This document shows positions 1-49,497 of a stretch of DNA of 49,497 nucleotides, piece after piece (the stretch's first letter is position 1; each line of letters opens with the position of its first letter). The DNA comes from a virus. Lineage: Duplodnaviria > Heunggongvirae > Uroviricota > Caudoviricetes. The notes beneath the pieces are model-generated. The model made no database searches. It was not told where the DNA came from and saw only the letters and a program-made list of their open reading frames with translations. The DNA lies in the IMG/VR virus record IMGVR_UViG_2660238070_000012, positions 1 through 49,497 of that record; one strand, given 5' to 3'. A program made the position numbers and the translations under genes.

Positions 1-1158
1 ATGCTCACCGTTAAGCAGATTGAAGCAGCAAAGCCGAAAGAAAAACCATACCGCCTACTCGATGGTAATGGCCTGTACCTTTATGTCCCTGTGTCAGGGA
101 AAAAGGTATGGCAGCTTCGCTACAAGATTGACGGTAAGGAGAAAATCCTGACCGTAGGAAAATATCCGCTAATGACTTTGCAGGAGGCAAGAGATAAAGC
201 ATGGACCGCGAGGAAAGACATCTCGGTTGGCATCGATCCGGTAAAAGCGAAAAAGGCTTCGTCTAACAACAATTCCTTTAGTGCCATTTACAAGGAATGG
301 TACGAGCACAAGAAGCAAGTCTGGTCAGTAGGCTATGCAACTGAACTTGCCAAAATGTTTGATGACGACATTTTACCCATCATCGGCGGTCTTGAGATTC
401 AGGATATTGAGCCGATGCAACTGCTGGAAGTAATCCGCAGATTTGAAGATCGCGGTGCAATGGAGCGAGCCAACAAAGCCCGCAGAAGATGCGGCGAGGT
501 TTTCCGTTACGCTATTGTCACCGGCAGGGCTAAATATAACCCGGCACCTGACCTTGCTGACGCCATGAATGGGTACCGCAAGAAGAACTTCCCGTTTCTT
601 CCTGCAGACCAGATCCCGGCATTCAATAAAGCACTGGCAACATTTTCAGGAAGTATCGTATCGCTCATTGCCACCAAGGTTTTACGCTACACTGCCCTAA
701 GAACGAAAGAGCTTCGTTCCATGCTATGGAAGAACGTCGATTTTGAAAACAGAATTATCACCATCGACGCCAATGTGATGAAGGGACGCAAAATTCATGT
801 GGTCCCGATGTCAGACCAGGTGGTTGAACTTCTCACTACGCTAAGCTCAATCACCAAACCAGTATCAGAGTTTGTTTTTGCCGGGCGCAACGATAAGAAG
901 AAGTCAATCTGCGAGAACGCGGTACTGCTTGTGATCAAACAAATCGGCTATGAAGGTCTGGAAAGCGGTCACGGATTCAGGCATGAATTCAGCACGATTA
1001 TGAACGAGCACGAATGGCCTGCTGACGCTATTGAAGTGCAACTGGCACATGCCAACGGCGGATCTGTGCGAGGGATTTACAACCATGCTCAGTATCTCGA
1101 TAAGCGCAGAGAAATGATGCAGTGGTGGGCGGACTGGATTGATGAAAAGGTGGAGTGA
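1..1158 (+). CDS. Tyrosine recombinase / phage integrase, P4/IntA-like family
   Basis: 385-aa ORF starting at the window edge. N-terminal AKPKEKPYRLLDGNGLYL motif and C-terminal GHGFRH...RGIYNHAQY catalytic region typical of tyrosine integrases. Clear paralog of the integrase at 39369-40544. Confidence 0.85.
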   Translation: MLTVKQIEAAKPKEKPYRLLDGNGLYLYVPVSGKKVWQLRYKIDGKEKILTVGKYPLMTLQEARDKAWTARKDISVGIDPVKAKKASSNNNSFSAIYKEWYEHKKQVWSVGYATELAKMFDDDILPIIGGLEIQDIEPMQLLEVIRRFEDRGAMERANKARRRCGEVFRYAIVTGRAKYNPAPDLADAMNGYRKKNFPFLPADQIPAFNKALATFSGSIVSLIATKVLRYTALRTKELRSMLWKNVDFENRIITIDANVMKGRKIHVVPMSDQVVELLTTLSSITKPVSEFVFAGRNDKKKSICENAVLLVIKQIGYEGLESGHGFRHEFSTIMNEHEWPADAIEVQLAHANGGSVRGIYNHAQYLDKRREMMQWWADWIDEKVE

Positions 1159-1302
1159 TACACCTTAACTATCGAATAGCACAAAGCCTTGCAATCCAGT
1201 GCAAAGCTTTGTGTGTCTCAGTTTTTATAAATTCTTAAGCAAGAATCATAGTTATAACTATTATGTAAATTTTATGATATATATTGTATTTAAATGCTGG
1301 TT
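1159..1302. other. AT-rich junction between convergent integrase and tailspike; candidate attachment site / boundary between two mobile elements
   Basis: 144-bp non-coding, AT-rich spacer between the stop of the integrase and the stop of the tailspike gene. Position is where a prophage att junction is expected. No repeat partner identified by eye. Confidence 0.3.
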
Positions 1303-3381
1303 TTACTTATTAACCCAACCTGTAGCATTTGTGTTGCTTTCCTTTATATAAAGTACTGTATTTCCACCTCCATCAGAACGAGTGTAAATAGAACCAACTG
1401 GTGCTCCAACTCCGCTAGATGTTGGGTTGCCTTCTTGCCCAAATATCACAAGTGAGCTTTTATCTGTAGCTTGATTATTCTGTGTGGCTGATGTTCCAAA
1501 TGAAACATTCCCTATAAATGACACGCTCTTACAGGTTGATGTAGCAAATATACCAACTGATGGTTTATTAGTTGCAATGCCATCACGAATTTGATTTGAA
1601 CTAACAATTACATTTTCTGCACCAGAGTCAATTCGTATACCATTATGGTTGTTATCTGCGGTAGAAACCCCAGCTATAATGTTTGATTGAATAGTAACAT
1701 TTGAATATTTACCATTAATATGAATCCCATGCAGGGAAATATTTCTAAAGATGTTGCTAGAAATTACAACATCATGCGAAAAACCAGACCCTATAAATTC
1801 TTCTGCATTGGTTTCAGAAATCCATAAAGAACTTGATGTTCCTGAATCGTATTCATTATTAGAGATGATTGATTTGTTAATAAAATCACCTTTGAAAAAA
1901 CCGATTCCGCCTCTTGCTGTGTTTCCAGTGACAGTTAGTCCTGAAACCCATCTTGCGTCTACTGCATATGATTGAGACTCTGTAATAAACATGGAATTGT
2001 TGGATATTACGATATCTTCATGAAATGCATCTGATGTATCTGTATATGGATATGTAGGTGCAGCAAGAAGAATCGGGGATCTAACGCCTTCAAAATAATT
2101 GCCAACAATGCGCCCCCTCCTTGCCCCCTGTGGTTTTGATGATGATGGGAATGGGGTTACATGAACTCCTCGCGCGGTACTGTTATAGAAAGAGCATCCG
2201 CTAACCACCCAATCATACCAGTTGAAAACCCTTACCCCGGCAAAGAGCATTCCATCGAACCTGCAGTTTATGACCCTTATATTTTTGTCCTGATTCCCAT
2301 ATGAATTAGCATGGTTCCCAACCCCCGCCCCCCACGCCCCAAACCCAGTGGTGGTATTTTGTGGATTTGAACCAAAATAACAGTTATCAACAAGAACATT
2401 GATGTTTGGGTAATAATCGCCAAGAGATTCAATCCCCGGATCTAACTGTATCGCTTCTGAATAATTTCGGTTGGAAAGTGGTTTGAAGCCAAGAAACTTA
2501 CAGTCTCTTATAATCACCCCTTGCCCGTCAGCAATATCTACAGCATGAAAATCGACTACATCAAGAAATGTTACTCCAACAATAGAAAGATTTCTTGGTG
2601 AGGAGGCCGCAATGATGTCAAAAGGATCTGTAGGGTGGTCTTGTCCTCCTCCATCTAGTATTCCGCCTGTTATTTTAATGTTAGTGCCAGTATTAGGGTT
2701 TATTCTCAGCATAACGTCATTAGAAAAATTACGTTTAATGGTTACGCCATCAGTCATCTTTAGGTGAGTATTTGATTTTATTTGCAACTCAGAAAGCAAA
2801 GTATATATGCCTGGTAGTGAAAACTGTAGTGTACCTCCTCCAATGCTATATATTGCATCTAGCGCAAATTGCAGAGCTACTTTATTGTCAGCATTCGATG
2901 GATGAGCACCGAAGTCAAGAACATCAATGATTTGTTGGTTCTTTTGGTGTTGAGTTTGATTTGCTGCTCCGGGGAATGGTTGTTTCACCGACACTAATTC
3001 ATCCCCATCACCATCATCAAAGGATGCCAACCTCTTCTGAAACTGATCAGGGTCATACTTCAGCACATTAGGAAAATAAAACTGCTGCGCACCACATGCA
3101 TCATAAACAGCCATAGAATGGCCTTGCACAGTTACGAATTTGGCAATCTGTCCGTTATATACTGGATACCCAGCGGCATTGATGACGATTGGCTGTGCAA
3201 CAGGAACGTGAGAACCATCTTCGTTATCAACATAGACCTGAATCTGGTTATCAGGATTTACCGGGTCAGTGTCAATTTTACCGATATAAATTTTGCCATT
3301 AGCTACGGCTTTAAAAGAACGCGCCATAGTGAAGAGTTGCGAAGGCATGCTCACTACAACATTGGCTGTAATGTCTGTCAT
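1303..3381 (-). CDS. Tailspike protein: P22 gp9-like head-binding N-terminal domain fused to a different beta-helix receptor-binding domain
   Basis: 692 aa. The first ~115 aa ([20 protein letters not shown]...[12 protein letters not shown]...NVLKYDPDQ) match the recalled P22 tailspike head-binding domain. The remainder is Gly/Asn/Ser-rich with repetitive beta-helix-like segments. Last gene of the late operon. Confidence 0.85.
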
Positions 3382-3528
3382 TTAATTTGCTCCAGATACA
3401 AGGAATCGCCGCAGCATTGCCGCAGTGATGCATTATTAATCAAAAAAATACGACCACCGTGGTCTTATTGAGGATGCAATCAGCAGATAATAAGATGCCG
3501 ATCCACTCACAAAAGCGAGGCATCAAGA

Positions 3529-3780
3529 ATGGGAAGAGATGACCCGCAATTTAATCTGCGGCTACCTTACGAATTAAAGGAAAAACTAAAACAGCGAGCC
3601 AAATCCAATGGCCGCTCTCTTAATTCAGAATTAGTTCAGATAGTGACTGATGCTGTATCAAAGCCATCCAAAATTTCAGGCTATCGAGACGATGCGGAAC
3701 GCATCGCTGATGAGCAGTCAGAGCTTGTTAAGAAGATGGTGTTTGATACGCTGAAGGATTTGTACAAAAAACCCACCTGA
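3529..3780 (+). CDS. mnt: Mnt-like ribbon-helix-helix repressor (Arc/MetJ family)
   Basis: 83 aa, near-colinear with recalled P22 Mnt (MARDDPHFNFRMP...NGRSMNSELLQIV...DAERLADEQSELVKKMVFDTLKDLYKK). Lies in the immI position between the ejection genes and the tailspike. Confidence 0.85.
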   Translation: MGRDDPQFNLRLPYELKEKLKQRAKSNGRSLNSELVQIVTDAVSKPSKISGYRDDAERIADEQSELVKKMVFDTLKDLYKKPT

Positions 3781-3879
3781 AGGTGGGTTAATTTTTGCAT
3801 TTACCTGGGCCATATTGACTACTTATAAAATGAGATCAATATTTAATCTCCCAATAACGGGTGTATGTTGAGGTATATC

Positions 3880-4059
3880 ATGGCGAAAAAACCAGGTGAA
3901 AACACAGGAAAAAACGGCGGAATATACCAAGAAGTTGGCCCACGCGGCGGTAAGAAAGACAATTTTGCAACCGTCAAGGACAACGAAAGGCTTCCACCAA
4001 CAACAAAGCCAGGTCATGGCTGGGTATTGGATAAGCGAACTCCAGACAGCAAAAAGTAA
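3880..4059 (+). CDS. Hypothetical small basic protein
   Basis: 59-aa ORF from the ATG at 3880, preceded by GAGG. The longer 3865 start lacks an RBS. No recognised motif. Confidence 0.4.
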   Translation: MAKKPGENTGKNGGIYQEVGPRGGKKDNFATVKDNERLPPTTKPGHGWVLDKRTPDSKK

Positions 4060-4072
4060 TAATCAAGCCGGG

Positions 4073-4438
4073 TCACTCCGGCTTTTTGATATGTCGCTCG
4101 CAGAACTCAACAAGCCTGCTCATTAAGTAGCAGTAAGTCTCGTTGGCTCTTCCTGGTTCAACATCAACACCTACCCTTGAGCAGATATCGAATGCCATGT
4201 GAGCGCACTCATGGGCAATAGTAGATAGTTTGCCATTGAACACGCCTATCACATGCAAAACACCATTCTCGCTACTCATTGTATGAGACGCTCCGTTGGC
4301 GTCCGAGTCATGCACGTCAACGCCAAGTTTTTGATGCAGGCGTTGCCATTCTGGAAAGTCTCTACAAAACACAATTGTACCGCTCTCAAAGAGCGGAACG
4401 AGCATCTTTGGTACGTTTCCAATGTTAACTTTTTTCAT
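4073..4438 (-). CDS. Hypothetical protein with HExxH motif (possible small zinc metallopeptidase)
   Basis: 121 aa containing IAHECAHMAF (HExxH). Divergently arranged with the lipoprotein gene. Confidence 0.5.
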   Translation of the reverse strand: MKKVNIGNVPKMLVPLFESGTIVFCRDFPEWQRLHQKLGVDVHDSDANGASHTMSSENGVLHVIGVFNGKLSTIAHECAHMAFDICSRVGVDVEPGRANETYCYLMSRLVEFCERHIKKPE

Positions 4439-4472
4439 GGTATCCTGCGCAAAACTAAGGAGAGTTAATTAT

Positions 4473-4958
4473 ATGAAAAAATCACTGTTAATTATCCCGC
4501 TTCTGCTGGCTGGGTGCGCAAAAGTAAGCGACTATCAGGCAAGTTGCGAGCAACGCTATCCAAAGCTTAGCGATATGGCTAATTGCCTTGATGCCAGCTT
4601 GAAGAACGACTCTCGCATGGCATCAGCACCAACACCTAAGCTGTATGTCCTTGCTGCGAAGATGCTCGGGCAAGGTGTCGATGAAGGCAAGATAAGTGAC
4701 ACACAGGCAAGACTTGAACTTCAGAATCTTTATGTTCAATTACAAAGCCAAGAACAAGCACAACAAATAGCACAAAGCCAAGCATTCCAGCAGGCTTTAT
4801 TGAATTATCAGGCTGTAAACACAATGCAAGCGATCGAGCAAAAAGCGCGCCAGCCTGTTATAACTCAACCTTACCCAACACGCGTTGACACATATACAAA
4901 CTGCAATTCAGGATTTGGAAACACGGTAACATGCAACAGTAGCAGTAATATCAGATAG
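4473..4958 (+). CDS. Lipoprotein (candidate lysogenic-conversion / superinfection-exclusion factor)
   Basis: ATG at 4473 preceded by AAGGAGAG. Signal peptide MKKSLLIIPLLLAGC with lipobox LAGC. Gln-rich coiled region. Opposite strand to the late operon. Confidence 0.6.
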   Translation: MKKSLLIIPLLLAGCAKVSDYQASCEQRYPKLSDMANCLDASLKNDSRMASAPTPKLYVLAAKMLGQGVDEGKISDTQARLELQNLYVQLQSQEQAQQIAQSQAFQQALLNYQAVNTMQAIEQKARQPVITQPYPTRVDTYTNCNSGFGNTVTCNSSSNIR

Positions 4959-4971
4959 TTATATCTTATTT

Positions 4972-6819
4972 TTATTGCTGTTCTGCTGTAATTTGGCTTG
5001 AAAGTATAGGGCGTATCGCATTTGCAGCATTATTTAGCGCTCTTTCATAGGCTGGTGTTCCTGCTTTGGTGTTTGCCAAACGTAAGAGAGCATTCCTTGC
5101 TGCTTTTGACTCATACAAGCGCATCATTGCACCGAAACCAGCCTCAAGCCCCATTGATACGCCAAGAGTCGCAGTTGCGCCAATCGTCCTTATCCTGTTG
5201 GCTTGCGATTGCCCCGTCTGAGTTACTACATTTGCGGTGTCTGACCTTGCTGTTTGCTGTAGAACTTCATGAAGAGAATCAAGCTCTTTCATGTGCTTTC
5301 CAGAAAAAATAGTGTTGTAAATTTCACCGCCTGACTGAGATTTCAGCTTATTAACTTCAGTGATGAACTTGGCTGGAGAGTCACCGGCCTTTTCCGCTAT
5401 TTTGCTGACATAAGCTGCACGCATAGCATCTTTCCCTTTATTATCCAATGCGCTCCAGATTCGTTTCACGTCAGATGGTTTTCTGCTTAATACAACGGTA
5501 TTTATAAGTTCAGGACTGGCTTCACTGCTTGCCTTGTTGAGCTTGTTAGCAATGTTTTTATTAAGCACCTTATTATAAATGTTTGCATAATCGGAATTTG
5601 CTTTAAGGTATTTTGCTGCGTCTGATGCACCGAGGTTTTTTGCAACTGCGTTACGAAGATCTTTTGACATTGCATTCTCTACCATATTGGTAGCTGCTTT
5701 TGCCTGGTTTGGGAAGACCATAGCATCTCCCTGAACATTAGATCTAAATGCTGTTCTGTGCTGACGCAAGAGATCAAACGTAACATCCAAATCAGTTGCA
5801 GGGTTTGCTAATTCTTCACGTAGGTTACGCAAGGATGTAAGCAGGCTTTGATTGGCAGACGTCCCAAGCCGTTCCTGTCTTGCGATCGCTGTATTCAGAG
5901 CATTCATGGTATTTGTGGTATCAACTGCGGCATTACCCATTTTATTGGTGACGTCATTGATAACAGCGCCAGCGGCATCCTTCCGCCCCCTTAACGTGGT
6001 GGTAAGAGATTTCACCACATCATCAGGGTTGTACTCACCAAAACGGTCAAAATAATTACTTACCAGCTTACTACGCGTTGCATATTGCTCCGCTCGCTTT
6101 GAGCCTGTCCCGAGCAAAGCCCCCTCGGCATCCTGAGTTAGGCCGCGAGTGAAAGCATTTTTCGGCGGGATAACATCAGATGTCATTGGTGTCACGCCCA
6201 TCGATTCTGATGTGGCAATTTTCTTCGCCACTTCTGGCGCAATATCACCTTTTATAGCCGTTATTCCACGCCCTATTCCCTTTGCTGCTGCGGAAAGAAC
6301 CCCCTGAGCGGCAAGGTTAACTCCGGCATTTTTAGCTGCATTTTGTGCGAAATCGCCTTTCTGATTTGCGGCCTCTGCCAGTGATCCAATAGCCATGCTT
6401 CCTGCCGTTCCAACTCCTGGAACTAAATACCCGCCAATTGTTTCTCCAGCTTGCGCATAAGGGTCTGTTGGTCGATCGACTGGACGATAGACATCGTCCA
6501 AAACCTTGTGGCCACCAAGCCCCTGGCTGATTGCATTAATCAGACTTGCGCCGCCCTGCAATACGTCAAATGGTATGTTTACCAGACCACGACCAGCCTG
6601 TTCCGCAATTTGCCCTGCACTTTGACCACCAGTGAGCCAATCGCCAGCTTGTTGCATCAATGATGGTTCTTCCCGTGTTGGTGCATTATTGGCCTGATTA
6701 ACTGTTTGTTGCTGAACAGCCTGACCAGCAAAATACTCATCAATGGCGGTGCCAATATCTTCGGTGCTCGTACCATCAGGAAAGGTAAATGTCTTACCGT
6801 TTGCAGTTACTTTCATCAT
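4972..6819 (-). CDS. Ejection (injection) protein, P22 gp16-like
   Basis: 615 aa (P22 gp16 is ~609 aa). Position in P22 gene order after the gp20-like gene. Gly/Ala-rich. Confidence 0.75.
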
Positions 6820-8195
6820 TCCACCGTAAATTGAATGCCTGATTTTGAGGTATATGATCCAACCTGATTCCGTGGTTCTCCTGAAGGTGTCGAATCTTGT
6901 GCTGGCGCTGCGTCAGTATTCATTGACATATACCGCTTAACGGCACTCCCCAATGATTCACCTTTTTTAACATCCAACCCCAATATCTGACCGCCATTAC
7001 GCGATTGTCCAGGGTTGCCATTCGCGCTCATCCACTCAGCTTTAAACTCATTAAACTGCGCGTTTCGTCGCTCAAGGTTTGCCATTGCATCAAGCCATCT
7101 TGCGACCGTCTCAGGGTTATCCATGTCAGTTGGCGCACCCTGTCGAACGATCTCAACGTCTTTATCCGTTGCTGGGCCGGGAGGTAGGAATTTAAGAACC
7201 TGACTGTTAACAAGGGCATTTTGGCGAATGCGCAAATCACGCAATGTCGTATCGCTTCCGGTAAGTTTTGCGAACATGTTCTGTGCGTTACCGAACAAGC
7301 CGGTCGTTGGTTTTTCTGCTCTGAACTGTTGAGCAAGCGCACTCATGGAATTGGCTGAGTTTGATGATGCTGTGGCATTGTTTACAGCCGTCTCGATGCC
7401 TTTTTCCATGTTTACTGACAGCTTAGGTGCTTCACTAATCAACTGCTGAGCCTTTTCCTGCGCTTGCTGCATCTTAAGCCCGAACTCTTGCTGATCCAGA
7501 GCCAAGCGTTGTGCTGCGATATTGTGCCCAGTCATTGCTGACTGATAGGAAAGGTTTTGCCCTCTCGCCTGAAGTGCTTCACCAGCCTGATTGCTGCGGA
7601 TTGTCTCTGCCAGCCTGCCTCGGTCAATTTCACGACCAGCCATCTTATCCTGAACATTGAAGTAATCAATCGGACCAAGCGCGGCCATTCCAAGGTGATC
7701 AACAAACTCACCAAATCCTGAAGGATTCTGCTGATACATCTGAGCAACGCTGTTAGGGTCAACACCGACGCGAGTCAGTTCCTTGGCGTTGTTTTGCAGC
7801 CATGATTGCATTGCTTCTGGAGACGATGACGCAAGGCGTGCGCCAGCCGCTAAGGTGCCGATAGAATTGCGCTGGTCTTCATCAATGAATCCCATGCCTT
7901 TACGAACGGATTCAATCTGGTCTGGATATTGAGTAGCCAACTGACGCAAAGCACCGCGATCACCAGACGCATAAGCATTAGCGTATGCCTGCTGAAATTC
8001 TTTCTGCCGCTGAGCCTGCTTTTTCTGCTGAAACACCCCCGCAATACCTGAAAGGCCTTGCAAAGCAGTCAGCCCAACATTGTTCTGTCTGATAAGCTGA
8101 AGCGTATTGCCGATGTCATTTACGCTCGGAGCGTTTGAGTTGACACCACCGATACCAGCCAACAATCCGCCATTTGTTCCTTGCCAAGTAGCCAT
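6816..8195 (-). CDS. Ejection protein, P22 gp20-like
   Basis: 459 aa. Synteny and size match P22 gene 20. 4-bp overlap with the downstream gene. Confidence 0.75.
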
Positions 8196-8204
8196 GATTA
8201 CCCC

Positions 8205-8900
8205 TTAAAACAACGATCCAAGCAGGCCAAGTCCGCCGCCAATTGCCGCACCTAATCCAGTGCCAAGTCCGGGAACAATAGAGCCAAGAGCAGCGCCAGT
8301 CATAGCCCCTGAAGCTCCACCGCTAATTGCTGTCTGAAGACCTGATGGCTTGTTGGCATTAGCAGCGGCAAGAGCTGCGCTTTGCTGTGCAATGCTGCTC
8401 ATGTTGTTGGCGTACGTCTGCCCGGCGTTTGCCTGACCTTGCAGAGCACCAAGCCCAACGTTTGCCAGATTGTTGTAATTGCTCATCTGGTTTGATAACC
8501 ACGACTGACCGAGAGTCGGAGCAATCGTAGCCAGTTGATTGCTTGTGGCTGTCGAACCAAGTCCGCCAGTCGCCTCCGCAGCAGCAAGACTCTGGTAACG
8601 CGCCTGACCTGCAAGGTCTTTATACTGCTGAGAGTTGTAATACTGATTAAGTGCCTGCCCCTGACCTTCTAAACTGGAAAGATTCTGCAACTGGTTAACA
8701 TACTGCTCCGCAAGAGGCGTGAACGGAGCAAGGTTTTTCATGATCGTCTGCCACTGCTGATTTTGCAGGTCTGCTGCATACTTCTGAGCTTCTGCGGCAT
8801 ACTTTGCGCTTTTATCAGAACTGCCACCTTTCCCGCCTTTTTCATGGCACCAAGGTTCCTCGCCGCGCAGTTTTCTGCCCAGCTTAAATGCATATAACAT
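8205..8900 (-). CDS. Ejection protein, P22 gp7-like
   Basis: 231 aa (P22 gp7 is ~229 aa). Gly/Ala/Gln-rich with C-terminal Gly-rich hydrophobic segment. Synteny. Confidence 0.7.
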   Translation of the reverse strand: MLYAFKLGRKLRGEEPWCHEKGGKGGSSDKSAKYAAEAQKYAADLQNQQWQTIMKNLAPFTPLAEQYVNQLQNLSSLEGQGQALNQYYNSQQYKDLAGQARYQSLAAAEATGGLGSTATSNQLATIAPTLGQSWLSNQMSNYNNLANVGLGALQGQANAGQTYANNMSSIAQQSAALAAANANKPSGLQTAISGGASGAMTGAALGSIVPGLGTGLGAAIGGGLGLLGSLF

Positions 8901-8902
8901 GG

Positions 8903-9358
8903 CTATCTCCCGTGATTCAGGAAGTCGATTAGTTCTTCGCGTGTGGCGCTGTAAAAAGTCACGTCATCCACACCTTTAAAGTATTTCTTGATGGTTCCGA
9001 CACGCTTAAGGCCAATCATTGCGCAGTAAATCTGCCCGTGGCGGAATTTGCGTGCGGCGAACGATGTGACGCACTGAACGGTGGTGTTAGTCAGAATGTA
9101 TCGCCAGAACGCCAGCCCGATTTCCTTGCTGAAGCCGCGAATCTCTGGCAGGTACATGGCGTGGCAATCGAATGTCAGCGGCTGAATCTCCTGATAGTAA
9201 ACAATGCCGCCAAACTGACCGTGCACGTTCACCTCAAAGTAACGGCAATCAGGTTTGTAGTCGTATCCATCACCGTTGTTGCTTCCGGCAATAATGTCAG
9301 GGTGATTTCCGACTGCTTCGATCAGGTCGATGTTTCGCGTTGGTTTGAACTGAATCAT
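8903..9358 (-). CDS. Head assembly / DNA stabilization protein, P22 gp14-like
   Basis: 151 aa. Position between needle and gp7-like gene as in P22. Confidence 0.6.
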   Translation of the reverse strand: MIQFKPTRNIDLIEAVGNHPDIIAGSNNGDGYDYKPDCRYFEVNVHGQFGGIVYYQEIQPLTFDCHAMYLPEIRGFSKEIGLAFWRYILTNTTVQCVTSFAARKFRHGQIYCAMIGLKRVGTIKKYFKGVDDVTFYSATREELIDFLNHGR

Positions 9359-10311
9359 TACTGCTCCGCGATTATCTTGATGGTTGTGGCAGTAAACGTC
9401 GCCCCATTTGACTGAATGGTTAACGTACTGCCATTTGTGGCAAGAAAGCCGTCTTTATCCACGCTGAAGAACGTAGCTAACAGGATGTTATCGGTTGTTG
9501 TCGCCGCATTACGACTGCTTACCAGTGTGTCAGGAACAGAGCCGGAAAAGGTTAGCTGCATTGACCTGTTGGCGGTTCCACTGGGCCACGTCCCGACAAT
9601 CGACAGCTTGAAGAACAGGGTTTTGTTCTCGTTGAACACAACCATCTTGTTGTTAACGGTGTCGAAGAATGGTGCCAACGTTCCGGATAACGGCGTGAGC
9701 GTTTTCAGCAGGCTAACAAGGTTAGTCGGCGCTGTCGGGATGGTTACAGATACTCCTGAGTAAACAACCTCTGATTTCTTGCGCGTGGTGGCATACTCAA
9801 GCGCAGATATTCTTGTTGAGTGATCACCAGCTGTGCTTTGTAGCGTCGAAATACTTCCCTCTGCCGCTGTGAGCCTGGTATCAAGTGCTTCGATATCGTC
9901 TGTATTCTGAGTAATGCGCACATCATGGTTTGCTAACTCAGATTCATTAGCAGCAATTCGCGCCTCGTGATCAGCCAACTCTGTTTCAGCAGCCGTAATC
10001 CTTGTTTCATGATCTGCAAGAGTGCTTTCCGCTGCTGAGATTCTATGTTCATGATTGATGAGAGTTGCTTCAGCAGTTTCAATTCTGGATTCATGGTCTG
10101 CAAGGGTGACATCCTGCTCATCATTCTTCACCTGTGCATCATAAGCCCCCTTCCCTGCTTCGTTGGCCTTGTTAGCCACATTACCAACATCAGTACCCTG
10201 TGCAATAACGTAAAGCAGATACGACTGAGAGAAGATATTGCGTGGAAGGACTGATGTATCGAGCCGCGTAGCCTGGATGATTACTGGCTCATTGAGATTC
10301 GAATCAGCCAT
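9358..10311 (-). CDS. Tail needle protein (gp26-like trimeric coiled coil with C-terminal knob)
   Basis: 317 aa. Long heptad-repeat region ([39 protein letters not shown]...) followed by a globular C-terminus. Synteny after gp10-like gene. Confidence 0.75.
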
Positions 10312-11729
10312 TACTCAATCCTTATCTGGCAGCCAGACAGAGTTACAGGTGACTTCGTGATAACGCGCAATTTGAAGCCAACATTTTTCCTGATGCGCCC
10401 GACTCGCTTCCACAAAACACGTTTGTCGTAAACGAACGGTTCATTCTGCTCAATCATCTGCTCACGACCATAATTGATGCCGTCAGTGGTTGCAGAGAGG
10501 AACAGGCGGTCGGCGTACTGCGCAACTCCAGTTGACGATTCAACTTCAAGGTCGAAAACTCTGGCGTTATCCGCTTTGAACAGCGGAGTAAACAGCAGGT
10601 GTTCCTGTTGCTTGTCGTACTGGCTGCTGATATCGAACTGCAATTTTCCTGTCATCGATTCAAGCTTATCGCCGCACGTTATCTGATTGCCTTCGTAAAT
10701 GAAGTCGATAGCGCGGTACACATCGTCATACAGGCCTGTTTTCAGCACACACCATTGCGGACCATTGGCACTTGAAGATGCGTCGTATACTAGAACATGG
10801 CGCGGAAGGTGGATAATCAGCAACTCATGCGCATCAAATCGCAACGATTCCATCACGCCATCAGCCAGTTCATCAGCAGTGTAGGAGCGGAGGATTTTCT
10901 CAATGCTCGCGCTGGCGATTGGTGACACCTGACCGGAGCCGATGATGTATACAGACGGCGCACCTGTTGCCGGATTGCTGATGAACGCATAGGAATCAGC
11001 AAACGGCGTTTTGCAGTAAGTTCCGGCGATGCCTTTTTGCACCATCAGCGATGGCTGCGCGACATACAAAGCAGCACCAACGGTAGTTGCGCCTGTCAGG
11101 GAGAAATATTCAATCGTCGATGAACCAAAGCAGACGATGAAGTCTCGCCATGTTCCGATGCCGATGATGCCGTCAGGCTGAGACTCTGCACGATATTGTG
11201 CGCTGTATCGGTCAGGGTGCGATTCGTCTTCAAGGTCAGTGATAAACCATGAATCAGTTCCGTCTTTTGACCACGCATAACGCCCACGTAAGCGCGTAAT
11301 GTCACGAACCGAACCTAACTCATACTGCGTGAATCCGCTGTCTGTAGGCCAGTTTGAGACTGTTTTAACCGTGCCATCATAGCGATACTCAACCAGTTGA
11401 CCATTAACGCCTACAGCCTGAGATGTTCGACCATGCGCCATTGATACGCGACCACTTCCGGCGACGTCACCGACTTCGCTTTCGCCTTTGTAGAGCTTGC
11501 CACCACACACACGATAAACAGCATTCTGCGCCATGTTGTACTCGACGCCGCGAGATACACCGTTCACATCAGAACGTTTTGCAATGCCCGGGAATGAGCG
11601 AAGATATCCACTGCTGTTGAGGATTTCTTTTGGTGTAGCCAGCATATTCACTGGCAGATAGTCGATATAGTCAGCGTTTCGGAAATCTTTGCCGACACCT
11701 TTCATAAGCGGAAGTTGCTGAATCGGCAT
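10311..11729 (-). CDS. Tail hub / head completion protein, P22 gp10-like
   Basis: 472 aa, the same length as P22 gp10. Synteny. Confidence 0.8.
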
Positions 11730-11738
11730 TTATTCACC

Positions 11739-12200
11739 TCACGTACTCGGATCATCTTTCTCGATGTAAAACCGATTCCACGTAAACGCGCTTTTGTTAC
11801 CACTACCGCGAGGCATGTCATTTCGCCGCTCAAGTGGTGGTATTTTGGTTAAAGCGATACAGATTGTCTGATATGCACAGTCAGCAGCGGTAAGGAGAGC
11901 ATCCGACGGCTGAATGACGTTATCCATGCACACTTGCACAGCGAGTTTCAAAGCGACGCCATCATTTGCCCATGCAGGGATACCTGAATCATCGTCAGGT
12001 AACGGCATGATGCCGTTTTCTGTATCAGCAAACTGATACCCAAGCTCGATACCTTTCGCCTGCCATGCTGCCATCATGTCTTCGAGGTCATTAATGGCAT
12101 CTTCAATTGCCTGAGGGTCAGCATCTGTCAACGTGGCATTGGAATACAGCCCGGCTTTTCGTAAAGCCTTAAGAACGAGATCACCCTTCGTTTTCGCCAT
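11739..12200 (-). CDS. Tail adaptor protein, P22 gp4-like
   Basis: 153 aa. Position between coat and gp10-like gene. Confidence 0.7.
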   Translation of the reverse strand: MAKTKGDLVLKALRKAGLYSNATLTDADPQAIEDAINDLEDMMAAWQAKGIELGYQFADTENGIMPLPDDDSGIPAWANDGVALKLAVQVCMDNVIQPSDALLTAADCAYQTICIALTKIPPLERRNDMPRGSGNKSAFTWNRFYIEKDDPST

Positions 12201-12369
12201 CTTCTTCCGCCTTAGCCACTTTATGCTTCGTTGCGGTTTCTTCAGGAGTTTTTACCCAACCTTTTTTCAGGTGAGATTTAACTTCTTCGTCATCAACAAT
12301 GATGTAATCGACAGCAAACTGACCACAGGTGATCATGTTGCCAGGCTTATAGAGCATTGTTCGTGCCAT
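12181..12369 (-). CDS. Hypothetical small protein between coat and gp4-like gene
   Basis: 62-aa ORF from the ATG at 12369 with GGAGAA RBS (MARTMLYKPGNMITCGQFAVDYIIVDDEE...). Confidence 0.45.
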   Translation of the reverse strand: MARTMLYKPGNMITCGQFAVDYIIVDDEEVKSHLKKGWVKTPEETATKHKVAKAEEDGENEG

Positions 12370-12410
12370 TGTCTTCTCCCAATAAAAATGGGGCCGAAGC
12401 CCCACCAAAA

Positions 12411-13664
12411 TTACTGCCCGGCAATAACGATGCCCGTATATTCAGGAACAAGTACAGAGCAACCGTACAGAGTGGTGAAACGCGCAGTGGTTACGCCTTT
12501 GATGTGGTCGAAGGCGTAAGACATGATCAGCGTAGCGCCCTGCTCGGTGGTTGCTGTCATTACCTGTGGACCCTGACCAGTCGGGAACGCCAGTTTGCCG
12601 TACATCAGCTCAACAGAACCATCAGCCCAGAACAGGTTAGCAGGTGCTGCGTTCTTGTTGAGAATGGTGATTGCTGCTGATTCTGCCGGTTTGGCATCGA
12701 CGTTTGCATATGGACGACTCGCAACATCAGTATTTTCAACAGGGAGAATCTTTGGAGAAATTGTTACGGTAGTTCCGCTAACAGCCAGAACACGGAATAC
12801 CTGCGGTTGACCGGTGGTATCTTTTGTGATCTGGTGTACGGAATTCACACCGGCAATGGTGAACGCATCACCAACCTGCAAGCCAGATGCAGATACCGTA
12901 ATAGTCCCCTGTCGGTTATCAACTGGCATACCATTTGAATCTTTCGCTTCAACCCTGTGTTCAGGTTGGCCTGATACTGTCAAGGGTTCAGCGCTTCCTT
13001 TCGGTAATCGACCAGAAATATCGGTCTTGTAGCTATCAAAGGAAGCAACCGGAGGGATCTGCGCTTTTTCGTATGCTGTCAGGGTTGCGCCCTGAGCATA
13101 AGCACGGTGACCAAGCTCGCCAGCAAGGTCTTTATAGTTGAAGGGGTTCCAGAAAGAGCGACGGTTGATACCCTGAGGTACACCAATCGCCGTCATGGTG
13201 GCATCAATACCTGCCGCACAGTTCCACAAATCACGGCCCTGTGTACCTGTGGTTGAGTCAGCCATCGTGATCACGTTAGTAGCACGCTGCGTGACCATGG
13301 AAATCAGGTCAGAGTCAATCTGTGCAGCAAGGCGCATACCTGCGGCGCGACCAGCTTCAGTTTTATGTTCCGGATCACGCATTTCACGCGCATCCAGAGT
13401 GTACAGAATGTTTTTCGGCTCCTTGAACACTGAAGGAACAAGGCGCTGAACCAGTGCTGTTGGCGTTTTGCTGCTGAGGTCGAGGCCTTCCTCAATATTC
13501 ATGTGGTAATGCTGCGGACGATACAGAACATCACCTGCTCGCTGCATTGCTGTATCACCGGGACGGAATTTTTTAGCGTTACGGGAAACTACGCAGGCGG
13601 CCTCAAAGCCTTCAACGTAGTTTTCGAACATGATTTCAAGGTCTTTTGCTAATTGGTTAGCCAT
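12411..13664 (-). CDS. Major capsid (coat) protein, P22 gp5-like
   Basis: 417 aa. Immediately follows scaffold gene. Size and order as in P22. Confidence 0.85.
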   Translation of the reverse strand: MANQLAKDLEIMFENYVEGFEAACVVSRNAKKFRPGDTAMQRAGDVLYRPQHYHMNIEEGLDLSSKTPTALVQRLVPSVFKEPKNILYTLDAREMRDPEHKTEAGRAAGMRLAAQIDSDLISMVTQRATNVITMADSTTGTQGRDLWNCAAGIDATMTAIGVPQGINRRSFWNPFNYKDLAGELGHRAYAQGATLTAYEKAQIPPVASFDSYKTDISGRLPKGSAEPLTVSGQPEHRVEAKDSNGMPVDNRQGTITVSASGLQVGDAFTIAGVNSVHQITKDTTGQPQVFRVLAVSGTTVTISPKILPVENTDVASRPYANVDAKPAESAAITILNKNAAPANLFWADGSVELMYGKLAFPTGQGPQVMTATTEQGATLIMSYAFDHIKGVTTARFTTLYGCSVLVPEYTGIVIAGQ

Positions 13665-13682
13665 GCTTAATGCTCCGATAGG

Positions 13683-14576
13683 TTATTTTTTTGCCTTTTT
13701 AGCGGCGAAATACGGCGTCCAGTCACCAGTTTCCAGCGCCTTGGCTTTCAGTTTGTCGAGGTTATTGATTACTGCGCCGTTGCTCCCCTTAACTGTCGGG
13801 GTTGTGGCTGCCGTGGTTTTTGCTTTTGGCATGATTCTGGCCTTCGATTCGATACGTTCCAGCAGACGACCAATTGCTACGGGGTTGGTAGCTTCTGCCA
13901 GTTGCTTGCGCAGTTCAGCGTTGCGACCGAGTGCCAGAACAACGATTTCCGGCTTCTCTGACTCAAACAGGATCGCGTTTTGTGTCTCGATGGGGATTTC
14001 CTCGAGTACGGCCTGCTCAGCTTCCTGATAGCCAGGAACTTTGAGAGCCTTAACACGTTGCTGATATTTGGATAATCGCTCTTGATAGGCGGCCTGAAGC
14101 TCCTGCTCCTTCTGCTTGCGAGCCATCTCCTGTTGCTGGTACTTGCCGTTATCCTCTGCCCACTTAGCCATGCGTTGCTGATAGATTTCTTCATCGAAAC
14201 CGATGTCCTCATCATCCAGTTTTGGCATTCGCGGTGGTTGAGTGATTACCGGCTGCTGCTCGACGGGTTTCTGAGACTGACGCATCAGCTCTTTCAGCTC
14301 GCGGTCTTTCTCTTTAATCGTCTTGCGCAGGTGTTTTACCAGTCCATGCTCTGCGCTATCTTCGCTGGTTGGCGAATCCAGCTTTTCGTCACCAAAGTAG
14401 AATTCCTGTTCTGATTCGTCGTCATCAGTTTCAGTAGCTTCCTCTGCATCATTGCCGGAGGACTCACTGCCATCTTCTGTTTCGACTTCTTCAGCCAGTT
14501 CGACATCATCAGGAATCTGCTCTGACGCGTCGGTTTCGATTTCAACTTCTGGTGTGTTTTCTGCCATCTGGTCCAT
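13683..14576 (-). CDS. Scaffolding protein, P22 gp8-like
   Basis: 297 aa. Highly acidic N-terminus, charged coiled-coil middle, basic C-terminal helix-turn-helix-like tail. Between portal and coat. Confidence 0.8.
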   Translation of the reverse strand: MDQMAENTPEVEIETDASEQIPDDVELAEEVETEDGSESSGNDAEEATETDDDESEQEFYFGDEKLDSPTSEDSAEHGLVKHLRKTIKEKDRELKELMRQSQKPVEQQPVITQPPRMPKLDDEDIGFDEEIYQQRMAKWAEDNGKYQQQEMARKQKEQELQAAYQERLSKYQQRVKALKVPGYQEAEQAVLEEIPIETQNAILFESEKPEIVVLALGRNAELRKQLAEATNPVAIGRLLERIESKARIMPKAKTTAATTPTVKGSNGAVINNLDKLKAKALETGDWTPYFAAKKAKK

Positions 14577-14666
14577 TTGTTACCCCTGTTTACTCGATGT
14601 TCAGCCCATCGGAAGGCAATAGGGTGCCAGGCCTCATAAAGACAGCCATTGCACGTTATGGGTTAA

Positions 14667-16883
14667 TTACTGCTGTGGTTGTTGCTGAGTTGATTTTTGT
14701 AGGATGCTGCTGATGTCCATGCGCTGCGCATGACCCTGTGCCTGACTTTTCAGGACAAGCTCTGCATCAGCACGGGCATTGTCTCCTTGCTGTTGCTGGA
14801 ACTGTCCGAGCAGTTTCAGAGCCTCGCGGATATCAGATTTCTGCTGACTATCGGCAGATGCGAGGATTTTCACAACATTTGCCGCAGCAACCTGAGCATC
14901 AGTCTGTGCCTGGAATGCTTTAACCTGAATGGCTGCCTGCTCGTTCTGCGCTTTCTGCAATTCAGCCTGACCAGCAAGAAGCTGACCTTGCGCAGCAACC
15001 ATAGCCGGATCTGGCTGACTGGCCTGTTGTTGTTTCGCCTGCTCAACCATCTGCTGTTCTTCTGGCGTTCTCGGCTTGATAACTCCAGACAGAAGCAACT
15101 GATTGCGGTTGTATTCTTTAAGGTCGTCCATCCCTTCGCCGTCCATATTGTCGAGGATCATCGACGATACAAGGTCGTGTTTCGGCGTTCCTGGCGGGAT
15201 AAGTGCCAGCATGGAAAGTAACGACTTAACCGTTGCGTCACGGCGAGTAGCGAACGACTGACCGACATCGACAGTCACTTCATAGTTACCCTGAGAAAGG
15301 TCGTTAAGCGCGATAACCTGCCCTGTCTGACGGTCAACCACTTCACCAGTCATCAGCGCCACGTCATCGCTGCCGTCCTCATTAACGATACGCATCGGCG
15401 TATCACTACCATAGACCTCACGTGCCATAGAAAGCCACACGACGCCAGCGCGGCGCATGGATTTAGCCATGTTGTCCATGTAGATATAGGACTGCGTGTC
15501 CATCCGGTTAAAGATGCTATCAACGGTATCGGTAGCGACGTTGCTAGGCATGTTCTCAAGCTGCGACGCACCTGTAATTTGCTGAATAGCCGTTCCGGTG
15601 TACTGCAATAGCCCGGCAAGAGCTGGCGGCATTTGTGTCGGAGGTGTCCAGCCAGCAACCTGAGCTTCTGAAATGACTGTTCCGTTTTTGTCCTTCTTGC
15701 TGGTCATAGGAAGAACTGCAGGTCTTTTCTTATTCCTCTCTGCCCAGTGATTCATTAATGGGCCGGGAATGAAATCAACATCCACGATAGGAATGCCATC
15801 ACCGCCAGCCTGAGTGGCGTTATCTGCAATCATGGAAACCATCAGGTTCTCAAGACGCTGTGCATCCATCGCTTTTGCTGCGTGGCCTTCGATTCGCTCC
15901 TGATTATCAACAAATGATCGACGCCCATATACCGGGATGAGAGGAATATGTTCGCCCGGAATACGCTTCGGTTCTTCCAGCCATTCAGCGCCAGACAGAA
16001 GACCGCAATAAACTCTGCGTTTCTTCACTGTCCGCTCACCAATCAGTTCGAATGCACCATCGGTCAGCTCGTCGACAATATCTTTGATTTGCTCTTCATC
16101 ATAGATTGCCGTTTCTCCGCTAACAGGATTGCGCCACGCCGTGAGCTTCACCTTCTCTATGCGAACTTCGTAGTAGCGTCCAACATAGATGGCATCAGGT
16201 GTTGACCAGTCATATTGAGTACCAGTGTCATCACGAGAAAGGCTTGCCGCGATGGAATCAGGGTATTCAGCCTCGAACGCTTTGGGCGTCATGGAGAACA
16301 TTTCCATAGCCCACATAGCATCAGAGCGGTCATATTGCTTGCTGTCCTGATCGAAGAAGACGCATGTCGCTGGGTCGTAAACAGGAAGAAGGCTGATGCG
16401 TCGCTGCTCGTTACTCGGATCCATTTCATCTTCGTAATCGGCACACATGCGGAAACAACCGAATCCGCCCGTTACAGCATCATCAAATGCGTTATCACAC
16501 GCTTCGCCACCGGATGTTTCCTGATAGTCAGCGCGGAATTTGCCGTTCATCTTTTCGGCTAACGCTTCCGATGCCTTATCGTCCTTCGGCCTGAATTTAA
16601 CGCTGATGCGATTCTGTCGATACTCGCCAATGATGCGATCACATTCACGGGCAATCTTATTCAGTTCAAAGCGCGGGTAATGCTCAAACCTGCCCTCATC
16701 AAACGAGTAACCAGCGTTTGTGCTACCTTCCCACTGTGCGCCGGACACCCTGACGAAACGTTGAGCCTCAATAATCTGCTCACGCATATCCTGCGTTGCT
16801 GACCAGGCATCATCAAAGTTGCACAGCACCTTGCGATGCCAGTCAGCCATCTTTCTATCATCAGCCATCATCCAACTCCGCAA
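14667..16883 (-). CDS. Portal protein, P22 gp1-like
   Basis: 738 aa (P22 portal ~725 aa) with Gln-rich C-terminal barrel region. Follows terminase large subunit. Confidence 0.85.
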   Translation of the reverse strand: MRSWMMADDRKMADWHRKVLCNFDDAWSATQDMREQIIEAQRFVRVSGAQWEGSTNAGYSFDEGRFEHYPRFELNKIARECDRIIGEYRQNRISVKFRPKDDKASEALAEKMNGKFRADYQETSGGEACDNAFDDAVTGGFGCFRMCADYEDEMDPSNEQRRISLLPVYDPATCVFFDQDSKQYDRSDAMWAMEMFSMTPKAFEAEYPDSIAASLSRDDTGTQYDWSTPDAIYVGRYYEVRIEKVKLTAWRNPVSGETAIYDEEQIKDIVDELTDGAFELIGERTVKKRRVYCGLLSGAEWLEEPKRIPGEHIPLIPVYGRRSFVDNQERIEGHAAKAMDAQRLENLMVSMIADNATQAGGDGIPIVDVDFIPGPLMNHWAERNKKRPAVLPMTSKKDKNGTVISEAQVAGWTPPTQMPPALAGLLQYTGTAIQQITGASQLENMPSNVATDTVDSIFNRMDTQSYIYMDNMAKSMRRAGVVWLSMAREVYGSDTPMRIVNEDGSDDVALMTGEVVDRQTGQVIALNDLSQGNYEVTVDVGQSFATRRDATVKSLLSMLALIPPGTPKHDLVSSMILDNMDGEGMDDLKEYNRNQLLLSGVIKPRTPEEQQMVEQAKQQQASQPDPAMVAAQGQLLAGQAELQKAQNEQAAIQVKAFQAQTDAQVAAANVVKILASADSQQKSDIREALKLLGQFQQQQGDNARADAELVLKSQAQGHAQRMDISSILQKSTQQQPQQ

Positions 16884-18364
16884 GGTATGTTGTAGCTTGA
16901 GTAATCAATCTCTTTAGGATCTTTGATGTCTCGCATCTGTATTGCAAAACGCCTCATCATGTAGCCATAGCGAACAGCAGAAAGGATGTCGTCATTTAGC
17001 TTGACGATCTTCCCGTTCTCATCGCGGTGATACAGGCGAAACTCTTCAAAGAATGGCTCGCAGGTGTTAAATACCTTGAAACGACCGTCGAGCATCATGT
17101 CGCGTATCTCTGCTATCCCGGGTTCGACCGCATTACCTCCATCAGGCCATGTTGCATGATCTGGCAACATATCGAACCCAGCGTCGGCGTATTGTTCCTT
17201 GAGCTGAGCGCCGCCTCCCTTTTCGTGCTGATGCCCGTCATGAGGCCAAGCCGTAGGGGTGTTTTTGCTCCATGCTTTAACAGCACTCCATGCCTCTGTC
17301 GCCTTCTTCTGTTTGGCCTTCCAGACGCGAGAAAGATAAATCACGTCCTCGTCTTTATCCCACCAAAGCTGGATGTGTGCCTGTGGGTGATCCCATCCGA
17401 AGTCCATTGCATTGATGACGTAGAAGTGATCAGGACACTCGAACGGCTGACACTTAATAGTCTCTTCCGGTATCTGGAAGATTCGACCACTACCCATCGT
17501 AGGAATACCGCGAGCACGCGCCTCTCTCTCATGCTCGGGATAGGATGCGATGATTTGCTCTTTCTGCTCGTCGGTGTAGTGCTCAGCGTCATAGATGGTC
17601 ATGTTGACCACTTTCTGAGACTTGCTGGGATTCTTCAGGAACTTGGTAACAACGTCAGACATCCCCATCAGCGGGGTAAACGTCAGGATTGAGAATTGCC
17701 CGTATTTGTTGGTACGGGTAAGACCTTCGCCATAAATGCTGTATGGTGGCTCTTCGTCAAACCACACGCCGTGGATTGTGTCACCCTGCCAGCGAGCACG
17801 GCCTTGCGAGTATGGTTTGAAGTAGCAGATTGAAATGCCATCTTCAACGCCATCAGCCGTGTGATGCTTAACCAGAAGATGATCAACAAGGTTCGGAAAG
17901 AAAGGAGACTTCTTCCAGCTAATGATGTCTTCTTTCGGTATGGAACCGTAGCCTGGCTCACCATTCTCTTCGATGCGACCACACAGGATGCGTTGAGTCG
18001 TTTTGGTTACAGTCTCGTTTGTCTCGCCACCAATCCAAAAGACAACAGGCTCATAAAAACGCTTACCTTTCCACTCACCGCCATATTTACCATCAGCAGG
18101 ATAGCCTTTTGTGCCCGGATAACGCCCGGTAAGGTGAAACGCGACTTCAGCAGCACCAGTAAATGACTTACCAAGCTGGTTACCAGCCATAAAACAGCGC
18201 TCTGGATAGTCATGCCCGGCGTCGATGAACTCACGCTGTTTGCTGTATGGCGTAAATTCATATAGCAGGTGTGTGTTACGGTAGTTCTCTTCTTCTTCGA
18301 GTAGCTCGAGCAATTCGATTTGCTCTTCGTCGCTCAAGTTATCAAGAATCGCGTCCAGTTCCAC
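16868..18364 (-). CDS. Terminase large subunit, P22 gp2-like
   Basis: 498 aa (P22 gp2 is 499 aa). Position between TerS and portal. Confidence 0.9.
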
Positions 18365-18836
18365 GGTTGAATAGCTCCTTGATACGAGAGCGTCGCTTAT
18401 CGCGATCTCCCTTATCAGGTGTCACGTCTTCAACTTGCGACTGCTCTTTGAGGCCCAAATCACGGGCGATGATGTTAGCGTTGAGAAGGTCAGCGGCTGC
18501 GCCAGAGAATTTCTGGTCGTAGATGACTTTCTCCGCTCGCGTAGTGACTCCACAAAAACCTTCATCCGCGCGGAATCTTCGCCATGTTTCATCAGAAATA
18601 TCGAGAAATAAGCACAGCCCGGCGAGTGTCATCGCTCGCATCTTGGCGATAGGCTCTTGTATCACTTCACCCTGATACGAGAACGCCTTCATCTCCCATA
18701 GCGGGTTAGCTTCCACCCACTCGAAGTATTCACAACAAGCAGCCCACAGCGCCTCAGGCGATTCGAATTTAGGATTTCGCCCATGACTACTGCGGGCCTC
18801 CCAAAATCGGTTGCCCTTTGGTGCTGCCATATTCAT
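18342..18836 (-). CDS. Terminase small subunit, P22 gp3-like
   Basis: 164 aa, near-colinear with recalled P22 gp3 ([56 protein letters not shown]...). True start may be the second Met (18830). Confidence 0.85.
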
Positions 18837-18865
18837 CTCACTTAGTTGTTATTTCAGGTTGAGCA

Positions 18866-19108
18866 TCATGCTCCGGTGGTGAACAGGTCTAACGCTTCCT
18901 TCGATTTACGCACCGCTTCGATAGTTCGGGTCGTGATATCTGAATTAGCGCCACCTGACTGGAAGTGAATTTTGAATAGCTCAAGCTTCAGTTCGTCAGT
19001 GCCAATGAATTGAAATGCTTCTTCTGCGGCTGCGTTCTGGTTCATGACCAGTTTGTAAATCTCTAACTGGAATTTCTGTTCTTCAGTCATGGGAATAATC
19101 TCTGCCAT
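18866..19108 (-). CDS. Hypothetical protein upstream of terminase
   Basis: 80-aa ORF in the late operon between lysis and packaging genes. Confidence 0.5.
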   Translation of the reverse strand: MAEIIPMTEEQKFQLEIYKLVMNQNAAAEEAFQFIGTDELKLELFKIHFQSGGANSDITTRTIEAVRKSKEALDLFTTGA

Positions 19109-19555
19109 TGTTGGCTCCGTTTATCCGTTAAAAGGGATATCAGTTAAGTTATCCCGTGTAGGGTATAAGCCATTGTCGAGACCACTCATTGAATGGCCTC
19201 TGCAATAACCGATGTCTTTCCATCAGTCCGCCACCACAAAGAATCTTTTTTGCCATAAGGCTGGAGGTTCATCTTTCAGTGGCTGCCAGTGTTATTTCCC
19301 CACTTTCTGGCTTGGGTTGTTTCGCGGTACTGCCGTAACTGGTTGCCCAGAATAAATTCCGGTTTCATTATCAAGCCCACCCGTAGATAGGCTTTGTAAT
19401 GAACTGGCTCTTATCTCAACGCAGCCCCTTACCGCGCGCCAGATGCTCAACTTCAAGCATCAGCAATGAGATGTTTAATCTGGATTCACTCCAGAAGTGA
19501 TCACCACCCTGTCTACAGAGCCAGATGTGAAGGATGATGAGTAAAATTATCGCTA

Positions 19556-20023
19556 TCATCGAAGGCATTGCGTCCTGATGTATTCCTGAAGAGTTCTCAG
19601 TGCTGTTTGGTCGCGGATAATTCCGTCCCGGACACCGAGAACGTTTCGTCCAGCAACTGGAGAGAGTTCGACGGTGGCATCATTGCCCATGCCGGAGGCG
19701 CTGGAGGTTTCGGCTGAGGATGGCACAGGGCATTTTCCTTTGACGAGCACCCTGCCACCATTATCAAGCTTGCGCCGAAGAGCATCATTTTCAGCTTTCG
19801 CATTAGCCAACTCCTTCGTGTATTTTGCATCGAGCGCAGCAACATCACGCTGACGCATCTGCATGTCAGTAATTGCCGCGTTCGCCAGCTTCAGTTCTCT
19901 GGCATTTTTGTCGCGCTGGGCTTTGTAGGTAATGGCGTTATCACGGTAATGATTAACAGCCCATGACAGGCAGACGATGATGCAGATAACCAGAGCGGAG
20001 ATAATCGCGGTTACTCTGCTCAT
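19556..20023 (-). CDS. Rz: Rz i-spanin
   Basis: 155 aa. N-terminal 80 aa match recalled lambda Rz ([73 protein letters not shown]). C-terminus diverges from lambda. Confidence 0.85.
19597..19803 (-). CDS. Rz1: Rz1 o-spanin lipoprotein (embedded in Rz, +1 frame)
   Basis: ATG at 19803 gives [22 protein letters not shown]... with lipobox VAGC and Pro-rich segment. Embedded like lambda Rz1. Confidence 0.7.
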
Positions 20024-20496
20024 ACCTCAATCTCTCTGACCGTTCCGCCAGCTTCTTTGAATTTTGCAATCAGGTTGTCAGCCTTATGCTCGAACTGACC
20101 ATAACCAGCGCCCGGCAGTGAAGCCCAGATATTGCTGCAACGGTCGATTGCCTGACGGATATCACCGCGATCAATCATCGGTAAAGCGCCACGCTCTTTA
20201 ATCTGCTGCAATGCCACAGCGTCCTGGCTTTTCGGAGAGAAGTCTTTCAGGCCAAGCTGCTTACGATAGGCATCCCACCAACGGGAAAGAAGCTGGTAAC
20301 GTCCGGCTGCTGTTGATTTGAGTTTGGGGTTTAGCGTGACAAGTTTGCGAGGGTGATCGGAGTAATCAGTGAATAGCTCTCCGCCAACAATGACGTCATA
20401 ACCATGATTTCTGGTTTTCTGTCGTCCGTTATCAGTTCCCTCTGACCACGCCAGCATATCGAGGAACGCCTTACGTTGATTATTGATTTCCACCAT
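20020..20496 (-). CDS. R: Endolysin R (lambda-type lytic transglycosylase)
   Basis: 158 aa, essentially colinear with recalled lambda R ([49 protein letters not shown]...). Confidence 0.9.
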
Positions 20497-20803
20497 CTTC
20501 TACTCCGGCTTTTTTAGCAGCGAAGCGTTTGATAAGCGAACCAATCGAGTCAGTACCGATGTAGCCGATGAACACGCTCGTTATATAAGCGAGATTGCTA
20601 CTTAGTCCTGCGAAGTCGAGAAGGTCACGAATGAACCAGGCGATAATGGCGCACATCGTTGCGTCGATTACTGTTTTTGTAAACGCACCGCCATTATATC
20701 TGCCGCGAAGGTACGCCATTGCAAACGCAAGGATTGCCCCGATGCCTTGTTCCTTTGCCGCGAGAATGGCGGCTAACAGGTCATGTTTTTCTGGCATCTT
20801 CAT
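20480..20803 (-). CDS. S: Holin S (lambda class I holin with dual-start motif)
   Basis: 107 aa, matches recalled lambda S ([62 protein letters not shown]...). Met1-Lys2-Met3 dual start present. Confidence 0.9.
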
Positions 20804-20914
20804 GTCTTACCCCCAATAAGGGGATTTGCTCTATTTAATTAGGAATAAGGTCGATTACTGATAGAACAAATCCAGGCTACTGTGTTTAGTAATCAGATTT
20901 GTTCGTGACCGATA

Positions 20915-20960
20915 TGCACGGGCAAAACGGCAGGAGGTTGTTAGCGCGACCTCCTGTCAC
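20915..20960 (-). terminator. Candidate late-leader terminator (tR'-like hairpin)
   Basis: Perfect 8-bp inverted repeat CAGGAGGT...ACCTCCTG (20921-20946) followed on the minus strand by CCGTTTTG. Lies in the Q-S intergenic leader. U-tract is weak. Confidence 0.35.
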
Positions 20961-21239
20961 CCGCTTTCACGAAGATCATGTGTAGAAGGCCGCAGCGTAA
21001 CTATCACTGATGAATTCAGGATAGCCAGTGGCTACGGCTCAGTTTGGGTTGTGGCGACCGGTGCTGATCTCCGGTTTGCTGCAACTGCCTACAGCGGGCT
21101 ACGTGGCCACACCGAATCCAGCGAAAGATCCTTGCCCTTACACATCAGCCTGTGCATTCACCACAACGATAAGAGCACTGCGCGGCACCTTTCACCAATT
21201 CCGCGAGGTCTGCGGGTTCAACGCTCTTACCTGTTGTGC

Positions 21240-21330
21240 AAATAAAAAAAGCCACCGTTGCAACTTAAGAGTCACTAACGGCAGCTTATGCCAATAGTGT
21301 TGCTCATTTGCTCAATGATGTCAACACGTT
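21240..21330 (-). promoter_or_regulatory. Candidate late promoter (PR'-like) and Q-utilisation region
   Basis: TTGACA on the minus strand just downstream of the Q-like gene stop, followed by a GTTGCAAC palindrome and a T-run. Position is as expected for a Q-dependent late promoter. -10 element not clear. Confidence 0.3.
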
Positions 21331-21819
21331 CTATGCTACATGTTTAATTTTCTCTACACGTTTCCGATTTTTAAACGCACTATCCAGAACCGGGTAAATC
21401 ATAAACAACGAGGCATTAAGGATTTCGTCAACTTCCCGTCGACAGGTTGCGAGCGATGGTTTTTGAATGCGCACGCCGCCACGGCATAACATCTTGCGAG
21501 GTCTTGCGACGCGATGATAGTAAGATGCAATGGCGTGCTTGGAAGAGCCATGAGCGTAGTAGCTGAGGAGGATTCCAAAGGCTTTCTTGTCAATGTACAT
21601 GACGGAATCGACGACCTGAGAAATCAACATTCCATCATCATCATTACACATTGGCCTTGTCATAACTCTTCCCGGCTCTACGCTCTCCATGAACTTAGCT
21701 ATTACGCTGCTCATGCGCTTTTCCAGACGACCTGAATAAACCCATGCCCCCCACAGTTCAAGCCAGCCATTCAGCCAATCGTGCTGTTCTTTGGTGAGGT
21801 TTATTTCTCTTATGCTCAT
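21331..21819 (-). CDS. Late-gene antiterminator, Q-like
   Basis: 162-aa ORF immediately upstream of the late leader and holin, after the nin genes. Assignment is mainly positional; it is not lambda Q by sequence. Confidence 0.7.
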   Translation of the reverse strand: MSIREINLTKEQHDWLNGWLELWGAWVYSGRLEKRMSSVIAKFMESVEPGRVMTRPMCNDDDGMLISQVVDSVMYIDKKAFGILLSYYAHGSSKHAIASYYHRVARPRKMLCRGGVRIQKPSLATCRREVDEILNASLFMIYPVLDSAFKNRKRVEKIKHVA

Positions 21820-22004
21820 CGTCTTCCTCTCTTGCCCTGTTTGACCATCAGGACGCCGTTAACTATTACGTGACGCTCACCTTTGCTGTCTCGGTTGTAC
21901 TTGAGCACTGTTCCTCTTGCGCAGGAAAGCATCCTCGCCACTTCGGTCTGATTGCCTCGTGTCTGGATAAGAAGCTCTGGTATCGTTTGAATTGTGGCGT
22001 TCAT
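21816..22004 (-). CDS. ninH: NinH-like protein
   Basis: 62 aa with TIPELLIQTRGNQTEVARMLSCARGTVLKY, similar to recalled lambda NinH (KTIPDMLVEAYGNQTEVARRLKCSRGTVRKY). Confidence 0.7.
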   Translation of the reverse strand: MNATIQTIPELLIQTRGNQTEVARMLSCARGTVLKYNRDSKGERHVIVNGVLMVKQGKRGRR

Positions 22005-22363
22005 ACGTTCTCCAGTTCAGTGATTTTTATTCCAAGCCGTCCGCCTGGTACTTTCACACCACGAATTACGCGAATGTCATCGAATTGCTCGTCGTCTTCC
22101 GCAAATCCGGCGTGGATAAGGGAGTCGAGTAAACCCTTCAGGATGTTATCGAGGTCGCGGCGGCGGGAGTCTGGAACGTCTGCGATGACTTTGATGCGGA
22201 GTCGTGATTTGGTGAAAATGTCTAACTTGAGTTGGTGGATGATTTGCTGAACGTCTTTTCGGTATTTCTGTCCTTTAGCGCTGATGTAGTATTGGCTTCC
22301 CCGTCTTCGCCAGTAGGTGTTCACCGACGGCGGGTAAGGAAGCACAAACTGATATTCGTTCAT
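22001..22363 (-). CDS. rusA: Holliday junction resolvase RusA
   Basis: 120 aa. PYPPSVNTYW, RRRDLDNILKGLLDSL, GGRLGIKITE match the RusA family pattern (recalled DLP12 RusA: PWPPSNNRYY...RRRDLDN...GGRLELTITE). Confidence 0.85.
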   Translation of the reverse strand: MNEYQFVLPYPPSVNTYWRRRGSQYYISAKGQKYRKDVQQIIHQLKLDIFTKSRLRIKVIADVPDSRRRDLDNILKGLLDSLIHAGFAEDDEQFDDIRVIRGVKVPGGRLGIKITELENV

Positions 22364-22650
22364 GACTTAATCTTCCCCTCCTTCAGCAGTATCGCCTGCG
22401 TCCTGATCACGCCTTCGAGGTGGTAAAGTCTGGCGTCTTTGTTGTCGAGATTATGGGTGCGTCGGTCGATCTCCGCGTGGCAGTCACTACAAGCCCATGC
22501 ACCGATCAGGTCGTCAGGCTTCATTCCCGTTCCGCAAATTCCAGCCATCCGGTAATGTGCCAGAACTGTAGTTTCAGGATTACCATTGCATACGCCGTAA
22601 ATACGTACCTGGCATTCTCTGCCGCGCGCTTCTTTGCGTAGGTTAGCCAT
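22360..22650 (-). CDS. Cys/His-rich nin-region protein (YbcO/DUF1364-like)
   Basis: 96 aa with multiple Cys/His (CQVRIYGVC...CGTG...CSDCHAEID). Nin-region position next to rusA. Confidence 0.55.
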   Translation of the reverse strand: MANLRKEARGRECQVRIYGVCNGNPETTVLAHYRMAGICGTGMKPDDLIGAWACSDCHAEIDRRTHNLDNKDARLYHLEGVIRTQAILLKEGKIKS

Positions 22651-23372
22651 TAAGCAGCCTCCCCTGTTACTTTCAGCATTCCGTTATCGAGCAGCTTTCT
22701 GGTCAGCCACTGTTGACCACGCCCGGTGATTTTTGTGGTGAACGATATCTGTATTCCGTGATTTGTGTTGACCGCTGTTTCTTTCACTGCGAAATAGCCA
22801 CGATCCATATATTCCTGCATTGGCACATTGCGCCGGGAACCTGAAGCAATAAGGATTTTGTGATCGCGCATCCACGCAAACAGTTTGTTTGGACCAATAC
22901 CAACAACCTTTGCAAAGTTTCCAATCAAAATTCCACTGGCCTCGCCAACGCGATCGGCAAACTCAACTTTAGGTGCGGCAATTGCGAGCTGGTTTTCCAG
23001 TTGCATTTTCTGCTCAGCAAGATCAGCAGCAAGGCGCAACGCTTCTGGTAGCGTTTTGGGGATATTAACCGCAGTTTCTTCAAGCTCTCGCCAACGGTCA
23101 ACAAGACGAGCGGTGAATTCCGGCGACAACTGGGCTACAACGACAATACTGTCTCGCTTACCTTGTTCGCCCTCAAAAACGTAAGCCTCTACGCCACGAA
23201 GTAATCCTAAGTTATTGATTTTTTCGAAAACCACCATTGGGGGATTTCGGATCACACCTCGAGCCGCCAGTCGTTCAATAGATTGTTTCACCTTGTCATG
23301 ACGACTTCCCACCAACTCAGCGATTTCAATGCTTGTCATTTTGATGGCATTGCCATTCATTAACTCATTCAT
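22650..23372 (-). CDS. Phage antirepressor / regulatory protein (Rha-like N-terminus, KilA-C-like C-terminus)
   Basis: 240 aa. N-terminal winged-helix-like segment (TSIEIAELVGSRHDKVKQSIERLAARG) and C-terminal region typical of antirepressor KilAC domains. Family assignment by pattern only. Confidence 0.65.
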   Translation of the reverse strand: MNELMNGNAIKMTSIEIAELVGSRHDKVKQSIERLAARGVIRNPPMVVFEKINNLGLLRGVEAYVFEGEQGKRDSIVVVAQLSPEFTARLVDRWRELEETAVNIPKTLPEALRLAADLAEQKMQLENQLAIAAPKVEFADRVGEASGILIGNFAKVVGIGPNKLFAWMRDHKILIASGSRRNVPMQEYMDRGYFAVKETAVNTNHGIQISFTTKITGRGQQWLTRKLLDNGMLKVTGEAA

Positions 23373-23547
23373 CGTCTTCTTCCTCGTACATTGAGCTATT
23401 CGGATCGCTCATCAGTTCTGCGCAGCAGTGCTCACACACGTGAACTTCCAGCACATGCAGCTTCTGACCGCAGTTAGCGCACGTTAAAGCCCGCTCGACG
23501 CTTTCTTTCTGGTATTGAAGGGATTGGGATGGGCTAAGCATTAACAA
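23365..23547 (-). CDS. ninF: NinF-like zinc-finger protein
   Basis: 60 aa, near-identical to recalled lambda NinF ([51 protein letters not shown]). Confidence 0.8.
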   Translation of the reverse strand: MLMLSPSQSLQYQKESVERALTCANCGQKLHVLEVHVCEHCCAELMSDPNSSMYEEEDDE

Positions 23548-24484
23548 CCTCCATACAAACTTTCACGAATGCCGTTGCTACTTCTGCATTGATTGCGTTT
23601 CCATATCCAATAATTCGCTGATCTTGATTGCGCTTTGCCATTCTTCCCAGTGTGGACTTGCCTCGTCCCAAGCTTTTGGCAATGCCATTAACCATCGGGA
23701 ATGAGCCGGGTCTAACTGGACGATATTTTTCATCTCTACAGTAAAGCCAGTCTGCATCTCTCCAGAAGCCGTTAACCGGTAATGGGTACATAGCTTCACC
23801 GTCCCGGGAAGTTTCAAGCAGATTCTTGGGGTTCCGCTCTTGTCTTTTCCGCTGTAGCAATGCGTTGAACCTGTTGCATCGTTCGCTAAAGGAGTTTGCC
23901 ATCCAGCTAGTCTCACGCATCCAGATAGGTTCTGAATTCCCCTGCGTGTCTCTGGCTGAAAGTTGATATTTGTCGTTGGAGTAGGCCACCCAATACAATC
24001 GCTGCCTGATGTGCGGAGAACCGAAGCCCGCAGCGCAAATATCGGTACCTGCAGAGGTGTAGTTCGCACCTTCCAAGTCAGTTTGTACAAGGTCGAGCCA
24101 AGCGAGGCCGTCTGCGCTTGCAACCTGTTCGCCAATAACGATGCCAGGATTGCATTTTTCAATAAGCCAGAAGAATGCCGGCCATAAGTGCCGCTCGTCA
24201 TCAACCCCTTTTCCTTTGCCTGCCGAGCTGAAAGGTTGGCATGGGCAACTTCCTGTCCAGATACTCTTGTTGTCTGGCCATCCTGCCTTTCTAAGTGCAT
24301 AGCTCCAAACTCCGATTCCTGCAAAAAAGTGGTGCTGGGTAAATCCTCGCAAATCACCTGGTGTGACATCTTCAATACTCCTTTCATCTACATAACCGGG
24401 GGCAATTTCTCCAGCGTCAATTAAGTTACGCAGCCATTGCGCTGCATACGGATCTATTTCGTTGTAATACGCAGTCATCGTCAT
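23534..24484 (-). CDS. DNA (cytosine-5)-methyltransferase, orphan
   Basis: 316 aa from the ATG at 24484 (GAGGAA RBS, coupled to ninE stop). Motif I FAGIGV, motif [12 protein letters not shown], motif VI-like GEQV. No adjacent restriction endonuclease gene. Confidence 0.8.
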
Positions 24485-24657
24485 TTCCTCGCACGATGTC
24501 TTAGCCACCGGATATCCCACAGGTGAGCCGTGTAGTTGAAGGTTTTTACGTCAGATTCTTTTTGGATTGGCTTGCGTTTATTTCTGGAGCGTTTCGTTGG
24601 AAGGTATTTGCAGTTTTCGCAGATGATGTCGGTGAAACTTCGTATCTGTCGTCTCAT
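24481..24657 (-). CDS. ninE: NinE-like protein
   Basis: 58 aa from internal Met: [58 protein letters not shown], matches recalled lambda NinE. Confidence 0.8.
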
Positions 24658-25064
24658 TCGTACCTCCTGTCGGTAAATCTGACACCCTGACCAATAGCCC
24701 ATGCTGTCGTGTACTCAATCAGACTTGCCATACGCTTCACGCTCATCTGCGCGCTGCTTTCGCGAATGTTGACGTATTCGCCTTCAAGCCCGGGCAAAAC
24801 ATCAGCTTCCAGGTTTGTTGCCACTGCATGACCGCTGATCAACAAAACCTTCCATTGTTCCGGTTTTAACCATTTGCCGCACCATTGAACCTGACGTGCG
24901 ATATCCGCCAGCATCGCGTGAAATTTTGCGTTCTGGTCAAGGTTGCGCTTGTAGTCAGTAATGCGGATGGTGACTGGCTTGTCTTTATCGAGTGGTGTTG
25001 CGAGGATGGCGTTGATTGCGGCTTGCTGTTGTTGCTTGCTTCGGAGGAAGATTGTCTGCTTCAT
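24654..25064 (-). CDS. ninB: NinB recombination protein (Orf family)
   Basis: 136 aa resembling lambda NinB. Translationally coupled to ninE. Confidence 0.8.
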
Positions 25065-25066
25065 CG

Positions 25067-25381
25067 TTACTCCTTCACTTTGACTCCAGCAGCGCGGATG
25101 TTTTCCTCATAAGCATCCATTGCATCACCGAAGCCATTGGAATAATCAACAGTAAACCCTTTGGCTAATGCTTCTCTGCTGTCGATAAACTTTGGCGCGG
25201 TTATTTCAATAGCTGCTCGCGATGCCTGCCATAAAGTCCACCACTCATTTAAGGAGTGACGAATATCCATACTTGAAAATGCGAAGTACCTATCACCATT
25301 TCTTGCCTCGGTTATCATCTCGAATGGTAATCTCAATTTTTTGGCAACGTATTCTTCAAACTGCTTTCTTGATTCGTCCAT
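25067..25381 (-). CDS. Hypothetical protein
   Basis: 104-aa ORF tightly packed upstream of ninB. Confidence 0.5.
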   Translation of the reverse strand: MDESRKQFEEYVAKKLRLPFEMITEARNGDRYFAFSSMDIRHSLNEWWTLWQASRAAIEITAPKFIDSREALAKGFTVDYSNGFGDAMDAYEENIRAAGVKVKE

Positions 25382-25392
25382 ATCAATCCCCG

Positions 25393-25593
25393 TTATGACA
25401 GGTTAATTTTCACCCAACCCTTCCCACGCACATTTGCAACAAGCCCTTTCTTTCTCAGGTATTGCATACGACGATCGATGGTTTCGATATACATTCCATT
25501 GCTCCGCCATTTAAGCCAGATATCAAAAACAGGTGTTGGTCTTTCACTCAGCATTGAAAGAATGTTTTGATCTAATTTTTCGTACTTGCTCAC
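25393..25593 (-). CDS. Hypothetical small protein
   Basis: 66-aa ORF coupled to the upstream gene. Basic C-terminus. Confidence 0.45.
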   Translation of the reverse strand: MSKYEKLDQNILSMLSERPTPVFDIWLKWRSNGMYIETIDRRMQYLRKKGLVANVRGKGWVKINLS

Positions 25594-25916
25594 AAATACC
25601 CTCTCTCACTTAATCGCGCCCACGCTTCGTTAAACTCTTCTCGGGTTGCGCCGGATTTTCTTTCTTCAAACATCATGCATTCGCTGATGTCTCCCCATGA
25701 CTTTGGTCGCTTTTCAGCGAACAGATCATCCCATTCGAATACCCAGCGGCCTGATTTTCGGTAGTGGTAAATGGTCAGCCATGTTGTGCTGTTCGCTGGA
25801 TACCCATAGAGAACTTCGACTTTTTGATCACGGTCTTTATGCTTCTTCAGCAGGATAAAGCCAGCAACCAGCGAAGCTCCGGCAAGAATGATGATTGGAA
25901 TTTGCCAGTCAGCCAC
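25590..25916 (-). CDS. Hypothetical membrane-anchored protein
   Basis: 108 aa with N-terminal transmembrane helix (IPIIILAGASLVAGFILL). Confidence 0.5.
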   Translation of the reverse strand: MADWQIPIIILAGASLVAGFILLKKHKDRDQKVEVLYGYPANSTTWLTIYHYRKSGRWVFEWDDLFAEKRPKSWGDISECMMFEERKSGATREEFNEAWARLSERGYL

Positions 25917-25928
25917 GTTTACCTCCGC

Positions 25929-26135
25929 TTAACTCACAAAACGCCACGCCATTTTTGCTACAGCGACAGGCATAACACCGATAATCACCCAGACAAATGC
26001 AGCGCCAAACAACGTATACCATGGGTCTTTACCGTCATTCACAAGACGAATGTAGCTATGCAGAACAATAAAAAACGTCAGAAGAATCCATCCAACGCCA
26101 ACGCATTTGAGTGCGACGAGCATAAACTCAGCCAC
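25929..26135 (-). CDS. Hypothetical small inner-membrane protein (two predicted TM helices)
   Basis: 68 aa with two hydrophobic stretches (GWILLTFFIVL, AFVWVIIGVMPVAV). Confidence 0.5.
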   Translation of the reverse strand: MAEFMLVALKCVGVGWILLTFFIVLHSYIRLVNDGKDPWYTLFGAAFVWVIIGVMPVAVAKMAWRFVS

Positions 26136-26207
26136 GATTTACTCTCCCCCAAATAAAAAGGCCTGCGATTACCAGCAGGCCTGTTATTAGCTCAGTGATG
26201 TAGATGG

Positions 26208-27584
26208 TCATACGTCAGCCCCTTGTGCATATCGTCTGCCACGCGCAGCAGGTGCATTTGATGCTGTGCAAATCTGTCTGGCTTCATCCTGGTCACATGC
26301 AACAAAGTGTCCGTTACAGAACCGCTGGTAAACCGTACCAAGCGAGCCAAAACGGTTTTTCGTCACGATGATTTCAGCAAATGGCGCGGCGCTACTGTTC
26401 TCGTCATATACCGCTTCCCGATAGAGCATGATGATTGAGTCTGCGTCCTGTTCAATGCTTCCTGAATCACGCAAATCTGCGTTTGTCGGGCGTTTGTTTG
26501 GTCGCTTCTCAACATCGCGCGAAAGCTGACTTAGGGAGATAACAGGCGTTTTCAGGTCTTTCGCCATCGCCTTCAGGCTTCCGGAGATGTGAGCAATTGC
26601 TAGGTCGTTGCGGTCTGCTTTCGGCTTCTCAATCAGGCCAAGATAATCCGCCATGATTAGAGACAGGTTTGGATTTTCCTGTTTATGCCGTTCTGCGATT
26701 GAGCGTATTTCTTCGACCGATAACCGCGAGGCATCGACTACCCATACATCCAAATCCGCAAGCTGACTCATGCCGTTAGCAACACGTGCCCAGCACTCGT
26801 CATCCATCGATGCAGGATTTCGCAGCACGCTAACCGACATCCTCCCGGCGTTGGCAATGCTCCGCTCTGCAATCTGCAATGCGCTCATTTCCATTGAGAA
26901 AATCAATACTCCGCGCCGGACGTCAGAACCAGGAATAACGCGGCTTGCAACGCCTTCGGCAATCTTCAGCGCCAGTTCGGTTTTCCCCATACCAGGACGA
27001 GCGGCGATTATCACCAGGTCTTCCGCGTTCATCCCTCCGGTGATGGCATCAAGTTCTTCGATTCCGGTCTTCAGGGTATCGGACTCTTCTCCGTTCCTCA
27101 GACGCCTGTCAAGCGTGTCAGTGTAGTCGGTGATGATTTCCCCTAACCGTACAGGTTTAACCTCGTCACGGGGCTTTCTGATGGCTGAAAGACGCTTTAC
27201 AAGTTCATCCATCGCCTGACTCGATGCGTCGATGGTTCCGCTCTGAATTGGTTCACGCATTTCATCCATGATTTCCAGCACCAGACGGCGGTGATAGTTA
27301 TCCGCGACCATTCCGGCATATCCCTTCAGGTTTGCGGCACTCGGGCAGTTTTTGCTGGTCATCAGGATTGACGTGAAATGCTCCTCTCCGCACGCCTCGG
27401 CAACCATCAGCGCGTCGATTAAATTTCTGTTTCGCGCCTGCTTGCGGATAACCTCGAAGGCTTTCCGGTAGAGCGGAATTGAAAACGCTTCCGGCTCCAG
27501 CGTTGCCAGAACGTCGCTGGCGGTTGGAGTTAATCCACCAATCAGCAGGCCACCGATAACGCTCGCTTCGATATCCTGTTTCAT
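26208..27584 (-). CDS. Replicative DNA helicase, DnaB family
   Basis: 458 aa. Walker A ARPGMGKT and DnaB C-terminal domain signatures. Occupies the lambda P position but is a helicase, not a helicase loader. Confidence 0.9.
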
Positions 27585-28528
27585 GCAATCCCCCTGTCTG
27601 CAAACTTCCCTTCCCGAACTCCCGTTAACGAGTCTTCTCTCAGCAGGTAATCAAAATCAGCCGTCCAGCCCGTGTCGTTGTCTCCGAAGTAAAACGGCTT
27701 GGCCTGATGCACAAACGCCCTGACATACGCCCTGAAACCGTCCACGTTTGGCGTTTTCAGTTGCGGGATGATTTTCTTCAGGCGGCGTTTGCGTTTCTCG
27801 TTGACCGCAACAGCGTGTGGCAGTCTGTCACCGACTTCGGTGTTGTAGGCGTTCAGGAAGGATTCGTAGTCGATTCGTTCTGCCTTGCGACGTTCAGGTT
27901 TAACCTGCCCATCGCCTCCCCCATTGGGGGGTAGGGGGGTATTATTTATATTCTTGTTAATACCTTCTTGTTCATGATGTGCGGTTGTTTGTGCGGCTTC
28001 ATGTGCGCTTTCATGTGCGGCATGTACGCTGAAAGCCGCGCCATTGCTGGCTTCATCATGTGCGGCATCATGTGCGGTTGTTTGTGCGGCTTCATGTGCG
28101 GGTGAATTGTCCATTTTTTGAGCATATTCATGGTAATTTGTGATGGTGATCACACGACCTTTTTGCTTCTCTCCATCAATGGTGATCATCCCCTCTTTCA
28201 CAAAAACCTGAAGCATCCGCTCAACCTGATCACGGCTTGCCGGCTTGCCATGCCTGTCGCATAACTGAAGACCTAAATCAGCTGCTGTCACAACCAGTTG
28301 ACCGGGTTGCAGATGCCATTCATGACCTTTGAAATTAGCTTTGTATGGCTTTCTGGCGGCATTCAGGAGAAGGTTTTCCCACAGGGTGCGAAGATAAACG
28401 TCTTTCGCCCATGACTGTTTCAGAATGCTCCGGTACAACGGAATGTAACCAGTTTTCTGGTTCTCCATCCTGTTGCTCCTGCGCTCGTGTGCGGCGCTGA
28501 AATCGTAGATTTTTGCTGTATTGCTCAT
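27581..28528 (-). CDS. Replication initiation protein (O-like, with repeat-rich linker)
   Basis: 315 aa starting MSNTAKI like lambda O. Internal peptide repeat HEAAQTTAH encoded by DNA iterons. Coupled to the helicase gene. Confidence 0.8.
27975..28105. repeat. Iteron array inside the initiator gene (candidate phage origin of replication)
   Basis: Seven exact and one variant copy of TGTGCGG (as CATGTGCGG / TTTGTGCGG) within ~130 bp, including two copies of a ~35-bp unit, followed by an AT-rich stretch (28105-28140). Analogous to lambda ori inside O. Confidence 0.55.
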
Positions 28529-28530
28529 AA

Positions 28531-28803
28531 CTACCTGCCTTGACGAAAGACCTTAAGAACATCGTTAAACTGACTTACGGATATGTCTTCTTTGAGCAGC
28601 TTTTCCAGAAATGCGTTTGGAATGAACGTATATCCCTCCTCTTTTGGTAGAGACGGGAGCAACGACCTCGCCTCAGCCTTCAGAAGCTCAGTTCTGGCAA
28701 CTTTCACAAAAGAGATTTGAGTTCTTTCATCAATGGAACGAAGGAAGCGCAAACGCTTAACTTCTTTGTGTGTATCAGGTGGATTAAAGCCTTTGTTTCG
28801 CAT
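28531..28803 (-). CDS. Hypothetical protein inserted between cII and the initiator gene
   Basis: 90-aa ORF from the ATG at 28803 with GAGG RBS. Stop overlaps the initiator start region. Lambda has no gene here. Confidence 0.5.
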   Translation of the reverse strand: MRNKGFNPPDTHKEVKRLRFLRSIDERTQISFVKVARTELLKAEARSLLPSLPKEEGYTFIPNAFLEKLLKEDISVSQFNDVLKVFRQGR

Positions 28804-28811
28804 ATAATTAC

Positions 28812-28879
28812 CTCGTTGGATGTTATTAAAATTCCATTTGTATTTGTTCAGAACGCTCGGTTGCCGCCGGGCGTTTTTT
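28812..28879 (+). ncRNA. oop: oop-like antisense RNA
   Basis: 3' end TGTTCAGAACGCTCGGTTGCCGCCGGGCGTTTTTTATT matches the recalled lambda oop RNA 3' hairpin and terminator. TATAAT at 28803-28808 could serve as po -10. 5' boundary approximate. Confidence 0.5.
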
Positions 28880-29119
28880 ATTGGTGAGAATCGAAGCAAC
28901 TTGTCGTGCCAATCGAGCCATGTCGTCGTCAACGACGCCCCATTCAAGAACAGCAAGCAGCATTGAGAACTTTGGAATCCAGTCCCTCTTCCACCTGCTG
29001 ATCTGCGACTTATCAACGCCCACAGCTTCCGCTGTCTTCTCAGTTCCAAGCATTGCGATTTTGTTAAGCAACGCACTCTCGATTCGTAGAGCCTCGTTGC
29101 GTTTGTTTGCACGAACCAT
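28826..29119 (-). CDS. cII: Transcriptional activator CII
   Basis: 97 aa from the ATG at 29119: MVRANKRNEALRIESALLNKIAMLGTEKTAEAVGVDKSQISRWKRDWIPKFSMLLAVLEWGVVDDDMARLARQVA..., matches recalled lambda CII. Confidence 0.92.
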   Translation of the reverse strand: MVRANKRNEALRIESALLNKIAMLGTEKTAEAVGVDKSQISRWKRDWIPKFSMLLAVLEWGVVDDDMARLARQVASILTNKKRPAATERSEQIQMEF

Positions 29120-29150
29120 ATGTAAGTATTTCCTTAGATAACAATTGATT
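29095..29150 (+). promoter_or_regulatory. PRE (CII-activated promoter for repressor establishment)
   Basis: TTGCGTTTGTTTGCACGAACCATATGTAAGTATTTCC on the reverse complement contains the TTGC-N6-TTGC CII-binding repeats overlapping the cII start, as in lambda. Confidence 0.75.
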
Positions 29151-29198
29151 GAATGTATGCAAATAAATGCATACACCATAAGTGTGGTTTAATTTGAT

Positions 29199-29230
29199 GC
29201 CCTTTTTCAGGGCTGGGATGTGTAAGAGCG
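29199..29230 (-). promoter_or_regulatory. nutR (boxB hairpin and boxA)
   Basis: boxB GCCCTGAAAAAGGGC (reverse complement of 29199-29213) and boxA CGCTCTTACA (reverse complement of 29221-29230) between cro and cII. Confidence 0.85.
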
Positions 29231-29237
29231 GGGTTAT

Positions 29238-29447
<210 letters not shown>

Positions 29448-29464
29448 TTAGTACATGCAACTAT

Positions 29465-29528
29465 TATCACCGCTAGAGGTAAAATAGTCAACACGCACGG
29501 TGTTAGATATTTATCCCTTGCGGTGATA
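29465..29528. promoter_or_regulatory. Right operator OR1-OR2-OR3 with divergent promoters PR and PRM
   Basis: Three 17-bp operator sites: TATCACCGCTAGAGGTA (OR1-like), CAACACGCACGGTGTTA (OR2), TATCCCTTGCGGTGATA (OR3), between cro and cI. Confidence 0.9.
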
Positions 29529-29535
29529 GATTTAA

Positions 29536-30252
<717 letters not shown>

Positions 30253-30255
30253 TAA

Positions 30256-30287
30256 AAGGTCGCACAGAAGTGCGGCCTTTTTTATTG
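30256..30287 (+). terminator. Candidate rho-independent terminator downstream of cI
   Basis: Hairpin GGTCGCAC-AGAA-GTGCGGCC (one G-U pair) followed by CTTTTTTATT, starting 4 nt after the cI stop. Confidence 0.5.
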
Positions 30288-30497
30288 GTAGTGATCCACA
30301 CATTGTGCTAACGCATTAATTAGCATTAATATTTAGCTTAATCACAGAACAGCTAAAAATATTTTATCGATAAATATATACATATCAATGAGATAAATAA
30401 AAATGATGCATTTTGTAGCTAATTAATGATTTAGCTACCATTGCCCTGCTTATTTGAAATAAGCTATCATCACCATAACCAAGCATATGGGGGATTT

Positions 30498-31433
30498 ATG
30501 GATACTAAAAAACGAGCTCAAAAAGCAGCAGCAATGTCAGCAATCGTTAGATCAGCTCCAAAGCCAACTCACACAGGATTAATGGCGACAGGTGTTTCTT
30601 GTGCTGTTTTGCCTGATGGTCGCAGAGTGGTTTCAATGCAAGGTGCAAATGGATTGGCAGAAACATTCGGTGTATCTGTTGGCTCAAAAATGCCAAGATG
30701 GGTACCAAATGGGAAGCCAGGTCAATTACCATATGTTCTCCAAGCAAATGAGCTTCAGCCATATATTTCTGATGAACTAAGAGAAGCGCTAGCAGAACCA
30801 ATTGTATATAAAAATACATCAGGTGCAGGTGTCGCTTATGGCATTGACGTTACTATGCTACCAGCGCTTTGCGAGGCATGGACAGATGCTGAGAGGGATG
30901 GAGCCCTACGACAAAAGCATCACTTGAATACAGCTGCAAAAGCCAAAGCGCTCTATAAAGCTCTAGCTAGAGTTGGCGCCGTTGCGCTCGTTGATGAAGC
31001 GACTGGATACCAAAAAGAACGAGAGCGCGATGAACTGGCAAAACTCCTTGAGCAATTCATCGCTAAAGAAATGCGACCATGGGTAAGCACATATCCGCCA
31101 GAATTCTTTGAGGAGTTATGTAGACTCAGAGGAGTCCCATTCAAAGCAAACATGCGGAGACCGCAATACTTTGGTCATCTTGTGAATAACATAACTTATG
31201 ACCGCATGGCACCAGAGCTAAGAAATGCGCTAAAGGAAGAAAGAGCAAAAGCAAAAAAGGCAGGTGCAAAAATGCATCAGTTTCTATCAGAGGGAACTGG
31301 ATATGGTCTTCTTCAAAAGAGACTTACAGGGGTAACAACACTCATGCAAGCAAGCGATACTTATGAAGATTTCATCCAATTGCTTGATAAGGTACACCCT
31401 CTACTAACCGTAGAAGATATTGACGCAGAATAA
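30498..31433 (+). CDS. Hypothetical protein occupying the rexA-rexB locus (candidate phage exclusion factor)
   Basis: 312 aa from the first in-frame ATG (30498) with GGGGGA RBS. Preceded by a very AT-rich ~200-bp promoter-like region. Ala/Lys-rich with no recognised catalytic motif. Confidence 0.7.
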   Translation: MDTKKRAQKAAAMSAIVRSAPKPTHTGLMATGVSCAVLPDGRRVVSMQGANGLAETFGVSVGSKMPRWVPNGKPGQLPYVLQANELQPYISDELREALAEPIVYKNTSGAGVAYGIDVTMLPALCEAWTDAERDGALRQKHHLNTAAKAKALYKALARVGAVALVDEATGYQKERERDELAKLLEQFIAKEMRPWVSTYPPEFFEELCRLRGVPFKANMRRPQYFGHLVNNITYDRMAPELRNALKEERAKAKKAGAKMHQFLSEGTGYGLLQKRLTGVTTLMQASDTYEDFIQLLDKVHPLLTVEDIDAE

Positions 31434-31442
31434 CTTTATTGC

Positions 31443-31469
31443 CCCGGCCTCAGCGCCGGGTTTTCTTTG
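31443..31469 (+). terminator. Rho-independent terminator (lambda timm-like) after the rex-locus gene
   Basis: Perfect stem CCCGGC-CTCAGC-GCCGGG followed by TTTTCTTTG. Recalled lambda sequence left of PL has the same hairpin. Confidence 0.6.
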
Positions 31470-31624
31470 CCTCACGATCCCATTCACCCAATAACACATA
31501 ACCTATTGTATTTATTTGAAAATTAATAGATACAACTCACTATACATCGCAATTCAGATCTCTCGATCACCTCCCAAGCCACACAACCCTGCAAAAAATA
31601 AATCCATATAAAAAACATACAGAT

Positions 31625-31695
31625 AACCATCTGCGGTGATAAATTATCTCTGGCGGTGTTGACATAAATACCACTGGCGGTGATACTAAACACAT
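31625..31695 (+). promoter_or_regulatory. Left operator OL3-OL2-OL1 and promoter PL
   Basis: AACCATCTGCGGTGATA (OL3), TATCTCTGGCGGTGTTG (OL2), TACCACTGGCGGTGATA (OL1), with -35 TTGACA (31659-31664) and -10 GATACT (31682-31687). Confidence 0.9.
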
Positions 31696-31723
31696 CAGCA
31701 GGACGCACTGACCACCATGAAGG

Positions 31724-31757
31724 TGATGCTCTTAAAAATTAAGCCCTGAAGAAGGGC
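31724..31757 (+). promoter_or_regulatory. nutL (boxA and boxB)
   Basis: boxA-like GCTCTTAAA followed by boxB GCCCTGAAGAAGGGC (31743-31757) in the PL leader. Confidence 0.85.
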
Positions 31758-31929
31758 AGCATTCAAAGCAGAAGGCTTTGGGGTGTGGTGAAGGGTTCAT
31801 GGATGGGAATATGTCGCACGTAAAGCGGCGAGGCCTGCGGAACTATTGCCGAATTGAAGTCGGCCGAAGCAGGTCGAAATGGGTCTCCCACCTACCACAC
31901 CACCAAAGCTAACTGACAGGAGAATCCAG

Positions 31930-32256
31930 ATGGATGCACAAACACGCCGCCGCGAACGTCGCGCAGAGAAACAGGCTCAATGGAAAGCAGCAAATCCCCT
32001 GTTGGTTGGGGTAAGCGCAAAACCAGTTAACCGCCCTATTCTCTCGCTGAATCGCAAACCGAAATCACGAGTAGAAAGCGCACTGAATCCGATAGACCTT
32101 ACAGTGCTGGCTGAATACCACGAACAGATTGAAAGCAGCCTGCAACGTATTGAACGCAAGAATCAGCGCACATGGTACAGCAAGCCACGCAGTGAAATGG
32201 GGGTGACTTGTGTTGGTCGCCAGAAAATGAAATTAGGCAGCAAACCACTTATTTGA
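31930..32256 (+). CDS. N: Antiterminator N
   Basis: 108 aa from the ATG at 31930: MDAQTRRRERRAEKQAQWKAANPLLVGVSAKPVNRPILSLNRKPKSRVESALNPIDLTVLAEYH..., matches recalled lambda N through ~aa 85 then diverges. Confidence 0.9.
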   Translation: MDAQTRRRERRAEKQAQWKAANPLLVGVSAKPVNRPILSLNRKPKSRVESALNPIDLTVLAEYHEQIESSLQRIERKNQRTWYSKPRSEMGVTCVGRQKMKLGSKPLI

Positions 32257-32264
32257 GGTGAGAT

Positions 32265-32588
32265 ATGGAAGCATTAGTAGTAGAGCGAAGCGAGGATGGC
32301 TACTGGACGCACCCAGAATACGCCAACCTGTTTGGGGATAGAGAGGTAATTTCAGTTGATGAGTTCAGATCTTTCTGCAAGCAGCATGGCATTGAATCAT
32401 CAATTGTTGAAATGGAAAACGACAACAATCAAACGGTAATTGACGCGTATTTTGAAGATGGGAATCCAAACATCAGTGGATGGGAGCCAAGCATGCCAGA
32501 TGGAGAAGGATGGTTTGTCGGTTCGATTCACGATACAGAAGACGGTCCGATCTGCGTTTGGTTCAGAAATGTAGATAAGGCCGCATAG
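32265..32588 (+). CDS. Hypothetical acidic protein (early-left accessory gene)
   Basis: 107 aa, rich in Asp/Glu. Located where lambda carries ral/sieB. RBS GAGGTGAG upstream. Confidence 0.55.
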   Translation: MEALVVERSEDGYWTHPEYANLFGDREVISVDEFRSFCKQHGIESSIVEMENDNNQTVIDAYFEDGNPNISGWEPSMPDGEGWFVGSIHDTEDGPICVWFRNVDKAA

Positions 32589-32605
32589 TCGGCCTTTATT
32601 TTTGG
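32577..32605 (+). terminator. Candidate intrinsic terminator within the PL operon
   Basis: Hairpin AGGCCG-CATAGT-CGGCCT overlapping the stop codon, followed by TTATTTTTGG. Confidence 0.45.
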
Positions 32606-32625
32606 CACAAACAACAGAGGCTAAC

Positions 32626-32922
32626 ATGGAATTTAAAGGTACTGAAGGTAAGTGGGAAATAATGATGGATGGCGATGAGATTAAAATCATCCAGGCAGAC
32701 TCACTTGAAAATGGCGCAGGCTGGCGTTCGTATATTGCAATCTGTGAGGAAGTTCAATGGATTGAAGATGCCAATCTAATAGCGGCAGCACCTGACCTTC
32801 TCGAAGCACTTCAGTTATTACTTAAGCAAACCAAAAATAGAACAACGACAACATATCCAGAATGGTATGGAGCTGTTAATAATGGTCTTGCAGCAATCAG
32901 AAAAGCTCTTGGGGAAGAATGA
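32626..32922 (+). CDS. Hypothetical acidic protein
   Basis: 98 aa from the ATG at 32626 with AGAGG RBS. The listed 32602 start is TTG and overlaps the terminator. Confidence 0.55.
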   Translation: MEFKGTEGKWEIMMDGDEIKIIQADSLENGAGWRSYIAICEEVQWIEDANLIAAAPDLLEALQLLLKQTKNRTTTTYPEWYGAVNNGLAAIRKALGEE

Positions 32923-33080
32923 TGAATAAGAAATACATCGTTGAAGTTATAGAGCGAGAAACGAAAGAAGTAATTAAACATTTCGAATTTGATAATTATA
33001 GAAAAGCTGACCGCGTAGAAGAGGGATTGTTGCGACAAAGTAATCTCGAAAAATTTGATGTTGTCATGCGATGCGAATAA
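32922..33080 (+). CDS. Hypothetical small protein
   Basis: 52-aa ORF (MNKKYIVEVIERETKEVIKHFEFDNYRKADRVEEGLLRQSNLEKFDVVMRCE) with ATGA overlap to the upstream gene. Below the ORF-track size cutoff. Confidence 0.4.
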   Translation: MNKKYIVEVIERETKEVIKHFEFDNYRKADRVEEGLLRQSNLEKFDVVMRCE

Positions 33081-33263
33081 GCACCTATAGCAGATTTGCG
33101 AGTCTGCTATGTGAGCAATGTCGCTCGTAACTAAACAGGAGCCGACTTGTTCTGATTATTGGAAATCTTCTTTGCCCTCCAGTGTGAGGGCTTTTTTATA
33201 TGCATACCAATAACGCTTCACTCGAGGCGTTTTCGTTATGCAATCAAACAGAAGGAGCATCCT

Positions 33264-33434
33264 ATGCAACAGTTCGCTATTGCAGGGGCGGCATCGGTTC
33301 GCCCTTTCAACCCGATTTTATCGGTACAGCATTCACGAAAAAATATTTTAACCGGAGCAGACTTTAAACAACCAAGAATGAAAAGTTTGCTCGAAAAGCT
33401 TTGGGATATTTTGAAACAACAAGGCCGTCCATGA
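33264..33434 (+). CDS. CIII-like protein (possible FtsH inhibitor)
   Basis: 56 aa from the ATG at 33264 with AAGGAG RBS: MQQFAIAGAASV...KSLLEKLWDILKQQGRP. Resembles recalled lambda CIII (MQYAIAG...ESLLERITRKLRDGWKRLIDILNQPG) in the N-terminus and amphipathic helix. Confidence 0.5.
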   Translation: MQQFAIAGAASVRPFNPILSVQHSRKNILTGADFKQPRMKSLLEKLWDILKQQGRP

Positions 33435-33515
33435 GTTTTACAGATAACTGGTCAGACGAAGAATTCATTCGTCAGATGAAAGAAATGCTCAATCAGCACA
33501 AAGAACAGGAGAAAG

Positions 33516-33827
33516 ATGATGATTCTGACTCTGAATGATAAGCGTGAAATATCGCAAATTATCGCAAGTTTTACTGATGAAGATTACGAGCGAATCAACA
33601 GTGAAGTTGATCGCCTCTGCAAACGTTGCGACCCAATAAGCGAAATGCTTCGCTCATATAAACCAGATGAACACACTAAGGACGCTATCGACTGGCTGGA
33701 AGATGATGACTGTGACTATCAGGAAAAAGCCGCTGAATGGTTCTGGGATGCAATAACCGAAAGAGTTAAGGCTGAATATGCCTTCGCAATATTCAAGCGC
33801 AGACACATTTTTGGAGAAGCAGCATGA
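33516..33827 (+). CDS. Hypothetical protein
   Basis: 103-aa acidic ORF immediately upstream of recT. Confidence 0.5.
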   Translation: MMILTLNDKREISQIIASFTDEDYERINSEVDRLCKRCDPISEMLRSYKPDEHTKDAIDWLEDDDCDYQEKAAEWFWDAITERVKAEYAFAIFKRRHIFGEAA

Positions 33828-34735
33828 GCAATATCGTTGAATTCGTTAAACAGCAGGAGCAGTTATTCTGCGGAGCATTGACTGAACAGACGGTGACATG
33901 GGCTAAGGAAAGCCAGTTTGCAATTCAGTATTTCCAGAAAAACGATTACCTGGCTAAAACAGCACTGGCAAATCCAACCAGCGCACAGAACGCCATCATC
34001 AATGTTGCGGCGATCGGCATCACCTTAAACCCGGCCAGCAAACTGGCTTATCTGGTTCCTCGCGACGGCATGGTGTGCCTTGATATCAGTTATATGGGAT
34101 TGCTCCATATTGCAATGGAGTCTGGTGTTATCTCATGGGGTCAGGCAAAACTTGTTCATGCTAACGATACCTATGAGTCAAACGGGCTTGATAAAGCACC
34201 AACCCATAAATACAACGCCTTCGGTGATCGTGGTGATATCGTTGGCGTTTACTGCACAGTTAAGACGCCAGCAGGTGATTATCTAACGGAAGAGATGAGT
34301 CTGGCTGAAATTGAGGCTGTAAGGAAAACAAGCAAGGCGGCATTCAGCGATAAAGGACCATGGGTAAATCACTGGAATGAGATGGCGCGAAAGACGGTCG
34401 TAAAGCGTGCAAGCAAGTATTGGCCTAAGGCATCACGTCTTGATAGTGCTATTCACGTACTAAACGAAGAAGAAGGTGTGTGGACTGAACCAGTTATGCC
34501 GCACAAATCAGAGGAAGATATCCGCGAAGATGAACGGAAACGCCAGCAGGAAATAATGGAAAAAGCACAACTTCTTTGTGATGAAATGGCTCAGGCTGAA
34601 AAAATGGATGATTTGAAGAGATATTTTGCAGAAGCATATCGCCTGACATCTGGAATGAAATTGCAGCAGAACATACAAGCCATTTACATAGAATGCAAAG
34701 CGAAACTGGAGGTTGCCAGTGAGCAAACTGTATGA
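33824..34735 (+). CDS. recT: Recombinase RecT (single-strand annealing protein)
   Basis: 303 aa with RecT-family pattern (conserved central region ...GLLHIAMESGVISWGQAKLVHANDTYE...). Occupies the bet/erf position. Confidence 0.8.
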   Translation: MSNIVEFVKQQEQLFCGALTEQTVTWAKESQFAIQYFQKNDYLAKTALANPTSAQNAIINVAAIGITLNPASKLAYLVPRDGMVCLDISYMGLLHIAMESGVISWGQAKLVHANDTYESNGLDKAPTHKYNAFGDRGDIVGVYCTVKTPAGDYLTEEMSLAEIEAVRKTSKAAFSDKGPWVNHWNEMARKTVVKRASKYWPKASRLDSAIHVLNEEEGVWTEPVMPHKSEEDIREDERKRQQEIMEKAQLLCDEMAQAEKMDDLKRYFAEAYRLTSGMKLQQNIQAIYIECKAKLEVASEQTV

Positions 34736-35201
34736 AATAGCCAATGAATACGCAAAATTGATGGATTCAGATTTAGAACCAGAGATGATTGCTGACACAA
34801 TAGAAGGCATGGAAGGAGAATTTACCGATAAAATAGAGCAACTTCTTTCCGTCATTAAAAATGAATCTGGTTATGCTGAACGCCTCAAGGAAGAGGCAAA
34901 GTCACTTAATGAGCGAGCCGCAGTAATCCAAAATAAGATTGACAGCATCAAATCATATATAGCGTCATCGCTTGAAATGGTTGGCAAGAAAAATATTCGA
35001 GCAGGTATTCACCAGGTAACAATCCGCAAACCGTCAGAAATTGTAGAAATAATCGACTCAAGCGCCCTTCCTCCTGAATACGTTGAGTTTGAAACGACAA
35101 TTAAAGCCGACAAACTGGCAATCAAACACCAACTAAAAGCAGGAATAAATATCCCCGGCGCTCAACTCAAAGTTGGGAAACCTTCACTTCTTATCAAATA
35201 A
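34713..35201 (+). CDS. Hypothetical protein downstream of recT (siphovirus Gp157-like?)
   Basis: 162-aa coiled-coil-rich ORF overlapping the recT 3' end. Family assignment tentative. Not an exonuclease by size or motifs. Confidence 0.45.
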   Translation: MPVSKLYEIANEYAKLMDSDLEPEMIADTIEGMEGEFTDKIEQLLSVIKNESGYAERLKEEAKSLNERAAVIQNKIDSIKSYIASSLEMVGKKNIRAGIHQVTIRKPSEIVEIIDSSALPPEYVEFETTIKADKLAIKHQLKAGINIPGAQLKVGKPSLLIK

Positions 35202-35212
35202 CGGTATCGCCT

Positions 35213-35527
35213 ATGAAAAAGACTCCATGGGAGAAATGGGAAGTCGATTTCTTGCGCGAGGTAGCGGCGACAATGCCAGTTGAAGTTATCGCAGAAAAAC
35301 TGGAAAGGACTGAAAAAGCAGTAATGGCGAAAGCAACAAGGATTGGCGCTGACATTGTTAGCCGACTTCGTGGAAGACGCTGGACAAGAGCCGAAGTATC
35401 ACTTTTCGGTAAGTTCTCCGCAGAAGAAATAGCAATTGCAACCTGCCGCTCAATTTATTCAGTAAGAGCTATGCGATACAAGCTAAAAAAACTCGATGAA
35501 GAAAGATCAGGCATACGAATAAATTAA
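35213..35527 (+). CDS. Hypothetical protein with internally duplicated helical motif
   Basis: 104 aa. Two similar segments (W..E..FLREVA...IAEKLERTEKAV.AKA.RIG and WTRAEVSLFGKFSAEEIAIATCRS..SVRAMRYKL) suggest a tandem DNA-binding fold. Confidence 0.45.
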   Translation: MKKTPWEKWEVDFLREVAATMPVEVIAEKLERTEKAVMAKATRIGADIVSRLRGRRWTRAEVSLFGKFSAEEIAIATCRSIYSVRAMRYKLKKLDEERSGIRIN

Positions 35528-35543
35528 CATGGAATAATTAACA

Positions 35544-35825
35544 ATGAAGCTAAACATCGACCTCGGAAAATACGTTATTACCGGAACCAAACACGACCTG
35601 ATTCTTAGCGAAAGAGGAATTATCAAAGAAGGCGAGAATGCAGGGAAAGAAACACTAAGTCGTATCGGTTATTACAGCAAGTTTGAGCATCTGGTTAAAG
35701 AGTTATGCAACCGTGAAATCCTGTTATCTCAGGCGCAGACGCTACAGGATATTCAGCAGCATATCGAGACTTTAGGTGTATCACTTAGCATGGCTGTTGA
35801 CCAGTTCATGGAGAGTAAATCATGA
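35544..35825 (+). CDS. Hypothetical protein
   Basis: 93-aa ORF in the early-left operon. Confidence 0.45.
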
Positions 35826-35989
35826 GAGGACTTGCATACAATCCCGGCATTCTTCCGGCAGAAATGATTATTCGCCAACGCGTAAAGCCAATGCCATCGA
35901 GAGAGGAATTGCTTAAGCGAAACTCGTTTCCATCAGTGAATCAGAACAAATATCTGAATGCGATGTGGCGTAAAGGAGGCAAACAGTGA
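35822..35989 (+). CDS. Hypothetical small protein
   Basis: 55-aa ORF ([55 protein letters not shown]) with ATGA coupling upstream. Below the ORF-track cutoff. Confidence 0.4.
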
Positions 35990-36234
35990 GCAATTCAGCA
36001 CGACTACAGCTTGGTTTTTCACCGCTATCAAAAACAATCGTGTTGGCAAAAATGCGTGACTTAGGGGATGGAACAAAACGTCGTGTCGGCAATGATCGCG
36101 GTCGCGATGTAACCAACGAGGCCGCACAACTCGTTTGGCATCTAGTCATGGCTGAAGGCGGTGAAATTAATTGGGAGCTGGATGATGGTTCTCGCATGGT
36201 ATTGAAGGCAGAAAAGCAGGAGCCTCCACAGTGA
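35986..36234 (+). CDS. Hypothetical protein
   Basis: 82-aa ORF with GTG start overlapping the upstream stop. Confidence 0.4.
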
Positions 36235-36506
36235 ATATCGACACCACGATAACGATCGATACGGCCCTAAATACCGGACTGGCACTTCTCGGTTGGCTTT
36301 ACATCATGTCCAGTACATGGCGATGGCTGGGTTCCATTTTCCTAAAACAGTGGAAAAAACGGCGCAAACAGGAACTACGCCAGAAGGCATTAGAAGCGTT
36401 CTATGACGCATTTGAACTTAGCCGCATAGAACCAGGCACAACAGCCAGGATAGCGACAAAAGGCGACCTGATGATAGTGATGTTCAGACAGGAGAAAACA
36501 AAATGA
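36231..36506 (+). CDS. Hypothetical small membrane protein
   Basis: 91 aa with GTG start. One TM helix (LALLGWLYIMSSTW) followed by a basic segment (KQWKKRRKQELRQK). Confidence 0.45.
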   Translation: MNIDTTITIDTALNTGLALLGWLYIMSSTWRWLGSIFLKQWKKRRKQELRQKALEAFYDAFELSRIEPGTTARIATKGDLMIVMFRQEKTK

Positions 36507-36727
36507 CAGAACAGACGATGACAAATCGCGAACTTGTTGATGCCGCGATTGAACTTGCTGGCGATTTTTATTCCATGATGGGTTACGAGCATCGACCTGG
36601 TTTTAAGTATTGGGAGTCACCGCATCCGCAAGAACAACAGGTGTTTGAAATGGCTTGCCGTGCTTTTGAGGTTATTCGCGGTTCTGATGTGATGGACGCC
36701 GTTGCCGACTTGGAGGATGAAGAGTGA
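36503..36727 (+). CDS. Hypothetical protein
   Basis: 74-aa acidic ORF, coupled. Confidence 0.45.
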   Translation: MTEQTMTNRELVDAAIELAGDFYSMMGYEHRPGFKYWESPHPQEQQVFEMACRAFEVIRGSDVMDAVADLEDEE

Positions 36728-37353
36728 GCGAGATTAACTATCAGGCACTGCGTGAAAAGGCAGAAAAAGCAACGTGGGGAGACTGGGACTCATATAAACC
36801 ACACCGTGGCGCACGTGGTTATAAGGTCCGACTAAGTGGTCAGGCCATTGCGCAACACGTTCTGAAAAACAACGCTGAATTTATTGCTGCCTTTAATCCA
36901 AAGGTTGCTTTGGCATTACTGGATGAACTGGAAAGAAACCAGCAATACATCAAACGCCGTGACCAGGAGAACGAGGATATTGCGCTAACGGTAGGGAAGC
37001 TGCGTGTTGAGCTGGAAGCCGCAGAGAAGCGCAACGCAAAATTACAAAGCGAGAATGCATACATCCGCAACCGGTACAAAGAACTGGACCTGTTAATCGG
37101 GAAAAACATTCTGGTCATGCAGGCTGCGATTATCGAATGGCAGGCAACTGGCGACGCTAAGAGCGGACTGGCATGGATTTATAACACACTGTTTGGCCCA
37201 GGCGAATTGCCGGACGAATCTGAGAAAGATGCTCAGGCCTACTTTAATCGCAAATATGCACCGATTGACGAAAAGCTTATGGAGCTTCACAAGTGGTTTT
37301 GGGAACAAAGTAAAGCCGAGCGCGCCGCTGGCATTCGCATCAAAGGAGAGTGA
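36724..37353 (+). CDS. Ead/Ea22-like coiled-coil protein
   Basis: 209 aa with central coiled coil (KRRDQENEDIALTVGKLRVELEAAEKRNAKLQSENAYIRNRYKELDLLIGKN). Position corresponds to the lambda ea22 region. Confidence 0.6.
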   Translation: MSEINYQALREKAEKATWGDWDSYKPHRGARGYKVRLSGQAIAQHVLKNNAEFIAAFNPKVALALLDELERNQQYIKRRDQENEDIALTVGKLRVELEAAEKRNAKLQSENAYIRNRYKELDLLIGKNILVMQAAIIEWQATGDAKSGLAWIYNTLFGPGELPDESEKDAQAYFNRKYAPIDEKLMELHKWFWEQSKAERAAGIRIKGE

Positions 37354-37491
37354 GGATGTTCAATAATTTGCCTGGTACTGGTTTTTTCGTTGTTTTCGGT
37401 GTCATTTGCGCCGTTATTGGCTGGGCAGTTATTGAGTCCATTCTTTGGCTGCTTTCTTTCATTCACATAACTATTGGTTGAGAACTGATCC

Positions 37492-38346
37492 ATGACCACT
37501 TTAACCGACAAAGAACTGATTAAAGAAATCAAAGAGCGAATCGGTAGCCTGGACGTGCGAGACAATATTGAGCGTCGGGCTTATGAAATTGCTCTGGCAT
37601 CGCTGGAAGCAGAGGCAGTTATGTTCTGTATATCAGGACAAAATGTAGATTCAGAAGAACATGTATCAACCAGCAAAGCGGTTGTTGATGCCTGGGTTGA
37701 AGAATGGAATCAGGTTGACGGAAGTCCTGGCGAACCACTGTACAAAACTATGCCACTCTACTATCACGCTGCCTTGCCAGCGCCGGTAGTGCCGGAAGAA
37801 GCAACTCCGGAAAACGTAGAAATGCTCTCTGGCTATGTTTCCACGTACAAATTAACCGATAGCGAGCGCGATATTGCTGCCGAAATATGGAACGCCTGCC
37901 GCGCCACCATGCTTCATGGTGCCGAACCTGCAAGTAATCATGAAGAGTTGCCACTTGATTATCTCCAAGGTCAAAAAGATGGTCTTGAATGGGCTGCGCA
38001 GCTTGCAGAAGCAAATCACCCACAAACTGGCGACTGGCTTTACGATGACCCGCTGGAGCTGGCTAAAGCTATCAGAAAAGGTCCTGACATGCCCGAATTC
38101 GATGGACCAACTCCGGTAACTCTGGATGGTTGGATAAGCTGTAGTGAGCGAATGCCTGAGAACATTCCCGGAAGTTGTAAAGAGTATCTGGTGTTTGATG
38201 GGCTTAATAATAAAGTTCATCACGATTACTGGGTTGTCCCTGATGGAGACAGTGCGCCAGTTGCGTCGTTCTGGAATCATTACGGGGCACATGTAACTCA
38301 CTGGATGCCTCTACCAGAACCGCCGAAGGAGGTTAACCGTGGCTAA
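37492..38346 (+). CDS. Hypothetical protein with DUF551-like C-terminal domain
   Basis: 284 aa. C-terminal WISCSERMPE...HHDYWVVPDG...HVTHWMPLPEPP pattern typical of DUF551-containing phage proteins. Confidence 0.55.
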   Translation: MTTLTDKELIKEIKERIGSLDVRDNIERRAYEIALASLEAEAVMFCISGQNVDSEEHVSTSKAVVDAWVEEWNQVDGSPGEPLYKTMPLYYHAALPAPVVPEEATPENVEMLSGYVSTYKLTDSERDIAAEIWNACRATMLHGAEPASNHEELPLDYLQGQKDGLEWAAQLAEANHPQTGDWLYDDPLELAKAIRKGPDMPEFDGPTPVTLDGWISCSERMPENIPGSCKEYLVFDGLNNKVHHDYWVVPDGDSAPVASFWNHYGAHVTHWMPLPEPPKEVNRG

Positions 38347-38623
38347 CCTGCAACTTGCCGTTAAAGGTGAATACTTCGATGCCATGATTCGCGGGGAGAA
38401 AACGGAAGAGTATCGCCTGTGTAATGACTACTGGAATAAGCGCCTCGTTAACCGTAAGTATTACCGCCTGATTATCACAAAGGGATATCCGAAGCGCGAA
38501 GACTTCAGTCGCAGAATTGACGTCCCGTATAACGGATATGAAATAAAGACAATCACACATCCGCACTTCGGTGATAAACCGGTAAAGGTGTTCGCGATAA
38601 AGGTAAATATCGGCAATAAATAA
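38339..38623 (+). CDS. Hypothetical protein (ASCH/PUA-like?)
   Basis: 94 aa with GTG start. GEYFDAMIRGEKTEEYR...YYRLIITKGYP resembles ASCH-domain proteins. Confidence 0.45.
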   Translation: MANLQLAVKGEYFDAMIRGEKTEEYRLCNDYWNKRLVNRKYYRLIITKGYPKREDFSRRIDVPYNGYEIKTITHPHFGDKPVKVFAIKVNIGNK

Positions 38624-38695
38624 CAATCCTCGCACTCGCGGGGATTTCTTTTATCTGAACTCGCTACGGCGGGTTTTGTTTTATGGAGATGATAA

Positions 38696-38914
38696 ATGTA
38701 CTTCCGGGTCACAGGTGAATGGAATGGAGAGCCATTCAACAGAGTTATCGAAGCAGAGAACATCAATGACTGCTATGACCACTGGATGCTGTGGGCGCAG
38801 ATAGCACATGCAGACGTAACCAATATTCGAATTGAAGAACTGAAAAACACCAAGCCGCCTGATGGCGGTTTTTTATTGCCTGATTTGCAGGTTCGATTCC
38901 CTATTCGGAGATAG
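38696..38914 (+). CDS. Hypothetical protein
   Basis: 72-aa ORF immediately upstream of xis. Confidence 0.45.
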   Translation: MYFRVTGEWNGEPFNRVIEAENINDCYDHWMLWAQIAHADVTNIRIEELKNTKPPDGGFLLPDLQVRFPIRR

Positions 38915-38919
38915 CACTC

Positions 38920-39120
38920 ATGCAACACGAACTACAACCTGATTCACTGGTTGATTTGAAATTCATCATGGCTGATACTGGCTTTGGTAAGACCTTCATC
39001 TATGACCGGATTAAGTCCGGAGACCTGCCTAAAGCCAAAGTTATCCACGGGCGAGCAAGATGGTTATATCGTGACCATTGTGAATTCAAAAATAAGCTCT
39101 TAAGCCGCGCCAATGGGTAA
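38920..39120 (+). CDS. xis: Excisionase / AlpA-family DNA-binding protein
   Basis: 66 aa, small HTH protein (LKFIMADTGFGKTFIYDRIKSGDLPKAKVIHGRARW) directly upstream of the integrase. Confidence 0.75.
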   Translation: MQHELQPDSLVDLKFIMADTGFGKTFIYDRIKSGDLPKAKVIHGRARWLYRDHCEFKNKLLSRANG

Positions 39121-39368
39121 AATAGCGGGTAAAATATTTTTCACATCTAAAAAACACCATTCCAATCAATCCCCTGCCGCCTCAAGTAGATGTCTGCAGG
39201 GGACACCATGAACACTTCTCACTAAGTTCAATTAATTCCATAACTCACTGTTTTAACTGATATCATCTCCTTATACTCGTCCAGCAAAGTACCATTATTT
39301 CTAATGGAATCTATACATCTTTGCGTATAACATTGTGTATAACTGAGTTCGATCTTTTTTCTATACAC

Positions 39369-40544
39369 ATGCTGCTATCTGACATCCAAATAAAAAGAGC
39401 AAAACCGAAGGACAAACCCTATACGCTTAACGATGGTATGGGGCTATCACTCCTGATCGACACAGCGGGCAGTAAAGGCTGGCGTTTTCGCTATCGCTTT
39501 GCAGGTAAGCCTAAGATGATTTCCTTTGGCGTATATGGCGATGTGTCGTTGGCACAGGCACGTACCAAACGTGATGAAGCGCGTTCGATGTTAGCCAACG
39601 GGATAAACCCAAGTGAAGCCAGAAAAGCAGATAAGATTGCTTTGCAGTTCGCGCATGAGAACAGCTTTGAGTCTGTGGCCAGAGAATGGCACTCATCGAA
39701 AAAAGCCACCTGGTCAGAGGGTTATGCAAAAGAGGTTCTCAATTGTATGGAAAAGGATATTTTTCCTTTTATCGGCCAGCGCCCAATTGAGCAGATTGAA
39801 CCATTAGAACTGCTAACCGTCCTGCAAAAAATAGAGAAAAGAGGTGCGCTAGAGCAAACCAGTAAGATCCGCCGCCGCTGTGGTGAAGTGCTTCGTTATG
39901 CTGTTGCCACTGGTAGAGCAAAGTATAATTTTGCACCCGATTTAGCTATCGCACTCAACAAACCTAAAACCCAACACTTCCCGTTCCTGACTGAAAGCGA
40001 GTTGCCCGAGTTCGTTAATGCTCTGGATAACTATCAGGGCAGTTTAGTTACCAAATACGCCACGCAGCTGTTGATGCTAACAGGCGTGCGAACAATTGAA
40101 CTACGTGCAGCGGAATGGGCTGAGTTTGATTTAGATAATGCCTTATGGGAGATCCCCAAAGAACGGATGAAGAAACGCCGCCCCCATCTGGTTCCGTTAT
40201 CAACTCAGGCGATCAATATCCTGAAAAAGCTGCAAGAAATAACAGGGAATTACAGCCTCGTTTTCCCTGGCCGGAATGACGTCAGTAAACCAATGAGCGA
40301 AGCCAGCATCAACAAAGTGATAAAACTACTGGGTTATCACGGTCGGTTAACGGGTCACGGTTTCAGGCATACCATGAGCACCATCTTGCATGAGCATGGG
40401 TTTGAAAGTGCCTGGATTGAAATGCAGCTTGCGCATGTTGATAAGAACTCTATTCGAGGTACTTACAATCATGCGCAATATATTAAAGATCGACAAGTAA
40501 TGATGGAATGGTACGCTAGCTTATTAAATACGACCTGCTATTAA
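39369..40544 (+). CDS. int: Tyrosine recombinase / phage integrase, P4/IntA-like family
   Basis: 391 aa from the ATG at 39369 (MLLSDIQIKRAKPKDKPYTLNDGMGLSL...). C-terminal GHGFRH...RGTYNHAQY catalytic region. Paralogous to the integrase at 1-1158. Confidence 0.9.
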   Translation: MLLSDIQIKRAKPKDKPYTLNDGMGLSLLIDTAGSKGWRFRYRFAGKPKMISFGVYGDVSLAQARTKRDEARSMLANGINPSEARKADKIALQFAHENSFESVAREWHSSKKATWSEGYAKEVLNCMEKDIFPFIGQRPIEQIEPLELLTVLQKIEKRGALEQTSKIRRRCGEVLRYAVATGRAKYNFAPDLAIALNKPKTQHFPFLTESELPEFVNALDNYQGSLVTKYATQLLMLTGVRTIELRAAEWAEFDLDNALWEIPKERMKKRRPHLVPLSTQAINILKKLQEITGNYSLVFPGRNDVSKPMSEASINKVIKLLGYHGRLTGHGFRHTMSTILHEHGFESAWIEMQLAHVDKNSIRGTYNHAQYIKDRQVMMEWYASLLNTTCY

Positions 40545-41474
40545 ATCCAGCATGAAACAAATATGGTGAGTAATTTGATACTGTTTGTTTTTTGGCAACC
40601 CAGGGAAATGCCTTACAGTTGGTTGACTATTGTAATAATAATAGTTAAGACCAATGTTGCTGCCAAACTGGGTTGGATGTTGGGGAACAAGATTTGTAAT
40701 TTGATCTGAAACATCTAAAAATTTTGCAGTAACATTTGAACTTCCTCGTTGCGTGTTGCTTGATACAAAATGACGAATCCAAACTGTATTCGCTTGTAAA
40801 TTCTTGAACACCAAATGTGCGGCAACAGCAGAAGGTTGACCACCTCCAAGATCTAGTACCTGGCCAGTAATTGTATAATCGCCAAATCCTAAGTAATTTT
40901 GTCCCACGAATTGATGTGCGTGCGTGAAAAGTTCCGGCCCATTATAATCAGCATTTTTTGCTAACTTTCTAAAGTTATCGCTAATAATAATTAACTTCGA
41001 CAAAGGAAGAAGAGCGCACTGATTAGGAAGCATTTTATTATTTAAAACAACATGATAACTAATCAATTGATTTGTCGCCAACAACTGAATATCAGAGTTG
41101 GATAATGATGGATTATCATATAGAAGTGCAACTCGTCTATTTAAGTTAGCATTCAACCAATTATTAATATCATTAATCGTTGTATTGGGCTGAATAAGAT
41201 ATCCAGAGATGATATTATTTTTATTTGTTAATACACTTGATAAATTTTGATTTAAAGTTAAGACGTTATTGTGTGAAGAAAAATCTTCCTGATAAGGATT
41301 AAGGATAACAATTATGTCAGAATTCCAAACATTTAAACATGTTAATAAATTTCTCGTATTGACGTTAATTGGTTCTAAAATTGGTAGCAGACCATTTAGG
41401 CTAACTCCCTTCGCAACGAGGTCCCTAAGGCATAATAACTCTGTACTTCTCGCATACAAATATGGGCTATACAT
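40524..41474 (-). CDS. Hypothetical protein, second gene of an AT-rich two-gene cassette
   Basis: 316 aa, Asn/Leu/Ile-rich. Low-GC codon usage unlike the flanking prophage. 3' end overlaps the integrase stop by 21 bp convergently. Confidence 0.65.
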   Translation of the reverse strand: MYSPYLYARSTELLCLRDLVAKGVSLNGLLPILEPINVNTRNLLTCLNVWNSDIIVILNPYQEDFSSHNNVLTLNQNLSSVLTNKNNIISGYLIQPNTTINDINNWLNANLNRRVALLYDNPSLSNSDIQLLATNQLISYHVVLNNKMLPNQCALLPLSKLIIISDNFRKLAKNADYNGPELFTHAHQFVGQNYLGFGDYTITGQVLDLGGGQPSAVAAHLVFKNLQANTVWIRHFVSSNTQRGSSNVTAKFLDVSDQITNLVPQHPTQFGSNIGLNYYYYNSQPTVRHFPGLPKNKQYQITHHICFMLDLIAGRI

Positions 41475-41495
41475 AACTTACAACTCCTGAGGATA

Positions 41496-42377
41496 TCAAC
41501 AAATTTTAATTTTTACATCCATCAAATTCATGATGAATTCTTTTTGCTTTCTTGATAATGGTGTTGCATAACCTAAAACACGTAAACATGCTGGAAGAGA
41601 ATAAATATAATCCAAAAAAACTTTATCGTTACATCTTTTTTTCATAGCAGAGATAAAGTATTTATTTGCTATGTTTAATGGCATCTGCATGAATATCTCT
41701 TTACAATATTCATAAACCAATCCGTTAGGCATATTTATTTTAGTTGAAGTGTAATCTTCTATTATAGCTAAGAACTCTTCCTTTCTAAGAACTGAAAACA
41801 AGCTGTCACTTTTAATATAATCAATATTTGAATCTGCCTCCTTAATGACACTCAATTGATCTTTTTTATTCAAAACCATAACTCCCACTCTGGGGAGATT
41901 TAAAGCACAATATTTACTTGCATACTCTGGATGTGTAACTATATACACTTTATCAAAAACATCCAAATAATCAGGGGCTTGAGTAATCAACCTTTTTGGT
42001 GAATCATACTCTGTCTTAATCTCGTAAGCTGTAGACGTACCATTAAACACCGCAACATCCACTATAGAGTTTTTAATTGGTAACTCTATGGACGACGAAC
42101 TTGTTTTTGGGCTGTGCTTACCGAATATTATTTTATTGACAAGTGCTGTCTTATAAACATATTCATTTCTATAATTCAGACGCAAAAAATCATATAATGA
42201 TGTAAATAAATCCCTTAGTGAAATCTCATGTTCATTATTATCATTGTTTGAAAACAGTGTTTCATAGCAGTAAGAATCAAAACTCCCAAATAAATCCGAA
42301 ATATCCTTACCTTTTGCTAAGGATGAAAAAATGGGGCGACGGAAAAATTTAGCATATTCCTTTTTATTATGACTCAT
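41496..42377 (-). CDS. Hypothetical protein with PD-(D/E)xK-like nuclease motif, first gene of AT-rich cassette
   Basis: 293 aa. IVDVAVFNGTSTAYEIKTEYD gives D-x10-E-x-K spacing typical of restriction-endonuclease-fold nucleases. Very AT-rich. 21-bp gap to the downstream gene. Confidence 0.65.
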   Translation of the reverse strand: MSHNKKEYAKFFRRPIFSSLAKGKDISDLFGSFDSYCYETLFSNNDNNEHEISLRDLFTSLYDFLRLNYRNEYVYKTALVNKIIFGKHSPKTSSSSIELPIKNSIVDVAVFNGTSTAYEIKTEYDSPKRLITQAPDYLDVFDKVYIVTHPEYASKYCALNLPRVGVMVLNKKDQLSVIKEADSNIDYIKSDSLFSVLRKEEFLAIIEDYTSTKINMPNGLVYEYCKEIFMQMPLNIANKYFISAMKKRCNDKVFLDYIYSLPACLRVLGYATPLSRKQKEFIMNLMDVKIKIC

Positions 42378-43056
42378 TACTCATACTCTATAAACATCAT
42401 GCAATTTGATAAGTTATGACGAATTCTCACCATCCAGTTACTACCTGTACATACTAATCAAAAAAAACGAGTACGCAAGATACGAAAGTACTTTTCTTGT
42501 TCACCAGTTAGCTTACCTTGATCCTCACCAGCGACTGGAAGATAGGTAGCAGTATATGTGGAAACCTTCCCCTAGCTAGGTCTACAAACGTAGTTTGGGC
42601 ATTTAGGCTCCACGATTCACGGTTTGACACGGCCTGATATCTGCACATTCGTTTTGATATGCAGCAATCGTGAAAAAGGAAAATATACGCTCGACAGACC
42701 AAAACGGCACTACACCGCACCCGCCTGCGGTTTTCATATCACTAAAAATTTTCAGCCTGGATTTTTTACAAACGATACCGCCAGTCCGTGCCAGTCCTCG
42801 AGATGTACTGCGATACAGGAACTGAAAAGAATGAAAAGAAATTCATTTTTTTTCAGTTTTACTGTCCGTCGAATCTATGGCCTGAATACGCAACTCTATG
42901 ATATTAAATGGATAATTAATTTTAGGTGTGTGATTTTATGAAGGTTTGTGAAACATGAAGAAGATAACCAGTTGAAAAATAATAATTTTATGACCGTATA
43001 AACTGAAATCCTGTGTTCAGGTTCCGGGAACAGATCGGCCATTCCCGACGCATACT

Positions 43057-43329
43057 TTACCCATTCTTTTGCGCAGCCAGCAGCAACTTTAAAGCCTTTT
43101 CCCGTTCCTCGGGTGGAATTGCATCAATCAGCTCTTTAACCCTTCCCTGCCCGTTCAGCGCGCTTGGACTAACGGAATGGGAGAAAGCAACATTCATCAC
43201 AAACGAGTGACCGCACTCCACATTAGAGCAATAGCAGTACACATCGTACAGTTGTGGGTGTTTCCTGTTTGTTTTACCTATCCGTGCTACTGCCTGACAT
43301 GTGGGGCAGTACATTCTCATCATCTTCAT
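43057..43329 (-). CDS. Ogr/Delta-family zinc-finger late transcription activator
   Basis: 90 aa: MYCPTCQ...VYCYCSNVECGHSF gives the C-x2-C...C-x4-C pattern of P2 Ogr / P4 Delta. True start may be an internal Met. Confidence 0.7.
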   Translation of the reverse strand: MKMMRMYCPTCQAVARIGKTNRKHPQLYDVYCYCSNVECGHSFVMNVAFSHSVSPSALNGQGRVKELIDAIPPEEREKALKLLLAAQKNG

Positions 43330-43394
43330 CGTTCTGTGCCCTATACTGTTGCCCGCCAGAAGAAGGGATTTGGATCCCTACCTCTTGTTCTGAA

Positions 43395-43590
43395 CGTGTA
43401 ACACTGGTAACACGTGTAACGCTATTGATTTAAAAGGATTTAATCTGTTACCAGTTAGCAAAATCAAGAGGTAACGCGTGGTAACACACCATTTTTTGTT
43501 ACCTCTGTTACCAGTCAGTATTTTTGACTGGTAACACTGAAGAACCGCATCAGTAACGGGTGTTACCTCTGTTACCAGTGTTACCTCATA
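43395..43590. repeat. Iteron cluster (GGTAACA / TGTTACC) downstream of the primase gene; candidate ori/crr
   Basis: At least 12 copies of the heptamer GGTAACA or its complement TGTTACC in both orientations within ~190 bp (for example TGTTACCTCTGTTACCAG twice). Confidence 0.6.
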
Positions 43591-43611
43591 AAAATAAGAC
43601 TCACGCGATAA

Positions 43612-46299
43612 TCACTCAGGTTCAGCGCTTCCCAGTACCTGTGTATTGAACTGGTACACACGTTTAAGCCCTATTTCTGGCAGGCGAATGCTGTTTTGCG
43701 TCCGGCCATCTTCACCGGGTTTCAGCCAGCCCGCGTCCACACACAACCTGGCCACCTTACGCGAGTCAAATCCCTTACAGATCTCCTTCCAGCCTGACGG
43801 GAGAACGTAGAACGTCACAACCGGCTCTGTCACGTTGTCTCCTTTATCGACTTTTCTGAATCCCATCATTGAAACAGGCCGGTTCCTGTCGTCATTCCAG
43901 TCAGCAAACCGACTGAACTGATTACGCGTCATGAAGTCCCGAACCTGTTCAAGTGCCGCTTTATCTTCCTGATTAGCTGTATGGCCCCGGTCAGCCATCC
44001 ATGCAGCCAGACAGCTTTGAGCGGCACGAAAGGCCTCTCCCTCCGGCCATCCTGTGATGCCCGCTTTTGTGGCCAGCTCCCCGGCCATCGCAACCAGAGC
44101 AAAACGGGTAACAGCCCGGCCAACCTGATTCCCGGCATTTTCCGGCGTCAGCCTTCGGGTATACTCTTTCAATAAGGCTTTCGCCTGACTGGTCAGTTCC
44201 GGCAGATCAGCGGTCAGGCAATACAGCCAGTCGCGGAATGGTGCACCATGATAATGCGCTACGTGCTGCTCAAGATGCTCAGCCAGGGTTTTCCCGCTAC
44301 TGAAGCCATGAAGTTCTTCAAACACGCCATACTTGCCCGAATCGCTTGGGATCTGGATCATTCTGACCTCAACCCCGGCATACGTACGTTCCCCGGCGCT
44401 TGCCGCATGCTCTACCAGTGACAGTTCCCCGGTAGACAGAAACAACAGATTCCAGCGGTTGGTTTCCCTTACCGAACCATCTGTTCTGGCTCTGGCTTTG
44501 CCCTGCCCGTTAGCCAGCATATAAGCGATATTTCCCGCCTCCCTGCCGTCAACCTCCCGGATTTCATCCAGCATCAGCGTGGCATCATTGCGGCGGCTCG
44601 CCGTTCCTTCTAAGGCATTCCCCGTCGCCCGCCACGTATGCCAGAAATCTGTTCCACCACATACTGATGCAGCCACTTTCATCGTCGTGGTTTTACCGTC
44701 TGTGGATTCCCCTTTGAGGTGATAACCTCCACCGCCGATACCAACCAGTTTCAGAAGGGGGGCAGCAAATGCCAGACTCACCGCAAAGGCAAGACGGGCA
44801 TTCTTTATGCAATAACGGCCTATATTTTCACGCCAGCCCTCTGATGTGCCGCTGACACGAAAATCACGCCCCTGCACACTCGATGTTTGTAAGATGACTG
44901 ACTGGGCTTCGCGCCCTATCACTTCATCCTGGAGAACGTAAACCCCGCCGTGCCAGCCAGTTTTATTCACACAGGTTACTTTTCTGTCCGGTTTACACAG
45001 CGAGATATATTCCATCAGGAATGCTCTGGCCATGCCGTTAATGTTGATGTAAGAAAGCCCGTTAACCAGCAGAACGCGGCGCAGTTCTTCCCCGCTACCG
45101 CCCAGCATCTCCATCGGCATTGCCCATTTACGGCTGTTTCCGTTGGTATCTTCCCATTCCAGCAAACGCCCGTAATTACTTCCATCAGCATCACTGGTGA
45201 TTGCCGTCACCCGCAACGGACTGCAAATTTTGATATTACGTATCTCTGTATCACCATCAGACTTATTAACCAGCTTGTCGTACCACAAATATTCTTTTGT
45301 CAGCCGGAACCCTTCTGGTAAACGGGTCTGCCCTTTGCCATGCAGCGTCATTTCTTCACGAAAGGCATCTCTCGCCCGTTCTTTCCCCACTTCCTGCCGA
45401 TAATCATCCCAGTCAGCCTTATGGCGTACCGGAGGGAGCGTTACCCAGCCATCCACCGCTTTGGCGGCTTTCTCTGCCTGAATACGCCCGGTGTTTTCTT
45501 TGCCGTCAGCCAGATCATTATCTCCGGCCAGAATGATCCGGGTTTCCGGCCAGCGTTTTCGGATCTGCTCCGTCACCTTCAGTAAATTGGTGGCAGCGAC
45601 AGCCGCCACGATCCATCCTTCAGTCAGCAGACTGACGGTAAGCGCCGTGGCAAAACCCTCAGTGATAATCACCTGTTCAGGTGTTTCAGCGGGTATATCG
45701 GTCAGGGCAATGAATGCGCCAGACAGCTGGCTACCGGGCAGCAGACTTTTATCCCCGTCAGGATTGATAAGCTGGCCACCAGTAATATTCCCGGAAATAT
45801 CCGTCAAAGGCAGCAGTAATGAACCGGTGGAAAATGTTATTCCGGCCAGATTCAAAGGCTGTGACAGCAAGGGAAGTGAATACCCGTGTAAGCTCTTATT
45901 TGTCAGATAGACCGGCTCACCATTGCAGGACTGCTGTCTGAGTCTGGTATATCGCTCCGCGCCCGCTTCTTTTCCTGCGGCCTTTTTCCTGGCTGGCAAT
46001 GCGGGCTTCTCCTGTATTTCTGGTAATGCAAGCGCCTCAGATACCATCCCGGCGACTTCTTTTATCTTTCTTCCTGTCACCAGACGAACCAGATCAAGAC
46101 CATCGCCATGACCGCACTGATTACAAAACCACGTCCCTCGCCCCGCTTTATCGTCCAGTCGAAAACGATCTTTTCCACCACAGGCAGGGCAAGCCCCATG
46201 ATGTCCTGCGGACGGTACTTTAATACCTAATGCTGACAGGATATAAGGCCAGCGCCCAATTGCAGCTCCGGAAATCGTGGATACAGACGGTGTTTTCAC
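43612..46299 (-). CDS. Primase-helicase, P4 alpha-like
   Basis: 895 aa. N-terminal zinc-binding primase motif (CPACGGKDRFR...CNQCGHGDGLD), Toprim-like region (IILAGDNDLADGKENTG), C-terminal helicase Walker A (LKGESTDGKTT). Confidence 0.85.
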   Translation of the reverse strand: MKTPSVSTISGAAIGRWPYILSALGIKVPSAGHHGACPACGGKDRFRLDDKAGRGTWFCNQCGHGDGLDLVRLVTGRKIKEVAGMVSEALALPEIQEKPALPARKKAAGKEAGAERYTRLRQQSCNGEPVYLTNKSLHGYSLPLLSQPLNLAGITFSTGSLLLPLTDISGNITGGQLINPDGDKSLLPGSQLSGAFIALTDIPAETPEQVIITEGFATALTVSLLTEGWIVAAVAATNLLKVTEQIRKRWPETRIILAGDNDLADGKENTGRIQAEKAAKAVDGWVTLPPVRHKADWDDYRQEVGKERARDAFREEMTLHGKGQTRLPEGFRLTKEYLWYDKLVNKSDGDTEIRNIKICSPLRVTAITSDADGSNYGRLLEWEDTNGNSRKWAMPMEMLGGSGEELRRVLLVNGLSYININGMARAFLMEYISLCKPDRKVTCVNKTGWHGGVYVLQDEVIGREAQSVILQTSSVQGRDFRVSGTSEGWRENIGRYCIKNARLAFAVSLAFAAPLLKLVGIGGGGYHLKGESTDGKTTTMKVAASVCGGTDFWHTWRATGNALEGTASRRNDATLMLDEIREVDGREAGNIAYMLANGQGKARARTDGSVRETNRWNLLFLSTGELSLVEHAASAGERTYAGVEVRMIQIPSDSGKYGVFEELHGFSSGKTLAEHLEQHVAHYHGAPFRDWLYCLTADLPELTSQAKALLKEYTRRLTPENAGNQVGRAVTRFALVAMAGELATKAGITGWPEGEAFRAAQSCLAAWMADRGHTANQEDKAALEQVRDFMTRNQFSRFADWNDDRNRPVSMMGFRKVDKGDNVTEPVVTFYVLPSGWKEICKGFDSRKVARLCVDAGWLKPGEDGRTQNSIRLPEIGLKRVYQFNTQVLGSAEPE

Positions 46300-46706
46300 A
46301 GCAGCACCTCCTGACCTTCCGGCTTCACAAATTCAAAACCTTCGGGTAGTTCGCCATCAGGTGCTCCGAAAATAATATCCCGGTAAACCTCACGCATCTC
46401 TGTGACACCAAAAACTGACAGGCGAATATTTTCTGACATAAAGCCTGGTTTAAGCATTTTTTCCAGTTTCTCTGCGGCCAGTATGCAACCAGCATCAGCC
46501 CCAAACTCATTCACCCACGGCATTTCAATATGGTAAATAATATTACTCACCACTTTTTCGTGGGAGAGTTCTATTCGTTCGCCATCTTCAATATAAACAG
46601 GTTCATTATGAACACGCACCATTAAGGAAATGAATGCATCAGCAATGTAGTAGCGTAAGACTGCTGTTCGTAAAGCATGCGCCTTTAAATTTTGATTATT
46701 ATTCAT
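46296..46706 (-). CDS. Hypothetical protein upstream of the primase (epsilon position)
   Basis: 136-aa ORF translationally coupled (ATGA) to the primase gene. Confidence 0.5.
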   Translation of the reverse strand: MNNNQNLKAHALRTAVLRYYIADAFISLMVRVHNEPVYIEDGERIELSHEKVVSNIIYHIEMPWVNEFGADAGCILAAEKLEKMLKPGFMSENIRLSVFGVTEMREVYRDIIFGAPDGELPEGFEFVKPEGQEVLL

Positions 46707-46935
46707 CGCGCATCACTCCCTTAATTGTGCTGGTTTCCTTAACAACGCCATCCAGTTGTTCGGCAATACAGGCCACTAAAGCCGCAGCGCCTTCCGCTGA
46801 AACAGTTCTCGCTCCATTCACTGTGGGCACGGACAAGACCTCTGCAAGAAACTCACTGGCCAGTGCCGCCCGTAACAGACGACTCTCCCCCTGTTCACTC
46901 AATATGCAGCCTTGCTTAAAATTCATGGATTTCAT
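46699..46935 (-). CDS. Hypothetical protein
   Basis: 78-aa ORF coupled to the downstream gene. Confidence 0.45.
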   Translation of the reverse strand: MKSMNFKQGCILSEQGESRLLRAALASEFLAEVLSVPTVNGARTVSAEGAAALVACIAEQLDGVVKETSTIKGVMRDE

Positions 46936-47135
46936 GCAACCACCTCCCCGGCTCTTTTCACAGGGATACGGGCAGCAAAGCTCAGGATAAATTCAGTGGC
47001 AAGTTTAAGGCGTGCAGCATGCTCGCATTCTGCGATTACACGCACAGGGCGTGGACGGGCATCACGGTCTGTACGGCGGACAGCCAGAAAGACAAAGGTA
47101 AATTCAGGGTGAGATAAAGCAGGGACTGTAGCCAT
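46932..47135 (-). CDS. Hypothetical small protein (possible DNA-binding regulator)
   Basis: 67 aa from the internal ATG at 47135 (MATVPALSHPEFTFVFLAVRRTDRDARPRPVRVIAECEHAARLKLATEF...). The longer listed ORF runs through a structured non-coding region. Confidence 0.4.
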   Translation of the reverse strand: MATVPALSHPEFTFVFLAVRRTDRDARPRPVRVIAECEHAARLKLATEFILSFAARIPVKRAGEVVA

Positions 47136-47146
47136 AATGGCAACCT

Positions 47147-47413
47147 CCTTCAGATAGCGGGTAACGCTACCACCGGAGTTCCTACGCTCATGGGTGGTAG
47201 CCCAGACGGGGGTAGGAATACCGGCTCTGAAGGATACCGGCCAGCCCGAAAGCTGCCCCGCCTGGACTACCATAATTCTGATGATGTGGCGTAAAAAATA
47301 AAAAAATACAATCAGCCACCACACCATAAATTTTAGGTGAGTCAAAGCTGCGACACAAAAAAACACGCCTAGCGCGTGTAGTATCGCCTTCAGATAACAC
47401 GGGTTCCTACGCC
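47147..47413. promoter_or_regulatory. Structured leader with two direct repeats and one inverted-complementary segment (candidate antisense-RNA control region)
   Basis: CCTTCAGATA..GGGT...TTCCTACGC occurs at 47147-47187 and 47387-47413. A partially complementary segment GTAGGAATACCGGCTCTGAAGG lies at 47212-47233. An internal hairpin GCTACCACC / GGTGGTAGC is at 47165-47201. Confidence 0.4.
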
Positions 47414-47609
47414 CGGCTGCCGATTTTGCGGCAACCTTTAAACTATATCCCGCGCATTCCTGGTGAGGCAAGAAATTTATAACCGAAAACTGATCATTGC
47501 CTGGATTAATTAACGCTGGCATGCTTAAGCCTCTGCTTAAAAATAGTTCTTCATTTTTCCTGATGCTGTAAACGAGACCCGCCTCTGAGCGGGTCTTTCT
47601 GTCGCTAAG

Positions 47610-48614
47610 TCAATCCGCAAACGTCAGGGTGCACTCATCAACAGCCGCGTACAGTTCAGGTTCACCGAGTGCATAACCTTCATTGCGCAGGTAGGAATGC
47701 ACGTATTCACTGCTTTCATCATCAAACTCAGCACGAAACCAGCGTGTTATCGCCTGAGTGTAAATATGCAGATTATCCAGCGTCGTTACTGCCAGACGCT
47801 TACCCGGCATAAACGGGGGAATAAACGCAAAGCGGCCAGCAACAGAACTTGTAGCCATCTGTGCCGCATTCACATCAGACGGGCGGTCTGCGGCATTAAA
47901 TAACTTCAGGCGTTGATGTGCTGCCAGCTCTGCCCCAACCAGTACAACCAGACGAGGATCTTCACGAAACTGCTCAGCAATAAGCTCTGTAATCAGATGG
48001 TTGGCCAGAGCATCAATATTTTTCCAGGTGCCAGTCTCTCCCAGAGTGACAGGCTCAGAGATGATTTGCTTTCCGTTCCCGTAGGCTTTCGCCAGTGCAT
48101 GCCAGCCAATATTGACATCCTCGCCTTTTTTATTGATTTCCGGGTTTGTAGTATTTGCAATCGACACACCGTTGAAACCGACCCGCAGCATGTCCAGCGC
48201 ATATGCCTGGGCAAAAAAGCTCTCAACCGTTTTCTCAAACTCATCCGGCACGCCGGTATGGTAAATATGAGACATATCGGAATAGCTGATCCGGGCGCAG
48301 GTATCCGTCTCTGTCAGAAAGAACTCCGTACCATTGATTGCCATTTTTTTGTGGAAACGGCCACCATCCACACGTCCGGTATACAGTTCACTGGCACCAA
48401 TATTGACGGCATTACCTGACACGGCGTTAACATCACGTAGGGTAATATTTTTAATAAGCCACCCGGATTCCAGAATTGAGGTACGCAGTATATTTTCAGT
48501 AGGTTCGCTTAATGCAAAGCGTCTGTTTGATTCTTCCTGATAGTTAGTGCCAGTGACGAATTTATTATGATAACGACGTGCTGCGTCCGGCCTTTCAGTT
48601 TTGAAGGCATACAT
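47610..48614 (-). CDS. Major capsid protein homolog, P2 gpN family
   Basis: 334 aa. GFNGV, GW, IDAL, EDPRLVVLVG and LDNLHIY align with recalled P2 gpN motifs (GFNGV, GW, LDAL, EDPDLVVIVG, LENLSIY). Based on recalled sequence only. Confidence 0.6.
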   Translation of the reverse strand: MYAFKTERPDAARRYHNKFVTGTNYQEESNRRFALSEPTENILRTSILESGWLIKNITLRDVNAVSGNAVNIGASELYTGRVDGGRFHKKMAINGTEFFLTETDTCARISYSDMSHIYHTGVPDEFEKTVESFFAQAYALDMLRVGFNGVSIANTTNPEINKKGEDVNIGWHALAKAYGNGKQIISEPVTLGETGTWKNIDALANHLITELIAEQFREDPRLVVLVGAELAAHQRLKLFNAADRPSDVNAAQMATSSVAGRFAFIPPFMPGKRLAVTTLDNLHIYTQAITRWFRAEFDDESSEYVHSYLRNEGYALGEPELYAAVDECTLTFAD

Positions 48615-48636
48615 AGTTTTTCACCTTTTTAAGTAT

Positions 48637-49497
48637 TTAAGAAAAGATTTTATTTTTGTACTCAGTAACCAGATTGTATTTCATTACATGCTCAACATAA
48701 TCCCGGTCACTTACGACTGAACGTAATACATAATTATCTGCTCGATAGTACTCCCTGTAAGCCATAGCTCTTGCCATTCCACCGTTATTTAATACATAAC
48801 GATCAGTTGGAACGCTACAACGACTAATAATTTCACTCACGGAATCAGATAAAGACTTGAGTGCATCAGTAATAAATTTAATATCACGGACAACGTCACT
48901 GTCATTAAATACAGAAATAAAATCAGCAGGGATCTGGCCGGATTGAGGAAATATATTCAGTAAACGCTTATCGATTCCCTTCCCAATGTAGTTTCCTTCA
49001 TCGGCCAGTACTCCCGGCAAAAGCTTGATCGTGCTCAATCGACTATGTTGTTCATTCAACCGGGAAACAGCCAGATGGTAATACCGTTCAGCATCCGCTC
49101 GTTCAGCATGCCCCATTTTATTCGTTTTGGCTTCAGCAATGCTACTGACGCCGTTTTTTGAGAATGTGCTTTTCCATGCAACTTCCGCATTTGTCACTTC
49201 ACGCTGCCGGAAAGATAACTCTTCCTCTTCCTGACGACACAACTGGGCATAACGGCTCAGGAGCAGGTTGATCTCATTCGCCACAGTTTCCGTATCAGGT
49301 ACTGTTAACCCCGTAAGTGAATACAGCTTTTCACCTTTAGCTCGCAGCTTATTCAGTGAATATATTTCAATAATACGCACAATACAGGCCGTGTCGCTAT
49401 GAGTCTCTTTAAATGATCTTACTTTGTAACTATCTAACACCGACACATGTTCGTTCTTAATTGATGCCAATTTCTTCTTAAAAACATTGTCAACCAT
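48637..49497 (-). CDS. Hypothetical protein (start coincides with window end)
   Basis: 286-aa ORF upstream of and co-oriented with the capsid homolog. Does not resemble recalled P2 gpO scaffold. May be N-terminally truncated by the window. Confidence 0.5.
   Translation of the reverse strand: MVDNVFKKKLASIKNEHVSVLDSYKVRSFKETHSDTACIVRIIEIYSLNKLRAKGEKLYSLTGLTVPDTETVANEINLLLSRYAQLCRQEEEELSFRQREVTNAEVAWKSTFSKNGVSSIAEAKTNKMGHAERADAERYYHLAVSRLNEQHSRLSTIKLLPGVLADEGNYIGKGIDKRLLNIFPQSGQIPADFISVFNDSDVVRDIKFITDALKSLSDSVSEIISRCSVPTDRYVLNNGGMARAMAYREYYRADNYVLRSVVSDRDYVEHVMKYNLVTEYKNKIFS

Follow-up and report, generated by a model that had tools for sequence, protein, structure and literature searches.

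The window, by which we mean the whole stretch of 49,497 nt that was analyzed, matches E. coli chromosomes, and the part of it considered here belongs to an element of ~11 kb whose limits are marked by the 15-nt 3' end of a tRNA-Arg. This att repeat is all that the window contains of a tRNA, and ARAGORN reported none there. The element encodes an integrase, an Ogr/Delta protein, a primase operon and an sce7725/sce7726 pair, in which sce7726 matches the PADLOC 'cll' model. Upstream of the immunity region are an alpA-like gene, a 286-aa ORF and a homologue of the P2-family (gpN-like) capsid protein; no sid or psu homologue occurs in the element and the gpN-like capsid gene stands in their place. 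A search of 5,426 complete genomes found the 741-bp region of the locus with at least 99% identity in 421 records. E. coli SK1144 (NZ_AP018784.2, 1506856-1507596) is one of the strains that carry the element. The Ogr/Delta-type dyad TGT-N12-ACA is present three times in locus L001 against an expectation of 5.2, and the pattern as such lacks significance; upstream of the alpA-like gene, at a distance of ~55-70 nt and beyond the window, there is one copy that is suggestive by its position only.

All of the features described below lie on the minus strand, which is the functional one. An eta-like ORF of 196 aa (46932..47522) runs codirectionally over the RNA segments seqA, C4 and seqC, and it shares its end with a kil/icd-like gene of 67 aa (46932..47135, ATG at 47135), the first translated gene past the promoter. 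There follow a 78-aa ORF (46699-46935), a 136-aa ORF (46296-46706) and an 895-aa primase (43612-46299; Pfam Zn_Ribbon_Prim, Toprim_3 and DUF927), all three of them candidates for control by the leader, these genes being linked by overlapping stop and start codons. Over its N-terminal 317 aa the primase has 38% identity to P4 alpha, and its C-terminus is DUF927; an earlier, sequence-only reading of this DNA had placed a P4 alpha-type primase next to the leader. The 78-aa and 136-aa ORFs resemble neither P4 epsilon nor orf151 and have no Pfam family, and NCBIfam, applied to the ORFs after the leader, gave the Icd-like domain only.

The leader opens with a PLE-like candidate constitutive promoter (47442..47471) that was located by a consensus scan and consists of the -35 box TTGCCT, an 18-nt spacer and the -10 box TATAGT. 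This last box hardly varies among 44 related loci (see below) and aligns with the annotated -10 box of the P4 record X02534; we infer promoter activity at this site. Next comes a seqA/IsrK-like leader RNA (47358..47435), composed of two hairpins, a single-stranded stretch and an intrinsic terminator, which is recognized by the Rfam isrK model and whose stems covary. The loop of its second hairpin holds the a1 box GUAGGAA (47404..47410) and its single-stranded stretch the b1 box UCUGAAGG (47387..47394), while its terminator hairpin (47363..47379) is followed by U7 and is indicated by a terminator scan, by the isrK alignment and by covariation of helix 3. An AU-rich spacer of about 80 nt leads to the C4/CI-type antisense RNA (47190..47277), which the Rfam C4 model describes as a 17-bp basal stem with two hairpins. 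The loop of the second C4 hairpin carries the X box CCUUCAGA (47226..47233), complementary to b1 and b2, and the single-stranded junction of the molecule carries the Y box UUCCUAC (47212..47218), complementary to a1 and a2. The downstream target, seqC (47147..47185), comprises a2, again GUAGGAA (47179-47185), and b2, again UCUGAAGG (47147-47154). The kil-like gene has the Shine-Dalgarno sequence GGAGG at 47144-47148, of which the first two G are also the last two G of b2, and its ATG at 47135 is 8 nt further on. A separate hairpin, AGACCCGC/GCGGGTCT (47575..47596), is situated past the capsid-like gene and upstream of the eta-like start; the terminator scan made no call there because its U tail is weak.

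The minimum free energy (MFE) fold of C4 (-47.8 kcal/mol, z -5.3) has the long basal stem and the two hairpins of the Rfam C4 structure, and the 307-nt leader as a whole has a z of -4.66. The isrK region folded alone is not unusually stable (z -0.74); its support comes from covariation, not from energy.

The boxes belong to longer repeats. The sequence CCTTCAGATA occurs at 47147-47156 and again at 47387-47396, and GTTCCTACGC at 47178-47187 and 47403-47412, each pair agreeing at 10 of 10 positions, with the central inverted copy GTAGGAATACCGGCTCTGAAGG at 47212-47233. The sequence-only reading had described two direct copies, and all of their elements are indeed present within 1 nt, the second copy ending at 47412 and not at 47413. 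It was also right that the inverted copy can pair with both of the direct ones, for it is their exact complement over 8 nt and 7 nt at both sites, and right about a 9-bp hairpin, GCTACCACC (47166-47174) with GGTGGTAGC (47193-47201), which is exact. Matches to the two-box pattern GTAGGAA-N5-35-TCTGAAGG number three in the 49.5-kb window, all of them at the repeat and inverted-copy sites, and 100 dinucleotide-preserving shuffles gave none.

RNA families, homology to P4 and the overlapping frames

When the whole window was scanned with Rfam at gathering thresholds, only two matches were obtained, and both are in the leader. The first is the C4 antisense RNA (RF01695) at 47190-47277 on the minus strand, with 81.1 bits (gathering score 45), E 2e-14 and coverage of model positions 1-87 of 87; the second is isrK (RF01394) at 47358-47435 on the same strand, with 68.9 bits (gathering score 50), also at full length. 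A permissive scan added c4-a1b1 (RF03163, 'a1, b1 targets of C4 antisense RNA') at 47396-47448 with E 1.3e-9 and 43.8 bits, which is below its gathering score of 46.7, as is the corresponding match in P4 itself (44.1). Matches to Trp_leader, snoRNA and miRNA families in the E-value mode (13-19 bits) are far under their gathering scores and were set aside as chance. RNAs of the C4 family are stable processed molecules of ~77-80 nt, the 5' end of which is generated by RNase P.

On P4, Rfam finds the same trio in the same order (74.9, 60.8 and 44.1 bits). The sequence-only reading had been unable to match its sequences to P4; BLASTN against 50,697 phage records nevertheless aligns window positions 47055-47450 with P4 8285-8707, that is, ~400 bp of the P4 immunity region, with 70.9% of positions identical (E 3e-49), and among the matches listed P4 is the top one. 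In P4-like prophages, IsrK corresponds to seqA and C4 to the CI RNA (PMC3632133).

The protein-coding content of the locus points to P4 as well. The 67-aa ORF is recognized by the NCBIfam model NF033153 ('host cell division inhibitor Icd-like') with 68 bits (cutoff 25), and in tblastn it shares 53% identity with the kil region of P4, with further matches to the icd locus of PY54 and the cA locus of N15. The 196-aa ORF shares 49% identity with P4 Eta (E 1e-49), and MPAL opens both sequences. What the sequence-only reading took to be ~470 bp of non-coding DNA thus sits within the conserved 196-aa frame 46932-47522, a homologue of P4 eta. According to the account of Forti et al. (1999) that is summarized in PMC10111431, the eta gene of P4 encloses the constitutive promoter, seqA and CI; Kil is the C-terminal part of eta and is made from the immunity-sensitive transcript; and termination is averted when full-length eta is translated on transcripts of a late promoter further upstream. 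The sequence-only reading had also held that translation of 46932-47522 as a protein would speak against an immunity RNA. This argument is not valid, because the P4 RNA lies within translated eta and the ORF here is the eta homologue.

The frame itself is conserved. Of 45 related loci, 38 keep it open over 100 codons or more upstream of the kil ATG, as compared with 2 and 0 loci for the other two frames, and the median open lengths are 128 codons for the eta frame and 33 and 11 for the others. The long open frame is absent from L035, from L012/L044 and from a Rahnella/Ewingella group (L015, L025, L030). This conservation indicates that the region is of dual use, as RNA and as protein, just as it is in P4.

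Taken together, the C4 and isrK matches, the presence of the same trio in P4, the 71% identity to its immunity region and the coordinated changes of the boxes described below uphold the central claim of the sequence-only reading, that of a P4-style antisense-RNA immunity region. We are confident that a P4-like satellite prophage at the E. coli argW tRNA-Arg site has its immunity region here and that this region is homologous to the seqA-cI-seqC/kil-eta region of P4. The RNA family is one that this locus has in common with the c4-icd module of P1 and P7.

Covariation, box specificity and an alternative hairpin

Related loci were sought in GTDB, with one genome per species, by means of a pattern that fixed only stem bases of C4 (the second hairpin's stem and some of the basal stem) and left the boxes free. 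The search retrieved 46 loci, all from Enterobacterales, among them one chance match of the pattern scan (L007), which was excluded; the alignment (A2) contains 44 sequences. Because they were retrieved by a stem pattern, these loci are close relatives and the fixed stem positions are invariant by construction.

Across the 44 loci, 99.7% of the 659 cells in which C4 and seqA are expected to pair contain a standard pair. The a1-Y pairing is complete (100%), with compensatory changes at three of its seven pairs, and the b1-X pairing is 99.4% complete, with compensatory changes at seven of its eight. The two C4-seqC helices are paired in 98.9% and 100% of cases. Changes on both sides are seen at 10 of 15 pairs for C4-seqA and, again, at 10 of 15 for C4-seqC, and G-U wobbles are present. 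When, as a control, the partners were slid by 1-3 columns, only 31-53% of positions remained paired. The local stems of seqA and C4 are paired in 97.5% of cases with 10 compensatory pairs, and helices 4-6, those of C4, are paired in 100% with both-sided changes at five pairs, the stem of the second hairpin being fixed by the retrieval.

The boxes themselves are diverse. There are 13 variants of X and three of Y among the 44 loci, in 18 combinations. Of the 15 positions, a C4 RNA pairs on average at 14.9 when matched with its own targets and at 12.0 when matched with targets of other specificities. That the boxes vary and yet remain 99-100% complementary at three sites indicates that the loci have different immunity specificities. 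For P4-like elements such differences are already known from phiR73 (Sabbattini et al. 1996, as cited in PMC7567579). The C4 RNA of the window pairs with the P4 targets at just 11 of 15 positions, and heteroimmunity is what would be expected from this; the window element is presumably heteroimmune to P4. In all three pairs of elements that reside in the same genome the members differ in both boxes, a result that is not significant. The catalogue of box combinations predicts which satellites should be homoimmune and which heteroimmune.

A further helix, which we call Z:Z' (47166..47201), corresponds to the exact 9-bp hairpin described above and displays a2 in its loop. Its two strands are Z, GCUACCACC (47193-47201), which is also the 3' strand of the C4 basal stem, and Z', GGUGGUAGC (47166-47174), which lies within the spacer between a2 and b2. 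Over its nine pairs Z:Z' is 98.5% paired in the 44 loci, with compensatory changes at five of the nine. In P4, Z and Z' have changed together with full Watson-Crick compensation, and the 5' strand of the C4 stem is unchanged and wobble-pairs with Z. The Z:Z' hairpin and the mature C4 fold are mutually exclusive, and the covariation of Z:Z' is at least equally strict. The hairpin is present in the MFE fold of the 307-nt leader, alongside seqA:C4 pairing in cis; folded alone it is not unusually stable (z -1.2), and its support is covariation and not energy. It could serve in target presentation, as a processing switch or as an alternative conformer, and no description of it was found in the literature examined.

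The two strands of this analysis can be joined in a single and decidedly speculative reading, which we would rate as rather improbable, according to which the locus has two possibly undescribed features: a third helix, Z:Z', that acts as a conformational switch, and a combinatorial, two-key code of immunity. If this were true, the switch could decide whether the leader is processed to the immunity RNA or offers its a2 box as a target, and boxes that assort independently would let several P4-like satellites inhabit one cell without cross-repression.

A mechanism by analogy and its alternatives

The basis observed at this locus is homology, RNA structure, complementarity at three sites with its covariation, overlap with a ribosome-binding site and conservation of the nested ORFs. 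The corresponding mechanism in P4 is outlined in the summaries given by PMC4825925 and PMC10111431, and we propose a similar series of events here. The constitutive promoter (47471-47442, minus strand) would give rise to a leader transcript, the first part of which, the IsrK/seqA-like RNA, would mostly end at the intrinsic terminator (47379-47363) with its U run. Read-through RNA would hold the C4/CI RNA (47277-47190), to be excised as a stable RNA of ~80 nt. The loop (CCUUCAGA) and the junction (UUCCUAC) of C4 would then pair with GUAGGAA...UCUGAAGG in both seqA and seqC and, because the seqC copy overlaps the GGAGG ribosome-binding site, the pairing with seqC would block translation of the 67-aa Kil/Icd-like gene. 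The untranslated transcript would be terminated, a step for which P4 uses Rho, ahead of the replication genes, which are the primase and the pair of small ORFs before it, and in this manner the resident element, plus any incoming elements with the same boxes, would be kept silent. Transcripts initiated further upstream, and translating the eta-like ORF throughout, would escape this control. RNA processing, Rho-dependent termination and immunity are steps that we infer by carrying them over from P4 and P1/P7; no Rho-dependent terminator was identifiable from the sequence, where C mildly outnumbers G over the first ~120 nt of kil, a signal that does not amount to evidence.

The alternative that survives best, and which we nonetheless hold to be quite unlikely, takes the IsrK of Gifsy-1 as its model: the seqA RNA would be chiefly a trans-acting activator of the translation of the first ORF, acting by mRNA remodelling, and the function of the locus would be induction and not immunity. 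The isrK match (68.9 bits) of the upstream element and its own terminator fit such a role, and the short IsrK of Gifsy-1 does act in trans, opening the ribosome-binding site of orf45 on the long transcript (PMC4825925). The leader moreover has alternative conformers, since seqA:C4 pairing and Z:Z' both figure in its MFE fold, and the IsrK-like elements of P4-like prophages were required in a TraDIS study of S. Typhi (PMC3632133). Against this, the nearest DNA among the matches listed is that of P4, where the CI RNA is the repressor, and the downstream genes here are replication genes with no antirepressor. Furthermore, seqA and seqC carry identical boxes, and because of this seqA cannot pair directly with seqC or with the ribosome-binding site and is limited to competing for C4. 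The short seqA RNA could all the same have an additional role, by analogy either as a C4 decoy or as an IsrK-like trans-activator, and a role of this sort could coexist with repression mediated by CI.

It is highly improbable that the locus is protein-coding only, with a 196-aa 'Icd-like' protein as its sole product and repeats that are incidental and without RNA function. The RefSeq/PGAP annotation does treat the whole ORF 46932-47522 as the 'Icd-like protein' WP_001111085.1 and has no ncRNA there, PHROG 6928 includes such long forms, and the frame is kept in most of the related loci. The Icd-like domain, however, accounts for just the last ~48 of the 196 residues; two full-length covariance-model matches exceed their gathering scores; and stems and three-way complementarity are maintained through compensatory changes and G-U wobbles, a pattern that coding alone does not predict. 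In P4, too, the RNA and the eta ORF coexist, according to the summary in PMC10111431. The 196-aa ORF is real, and it adds to the RNA system without being an alternative to it.

We give as little credence to an anti-immunity module of the P1/P7 or N15 type (c4-icd-ant), directed by way of an antirepressor against a helper prophage and not at the element's own replication, for although the RNA family is that of P1/P7, the first gene is Icd-like with tblastn matches to PY54 icd and the N15 cA locus, and the family-less 78-aa and 136-aa ORFs hold the position at which P4 has epsilon, the derepressor of the helper, these two ORFs contain no Ant, Bro or KilAC family and are dissimilar to epsilon, and the primase belongs to the same co-oriented string of genes, so that control of replication follows regardless.

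Immunity of the P4 type remains the preferred reading. In practical terms, a CDS that is labelled 'Icd-like protein' in more than 400 complete E. coli genomes (at least 99% identity) conceals two unannotated regulatory RNAs, and the element appears as a P4-type satellite with an immunity specificity of its own. The locus provides a clean comparative set in which an antisense RNA and both of its targets covary, along with the catalogue of boxes and a conserved alternative hairpin. Beyond the annotation gap, the catalogue and this hairpin, its general interest is low.

Relation to known immunity systems

The closest comparison is with P4, in which the order is PLE - seqA - cI/CI RNA with seqB - seqC - kil/eta. 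The -35 and -10 boxes, the stems and the terminator are conserved; two boxes are complementary to one target upstream and one downstream, the latter overlapping the ribosome-binding site of kil; kil (67 aa here, 65 aa in P4) and eta (196 aa here, 197-199 aa in P4, with the MPAL start) are nested in the same way; and the region is situated upstream of the primase in a satellite with integrase and Delta. The recognition sequences differ: the window has GUAGGAA/UCUGAAGG facing CCUUCAGA/UUCCUAC, whereas P4 has GUGAGAA/UUCACAGG facing CCUGUGAA/UUCUCAC. The stems are identical and the boxes have changed with compensation at all three sites, the a and Y boxes differing as AGG versus GAG. In addition, seqA and C4 stand 27 nt closer together in the window; a capsid homologue, the 286-aa ORF and alpA lie upstream, where P4 has orf88/vis; the two ORFs that follow kil have no relation to epsilon or orf151; and the C-terminal domain of the primase is DUF927.

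The immI regions of P1 and P7, which are in the seed of RF01695 and RF03163, have the RNA family and the regulatory logic in common with the window locus, and no record named P1 or P7 was among the matches listed in the searches of the phage collection. For these phages Citron and Schuster are said to have found in 1990 that C4 is cut from the very transcript that it controls, with a1/b1 upstream of it and a2/b2 downstream. Reportedly, the downstream site in their system covers the ribosome-binding site of icd, the translation of which is required for downstream expression. The difference is that ant is downstream of icd in immI, and here there are replication genes without ant.

The Gifsy-1 arrangement IsrK - STnc1160 (orf45') - orf45 - anrP is similar in its terminated short leader RNA, its processed RNA of ~80 nt and its small first ORF, and IsrK has been called a structural homologue of P4 seqA (PMC4825925). 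There, the short RNA was shown to activate orf45-anrP at the level of translation, with an antirepressor and growth arrest as the outcome (PMC4825925); the context here is instead a satellite replication operon. In N15, PY54 and phiKO2, with their order cA RNA - icd - antC, the Icd-like proteins match at 38-42% identity and the DNA at 80-83% over the C4 part, but these phages are linear plasmid-prophages, and their module has an antirepressor under its control. As the antisense immunity mechanism of P4, P1 and P7 has been known since the 1990s, the mechanism at this locus is nothing new in kind; its recognition sequences differ from those of P4.

Co-resident immunity loci and the annotation of the 196-aa ORF

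Three genomes, those of Citrobacter youngae, Enterobacter intestinihominis and Mangrovibacter yixingensis, each carry two loci with C4-type immunity regions, and the co-resident members were compared as the pairs L017/L028, L031/L046 and L029/L048. Both recognition boxes differ between the partners in all three pairs; the pattern is consistent with a requirement for heteroimmunity in co-residence, although three pairs are too few to make it significant. In RefSeq/PGAP, the entire 196-aa ORF of the satellite (window 46932-47522, minus strand; 9033-9623 in locus L001) is labelled "host cell division inhibitor Icd-like protein", and neither the C4 RNA nor the IsrK-like RNA has an entry. The Icd-like domain comprises only about 48 residues at the C-terminal end. 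Hundreds of genomes have the immunity region, and this labelling is likely to recur in them.

The left end and its probable cargo

The satellite's left end has no more of tRNA-Arg than its last 15 nt (CTGCAGGGGACACCA, 39194-39208), and neither ARAGORN nor Rfam detected a tRNA in the whole window. In strain SK1144, an intact tRNA directly adjoins the element; hence the window DNA to the left of 39194 probably represents a further insertion into this att site, giving tandem islands. Adjoining the integrase is a pair of minus-strand genes of the sce7725/sce7726 family (40524-41474 and 41496-42377) with a low GC content (29-38%), the second of which is hit by the PADLOC model "cll" (P4 cII) at E 1.2e-18. 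The pair occupies the known defence hotspot position of P4, and it is therefore probably anti-phage cargo.

Comparison with P4 and its helpers

The likeness of the primase (43612-46299, minus strand) to P4 alpha is confined to the N-terminal portion with the Zn-ribbon and Toprim, where the two are 38% identical over 317 aa. A DUF927 domain makes up the remainder, in place of the helicase and origin-binding part of P4 alpha. At the right end of the satellite, outside the window, a TGT-N12-ACA dyad (L001 11899-11916) precedes the start of the alpA-like gene by about 55-70 nt, a placement that resembles that of Ogr/Delta-dependent late promoters. Between the putative late promoter of this gene and attR, the pentanucleotide GCCCA is repeated in tandem about 12 times (L001 12130-12190).

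Two minus-strand ORFs separate the alpA-like gene from the immunity region, at a position where P4 has nothing. One encodes a 334-aa homologue of the P2-family major capsid protein (47610-48614; Pfam PF05125, E 9.5e-67), which scores under the cutoff of TIGR01551 and shares no more than about 50% identity with the capsid proteins of Peduovirus; the other, located 5' of it, is a 286-aa ORF (48637-49497) for which no family was found. The P4 genes sid and psu are absent from the satellite, and the capsid homologue and its neighbor could provide a different route for redirecting the assembly of the helper's capsid.
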